A stretch of 61,583 nt of DNA, the filler included, from Sluysia triapertura (lineage: Eukaryota), in assembly GCA_046118255.1 (NCBI GenBank). It is 5 parts of 5 records of this genome, joined end to end, with 100 filler letters (N's around TTAATTAATTAA, not from the genome) between each part and the next. Parts side by side here need not be neighbours in the genome. Positions count along the whole stretch, not along the records: positions 24,069 to 34,975 come from JBJNIA010191706.1; 4 more parts are not named here. One strand, written 5' to 3'. The notes beneath the pieces were generated by a model that made no database searches, was not told the DNA's origin, and saw only the letters and a list, made by a program, of their open reading frames with translations. Below are positions 1-61,583 of this stretch, one piece after another (position 1 is the stretch's first letter; each line of letters opens with the position of its first letter). The translations under genes and the position numbers were made by a program.

Positions 1-13112: not shown

Positions 13113-16100
13113 TTATTATTATTATTATTATTATTATTGTCATCTATTGTACTTTAAGTGGACTTTTTATGATGAATCTGTCGAGTGAAGAAGCTGTTTT
13201 AATATTTTTTTGATTATTTTATATTATATTCTGGTCATGTTTCTTTCAACTAATTCTTTTAATAAAAAGAATAAATAATTACAGGAAGATCACATTGTGT
13301 TCTGATTTTTTCACTTAGAATGATCTGTTTCTGGTGGTACATTATTACAATTATCAACATTATCAAGCAAAAGCTTTTAACAGCATATTCTTATGAAAAC
13401 AAGAATACAATTAAACCGACATGGTGTATTTATGAAGCTTCCAATAGTCAAACACTAAAATTTGATAAATGCATTTATAAATTCATTTTACAGTGTTATA
13501 ATAAAAGTAAAAAATTTCTTGAAAATACATGTGAAATTTATCATTTCTTATAAAGTCAGATTTGACATTTATGAAGATTTATGTTCAAAAACAGCTAAGA
13601 ATTAACATATTTCATTAAGACTATCCTCGCTCAGCGAGTTTCACCACTTGAAAGAAAATCTTTAATTAATGGAGGACTGATATATTTACTGTTTTAAATA
13701 ACACAATTTTTCTTATCTTATAAGATTTACATTAATATTTATGTTTTACTTTTCTCTTACTTTCAAATTTATTTTCGTGAATACATAATAACAATAAATA
13801 ATACGTATTATGCAATATTGTAAATGAAGTAAATAAATGTAACTGTAAAAAATAATAATTCAAAAATCTATGTATTATAATAATTATTAGGCAAGTGTAC
13901 TATAATAACTATATAATAACTATATAATATATAATAACTATAAGAAAAATTATATAATAACTATAAGAAAAAAAATTATAATAATCTAAATACTATTGGA
14001 AAAAATCTAAAAATCTATATATATATAGTAATAAATGTGTGTAATAGTAGTAGTTATGTATTGCTTATTATGATCTATAATATTCACAGAATATTATAGT
14101 TTCCATTGCAGAAATATGAATAAGGTCAAAATTAAGCTACTCGGATAAAATTGGCTATCAAAGCAAAACTAAATATTATAGAATTCAGTTAAAAAAATAA
14201 TTGGCTGAAATTTGGTACCATCAAAACTACCATTGAATGAAACGTTTTCTACCGCAGAACACAACAAAGCAACACTTTAGTGGAAATGCACAAGACATTT
14301 ATAGAAGACTGAAGATACATTTGATTAACATTCGTTAAGATATTCGTTGAAGATTAAATTTACTTTTCCGAATATATATTTAACGAATAAGTGCAATATT
14401 CGAAATTTTAAATGAAATTAATTTTAAAGATTTTATTATATTATCATTATAAATTATAACGTAATAAATTGAACTACATTTTTCTGTGATTTAATGATAC
14501 AACATTAGGTTTGTTGCGTTTTTTCAATATTTGTTCGAAATTATTTCGCCTACTTGTTCCAGAAAAGAAAATATTTTTTAAATAAATATTAATATTAAAA
14601 ATTATAAAACAAATTACTTTCAATTCATTTATTAAAATATTACTAATATATTCTACATGATTAATGAGATGTAAATAATAATGATAATTAAGGATTATAT
14701 TCGCTTTGGTTATTAAATTAAGATATAATTAGATAAATGCTTATTACGCTTTTAGAGAAATATGTTATGGTCGAACATTTTTAATTTATATTTATAATAC
14801 TAATGTAAATTTATAAATTTTAAAAATATATTAACTTTTNNNNNNNNNNNNNNNNNNNNNNNNNNNNNNNNNNNNNNNNNNNNNNNNNNNNNNNNNNNNN
14901 NNNNNNNNNNNNNNNNNNNNNNNNNNNNNNNNNNNNNNNNNNNNNNNNNNNNNNNNNNNNNNNNNNNNNNNNNNNNNNNNNNNNNNNNNNNNNNNNNNNN
15001 NNNNNNNNNATAACATAAAATTGTAATTTTATCTGGACTTTTTATGATTTGTTTCAAGTTATTTTGCTCGACAATTTTAATATATACTTCACTTTAAGAA
15101 TAAAATGAATTAATCACCATAATTCTGTACTTATTTTCATTAAAATTACTAGAAGTTCCATGTACCGTCAAGCAAAGCAGTGATAATTTTACTAATTTTA
15201 AAAATAGATTTAAGTCATAATTAAAATAAAAGTCTTTAAGCCAAATAATAGTCATTAAATGCAAATTTTAAACCATGAGAGTGATTCATACTGAGACAAT
15301 GTTTGGGGGGAAACGGGAATTACACTCTTTATTTAAGGTGTCAGACATTATTGATGGAAAACATTAATCTGTTTATTCAAAGCTTATAATGTTAATGGAT
15401 TTATATTATTTCGAGTAAGACGTAACAAATTTATTTTTAACAATTTAATAATTCGACCTCGGACCATTTAACATGATTTAATCCATTAAGCTCTGCCGAA
15501 AATATTTTGACTCGCAAGCTGGATATGCCCACAAGTAGGAAGTCACACTCGCACACAATGTGCCAAATGAAGCTTCTATTGTTAAAAAATTTCGCGTGTT
15601 ATTAATGAAAAATAATTAACTTTTTAAACATTTGTAATGAAAACTACATTATACTGCAGCATGGCCGCAATTAACAATCAATGATAATCGTGTAATACTA
15701 TTGGTAACAGAAATAATAATGATACGTTACTAACTAAATTTTTATCATCATTTTCTAAATATTCTGGTTCAATTTCAGGAGTTGTTGCTAGTAAACGAAT
15801 CATGTCTTCAGGTTCTTCTTCTTCATCGCTATAAGGAAATATTTATAAATTTTATAAAATTTTCAATGGATTGGTGACGTAATTGTAAAATAATTAGTTA
15901 CAAAATAATTTAAAAATTGCTAAGATTAATTTTAAATTGTATCATATTTTATGATATAATCTTCATATTCCAATCATGTATTAAATTTTAGTAGTGTTCA
16001 GTGAATTCAATTTTTGATAACTTAATTCTTAAAGAATGATTCATTTAGTTTGATTTTTCTTGAAGGAAATGCTCAGAATTAAGACGTATTATAATGCCAA

Positions 16101-16451
16101 TAAATATAAGTATAATCTACACACTTCATAATTTATATCTATTAATCAAACTTAATCTTTTTGAAATTTAGGTTCAATAAATTATATATTCGATTAATTT
16201 TTTAATTTAATTTTAATAATAAAAATGTCACAATGCTAAAATAAATCAATCAAAATTAGGTAGTAAATACTAAAACTAATGCTTGAAACTAAATGAAGTT
16301 TTTAATCCTTCAAATTTTAAAATAAAATTTTATTATTCTAAAATAATAAAATAAAATTATTCTTAAATTTTAAAATAAAATTAAAATCATTATCATTAAG
16401 ATTATATTTCTTTTACATTAATGTAAAATAAGATTTAATAGAATTAATATA

Positions 16452-16590
16452 TTGGGTTGAGGAATAATTCATGAGCGTTTTTTTCAAATTTAAAAATGCA
16501 CGCAGAAATAAAATGCATCGGCAAAATATTTTATGTTGTTTGAAAGAGAATGTTTTGCTCTACAAGATAGTGTGTTTTGATTTGTAATTT
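16452..16590 (+). mobile_element. mariner-like terminal fragment
   Basis: TA|TTGGGTTGAGGAATAATTCATGAGCGTTTTT resembles mariner TIRs. Confidence 0.45.
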
Positions 16591-19500
16591 TTTTTTTATT
16601 TTTATAACATTTATTAATAAAATGTAACATTATATTACTTATTATTTATAACATTCATTTACTATTTAAATAATTACTACATTATAACAATATCTATTAT
16701 TATTATATACTTATTACAATATTACTACATTTATTATTGTGTATAACATTATTGTACGTACTTATTTACTAATTATTATTGATGTTCATGCAAGAAAACT
16801 ATAGTAAAGTAGAAAATTAAATTATTAAATGTTATAAAAGACTAAATATTACTATCACAGAAGAATAATACACAATATATACATATAAGCAAAATAAATA
16901 TATTAACAGCAGACCAGAGTGATTAGACTATTAAAAGATAGATTTAAATTTAACATTTTGAGCATGATTTGATCTGTAAATTAAATTCAATATTATTAAA
17001 CTGGTTATTCCATGGAAATTGATCAAGCTATTTGTTGCAGAAGAAAATTAATCGAGATTACGAATTCAGAGAAAGGAGTAAGTAATATTTATTGTTTTAT
17101 TGTCTGGAAAATATAATAAAAAACAAATAGATTAAAATTGTTACTATTATTATTTTATATAAAACAAATAATTTTTGAATAATTGTAATAAATTTTACTG
17201 AGTTTAAATTCTTATTTAAATAAAAAAATTTTAAAATCAAAGAGAAAATTAAAGCTGTTGTTTCATTATATACCATGTTCAAATTCTTTTTGTTGCCTTC
17301 TTTTAAATTTTAAGAAATTTAAAATAGAGCCTCCAAGAGATGGATTGTACTATATATTTGTAAAATTAAATTAAACTAACGTCTTTGCATTAGTTAATGT
17401 CGAAATTAGACACACAAAAGGAATTTAATTTTGAGTAAAAGCTTACGCTTCGCACTTCCATTTCAGATCCTTGAAACGAGATACGAGGTGAAAGTAATAC
17501 AATGTAAAAATAATACCTTGTACAAATTATTATCTTGTAGAATAAGATAATAAGGAAATTTATATCAACAAAATATGACACCTCCAATTAAACTTCATAC
17601 AAACTGAGAATATTAATAGAAAAGTTTAGAATATTAATTTATAAAGAAATTTAAATTATTAGCGGAAGTTACGAATTTATTACAAGACTTATCAAATATA
17701 GAAACACACTCAAATTTTATAATGAACTACATAACCTATTTCTAAATTTTTACAAATTATTATTATTTTCAATTTATTAATAAGATTAAAAAATATATAA
17801 TTAAATAATTAAATATAAATTCAAATAAATCAATTAAATTAGAATAATTAAGTGAAATAAATTAAAATATAATAAATTAACGCAAATTAAATTTAACCTG
17901 CTTAATAAATTACTAACTGGATCAACTGTTACAACATCAACATCTTCATCAACTTCATCTTGATCTAAACCAATAAAATTAAAATTGAATTTTCGTGAGA
18001 AGAGTTATTATTATACAAATACTTATTATTATACAAATACTTATTCAATAAAAACCGCTAATATAATCACCTTTTAAGTTGATTATTTTCCCTGATCCTG
18101 ATAAAGATTTCTATGAAATCGGTATAAAACATTATTCTGCAAATTTAACTATATTTTCAACTAAATATATTATTGAAATATTTTATAAAAGTTTATGCAG
18201 AATTGAGCAACAAAATGTGAAAAACAAATGAACATTATAAATATTCTTGTCGTTAACCAAACTTTCCATCTTTTTATATAACCCCAAAGACATCCTCAAT
18301 TATATCCATAAAACATTATTTATTTATTTATTTAAAGTGATTTCGCTACTTATTATTATTACTAATAATACTAGGACTAGTACAACTACAACTACAATAA
18401 TTTTTTTTATTATTATTCGCCTTTATACATCTAATTTATGTATAACGTGTCTCTGATAGAAGAAATAGGAATATAAATTCCATTTCAACAGTTGATTTTA
18501 ATTTAAATCTTTAGTAATTTAATTAACTAATATGCTAAAATTTATTACCAAAATCTCAAATAATATGTAAGTACAGTTAAAATAATATTAACTCTATGGA
18601 TCAAACTTAATTAAATGAATGATTTTAAATCCAAAATATATTTTGTTAAATTTTATTTACGAATTTATAAATATTTGCTAAGCAATATTTATATTCAATG
18701 TTCATATAATTTATTTTATATCCGTTTAAATGGTTATGTTGTAGCCACTGTGTCATAATTATAGTAAATTATTTTCTGTACACTTCTTAGATATTATTTT
18801 CTAATATAATATCGGTTTATTATTTTTCTACTATATTTGTTTGGCCTTATTATAATGCACATATAAGTTCTTATTCGTTTATTTTGTAGTTATTTGTTAT
18901 TAGTTTGTAACTACTCATCTTCCGTTTCCGTTTCCGTTTCCGTTCCTTCTGATCCTCTTGATAATTAAGTAGAATGAGATCAAATCTATATCCTGAATTT
19001 TATTTAGTTTAGATTTTATGCGATTTTGAGATGTTTTTCTTAAGATTACTAAAATATTTTTAGACTTATTTTTATTATTTTATTTTTAAAAAATGTGGAA
19101 ACTTATAATTTTCAATATTATATTTTTATTTTCAAAATATTCAATGTTTATCCCTCATCGGTAAATGATAGTGGAAATTAATGTAATTGTAACATGAATT
19201 AAACTAAAATCAGTTTGAAAATAGTGTTTATAATCAAGCTAAGAACGAATAGCGATAGAAATAGCTAAAATTAAAATCAATTCAAAAATAGCGTGTCGTG
19301 GTTCAGCCGATTACATGCACTTTACATATATGACAAAAATCAACTACACGAAAAACTTATCACAAAAAATACATTACCACATGTCTCACTTACATCATCC
19401 CATTCACCACGCTTTCAACATAGCTACAAGATCATAAACTATAAACTTACAATTATCTCCAAGTTTTACAGTAAAGGTAATTCCCACTGTCACCCCATCA

Positions 19501-22500
19501 TCATTATAGCACTACACCTTTGTCATACGTTGTATTTTAATATTTTTATGTTTTTACATTTTAATAATGTTTATCCTCATATTTTTGTTAAAATGTATAA
19601 AAGTTGGTCAAAAAGTGACCTTATTGCTAAAAATTAGAATATACAAAATTTTTTGTAAATGAATTAAAAATAATTCTTTAAAAATGAATGAACCGATTTC
19701 AAATTTAAAAATGTTGAAGTTCACACCATGTCACTTACCGAAGTGACAGTTCACAATCAGAGTATCAGTTTGAAAATGATAGACGACGTATGTTTCATCG
19801 AGACTGCTAGTTCAGATACTGATAAGACTTATAATTCTTCTTCTCATTAGATCGCGTAATGGTTCAGACCCAGATACGGTGATGAAGCGACTGTTTAGAA
19901 TTCATGTTTAGATATTCATGATGCTATAAAACTTATAATTAGTGTTGACACAAAATCACCTTCTGGTCCAGATCCAGATATGGTGATGAATCTATTGGTT
20001 GAAATTGAAATTATGTTAGATAAATGTATTAGAAAATATTGTTTGAGTCTTTAAATGAATATTTTAAATATTGTAAAACTTGTTAACAAAGTTTTTTTGT
20101 CCTTTAAAATCACTTTATACATCGTAAAACGTTCCTCTGTGAGAAAATACAATAGTTCTCACTTTCACGCACCAGGACCTAGATTGTAAAAGACGGACCA
20201 CATTGACGCATTAATCAAGACATAATAATTTTTCACCGGACCGTGCTCGATTTTATTTTGCCATAGGTTAAGAATTGACACATTATGAGAGGGTATCCTA
20301 ACAGACCTAACTAGAATGCATGGCGAATAGCTAACAGTTACTAAACCTTGACCCACTCTTAAGTGACAGTCCATGAAGCGGATACTAATAACCGTTCCGC
20401 TTATAATGTGTTAAAAAAACCACAGTACACGTAATAAACTATTATACAAAAATAAAGAGGATATACATATTAAACTATATAATAGAATTAAGAGAACTAT
20501 TCACAATATAATTATATTATGTGAATAGGTATCATATAAATGGAATAGAAATACATTAGGTGAAAAAGTATCATATAAATGGCCGAACCAAAGCTAAATA
20601 TGTGGAAAAAATGAATTTAGCATATTTTTATTATGATCAAATAATGAAATTAATTGTGGAGAGAGATGGATCACGAAGAAATTATCATAGAAAATAAATT
20701 TTGGGTCAAGATATAGCACTCACAAAAATACTGTATAAGGAGGTGCTTTCTACAACATAAACGGACATATTAAAGAGAGCGAAACATATTTCGACACTAG
20801 AAAATGAGAAATGTGCATCCAAGTTGGTTAATTCTTGTAATTTAATCGATTTAATAATTTTGTGGATACGGAATTTGTATCTATTTGAATTTATTTTGGC
20901 TGGACACAACAGATAAGTGATTCTGAACAAATTGTTGAATTTTTGACACTAGAGTTTAAAATCCACAAATTTTGCTTAAAATTCATTTGCTTTTTGTAAA
21001 GAAAAACATAAAATTAAATTAAAATAGAAATTTTGTTATAATTTATCAATAATTTTTATCAACAAAATATTGTGGTTTTTCTTTTACTTTTATTTGTTTA
21101 CTGTGGTGGTCCAACCCACACCTGCGTACGCAGCATACAAATCACACCAACCAACTACATAAATCTCATCACAAAATTTACATCATAACAAGTCTTGTCC
21201 ATATCATTCACAACATCATATCACTCATCCTTACAAAATTACAGATGCCTAATAAAATCCTTTTTTAACATTTTAGATCAAAACATTGAACACAACACTC
21301 GTTGTCATCTTATCATCATTATGACGCAACATTCTTTCGCTTGTATCTCGCAAATTTTATTTCTTATTTTTATGTCCTATACCTCCACAATTTTGCAATT
21401 GTTTAATTTTGCAATGTTATGTTTTTACAATTTTACAATATTTGTGTAGCTATTTATCATACTTATACTATTCTACAACATTTATCTGTAATAAATTTGT
21501 ATAATCGAATTCTAATAAGAAAATTTTTAGTCAGTTAAATAACATAAATAAAACTAATAACAGTAAAAATAATGTTAATGATAATTGTCCTTATCTTAAA
21601 CTTAAAGATTCTAATTTGAATAAAATATCATCAACAATATTTACCATGTACGTTTTATAATTTTGTACTTCCAGTTTTTTTATATTAAGACGACGAAAGA
21701 GAATTTGGGCTTAATCAACATCTATATCTCTTATGTCATAGATCAGCAGAACCCCGATATTCAGAAATAAATTTAAGTCATAATGTAATGCTAGAATCAT
21801 TTTAAGAGAATAAAAAGTTGACGAATAATTTTAAAGTGTACACGAATTATTAATTTTTATATATAATCATGTTTGGAATGTACAAATAAACATAACACAA
21901 GAATCAATAATTTTAATACGAAATATTAACGAGTTTCGAATAATCGCGAAACGAATAACATTTATTAATAATAAGATTGACGAATTGAAAATAAAAGAGA
22001 TAAATAGTTCGCAGTATTTTATAATATCACACAAAGTTTTTCATTACAATTAGATAACATAATTTTATTACAAATTTGAGTAAAATATATAAACTTCACA
22101 GTTTATAGGAAATGGATATTGTAATTGTGATAGCGATTTGTATTTAATATTTTTTCTGGTATAAATAAAATGGCACCTTTATGTGATTATTTATTATTGT
22201 ATGTAGAGTCAGTAAATGATACAATTCAATATTTATAATAAAATGCTGAGTAGATGGATATTCGCGCGAAACTACCACCCTTCTTGGAAAGCGGTGATTT
22301 ATTGATTAACTCGTTTTCATTATGAATTTAGTTCTAATTTATTGGATTTTTGTTAAGGCGAATATTATAAGATTTCGTTTTAGTAATTTGGAAATGAGGT
22401 ACGATAGTATTTCAATAAATGTATATTATTTGTATGCTACAACCCTAACCTAAATAGCAATTATGAGTAGGAAATATATTAGTAACACACAAAATAATAA

Positions 22501-24565
22501 ATACTATCCCAACTATGTACCAAACTGATGTGACTCATTTTTCTGATTAACTAACCACTAAAATCGACGCTGAATACTTAAAATAAGACCCCGTGAAAAT
22601 AACATTAGCTCCATACATGTGTAAATACTAAAACTAATCCATATCCAATTTATTAACATCAAGTACAAATTTCATATATTATTCACTCTAACCAAAACCC
22701 AATAAACATTCAACCAATGAGAATTAAATCCATAATAAGAGTAAACCAGTAACCACACATTCCCTCTATTGGTAAAACGAATATTACTTTTAGTTTTCTT
22801 AAATAAGAATTAAAAAATGTAAAAATACACATTTTAAAAATATACTGTTCAGGAAAATTATAATACATTTATTCGAACACAAAAGTAAAAAAAATGATCC
22901 AACAATGTATTTAGTAATTTCGAAACAAAGAATCGTTGAAATTTATTAATAATTGTATAATTACGTGCAGAGTTTTCAATGTTTAAGGCAAATTAAAATG
23001 CACATACTAAAGTTATTGAACCAAGCGAACTAAGAACAAAGCATAAAAATACATAATTTATGTAAACACTAAATAAAAGTCTTATGTAAATGCATAAAAA
23101 ATTTGAATTCGAAAGATTTTTGAAATAATTTTTAAATCAAAACTAATTGCATTATAAATTTATTTAGGATTGAAAAACACAAGACGTAATACCAATAATA
23201 TAAATCAACTAACTTTATCATTGTTGTACAAGTATTTATAATTTTCAAAAATGAATTAAAATTGATATAATTCTAAAATCTTCGAAGTTTTATACAAATA
23301 AACATTTATTAAATCAACAATGGTTTTACTTGTTTTACTTAACCATCAAACATAAAATAAATATTCCTCTTTATCTTATTTAATCAAACCAACTCAAACT
23401 TATATTTTGGACACACAGAGACTGCACTAAATGAAGTAGACCATCAATTATTTTTTTAGTTTAATAAAAATTAACGAATTTAAATTATTTCGGTTAATTG
23501 GATTATTTATATAGAGAAATCTTGTAGTGGTGTCATATTATTTAACTGAATATTTTTCATCTAATCAATAATTCTATTCTTACTTGTTTGTTTTACTACA
23601 TTAAAATACTAAAAATTAAAGAAACTAATTACATTATTTGTTTATATCGATGAAGTAAATAAATTTAATGACTACAACTTCAGATATATATTTTCCCGGA
23701 GCATTAAGCCTCCTTAACTGGACATATTTTATTGTCATTCTTTATAAGGGTTCTTTCTAAATTTCTTTTAAATTCCAATCCAAGTTATTACTATATTGTA
23801 ACATAGTGTTAATATATTTCAAATTTTTAAATTCTTAATTTAACACGTTCACGGACACCAAAAATGTTAGGTTAATCATGTGACATTGATTTTTTGATTG
23901 ACTAATATCGGTTTTACTTTAGTAATTAAATGTAATTATCTGTACTAATTAACATGAGGCTAACTGTCNNNNNNNNNNNNNNNNNNNNNNNNNNNNNNNN
24001 NNNNNNNNNNNNTTAATTAATTAANNNNNNNNNNNNNNNNNNNNNNNNNNNNNNNNNNNNNNNNNNNNTAAGTTAAGGCAAAGAATATTTTTTGTACGAT
24101 TAATTTTGATAATTGTTTTCACGTAATTTTACAGGTACGCCATTAGTAAGTCATATACTGTGAACGGACTCGTAACAATTAATTATTTTGCTGTAGGTTA
24201 GGTTTTTAGATTAAGAAAAACACCAGCAACTGCATAAGTCCCAAATAACACTGTCAATAAGAGAATAGAAAGTAAATTGCTCGAAAAAAATTCACATTTG
24301 CTTTTGTGGAGACAACGCCTGTATTGCTTGATCAATGGTGTTACAGATGAATTAAATCACGAGCAGTTGACTCTTCAATTTTTGACCATTTTAAAATACA
24401 CAATACTTTCAAGGTACCTTTGGTACTAAATTTAACTAATATTCTTTTAATAATTCATTATCCTCGAAAGATATCATCCGATAATGTAGCTATATCATGG
24501 TATGAAGTAAAAGTAATAGTACACCCTTGTGTAACATCAAGACTGATATCTTTATTGCAGTTTGG

Positions 24566-24610
<45 letters not shown>

Positions 24611-24611
24611 C

Positions 24612-24685
24612 TGTTAGACTTCAATAAGCGGACTGATCGGGATTCGAACCCGGAATTTCCCACTTCACAGCCGTGCAGTACGATG
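24612..24685 (-). mobile_element. tRNA-cassette element, 3' part only (cut at the retrotransposon insertion site)
   Basis: Minus strand CATCGTACTGCACGG..CCGGGTTCGAATCCCGATCAGTCCG..GAAGTCTAACA: B-box plus the family 3' terminus. Confidence 0.85.
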
Positions 24686-25338
24686 AATTCAATAGATGTA
24701 CTTTAAAATTATGACAAGGATTTTCAGAAATAGTATAAATATGAATAATAATTATAAAAATATGTATAAGGGATCAAAATAAATGTAAATAAGAATGTTT
24801 GTTGCTGGTTCTGCTGATTGAAGTACGTTAAGATTATTTATATACATTCATAAAGAAGAACATAGTTAAAATACATAGAAAGGGTAAAATATGTAAGGGG
24901 TATATAAAATATTCACAGAAAAAAGAAAGTTAAAGTATCATTTGATTATAGTTATATTTAACAAAAGATATACAAACCTTCATAAAAAAGGTGGAGGGAA
25001 ATATTGGAATAATTTAACAATTCATTACATAAAGGACAAATTGGAAGATTTACAAACATCCATATAAGAATAGAAGTAATTGTGGTTGTGTGGTATTGTA
25101 AAATTCAAAGGATTTTATTAATGTATTAAAGGGGGGTAAAGAAAGAAGCACAATATTATTCACCACACAAAAGAAAAGGAAACCCCAGGTAAGATAATTT
25201 ATAGTTAAGTGAAATATTGAAGGAAATGATCCTTAAATGATTATTAAAGGAAAGTTCTAGGGATAGTTTGATACATTAGCGTGCCAAGCCAGTAGTATCA
25301 GCTTTATGGAAACTTAACTTTTTAAGGACAGAATCATG
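24686..25338 (-). mobile_element. 5'-truncated RLE non-LTR retrotransposon (C-terminal codons plus 3' UTR)
   Basis: HDSVLKKLSFHKADTTGLAR*CIKLSLELSFNN aligns with NGKLLKPLGFHR..LAVESSNN of the 43389 element. The 3'-terminal 14 nt match that element at 11/14, and the target junction is the same. Confidence 0.6.
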
Positions 25339-25365
25339 TTATATTTTAATACTTAATCATTTATA

Positions 25366-25534
25366 TAATAGACTTCATAAAATGTACTGACCTGGAATCG
25401 AACCAGGAACCTCTTACTTCACAACTGTGTAGTTCAACCACTGAGCTATCAGCCCCATCTAACAACTTCATTTTATTATAGTCAATTGTATTATCATTAT
25501 TCTAATTGCCACTTTTTAGGCCCATACCTCAACA
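25366..25534 (-). mobile_element. tRNA-cassette element, full-length copy with a ~7-nt deletion in the D-stem
   Basis: TGTTGAGGTATGGGCCTAA..GTTAGATGGGGCTGATAGCTCAGTGG..GGTTCGATTCCAGGTCAGTACATTTTATGAAGTCTA. Confidence 0.85.
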
Positions 25535-27359
25535 ATATTATATTGTTATTATTAAATTTTGAAGAATGTTTACAAATTATTCTACCATCAACATCCAACT
25601 ACAACAAATGGATCCAAATTTTCGTATAATTTTGCTTCTGGTCCCATTGTATGTCTAGTAGCACATGCAGTACCTTCAATTATTCGCGATGTTATGGTAC
25701 CCGAAAAATATTTCATTGTTTAAAATGACAATGTATCATTTTTTTTAACTAATATCACTATTCTTTTTTCTAAAATAATGTCACCATTACTGAAATACTT
25801 CTAGCATACTTCTAGCCAATGAAATATGAATTAGCCTTGATGTAGCCAATTAACATTGTTTAGAAAAGCACAATTTAAACATTATGTTACAATGGTGATA
25901 AAATGTTTTTTGTAAATAGAAGCCTAGATGCCATTTTGAATTAATATAACAATAATAATAATTATTATTATTGTTCGATTATATTAATTTATTGTTATTA
26001 TTGTATTTGTTTTAATTTTCTTTTAATTTCTCAATCTTTTATAAATTAAACTTTGTTTTCTGTGGAGAATATAAATGAAGTTATTTGAAGTATTCTGTTA
26101 AATGTTGAAAGACTTATCAGAGATTATTTAATAAGTTACTAACGTACGATTTCGAAGTGATTATGATTTAAATGAATGCTAAACATGTAAAGTACAAGAT
26201 TAATTAATGATTTAAAATTGAATAATGCAAACATTATGATGAATAAAAATGATGATGAATAGGATTTGAAAAATAGGATTTGAAACATAGGATGCTTTAA
26301 TGAATACTACTGACAATGAAGGTTTAAGATAGTTTACTTAATAATTCCGTTTTAGGTTTGTTTAGACGTCACAAAATTTTGCTAACGGTTTCATTTTTTC
26401 TACAAATTTGTCATTTTGAACCTAAAGATAGTTTTCTTGAAGTTTTTGTACAATTGCTACGATTCTGATAGCTGTGTATTGTCATTAGGAAGCTGAATAT
26501 TTATTTATTATAGAAAACGCTTTAAAATCTTCGTTAATATTTATTTATTTGAGTGTTTAATGTAGTTTGATAAATTTAAATTATTATGATAAAATTAAGG
26601 ATGACATTATTTAACAAGAACGTTACGATAATAAATGTTGAAAGGTATTATGAATTAAGAGTTATGAAGAATTTTGATGTTCACGATAAAATGTCGAAGA
26701 ATGTTAAAACATAATATTTCAAGATTTAGTGATTGTAAAAATAAGATGAATTTTGTGCGATGATTAAATTAAATGTTTATTGTGATTTGTGACTTATGTA
26801 ATATATATTGTGCATTATGAGTTGACCTATGGAAAAAGAGAGAGAGATTTAAATTTCGAATTATTATTAGGCCCAGATAAATATGGGGTAGTTTATTAAT
26901 TTTCATGATTAATAGGTATTTATATAATAATTAAAATAATTGCATTAATAATATCTCAAGTACTATAGGTTCTCGAAATTTATAGAATTTCAGGGTTTAC
27001 TTGGAAAATAATAATTGATTGACTTCCATTTTTGGAAAAGTATTCGCAAATAAATGCTTTAAAGAAAGAAAGAAGATAAATCGAAAGTATAACGTCAGAG
27101 AAAATATAAAATGAAGAAAATAAAGTGGAAGAATGTTATATTTGAAGGATTAGTGATTGTGAATGAGTGAATTACATATTGTATTGTCACTCATGACATA
27201 CGGACTGTTTATGTAATACATATTGGTGATAACCTTATGCGTTATTTCTTGATTATTTTAGTGTTATAAAAATCAAAATATTTATGAAAATGTTCAAAAA
27301 TTAATTAGCAGCAAAAAATAATTTCCGTAAATAAATAAGATATAAAAAAATCTTTATAT

Positions 27360-28266
27360 AAACTGCGATCTGTTGATATCCAGCATCTTGTTATAAAATG
27401 GAATTACGTTGTCATTATATCTGCTCAACATTTTATCAACATCATTTCGGTGGCCTTAATTACTCCAAAAAATTGGATTCATAGCTGAGAGACCCAAAAT
27501 ATCTTGCGATGACGGAATAGGAGTCGTTTTGATTCAGTGAAGTGCTTGAACTTATCTCCATCATGGCAGACATCACTTTGAGAGATAATAGCTTTGACTT
27601 GTATAAAAGCCTTTGTATTTCTTGGGGAATATCCATACGATATTAAAGCCAGTTTCATTAAGAAATATTGATTTCTCCATTTGGAAATTAACCCTATTTT
27701 ATTTCCATTGAATTCTCTACAGGTCCTATTTAATTCCAGCGAAAACACAAAATTTTCACAATTAAATGCTTGACTCAAAAAACATACTCAAATCGAATTT
27801 AAGTTATTTATTTATTAATTTAATTATGTTTGTGTTATATTTATGTAATATTTACGTAATATAAAAATTGTAATGTTGGACCTCAAAGGGTTAAAGAATA
27901 TTCCTGAAATTGTGGTAACGGAAATCCAGTATTATTTCGTATTTTTGTGATGTTTTAAGCCTTGATTTCATTATATACAAAGGATTGACAAAAGATTTAT
28001 GCGATTTTGTCCCTTATCTCAGCCTTTCCAGTATGTTTGTTTCCTTCCTTTTTAGTGATATAATTTCATTATCAGTTACATCCTTATACATCTTCATAAC
28101 AAGAGACAGAAATATTCAGAGATGCAGCGATTGACTTATTATTGTTGCCTGCCTCTAGTTGACTCTTTGCAACTTTCAACAGTCGAGGATGGTCACAGTC
28201 GTTCGTGACTGTCTCGCATTTTTTATACATTTTTATAACGATAAATGTTTGATATTTCCTAATCAA
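27360..28266 (-). mobile_element. Decayed Tc1/IS630-family transposase
   Basis: HTH-like LEAGNNNKSIAASLNISVS; FLNETGFNI (DETGFN motif) followed by YGYSPRNTKA; SQL/NPI/FFGVIKA (SPxLNPIE motif). Many frameshifts. Confidence 0.7.
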
Positions 28267-28663
28267 AGTTTTGTATTTCGTTCGTATGTATTGGATAAGC
28301 CATAATCAGAATCGACCCTATTGAATAAAGTAAATAAATAAATAAATAAATAAAATAAATAAACGAATAAAATGTTGTAAAAATTAATGAAATAAAAAGA
28401 AAAAAAGTGAAAAATAATTTTTAGTATAATTAAAACAATTAAATATTTTTGAAATATTTGCTTTTTATTAACTTTTATTTATTTTATTATGAGTTTTATA
28501 TTTGAAAAATTAATTTTTTATCGACAAAAATTGTAACAATTCAGCAAATAAGCTTAATTAATTAATTGAAAAACTGAATTATTATTAAATAAAGTCACAG
28601 CGAAACTTTTGTGAGGCACGGCTGTCGTTAATGTGTGATTTGATGAATTGTCGTTTGATGAAA

Positions 28664-29262
28664 GGGTGTCGTTTGTCTATGTTATGAATATCTGATTTCA
28701 TTAAGACGTGAAGGACATAGAAACTCACATAATTTATTACTGTCTGGTCTAATTATAAAGAATTATTTCCATTTTCAAATTTGAAGAAGGTGCCATTTAA
28801 TAAAATTGACTATAATAAAATAAAATCGTTAGACGGGGCTGATAGCTCAGTACTAAAGCATCTAACTGCGCAGCGAGAGGTCCCTGGTTCGATCCCCGGT
28901 CAGTCCATTTTATGAAGTCTAACATATACTGTATTTTATTTTAGAGGCAAAAATGTGATTTATAGAAATATACATCTACCTAAGTCGAATTTCTATTCCT
29001 TACTAAAAATAATCAAGTTAGAGAAAATATTACATTTTAGCAATTCCTTTTTTATAGAAGTTTTACTGTACAATTTCTACTAGGAGATTAAAATGAAACA
29101 TTTTGTGCAAAATGCCAATTGAAATTTAAATTTCGTAAGCGAAATAAACATAGAGACAGCTTCAAATTGCAAGAAGATCTTAACTTACAGAAGGATAATA
29201 ATGTATTTCGTTCTAAATGCAAGAAGAATGTGTTTTTAAATTTTATTATTGCTAAAATATTG
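28664..29262 (+). repeat. Duplicated segment, paralogous to 49068-50058; this copy carries the tRNA-cassette insertion
   Basis: Shared blocks atctgatttcatt, ggtctaattataaagaattattt, aagtcgaatttctattcc, ttttactgtacaatttctactaggag and aaattttattattgctaaa. Confidence 0.85.
28792..28924 (+). mobile_element. tRNA-cassette element, 5'-truncated copy (tRNA-like core 28836-28907)
   Basis: GGGCTGA/TCAGTCC acceptor stem, A-box TAGCTCAG, B-box GGTTCGATCC, TTTT terminator and a GTCTAACA end. The anticodon arm does not pair. Absent from the paralogous site at ~49745. Confidence 0.88.
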
Positions 29263-32200
29263 TTCTAAAACAAAATAATTAATCATTATTAATCAGATAA
29301 ATTATAAATTTCTTAGTATTTCTTATTACTAGTATGTAATTAATATATTTTGAATATTTTAAATTATTGGCACTTATTCAATCATTTATCTATTTCGATT
29401 ATTTATTTATCTCTGAAATATAATGAATCAAGTTTATATGGGTTTATGTGAAATCTCATGTTCCTATAAAAAATTTTATTAAATTAATTTATTTACTTTT
29501 GTTTAATTTCGTATGCAAACACGAAAACTTAAAAATTTCTATTACAAATTCTTTTTAAAATACTAATTGTTTTTACAAAATACAAATAATGTATATATAT
29601 GCACGCAAATTAAGTTGATATATACATATTTTAAAGTTAAAATTATTTTAGCTGGAAAATACAGAAATATTTTTTTTGCAAGTTAACTTAGTTTACAACT
29701 GAAGTTTTATTGTTATTATAAAATGTTATAAAAGTTATTGTTATAAAATGTTCTTATTTTATCCACACAAAAATAAAATGATTATATATGGATGGCTAAG
29801 AACCATAATTAAAAAGGCAAATAAATTATTATAATAAAAATTTCAAATGAAAATTATTGTTATAAAATAGTTACGTTATTATTCATAGCAGTTTTTATTC
29901 TTATAATTTACAGGTTATTATAAATTATTATTATTATTATAAGAAATAACATCTACAAATAAATGTAATATTAAAAACCCATAGTTTTTGCAACTAAAGT
30001 GATGAGGTATCGATCCATTAAGACAATTGAGTTTGCTTATGTAGCATTTATAAAATTGCTACGGAATTGAAAATCGAATATAATTAATTTGTCGGTCTTA
30101 AGTCGACCAGATTTAATAATTAAAAATTTAACATTAATTTACTTCAAATTTATCCTTCCAAAAATAATAGAAATTTCTGTTTTATCTAAATACAGGAAAA
30201 CAAAATCAAATTTTGTTGGATTGTTGATGAGAATAATTATATGAATCCACAAAAATACATTCAAATTATGTTTTGATAGAAAATTTGATAGAAAAAATTA
30301 CAAAATCGATAATGGATTGAAAATTTAAAGTAATAATCAAAAAAAATGTCTAACCTCAAACGTAAAATAAAACCAAGAGATTATTAGATAAATTTGACGA
30401 AATGAATTAATTCTACATCCAATTTGTAGTTCGGATTATTTCTTGTTTCCGTTAGTAGTACATTTTTTAATAACGATGACCTAAAAAAAATGACTCATTG
30501 GAAAAATTAAAAAGAACACGACGTATTTACATTGCTAATAATAAATAAATAAAATATTCAGATAATATATTACTCATCAACATATTTATTTCGATAATTT
30601 GTTCGAAATATGTTGTTATTTTGTTTACATTATTTACTACGTATAATAATTAATGAGTATAAATTATTACCATTTTCAAATATCAATTTCATTTTTACTT
30701 CAATTGTATTAAATTAAAAAGCCCCGAAACACTATAGATATCATGTTACCGTTCTTTACTTCAGTAGTCATAAGTTAGTTCTAATTACAAAGGTGTTGGG
30801 TATTTTTTGTTGGGTTAAGATAAAATTATACAAAATGATTTTAAAATATTACTTAAATTTTATCTTATAAGCTTTATTTACTTGAACAAATACGAGATTA
30901 TCGTAGAATTGGTAATCCAAAAATGTCTTCTATTTATCAACAATATAAACATATAGTTACCTAATAAACAAGATTGATGAAGTAAATAATCGTTTTATTT
31001 CTTTTGTATTTGATTGTTCTAATGTATAGTTTCTTTTCTTATTTGGATTTCATCTGATAAATGATAATATATTAATATATTTTATTTATTGATTAATTTA
31101 TTTTATTCTATGTTATAAATGTAATTAAATTTTGTAAATAATTTTTTATTTAATTTTATGCAACTTTCAATGAGTCAAAATTGTATGCTGAAAACCATAC
31201 TCCATTTCTTACATATTTACATCACAATAACCTTTTCAATGGCTTTTTTTTGTATTGTTGGTGTTTCTTTGTTAATTTACACGAACATAGAAATCAATTA
31301 TGGGTTCGCCTATAACTTTTGGTTTATTTCGCTAAGGAAGACACAATTACAGAATTTTATATTTATTTAAATCTTACTGCAGAACAAAGAACAATTTAAA
31401 ATGTCTTTGTCGTGAGGGTCTTTCTATAAATTCTTGAAATCTATCAATAAATAATAATTTTCTCTTCTATTTATTAAATTCTTAATTTTAGAAATATTGT
31501 ATTTAACTCAAACGTTACTTATTTTAAAAGTTGGTCTTAAATCTTTTGAATAAACTATTACTAGAAAAACATTTCTATTAATTTATTAATAGCAACCAAA
31601 TAAATAATGAAATTTTTATTGTAAAACAAAGTAATAAATAATGATTAAACAGATTACAAAAGAATTTACAAAAATTATAATAAAATATATATTATAAATT
31701 AATCAGAATATTTGGTTTGTAAAACAGAATTAGATTTTAAGTTAAAATTTAACGCTAAAATTATCAAAACGACCTTACAAATTATTAACTTACGCAACAA
31801 TTATGATTTGAGAAAATAGCTTTGTCAAACGAAGATTCACTCGTGTATTTTCAATTTTAAAAATTTCCACCAAATTGATATAACAAGTCACATCGAAAAT
31901 TGAAATCCGTTGTATCTACGTTATCAATTTTCGAAAATAAAATGAATATATTTCAGTTATGAATTAAACATATGTTTCTCAAACCATAAATTAAAATAAT
32001 ATATTATTTTTTATATCTATAAACCATATTTTCTGACTTTATAAATAAATTATAAGGAAACATCACCAAAATAATTATAAAATATTAACACAAAATTTAT
32101 TGCAATGTAATTTTAAAATTTATAAAATTTTATTTTACAAAATAAAAATATTGTTAAAAATTTTTGTTAAATTGTTTAAATACAAATACAAAAATATTAT

Positions 32201-32916
32201 AATGTTATTCCACAATATCAACTTTTACTAGAAATTAATCTTTTTAGCAGCTTCAGTTACACAATTAATCATTGTTATTGTCATCATTATTCATGCTGCT
32301 ATTGCTGATTTATAACACAATGAATTCTCCATGGAATTAAATACTTCAAAATATGGATTCTTTAATTCTTATTTAGCTTGATTTGAAACAATGTATGTAC
32401 TGGTTTATTTCTAATCTCACGTCTTTATTCTAACTGATTTCAAACTTTAATTCTTCTTGAGATTTCTTTTGATATTATTTTCCTTAATCTTTCAACTTAT
32501 AAAATAAATTTGATAGTTATATTTATATTTCTATACTCATGCACTATTATTGTAAGTATTAATTTTACATTTATAAAGTACTTTAAAGTATGTTTTCTAT
32601 GATTCTTTATTAACTTCAAATTCCTAAGTATTAATCTAATGAATTTTCACATTAATTTTCTGTACTTTTAGCCTACAATTAGTAGATTTAATTTAATTTA
32701 AATATCTTCTTTAACCTAAAATATGAGTTCGATACTCGTCCCTGTTCTCAGAGGTGGAAGTGCCATTTCTTTTTAGCAAAAACTTTTTGTAAATTTATCC
32801 TATTTCTCAATCCCAAAAACAAAACTTTATTCAAACAATTTCAATAAAGAGAATTAAATTGTTAACAAATAAAAATTCTGTAATTCTAATTTTGTAATTA
32901 TTGATAAAAGTTTATA

Positions 32917-33062
32917 CAGGGTTCCGCCTTTATTTCAATTTTGTCATAATTATTAAATTTTATTAATTCTTATTTCATTAAAACTTAAATTCAAATTTTA
33001 TAAAACTTAATTATTCTTTTTGAACTGAAGTTTGACAAAATTGAAATAAAGGCGAAAATAAG
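32917..33062. mobile_element. Tc1/mariner-type MITE
   Basis: Perfect 22-bp inverted repeat CGCCTTTATTTCAATTTTGTCA (32925-32946 / 33033-33054), a TA|CAGGGT start and TA at the symmetric right position. Confidence 0.65.
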
Positions 33063-34353
33063 TAAAAAAAATTTTGTTGAAGATTTTTATATTTAATAAG
33101 CTACTTAGAATAATAATTATATCAGAACAACAATTAAGACTTGATCTGAGGATCTTTTATGTAAAACTAATCGATCAGAAATAAATTATCTGTAATCAAA
33201 TTGTTCCTTGCTCGATCTAGTAAAACTCGTTCTATCATTTATGTGCTTTTTGATTTATTTATTATTTTTATTATGACGTAGCTTATTAAATTTCAAAAAT
33301 GTACTTATATAAGTACATACAATTACCGCATTGAATTTCGTATTAAATTTTGTAATAATGAATAAGTGAATCAAATTTCTATACCTGCAATTAAAATTAA
33401 ATACAAATGCACAAATACAGTATTTTATTCACAATATTCATTAAGTTTTGATTCGTACATTCATTCATTTGTTACGTGGCTCGTCATTTTTATACATTTT
33501 TTAAATTTATTTATGGCTCACTATTTACAATGTTGCACTAATATCAAACATTCGTTTAATTGTTTTAATTGTTCATTTAATATTAAATGTGGCTCGTCAT
33601 CATCATACAACGTTCGCATTTAAATTAAACATTAGATTATATCAAACGTACATATTTTATTACCACAGACACAAGAATTCGTTTTCATAATTTATTTTCG
33701 AATATTCGAATGAAGCATTACATTCATAGCTTATTTTAACATTGATAAGTTATTGACAAACATTCGATTAGAGCATTACAGTACAATTAAGATCTTCTTC
33801 CATGTTCATTTTGGAATTCGAGCGGAATCATTTGTTTTGTATTTTTAATTTCGTTTCAATCACGTTCTATATGTTCGAAAACGATATTATAAAATAAGCG
33901 ATAGAGAAAATGTCTCACAAAAATGACTAATGAAATCAATGATATAGTGTGAAATGTCTAATCAGTAATGGCATACATCAAATATTGTTTGTTTTACCGC
34001 AATATTTTTATTAAATGATAAAGTCTATTTCATTGAATATTTATTTTTAACTTTCTCGTTTGTTTTTCATTATGTTTATAAATTATTCATGTGGAAGTTT
34101 ATTGTTTAGTTCTGTATTCATTATGATAAATTGTGTTTTTAATTTATTTTTAAAGAAAAATGTAATCAATAATTGAAAGGTATTATTAACATTAAATTAT
34201 CTTTTTCAAAAATTAGTAAGAGTGAAAATAAAGACTAAAACTATTTATTTTGTTTAGAATTACACAAAAAACAAATATTTTTACAAATCGTTTTGTTAAA
34301 TTCTGATTATGCCATGATATAAATTCAAAAGTTTGTTTTTGTCTCTTGTTGTA

Positions 34354-34975
34354 TCACTCGATCAGATGGGATGCTAGTACAATTGTAATTGAAAACTTTT
34401 GCATGTCAGGTAAGATTGCCAAACTTGATAAAAGAGAATTGATTCTATCATAGTGGTCATAGAAATTTGCTGGATGACTATGAACATATTTGAATTCACA
34501 TATTTGGTGGAAATATCTACAATTCTTGCCATATTTTAAACATTCACCAGACTGAGCAGTTTTATATAAACAAAGAGCCATCTTGTAGTGTTTGTCTTCA
34601 TTAACACATGGATTTATGTGTAAAGGTTTGCTACTACTATAGAAGAACTTTAAAAGGCCGATTTTTGATTTTACATTCGACAAGTCTGTACTTAATAATG
34701 CTACTTTATTTTCATGACAAATGAATCAACATCTACTAATTTGTGAGCAGTTAGAAATGCATTAGTAGGTATTTGTATAACTTGACCATCTACTGTCACA
34801 ATTAATCTATCAATACTTTTATCTTCCTTTATCATTTTTTAATTCAATGCATAGGCTTGATTTAAAACTGAAATTATCACTTTTTTGACGTTTTTACTAA
34901 TCGTAATAAGTTCTTTCGATTGAGATGGATAGAATTGTGCAGTTAAACTTTTTGTATTAATATTTTGCACTAATC
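34354..34975 (-). pseudogene. Decayed gene with a CCCH zinc finger (related to 11252-11551)
   Basis: LCLYKTAQSGECLKYGKNCRYFH (C-x9-C-x6-C-x3-H). The upstream coding-like frame has a stop and a frameshift and runs to the gap. Confidence 0.55.
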
Positions 34976-35899
34976 NNNNNNNNNNNNNNNNNNNNNNNNN
35001 NNNNNNNNNNNNNNNNNNNTTAATTAATTAANNNNNNNNNNNNNNNNNNNNNNNNNNNNNNNNNNNNNNNNNNNNCTTGATTAATTATTAATTGTAATTT
35101 TTTCACTTTTCTATATGAAATTGAGTACAATAAACCATTGTTAAAATCTATGAACAATTAGTTTAGCTGTTACTTTTTTATTAATAAATTTTCGAATATG
35201 TGGATATCTGCACATAACAGCATATAATAAAACAATTAATAAAAATTAATTTATTAATTTTTGATTGTATCTGAAAGATGAAAAATATCAATGTAAGTTT
35301 CTTTAGGATATTTCATTTTCAAACAAAAAATTTAATAAGCGTAATCAAAGATCTAATGTGTCATTTGTTGTTAATTTAGATATAAACCATCTTTATTTTG
35401 AAGATATTTGTGTGTGTATTTTATTTTACATAAAATATGGTTTCAAAAAGTTATTACTTAAAAATTTCTCTTAAATTACGAAGAAAATTAGTAAAACGTC
35501 GATGTAGGTCTGCCTGTGTGTGCCTTACAAGAATTCTCGCGTCGAATTTATAGATACGTATGCAAACTTAAATAGAACGAAGGTTGTATTCAAACGTTCT
35601 TGATCTAACAAAATTTATTCTTCTCTACATCAAATATATAAAATACTGCCTGTTTAATATCATATTTGAATTTGATTTCTTGTAGTGTGAGCTTTATACA
35701 AAAATTTTATTTCCTTCGTACTGTAATAATAATTGATGTTCATGTTTCATTAAAAACTTGTTTTAACGTTTTCGTTCAATTCATTCCATTTAATTTGTAT
35801 CAAATCAGTTTTTAACATTCATAATACACATTCATTATTTAATTAATAATTTGTTTTCATTATTAACAAACACTTTCGGCCGACAAATTTTAAATAATA

Positions 35900-36110
35900 T
35901 TATTTACACATATATTGATAATACAACCATAAAATACATAATTGTCTACAGATTTGAATAAGTCGGTTAACTAATGAATTTGGATAATAAATGCCAAATG
36001 GATCAAATACATCAATTGCAAGCCAATGTTCACAATCTACGTGTATTTACAATGTAACCATTTTCATCCAAATATGATGGAATTTTGTCCAGTGGGTATA
36101 TACTTTTACC
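35900..36110 (-). mobile_element. Maverick/Polinton (adenain-like) cysteine protease remnant
   Basis: GKSIYPLDKIP..GYIVNT, then a frameshift to EHWLAI-DVFDPFGIYYP..ICRQLCILWL, corresponding to the IVNT, HW, FD(P/S)FG and CGxxC motifs. Confidence 0.65.
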
Positions 36111-36977
36111 TCATTTGCAAATATATCAGTACTAATTTGATTAATTTCTAAAGAACTAATTAAATTATAATAAAAATAAAACTTACTTCATTAATTATAT
36201 AATTAGAGGGTTATTATTTATTTGTATTTCATTATCAAATACAGCTGTTAGTTCTTCTAATTCTGTAACAAATTTGAGGTAATTGTTTGTGATCTATATG
36301 TAAAGAAATAATGAAATCAGCTATTCCTATTCTATGTTTATATTTTCATTAAGATTTCCTAAATTTATAGTAATTGATTGTATATAAGATAGCACTATTG
36401 TGTGCAGATTATCAAAATTCATTGTATAAGTTTCTCAATAGTCTGTATTTCTACTTATACTAATTGATTCAACATTACTAAGTGCAAAATTTATGCATCT
36501 TTTTCAAATTTATACGTAATACTTTAACAAATAAAACGTTGTAAAGGGTTATTTCTTCGCATTTCTCATTCTTTTGTTTTGAGTTAAATATTTTATATGT
36601 TTATTTTGTTATTACAATTCATTATAATACTTTATCTTAATTCCTCAATGATGTTTATTTTATTCTATTAACAATATTGCGTATTAATGTCAGAATTACT
36701 GATAAAAGTGGTTCAGATACACAAATTTGGTACTTATTATATATGGAATCGAGTATTAATTTTGGATATATTATATATTAGTATCATCCCCTTAAAAATC
36801 TATATCCAATTTACTAACTGTGATACAAATTAATACTAATTATAATACAAAATATAAATCCAATGTAATACTCACTCTAATCAATACTCCACCAATCAGA
36901 AAGATCTAATCCGATCCATGATAAGCTGACGCTATGGGACCAATTTAATTAAATTAATTTTGCTTTGTTAATTTCAG

Positions 36978-37152
36978 TATCAAAGATATATTTCATGAAA
37001 GAGCATGGCTGAAAAGCAATGTGTTCGGTGTGCAAGTAAAGATTGTTTGTGAAACACGCGATAAAGCTCATGCTGATGAATTGAGATCACTGATTGAAAA
37101 GACATATTTAAAAGTCAGTTGGGGTCCTAGAGAAACTATGTGTTTTAATTAG
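36978..37152 (+). CDS. Terminal exon of a threonine dehydratase / L-threonine ammonia-lyase-like gene (ACT-like C-terminal domain)
   Basis: tttcag acceptor, then IKDIFHERAWLKSNVFGVQVKIVCETRDKAHADELRSLIEKTY...* with the HERAW and VCETRD motifs; open frame. Confidence 0.8.
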
Positions 37153-37342
37153 TTTTGTGTGTTAGTTTAATAATTAGATAATTAATAGATTTTGATGTTT
37201 ATTTTTACTGATATTAATAAAGAAATTAGTGCTGTTTTCCTTGTTAACATTTACATTCTTTTCTCACTTAGAACTTTCATCCATTCAATCATCGAATACC
37301 TTGAGACAATCGAAATAACATGAATACTAATCTTTGTCATAA

Positions 37343-37498
37343 TGTTAGACTTCGTAAAATGAAGGTCCCGGTGATCGAACCCGGGACCTTCACTGCGCAG
37401 TTCGATGCTCCTCTCACTGAATTATCAGCCTCGTCTACAATTTTAGTTTATTTTAGTCAATTTTACCAAATGGCACCTTAGGCCTTTTTACCCCAACA
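37343..37498 (-). mobile_element. tRNA-cassette element, full length (156 bp) with a candidate 4-bp TSD ATAA
   Basis: TGTTGGGG...GTCTAACA termini, ATAA at 37339-37342 and 37499-37502, internal A/B boxes. Confidence 0.85.
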
Positions 37499-37749
37499 AT
37501 AATATGGAAAACATTATAAGTATCTAGATCGAGTTGAATCAACGTAATTGTCATATGAATCATATATTTACAAGTACTATTAAAACATCGACTAGAGCGT
37601 TAACATTAAATAATATTAATACACTCCTTGAAAGGTTAACTTTACAATATCATCGAATATAAAGCTTAAATTCATTAACTTTCAAACAATTATCATTTAT
37701 CATCTTTAGATTGTTGCATAAGTTCCCGCCGTTTTTTAAACATTTATTT

Positions 37750-37910
37750 TCAAAGAATTCAAAAGTGGCGAGAAATTGTCGCAAAAATCACAATCTATCT
37801 TTTCGACCTATCTTTCTTCAAAAGATCCCTGAGTTGGTCATCGTCAGTCTTGATGAGGTGCGTCGTTGAGTTCGAAATTATCGTGTTTGAACCTGGCAAA
37901 TCAATATCTT
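37750..37910 (-). mobile_element. mariner transposase N-terminal remnant
   Basis: *FARFKHDNFELNDAPH / TDDDQLRDLLKKD / ATISRH, matching the mariner WFxRFxxGxFxLxDxPRSGRP region. Confidence 0.7.
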
Positions 37911-38946
37911 TACTCACTTTTTAATCTCGATTAAAGGCGAAAAGGAAGTGTCAAAAATGCGGTTTTTTGTCGGCTTGACAATTGATTTGACGGTTCTAAA
38001 AAGACAGAAACGAATACTTTAATCTTTTAGAGCAAAACACTGGCTTTCTAATGGTTTATATCAAACAGCTAATGCCTTCACCAACTTTAGTCATTATATA
38101 TCTTTGTTTTTATCATATTTACTTTTTTCGCTTTTTATCGCCATTTTCATAATCAACAAAGGTACTATAAAATTAAATAAATAAATGATTGAATGGATTT
38201 GATTAACACAGAAATTAATTAATTCATTAATTCATTTCGCAAAGAACTGGGAATAAGAATTACTTTGAACAATTTCTATTGTTAAAATGAAAGCCACTAA
38301 GAATAGAAAATTGTCTTCTGGTGAAAGTACAGTTTAATTTTAGTTTAACTTTTAATTTAGTGAAAGTATAAATATTAACAAATAATATGGGATGGCACTT
38401 GGGGCGCTTAAGAAATGCAAATATGGACTTAAGGTCATTACTAAAGTAATTATTAATCATATACAACTTAAGGTCATCAAAGACTTTAAAATTTAAGGTC
38501 ATTATTTTGAGTACTGAAATAAGAACGATGTAGGTGTAATAAAGCTTTATTAGAATTATAATAAAAATTCAGAAAAAGTAGCATAATTATGCCTTCTAAA
38601 TTCAAACTTATTTACAACGAGGAAATCTGATAGCGTATTTATTCTTAGAATCATTCCTTTCTGCATAATATTTTTAAAATATTATTTAGAACAGAAAGAC
38701 CTATTAAATTATTTTAAAATATTCTTTTAGAATATTATAGAAGTAAAATTTGATATAAATAGACACAAAAATGGATAGATTCACTCAGAAAAAGAAGAAA
38801 AGCAAAAACTATAACTTAGTTTTATGAAAGAAAATCATTTGTGAAAATCAAACAAATCTCGACTAATTTTTTGTGTGATTTTAAATGCTACTAAAACTTA
38901 ATATAATTTTCATTGACAATTCCAACTTATTTGAATAATCAAATTG

Positions 38947-39062
38947 TCACTTCATTGATATATGTTTATTTACTTTTACCTCGAAATGACTTATACTTCA
39001 TTTCATTTCACTTCATTGATATATGTTAGCATACTTTTACCTCGAAATGACTTATACTTCAT
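38947..39062. repeat. Tandem duplication, period 61 bp
   Basis: tcacttcattgatatatgtt....tacttttacctcgaaatgacttatacttcat occurs twice. Confidence 0.9.
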
Positions 39063-40370
39063 GTTAAGCTTGTATTGTAGTAATTTTAACGAAAAAATAA
39101 TACTAAAACATTACTTTACTTTTTTATATTAGATTAGGTACCTTTGTGATCCCATTTAAAAAATTTTAAATATTTTTATTTGTATTCCAATTTAAAAATA
39201 AGTTGTGGTGCCACAGACACATACAATGATCTTGTTCCACACGCGATTCAAAAACAAAACTTTTTGATACTTTTCACACATTTTAAAACATTTTCATACG
39301 GTCAATATATATTTGAAACTTCACAGTAAATTATACGCAAACTCTCACAACAATTTCTATTACTAACACATCGTCATAAGCCAAACTCACCTCACAGATT
39401 ATCAATTTACCACTTTCAACATAACTACAAAGCATAAAACTTCGAACCATAAAATTTTATAATATAATTAATGCTATCATCCTAAAATCATAATAACCAA
39501 TTACGTTTTCTTTTTTGATTTAATGTGATCTAATACGTTTCTTTTTTTACGGTATCGTGCTCATCTCCAATAACGCTTGTATGGGTCACATTGTTGCTGT
39601 GCTACTGTGATTATCGTTTTATTGTTTTTTGTTGTACTAAACATTTGTCATTCAGCACGAAACATTGTAGTATTTCTGAAAGATCCACAGAACCTATAAA
39701 AGCAAAATGTGTTCAATAATTAGACAGGACAGAAAAACTACAAGAACATTTAAATAAGTCATCTGTAAAAGAAACAAAACAAGACTTAAATATTTTACCT
39801 TTTTTAATAAATTGTCTTCAAGTTATGCTACACTAAACTAGTTATGCGGCTAAACTAGTTCAAAAAATCAAGAATCTCACTACAGTTTTACTCGAGCATG
39901 TACTGCTAAGCTTTGGGCTTCATGTCTAATTCAAAATGCCGTGGTTTTGTGTGAATTTGACGGTGCTGACGGAAATGCAATCACTTCTTGCGATCAAGGG
40001 TTTAGTTGGAATTTTAATAATTTTATGAAGTTGAACATTTTAACCAGTTTTTATTTTTATAACAAAATTCAAAATTTTGTGGTGTTTTTACTTGTACTAA
40101 GTCTTCAATAAATGGAATTAACTATTCTTGGTTTTTATTCAATTCAATGATTTGTTTTTTAAAGGACCTTAAGTCCTTCCTTTTTGGTTTTAATAAAAGT
40201 ACTAAAATTTTGCCGAAGTTAATAACATATTTTAAATATAATGTAATAATAAAGTTTATAAAGGAAAAACCATTCCTTAAATTCTTTGTAATAATGTTAG
40301 ATTACAAACTATTATTATTTTTAATATTTTTAACTCTTCATTTTAAAAAGTGTTTAAAATCAATATTTAA

Positions 40371-40440
40371 CCCCTTAATGCACAATTTTTAAAAAAAAAC
40401 CGTGCACACCCGTGTTAATACGTTTCTGCGCGTTAAAGGG
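40371..40440. mobile_element. Minimal 70-bp piggyBac-type MITE
   Basis: TTAA|CCCCTTAATGCACA ... TGCGCGTTAAAGGG|TTAA (11/14 inverted match). Confidence 0.65.
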
Positions 40441-54750: not shown

Positions 54751-54909
54751 TTGGACTCAAATGACTGGAATAATTCGCAAAGGTTTCTCAGAAACAATAT
54801 TTATGTTTTGTTGGATGTGATTGGTTTGATAATTTTTCATAAGTACTACTTTTAAAAGAGATGAAACTGAAAATAGAAATTAATTGAAATTTGTAAAACT
54901 TTATCACAG

Positions 54910-56268
54910 AACCATTTCCGTTCGACAAGTCAGCCAGTGTGTTCTTCTGGATCTAATTTGGACGGTCCGTTGCTCGATCCAGTCACTATTCAAGCAGTAG
55001 GATCTGGCAGACAAGTTTACATTCTGCAACAACAGGCATCGAACAGCAACAATCACTACCACTTACATCCTACACCGCCCATTCATCATCAGAATTGTGG
55101 CGGCGGCGGTGGTGGTGGTGGTGGTGGAAGCCCTAGTAATCACAGTAGCTGTAGCAATCTTTCATCGTGTTTCAATGGTCTCAATTTGTCGTCACCAGTG
55201 GCAACTAGCGCATCACCCAACTCACATCATCCGGTGTCACCACAGCAGCTGTTAATATGTGACCAAACAAATGCTTCCGCGATGACTAATTCTTCAGGTT
55301 ATTTGAAATTCTGATACAATAATAAAAAATTAACCAATCAAAATTATCTATTCATTTTTGAACAAAATCCAAATCAAATTGAATATTTCTAAAAAAAAGC
55401 ATCTTCAAAATAGCGACACAATCACAAAGTTCTACTTTAGGAAATAACTGGTAGTTGGCAGCGAATCAGAATTGCGACTGTAAATAAAATACGACACCAA
55501 AAAATAATTGCGTAGTAACAAGAATATATAACATGCTCACATGCATTTATTTAGTTATTTTAATTGTTTAATTTCTATTTTAATTCGTAGCTAATTCAGT
55601 GTGAGTTCTACATTCTTTTCGATATATAAAATTCATTTCAAACCTCTTTAACCAATCAGAATCATTCTACATTCTATTTTTATTTTCTTTTATTTTTCGA
55701 TATTTAAAACCCATTTCAGACCTTTTTAACTAATCAGAATCATTTATCTATGACACATTTTTATGTGATTAGGTATTTATCAACATCATCATCATCATCA
55801 TCAAACATTGATTGGTTCTTTACCTCCCGAGGTAGCCAATCATCAACATCAAGATTCCATAGACAGCGGTGTCGGTCAATCTGTAATTAGTCAGTTAGGA
55901 AGTGGTGGTGGAAATGGACCATCCAATCAGAATTGTCATCCAATAGGAACTTGTGTGGGTGTCTGTGGTAAGATAGATTTTTTACAATTATAATACTTTT
56001 ATATGAAAAAGGTGGGAATTTATAAATAAAAAAGTTTATCTACTCAAAATTGATAATAACTAAACTTATTAAATATTACTAATAATAATAATTAAATATC
56101 TCAAAATATCTCAATAATAATAATAATAATAATCATTTTTATTTCAGATTTCAATATGGAACATTGTCATGAAGTAAAATTTTCATTTTAATATTTATTA
56201 CTTATTAATTGTTGATTCAGTCGAATGAAGAATTCATGGATTATGACATCCGTACGCTCAATCAGTAA
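54910..56268 (+). CDS. 3' exons (54910-55297, 55773-55967, 56148-56173, 56221-56268) of a low-complexity regulatory protein, possibly YAP/Yorkie-like
   Basis: AG/GT boundaries with compatible phases (1,1,0), ending SNEEFMDYDIRTLNQ*. Motifs HFRSTSQP and HQHQDSIDSGVGQS, plus poly-G/H/Q tracts. The gene structure is well supported; the identity is tentative. Confidence 0.7.
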
Positions 56269-56448
56269 TAATAATTATTTTGATAATATAATTATTAACA
56301 TTTTTTTTCAATTTCGTGATACTTTATAATACTTTCATACGTCATAATTTCGAATATGAAATATTATTATTATTACTATTATCAATATTATTATTAGATA
56401 TTTATTTATTTTTTGGTGTTTCGAGTATGATTTATTTTGAACAAGTTT

Positions 56449-56710
56449 TTTGCAGTTTTTTTGTATAATCAGATTTTCAAATAGTAATTTTTCAATCTAC
56501 TATCAATTGTAAATAGTTTAAAATGTGAATAAAATATTTTTTATGTTTCATTTATGAATTAACTAACATTTGCTGTTTTTTATAATCACATTTTCGAATA
56601 ATAAAATCGTTTATTTTAATCTACTATCAATTGTAAATAGTTTAAAATGTGAATAATATTTGATAGTTGTTTAATGTTTCATTTTTCATTTATGAATTAA
56701 CATTTGCTTT
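56449..56710. repeat. Imperfect tandem duplication (~120-130 bp)
   Basis: aatctactatcaattgtaaatagtttaaaatgtgaataa and tttcatttatgaattaac each occur twice. Confidence 0.85.
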
Positions 56711-57325
56711 TTTATATATTTATTTATCGTCATTATTTTTCCTAAATCATGCGCTAAATGAAATTTGATTTTACTCATCGATTAATGAAAATTTTAATCT
56801 TCATCAAATCGGTCGATTATTTTTGAGACCAAAAGTAACATCAAATTGTTTTATTTTCGGTATTATTTGTGTGATTGTTTTTTCTTACTAGTTTTGTTTA
56901 GTTTTTTTGAAGAAAATATATTCTGTTTAATCAACATTATTTATTTTTTGAATTTAACTTTTCTGCACAAAACAACAGAAAATGAAGAATTAATAAATTT
57001 AATTTTGCTTTTCATTTTTTAATATGTTCTTCATCTTTTGAAAAAGAAAAAATTAAAAAAGAACATTATTTTATTATTATTATTAATTTTATTTATTATG
57101 ATTATTATTGTCATCATTATTATTTTTATATTTTATTTTAATTTTGTGCATTTCTTATTAACTATATAGTTTAAAAAGATCAGACTATATAGTAATATAT
57201 TATTAGGTGAAGGTCACCTATTTATATTATCAACACTCAAATAAAGATACACAATTCAAAATTTTTTAAATCTTAGTACAAAGAATTTTTAAATCACTTT
57301 TCACAAAATAGAATCGAGAAACATA

Positions 57326-58735
57326 ATGGAGATGAACTATGAAGAAGATGTTGGTTCCTTTATGCTAGCTACTGGTGAGAGACGTCTGCAGGTTGATGCA
57401 TTGCGGTGTCATGCGTATGCGGTTGGTGCTGAACTTTATGTGTCATTGTATTATAACAATCATTCCACGGTGTACATTATGTTATTAAGCTGTGGATATG
57501 TGATTAACGATGCGAAGAAAGGCGTTGAATTAGAACCAGAAAATGTAAAATATATGAATAGATTAGTAAAGCGTGAATTACTGCATGTTATATTATTTTA
57601 TGTCAAAAGGATTGAAACTACTTGTGTCATTTCAATCACTAGAGCTTTCAAAGAATACATTTTAAATTTAGATACTGCCGTTCCTTACGAGAATAGAAGC
57701 CCAGTTGACTTAATTTATGAAATTTTTATTAGTACTGATCAGCCAGTGTTTTGTATCACCTGTAAAGATAAAGATTCAAACAAAGTACACTTTAACTCAT
57801 ATATGTTGAATTATGTATTTGATAAACATAGCGACGTGAATGTTCTGACTTTCAAATTAATTTACTTAGGGCTATGTTTTTCTAAAGATGGGACACAAAC
57901 GGCTAGGTGTTCATTAGAATTGTCTTTTTTTAATAATGTTGTAGAAGATACAACTTATAGTAACATTTTTTTATTAAGAGTATTTTTAGTTGAAGAAGTT
58001 TTAAGCAATGATGAGTCTTATAGTTTTGATTTTTATAAAGAATTGATCAATTTTGATTTTCGTAATTTTAATTTTGATTTTAGTAATTTTAATTTTCATT
58101 CTTGTAATTTTAATTTTGACTTTTGTAAGTTTAATTTTGAATTCGTAAATGATTTTAATGATAAGAATGTTTTGAAAGTTAAAGTGATTGTAGTTGGAAT
58201 GAACAATACCTTAAGTGGTTTAAACAATCTGTGGCATGATATAAATTATTTGCCTGGTGGGGTTGTTTTTCGAGATTCATTTGGGGATGTCGTTTATTGT
58301 AAGATCGTTTGCCAGTTGGAGTTTTCTCGAGATGTCGTGATGCACAATACAGATCTTTGTACAGTTGATCATGTGGCTATTTTCAATTCGAATTATCGAC
58401 TCCTCAACATTCTTAGTGATTCTAATAGAACGTATGGACCTTTTAGAACTAAAATTTTACAATTTTTTAGACTCTCGTATAATTATATCTTGGATATTAA
58501 TTGTTCATATAAATATAGTAACATTGCCTTTTATTTTTATTTGATAACTTTTAATAACCAAAGATTATTAAATTTTAATTATTTGAAAACAACAAACATT
58601 TATCATAAGTTAAATTTCAATTTTTACATTAAACCCCGGCCATACTTACACGCAACACATGTCAATTATGTTTCACGCAATGCATACAATACTAACATAA
58701 TGAATATTATCACGTGTTTTCGAAATTCTCGATAA
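57326..58735 (+). CDS. Intronless 469-aa ORF, unknown function
   Basis: ATG-initiated 1410-bp open frame in very AT-rich DNA with mostly non-repetitive sequence. Contains a frame-preserving 21-bp repeat at 58049-58153. Confidence 0.7.
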   Translation: MEMNYEEDVGSFMLATGERRLQVDALRCHAYAVGAELYVSLYYNNHSTVYIMLLSCGYVINDAKKGVELEPENVKYMNRLVKRELLHVILFYVKRIETTCVISITRAFKEYILNLDTAVPYENRSPVDLIYEIFISTDQPVFCITCKDKDSNKVHFNSYMLNYVFDKHSDVNVLTFKLIYLGLCFSKDGTQTARCSLELSFFNNVVEDTTYSNIFLLRVFLVEEVLSNDESYSFDFYKELINFDFRNFNFDFSNFNFHSCNFNFDFCKFNFEFVNDFNDKNVLKVKVIVVGMNNTLSGLNNLWHDINYLPGGVVFRDSFGDVVYCKIVCQLEFSRDVVMHNTDLCTVDHVAIFNSNYRLLNILSDSNRTYGPFRTKILQFFRLSYNYILDINCSYKYSNIAFYFYLITFNNQRLLNFNYLKTTNIYHKLNFNFYIKPRPYLHATHVNYVSRNAYNTNIMNIITCFRNSR

Positions 58736-59045
58736 TCTACGGGTTTTTTTTGAAATGTATACCATATTTCTGGACAGATGGAGTAACTTTTACTGCATAT
58801 TTGTTTGATCTTATTTTTATTTCTCATTATTATAATTTATTGATAAATAAATTAATTAATCTTTTCATATATTGGATAAATTACCCTCCATCGTTGTGTT
58901 AAAATCCTAGAACGATTCCCACCACTTAGGTCGTAAGGCACTTATAGGACATATCTTTGTATAGCGGGCGATACTTGGAAGATATGCGAAAATATTTAGA
59001 ATAAAGTTCCATAAATAATAATATATGCTATTATTATTTGTTCAG

Positions 59046-60863
59046 AACATTCTACGATTATTGGACCAACGTCACAATTTGATAACCAATCAATTACCGT
59101 GTTCGGAGATGGTCTTCATAATACTTTTGCTGGGGAATATAATGAATTTTTCATTAGAACACATTCAGAATATGCTGGTTAATTATTGAATCTATATTTA
59201 TTTTTGTAAATAAATTTACCTTTTTCAACTGTTCACAGATATTTTTTCAAATAAATGTCCAAACCCTTTCATTTTTCCTTCATTTTTATTGACTTGGAAG
59301 ATAAAAGCAAAATAATTAAAAGAAATAATAATAATATGGCCCGAGAACATACAAAGTTGTCCAGTCCTGATCTATTTGAAGACTTTGGTGTGGATACTTC
59401 TTTGATTTTCCAATATTTCAATATAATATTTGTACAAATGACCGAGGTCTTCTAACACTTAGTCTCGATCAAAGATGCGCAAACTATGGGGTCAGCCCCG
59501 GATGGGGGCGCGTGATAATAATTTAGGAGCGCTAAAAATTATAAAACTGTTAGATTTTACAAACAAATTTTTTTGAATATTTTTTTTGTTTTTTTTACCA
59601 ATTCAAGTAATTCCATTATTTACGTTCTTGATGTAGAACAATCATAAAGCTATTATACATGTGCACTAGAAATGTTATGCTATTTGGCATTCTGCTATTT
59701 TTTAGCTGTTAATTAAAAAATCACAGACTGTTACAGCAGACTGCTATCACAATTGCGAAATAGCAGCTATTAAATAACAGCGACGTGTTGAAAATATATT
59801 AATATTTCGCAGAAGTGAAATATATTAACAGACACAATATTGCATTTTTGATATAAAAAATTAAAATTTAATTTTGTTAATTTATCTTTATTTTTGCTAA
59901 AGAATTAGAACTTTGTTCATAATATTTAATTCATGAGAAATAGAATATAAGAAAATACATTTTGTTATTAAAAAGGTTGTTTATTTTATTTATGAAGTTA
60001 TTTTATAGTGGAGTTAAGATTTTTTTATGTTGGGGCGCCAAAAATAAATATTTTGAAATGGGCGCGCAACTTAAAAAGTTTGCGCAAGCTTGATCTTCAA
60101 GGACCATTCAAATAAGTACTTATCTGGAAAGTTCTAACATCAATACACATAGTCCGTAATCATTGCTGCCTCCAATAATAACTTACTTTTCGAATTATTT
60201 CTTCAATATAACATATGATTTTGTTTAAAAATCAGAAGGAATCAATTTGTCAATCCAAGGACCTTCGAAGGTGGACATTGAAACCAATCACATAAATGAG
60301 ACTGACTGTAAAGTCCGTTTCTTGCCTCAGTTGCCTGGTAACTACACTCTCAGTATATTAATGTTTCAGAAGCACATCTGTGATTCCCCGTATCAGATTA
60401 TTTGTAAAAGTAAGTTTTATTGAATTTTATAAAGGTAAAACAAATCTAAAATGTATAATAGATTTGAACGAGATTTCTTGTGCAGGTACGAGGTATTGTG
60501 CATCTAAGACTTGTGAGGTGATTAAGTAAGATAAAATACTAATGTTTTTTCAGCCGACACGTTTATCATCGTTAAATTTATCACAATTTTTAAATGCAGA
60601 TATAGATTTTGATGAACAATTGTGAACAGATTTGTATTTTGACATTAAAAACTAATGATTTAGCACGTGAATCCAGAACACCAGCTACCATGGTGACGGC
60701 CAGACCCGATGAAACTGTACCACATGTTTATGCTGATGGTCCTGGACTGATAGATGCTTTAGTGAACGTTGCTAATACATTCAATGTTTTCACTAAAGAT
60801 ACAAAACCAGGTGGTTTATCGTTATCTATTGAAGGGCCCAGTAAAGCTATAATTGAATTTAAA
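59046..60863 (+). CDS. Filamin-type Ig-repeat gene exons (59046-59177, 60236-60409, 60664-60863)
   Basis: ITVFGDGLHNTFAGEYNEFFIRT / EGINLSIQGPSKVDI..VRFLPQLPGNYTLSI..HICDSPYQI / VYADGPGL..NTFNVFTKDTKPGGLSLSIEGPSKA, with AG/GT sites in compatible phases. Confidence 0.85.
59470..60092. mobile_element. hAT (Charlie-like) MITE in a filamin intron
   Basis: TIRs CAAAGATGCGCAAACT / AGTTTGCGCAAGCTTG (13/16) and subterminal GGGGCGC motifs at both ends. The TSD is degenerate. Confidence 0.7.
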
Positions 60864-61466
60864 GTAATTTTATTTTTATTATTATTATTATTATTACTAT
60901 TACTATTACTTTTACTATTATAGATTTGCCAGATAAAAATGTTTATTTTGTAAATAAATTACAAAATATTTGTTAAGATGTTTTCTGTTGTGAAATATCT
61001 TAGCCTTGCTGATTTTAGGAAATTTGCATTAGCTAATTTACAAATGCTTATATTACGGAAGTCCTGAATATCTTTTAGAAATAATAAAAAAGTGGAAACC
61101 AAAATGAATATTTCATTGAGACATAATAATAATCTATACAGAATCCACAGTGATAATAAGAGCTAGGTGATAGTGTGTATGCTGTTTATGTTTCAAAAAT
61201 ATACAACCAGTACTACCAGAGAATGTGTAATTAGTGGAAGATTATGAAATATTTAAGAAAAAGACAAAGTTGTTTTTTTATAAATATTATAGTGAATGAT
61301 TTATTTTAAGAGCTTTTGAGTACTTACTTTGAAGTAGATATGAGCGCCATATAAATTAATATATTATTATGATTAACGTTTCTGATGTAATGATTTAATT
61401 TTATGTATGTATTGCTGATGTATAGAATTAGATAGACTACCTTATAATTGCTATTATTTTCTAAAC

Positions 61467-61583
61467 CATGGATTCCCAAAGTGGGCGCTGCAAGGATCCA
61501 GGGTGCGTGGTGAATACAAGTTCATTTAGGGGCGATAACACGATAATACTATATTAAATATTTTGTAATAAAATAAGCCCTTT
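61467..61583 (+). mobile_element. Left end of a hAT (Charlie-like) element running off the window
   Basis: TTCTAAAC|CATGGATTCCCAAAGTGGGCG with GC-rich subterminal motifs. Confidence 0.5.

What the first reader, a model, noticed from the sequence alone, without database searches (positions are those of the whole stretch)
24612..25338. Second, diverged retrotransposon at the identical target nucleotide
Seen: the cassette at 24612 breaks after gtacgatg (24685), the same position as gttcgacg (43388). The adjoining sequences match at 11/14 (attcaatagatgta vs attaaaaacatgta). 25338-25240 on the minus strand encodes HDSVLKKLSFHK..LAR*CIKLSLELSFNN, similar to the other element's C-terminus, but the 3' UTR is much longer (~550 vs ~90 nt). 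The target is a different cassette subtype (..GTGAAG.. arm rather than ..CGCAG..). Inference: this is an independent insertion by a second subfamily, showing conserved target specificity and a conserved 3'-terminal RNA motif.
Basis: partly seen in the sequence, partly recalled or inferred. Interest (0 to 1): 0.8.

Follow-up and report, generated by a model that had tools for sequence, protein, structure and literature searches.

The report
Truncated retrotransposon tail ending in tRNA-like module
A 5'-truncated copy of a moderately repeated retrotransposon-like element ends, at a fixed nucleotide, in the last 74 bases of a hugely abundant tRNA-like short repeat; this piece is more likely the element's own 3' end than a hit target, so it is an ordinary LINE/SINE-type relationship with an unusual shared part.

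Summary
The sequence facts hold. A tRNA-like cassette copy (24612-24685, minus strand) lacks its first ~25 tRNA positions and leader. Two complete copies lie at 25362-25493(-) and about 28776-28927(+).

In the only public run holding this DNA, the cassette is SINE-like, with tens of thousands of copies. 24686-25323 is a separate repeat of very roughly 100 copies. Two contigs run on past 25323 in an open frame, which suggests our copy is 5'-truncated.

The coding evidence is thin: 20 codons, an in-frame stop that is CAG in most related contigs, then 39 more codons. No RT or RLE sequence is present or could be retrieved.

"Independent insertion at a conserved target nucleotide" is not shown. The upstream flank is a complete, different cassette, not the missing 5' half. 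The 74-nt piece has the element's copy number, not the cassette's, and shows no private differences.

- Most likely (0.5): the 74-nt module plus (TAA)15 is the element's own 3' end, shared with or captured from the cassette.
- Rival (0.3): true site-specific insertion, as known for tRNA-gene-specific NeSL-related LINEs of planaria, which enter near the same tRNA position.

Either way this is a variant of known kinds. No further copies could be fetched.

The parts
24566..24609 (-). Perfect (TAA)14.7 microsatellite (ATT on the + strand). It follows the 3' end of the tRNA-like module after two bases. Candidate retrotransposition tail or target microsatellite.
   Evidence: TRF: period 3, 14.7 copies, 100% matches. 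Single-copy DNA follows (contig 24212-24535, depth 14.3; table 8).
24612..24685 (-). 74-nt tRNA-like module c1: anticodon-arm remnant, B-box/T-arm (GGTTCGAATCC), acceptor 3' strand and trailer GCTTATTGAAGTCTAACAG. It lacks the leader, A box and D arm.
   Evidence: Alignment A1; BLAST 75% to c2 and c3; pattern match. Estimated depth about 1070 in 24619-24662, against 1170 at 24690.
24686..25155 (-). AT-rich 3' untranslated region of the repeated element. The 3'-terminal ~175 nt is its best-covered segment. Other copies lack 95-228 nt between about 24855 and 25090.
   Evidence: Depth 1100-2400; joints 24854>24950 and 24860>25089; majority letters T at 24690 and 24701. No Rfam family, including the R2 element. 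No fold signal.
25156..25338 (-). Remnant of the element's C-terminal coding end: 20 codons, in-frame TAA at 25278-25276, 39 codons, then a stop at 25158-25156. Homology to other copies is shown only up to 25323.
   Evidence: Translation. 25276 T>C and 25278 A>G in 96-98% of depth, so the codon is CAG in most copies. Loose end at 25323 continues the open frame. No Pfam, PDB-independent or big-library match.
25339..25361 (-). AT-rich spacer between the complete cassette c2 and the truncated element. Not significantly like the cassette leader.
   Evidence: Local alignment against leaders: 30-55% of shuffles score as well.
25362..25493 (-). Complete cassette copy c2 (leader, tRNA-like part of GTGAAG subtype, trailer), immediately upstream of the element in its own orientation.
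   Evidence: Rfam tRNA 26.8 bits, below the gathering score. 80% identical to c3 over 132 nt.
28776..28927 (+). Complete cassette copy c3 (CGCAG subtype): about 60-nt leader, 72-nt tRNA-like part, TTTT, and trailer ATGAAGTCTAACA. Used as the reference for the cassette.
   Evidence: Rfam tRNA 31.6 bits; ARAGORN finds none. Six contigs skip 28776-28927/9. Summed depth 151,000-582,000.

Best explanation
Read on the minus strand, 25338 down to 24566 is one 5'-truncated copy of a non-LTR-retrotransposon-like family of very roughly 100 copies. Its parts are:
- the last codons of an ORF, already broken by a nonsense change;
- a 470-590-nt AT-rich 3' UTR;
- a 74-nt terminal module homologous to the 3' two-thirds of the very abundant ~150-nt tRNA-like cassette (B-box/T-arm hairpin, acceptor 3' strand, trailer GAAGTCTAACA);
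- a (TAA)15 tail.

On this reading the constant 'break' after 24685 is an internal boundary of the element, not a cleavage site used twice.

The module was either captured from a cassette in which an ancestor sat, or the cassette and the element share it by descent. In the second case the shared 3' end would be what lets the element's reverse transcriptase copy the cassette, as in LINE/SINE partnerships.

Shown: the homology, the exact boundary, the copy numbers, contigs crossing the junction, and the absence of a 5' half upstream. Suggested only: 5' truncation. Inferred: that the module travels with the element, that the element encodes RT, and that the cassette depends on it.
For: (1) Depth. 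After removing the masked (ATT)n and the single-copy part of the bin, I estimate a mean depth of about 1070 for 24619-24662. That compares with 1170 at 24690 and 1523 at 24701, while the cassette proper reaches 151,000-582,000 (tables 2, 3). So c1-like sequence appears to occur about as often as the element, leaving little room for free c1-like cassettes.

(2) No private differences. All 40 'other letter' rows shown have at least 93% of depth differing from the window. The element side has 11 such rows (24690-25295). The 67 covered module positions have none, although c1 differs from the other cassette copies at 25-29% of positions.

(3) The contig carrying the family's majority T at 24690 and 24701 runs 54 nt into the module, ending at 24632 (from_end 58 and 69).

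(4) No loose-end cluster at 24686 is among those shown, although clusters of only two contigs were shown (table 7).

(5) In the element's orientation the upstream flank is a complete cassette c2 plus 23 nt, not a 5' half. c1 and c2 are only 71-75% identical while the element copy shows about 2% private differences, so they are not a target duplication.

(6) c1 ends at the same nucleotide as the cassette family (24612-24613 against the loose-end boundary at 28924) and is followed by a perfect (TAA)14.7.

(7) Precedent: R2 families that carry target-derived (28S-like) sequence in their 3' UTR (PMC5035012).
Against: The depth and 'no private difference' arguments rest on binned, summed depths of Logan contigs and on my inference of how rows were selected. 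Most rows were hidden: 262 other-letter rows and 1953 loose ends.

The break lies within about 3 nt of where planarian LIN15_SM enters tRNA-Arg genes. That fits a real cleavage site.

That is simplest if cassettes are targets.

Upstream target loss of more than 100 bp is documented for some R2 families, so the missing 5' half is not decisive.

The cassette has TTTT right after its tRNA-like part and a conserved ~60-nt leader. Neither is expected of a Pol III SINE that needs the trailer for reverse transcription.

No RT was seen.
Confidence: 0.5

Rival explanations
1. A site-specific, RLE-type non-LTR retrotransposon nicked a resident cassette between tRNA positions 24 and 25 and inserted there by target-primed reverse transcription. 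On this view c1 and the (TAA)n are simply the downstream half of that cassette and its flank. The upstream half was lost when the 5' end of the truncated copy was joined.
For: The junction is exact. NeSL-related RLE LINEs specific for tRNA genes are documented: LIN15_SM in tRNA-Arg, LIN25_SM in tRNA-Glu and NeSL-1_TV in tRNA-Pro (PMC4640811). The LIN15_SM 3' junction sits at the D-loop/D-stem border, within about 3 nt of our position. Large upstream target replacement is known for R2. c1 ends exactly where cassettes end.
Against: No 5' half lies upstream; a complete, 71-75% identical cassette stands there instead. The estimated depth over c1 equals the element's depth, with no excess from uninterrupted c1-like cassettes. 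No position in c1 reaches the ~93% 'other letter' level. No loose-end cluster at 24686 is shown. No RT or RLE is seen in the piece, and none was retrievable.
Confidence: 0.3
2. Template-jump chimera. During retrotransposition of a cassette RNA fragment starting at position 25, the reverse transcriptase reached its 5' end and jumped to the 3' end of an element RNA. That gives an element/cassette-fragment/(TAA)n insertion. The junction would be constant because both RNA ends are defined.
For: The two parts are joined with no intervening tail. There is a fresh perfect (TAA)14.7, and the element part is 5'-truncated. The cassette's 3' part is 2.5-8 times deeper than its 5' and middle parts (582,000 against 151,000 and 71,000), so 5'-shortened cassette copies may be common. 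End-to-end template jumping is an established property of R2-type reverse transcriptases (general knowledge, not tested here).
Against: Independent chimeras would carry diverse cassette parts. That fits the depth and letter evidence no better than the target reading does. No evidence exists for a cassette RNA starting at position 25.
Confidence: 0.1
3. Chance neighbours. An ordinary 5'-truncated cassette copy landed next to an unrelated AT-rich repeat, and the shared break is coincidence.
For: 5'-shortened cassette copies seem common (depth profile). The coding evidence for the element is weak.
Against: Contigs from other copies of the repeat cross the same junction and continue at least 54 nt into the module, and depth is continuous across it.
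Confidence: 0.05

Closest known systems
tRNA-gene-specific NeSL-related RLE LINEs (LIN15_SM and LIN25_SM of the planarian Schmidtea mediterranea; NeSL-1_TV), Kojima & Jurka 2015, PMC4640811
   Same: A non-LTR element 3' end abuts the 3' part of a tRNA sequence at a fixed nucleotide in the D-arm region. The host DNA is AT-rich. Several target variants are joined at the same place.
   Different: There the flanks are genuine tRNA genes, and the 5' junction carries the upstream tRNA part, with a long duplication. Here the partner is a degenerate, very high-copy tRNA-like cassette. No 5' half is present, the 3' terminal sequence is unrelated, and RT/RLE are unseen.
[quoted passage not shown] 2016, PMC5035012
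   Same: A site-specific lineage whose own 3' end contains sequence homologous to what lies downstream of its insertion site, which blurs the line between element and target.
   Different: The target there is 28S rDNA and the elements remain rDNA-specific. Here the homologous partner is an interspersed repeat, and the copy sits in non-cassette DNA downstream.
LINE/SINE partnerships with a shared 3' end (for example tRNA-derived SINEs whose tails derive from LINE 3' ends; reviewed in PMC3747384 and PMC5786205)
   Same: A short, very abundant tRNA-related repeat and a longer, rarer element share their 3'-terminal tens of nucleotides and end at the same nucleotide.
   Different: In known pairs the shared part lies downstream of the tRNA-related head. 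Here it includes two-thirds of the tRNA-like part itself. The short repeat also has a 60-nt leader and a TTTT run before the trailer.
Dong / R4-clade elements associated with (TAA)n (general knowledge; Dong is cited in PMC4640811)
   Same: The copy is followed by a clean (TAA)n array.
   Different: There is no (TAA)n on the 5' side, and clade membership is untestable without the protein.

Membership tests
Non-LTR (LINE-type) retrotransposon | Reverse transcriptase ORF | tested here: inconclusive
   Only 60 broken codons remain in this copy. No Pfam hit. No hit for the 39-aa piece in 1.84 billion representatives. Word search of the X-joined 60 aa was blank. Longer copies could not be fetched.
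Non-LTR (LINE-type) retrotransposon | Many copies sharing a 3' end, with variable 5' truncation | tested here: inconclusive
   Depth is 1100-2400 over 24663-25256 against 10-20 for single-copy DNA. Two contigs run on past 25323 in an open frame. Indel variants occur in the UTR. The depth profile is a mosaic rather than a clean 3'-to-5' gradient.
Site-specific RLE LINE (R2/NeSL type) in a tRNA-like target | Restriction-like endonuclease domain | not testable with these tools
   The domain would lie 5' of the truncation point. No related protein or locus could be retrieved.
Site-specific RLE LINE (R2/NeSL type) in a tRNA-like target | Same 3' junction nucleotide in independent copies | tested here: inconclusive
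   The junction is exact here, and other copies' contigs cross it. Whether those copies are independent insertions cannot be told from contig summaries.
Site-specific RLE LINE (R2/NeSL type) in a tRNA-like target | Upstream half of the same target at the 5' junction | tested here: not met
   Upstream is a complete cassette c2 plus a 23-nt spacer. c1 and c2 are 71-75% identical. The spacer is not significantly leader-like.
Site-specific RLE LINE (R2/NeSL type) in a tRNA-like target | Downstream halves sample the diversity of the target population | tested here: inconclusive
   Leans towards not met. No position of 24619-24685 reaches the ~93% other-letter level, and the estimated depth equals the element's. 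Most rows were hidden, however.
LINE/SINE pair with shared 3' end | Homologous 3'-terminal sequence ending at the same nucleotide | tested here: met
   74 nt are 75% identical to c2 and c3. Both end at ...GAAGTCTAACA (24612-24613 and 28924).
LINE/SINE pair with shared 3' end | The short partner carries an internal Pol III promoter and is far more abundant | tested here: met
   A box TAGCTCAGTGG is in c2, and B box GGTTCGANNCC is in all three copies (read). Depth is 151,000-582,000 against 1100-2400. Caveat: a conserved leader and a TTTT run before the trailer.
Functional tRNA gene | Cloverleaf recognised by tRNA finders | tested here: not met
   ARAGORN finds none. Rfam tRNA scores 31.6 bits for c3 and 26.8 bits for c2, against a gathering score of 29, with unpaired anticodon stems.
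Dong/R4-type (TAA)n-specific element | (TAA)n on both sides of the insertion | tested here: not met
   (TAA)14.7 lies only on the 3' side. The 5' side is irregular AT-rich sequence.

The most novel reading that the evidence does not exclude
The abundant tRNA-like cassette and this element are one system. The full-length element would carry the cassette leader plus tRNA positions 1-24 at its 5' end and positions 25-72 plus trailer at its 3' end. The ~150-nt cassette would then be its internal-deletion derivative, in which the two halves rejoin into an A-box/B-box Pol III unit. That would be a retrotransposon built around a split tRNA-like gene. It would explain why each element subfamily matches its own cassette subtype and why the 'break' is always at the same nucleotide.
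Probability: 0.15. Interest if true: 0.6.

Novelty: new member of a known kind. Interest (0 to 1): 0.35.

Why it matters
The two readings carry different consequences.

If the module is the element's own 3' end, this locus names the likely autonomous partner of a repeat present in tens of thousands of copies. It would also be a LINE/SINE pair whose shared part reaches into the tRNA-like head.

If it is a true target, a tRNA-site-specific LINE lineage has moved from tRNA genes to a SINE-like copy of one. That would give it a very large supply of harmless landing sites.

Both are refinements of known retrotransposon biology rather than a new principle. The practical point is that a constant element/repeat junction is not by itself evidence of target specificity.

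Tried and rejected
Routes to more copies all failed.
- The cassette T-arm+trailer pattern and the D-arm/anticodon pattern are absent from viral, metagenome and genome contig collections.
- Word protein searches were blank for the junction-spanning ORF 24624-24773(-), the CCCH ORF 34357-34725(-) and the X-joined 60-aa C-terminus.
- The 20-aa piece is below the tool's minimum length.
- The full HMMER search of the 39-aa piece gave 0 hits.
- Eight window ORFs are not in the protein collection, so the look-up of encoding contigs had nothing to look up.
- Only one run holds the DNA, and only as contigs.

Ideas tested and rejected.
- c1 and c2 as a long target duplication, as LIN15_SM makes: rejected, because they are only 71-75% identical against about 2% private divergence in the element.
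- The 23-nt spacer as a remnant of c1's leader: not significant.
- Tandem repeats inside the UTR to explain the length variants: not significant (TRF).
- A conserved 3' RNA fold: z-scores -0.3 to +0.6.
- R2 RNA element or other Rfam families in the UTR: none.

Other blanks. The phage collection had no match. Full-text searches for cassette sequence strings found no paper. The organism was not identified: names are coded, and a planarian is only a guess from AT-richness and the literature parallel.

Full report
**What is in the piece**

The 10.9-kb piece (24069-34975) is AT-rich (20-31% GC), eukaryote-like DNA without long ORFs.

Rfam's tRNA model matches 28836-28907(+) at 31.6 bits and 25383-25455(-) at 26.8 bits, against a gathering score of 29. 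ARAGORN accepts none. Repeat finding, alignment and BLAST give three copies:
- c2, 25362-25493(-), complete;
- c3, about 28776-28927(+), complete;
- c1, 24612-24685(-), only the 3' 74 nt.

The two complete copies share a conserved leader upstream of the tRNA-like part, then a 72-nt tRNA-like part with A and B boxes, then TTTT, then the trailer ATGAAGTCTAACA. The shared leader is about 38 nt between c2 and c3. It is about 60 nt if judged from the contigs that skip 28776-28927.

**Abundance**

Only one public run holds this DNA, and only as Logan contigs. I laid it on 24069-30000.
- Single-copy stretches have contig depth of about 10-20.
- The cassette reaches summed depths of 151,000 (D arm), 71,000 (anticodon region) and 582,000 (T arm).
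- This points to tens of thousands of copies, with 3' parts in excess. The repeat is SINE-like.
- 24663-25256 has depth 1100-2400, very roughly 100 copies at 80% identity or more.

So the stretch between c1 and c2 is a distinct, moderately repeated family.

**The observation**

The run's majority cassette reads ...GCTCAGT GGTCAGAG CATCGAACTGCACAGCTGTGAA (loose-end consensus at 28851). c1 reads CATCGTACTGCACGGCTGTGAAG and is preceded by unrelated ...CTATTGAATT. The break is therefore exactly after 24685, between tRNA positions 24 and 25.

The quoted translation is right, but it is 20 codons between two stops. The TAA at 25278-25276 is CAG in 96-98% of the depth of related contigs (25276 T>C, 25278 A>G; table 3). 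The frame then runs 39 more codons, to 25158-25156.

Two contigs continue beyond 25323 with sequence that keeps this frame open (...SWDPENDILL|KKLSFHK...). This suggests the copy is 5'-truncated at about 25323-25338. A more abundant related family (depth about 4000) shares only 25268-25323.

Other copies lack 95-228 nt of the UTR (joints 24854>24950 and 24860>25089).

None of the peptide pieces matches Pfam. The 39-aa piece has no match in the 1.84-billion representative library, and the word-indexed collection gave nothing. The claims that involve the other element lie outside my piece.

**Target or own 3' end?**

Read on the minus strand, the order is: complete c2, a 23-nt AT-rich spacer, the truncated element, c1, (TAA)14.7 (perfect), then single-copy DNA.

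A simple insertion into a cassette should leave the cassette's leader and positions 1-24 at the 5' junction. They are absent from the piece, and the spacer is not significantly leader-like. c1 and c2 cannot be a long target duplication of the kind LIN15_SM makes. They are only 71-75% identical, while the element copy shows about 2% private differences.

The contig evidence points the same way.
- I removed the masked (ATT)n and the single-copy part of bin 24465-24662. The estimated mean depth over 24619-24662 is then about 1070, against 1170 at 24690 and 1523 at 24701.
- Depth is therefore continuous across the junction, and there is no excess from free c1-like cassettes.
- All 40 'other letter' rows shown have at least 93% of depth differing from the window. 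The element has 11 such rows. The 67 covered module positions have none, although c1 is 25-29% different from c2 and c3.
- The contig with the majority T at 24690 and 24701 extends to 24632.
- No loose-end cluster at 24686 appears among those shown.

Taken together, c1-like sequence seems to exist about as often as the element and in the same, little-diverged form. That is what one expects if the module is copied along with the element.

**Why the rival stays alive**

RLE-type NeSL-related LINEs specific for tRNA genes are documented: LIN15_SM in tRNA-Arg, LIN25_SM in tRNA-Glu and NeSL-1_TV in tRNA-Pro (PMC4640811). In the supplementary junctions, LIN15_SM abuts three tRNA-Arg isoacceptors at the D-loop/D-stem border. 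That is within about 3 nt of our position.

Some R2 families replace more than 100 bp of upstream target, and some carry target-like sequence in their 3' UTR (PMC5035012).

My depth and letter arguments also rest on summaries in which most rows were hidden. A hybrid history would reconcile everything: a site-specific ancestor that came to carry the downstream half of its target.

**Mechanism proposed**

Shown: a 74-nt 3' module homologous to the cassette, a fixed internal boundary, a (TAA)n array after it, and contigs of other copies crossing the junction. Suggested by two contigs only: 5' truncation.

Inferred: the element's RNA ends in the module plus (TAA)n. Reverse transcription starts there by target-primed reverse transcription. 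The cassette, which has the same terminal B-box hairpin and trailer, is copied by the same enzyme.

Two features of the cassette do not fit a plain Pol III SINE and remain unexplained: the conserved leader and the TTTT before the trailer. No significant RNA fold was found for the module or the UTR end.

**Weights and verdict**

- Module is part of the retroposed unit: 0.5.
- True site-specific target: 0.3.
- Template-jump chimera: 0.1.
- Chance neighbours: 0.05.
- The remainder is unassigned.

Either main reading is a new member or variant of known kinds, so interest is moderate. The decisive analysis is a census of all genomic copies with their flanks. It could not be run because no further copy of this genome was reachable.

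Noticed in passing
window 24069-24266: The left edge of the piece is another extremely abundant repeat, with summed contig depth 240,622 against 10-20 for single-copy DNA. Near-fixed differences from the window occur at 24153, 24162 and 24172. Its kind is unknown.
   Followed up: no
window 28776-28927 and flanks 28623-28775, 28928-29414: Cassette c3 sits inside other repeats (flank depths 8,000-29,000). Six contigs join 28775 directly to 28928/28930, skipping 152-154 nt with no shared letters at the joint. This looks like an empty site without a target duplication.
   Followed up: partly
window 28776-28835, 28908-28924; 25362-25382, 25456-25493: The cassette is not a canonical Pol III SINE. 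It has a conserved leader of about 38-60 nt. It also has a TTTT run directly after the tRNA-like part, and a 7-nt inverted repeat (GTTAGAC...GTCTAAC) bracketing that part. In c1 the TTTT is CTTATT.
   Followed up: partly
window 28836-28924 (depth profile): The T-arm region of the cassette is 2.5-8 times deeper than the D-arm and anticodon regions (582,000 against 151,000 and 71,000). This suggests many 5'-shortened copies, a hypervariable middle with two subtypes (GTGAAG and CGCAG), or both.
   Followed up: no
window 27460-28310 (minus strand): A run of broken ORFs. One has a weak helix-turn-helix-like match (GerE, E 0.027; 28087-28305). They overlap a repeat of depth about 33,000 (27633-27830). 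Two contigs skip 27620-28215 / 27635-28224, about 590 nt. This may be a decayed DNA-transposon gene with a nested insertion.
   Followed up: partly
window 34357-34973 (minus strand): A 123-codon open frame with a CCCH zinc-finger-like motif (PF25427, E 1.6e-5, below the cut-off). It is preceded by two shorter frames in other phases and runs off the edge of the piece. No homologue was found by the word search.
   Followed up: partly
window 32911-33068: An inverted repeat with 41-nt arms, 80% complementary, 76 nt apart. Possibly a small foldback or MITE-like element (I7).
   Followed up: no
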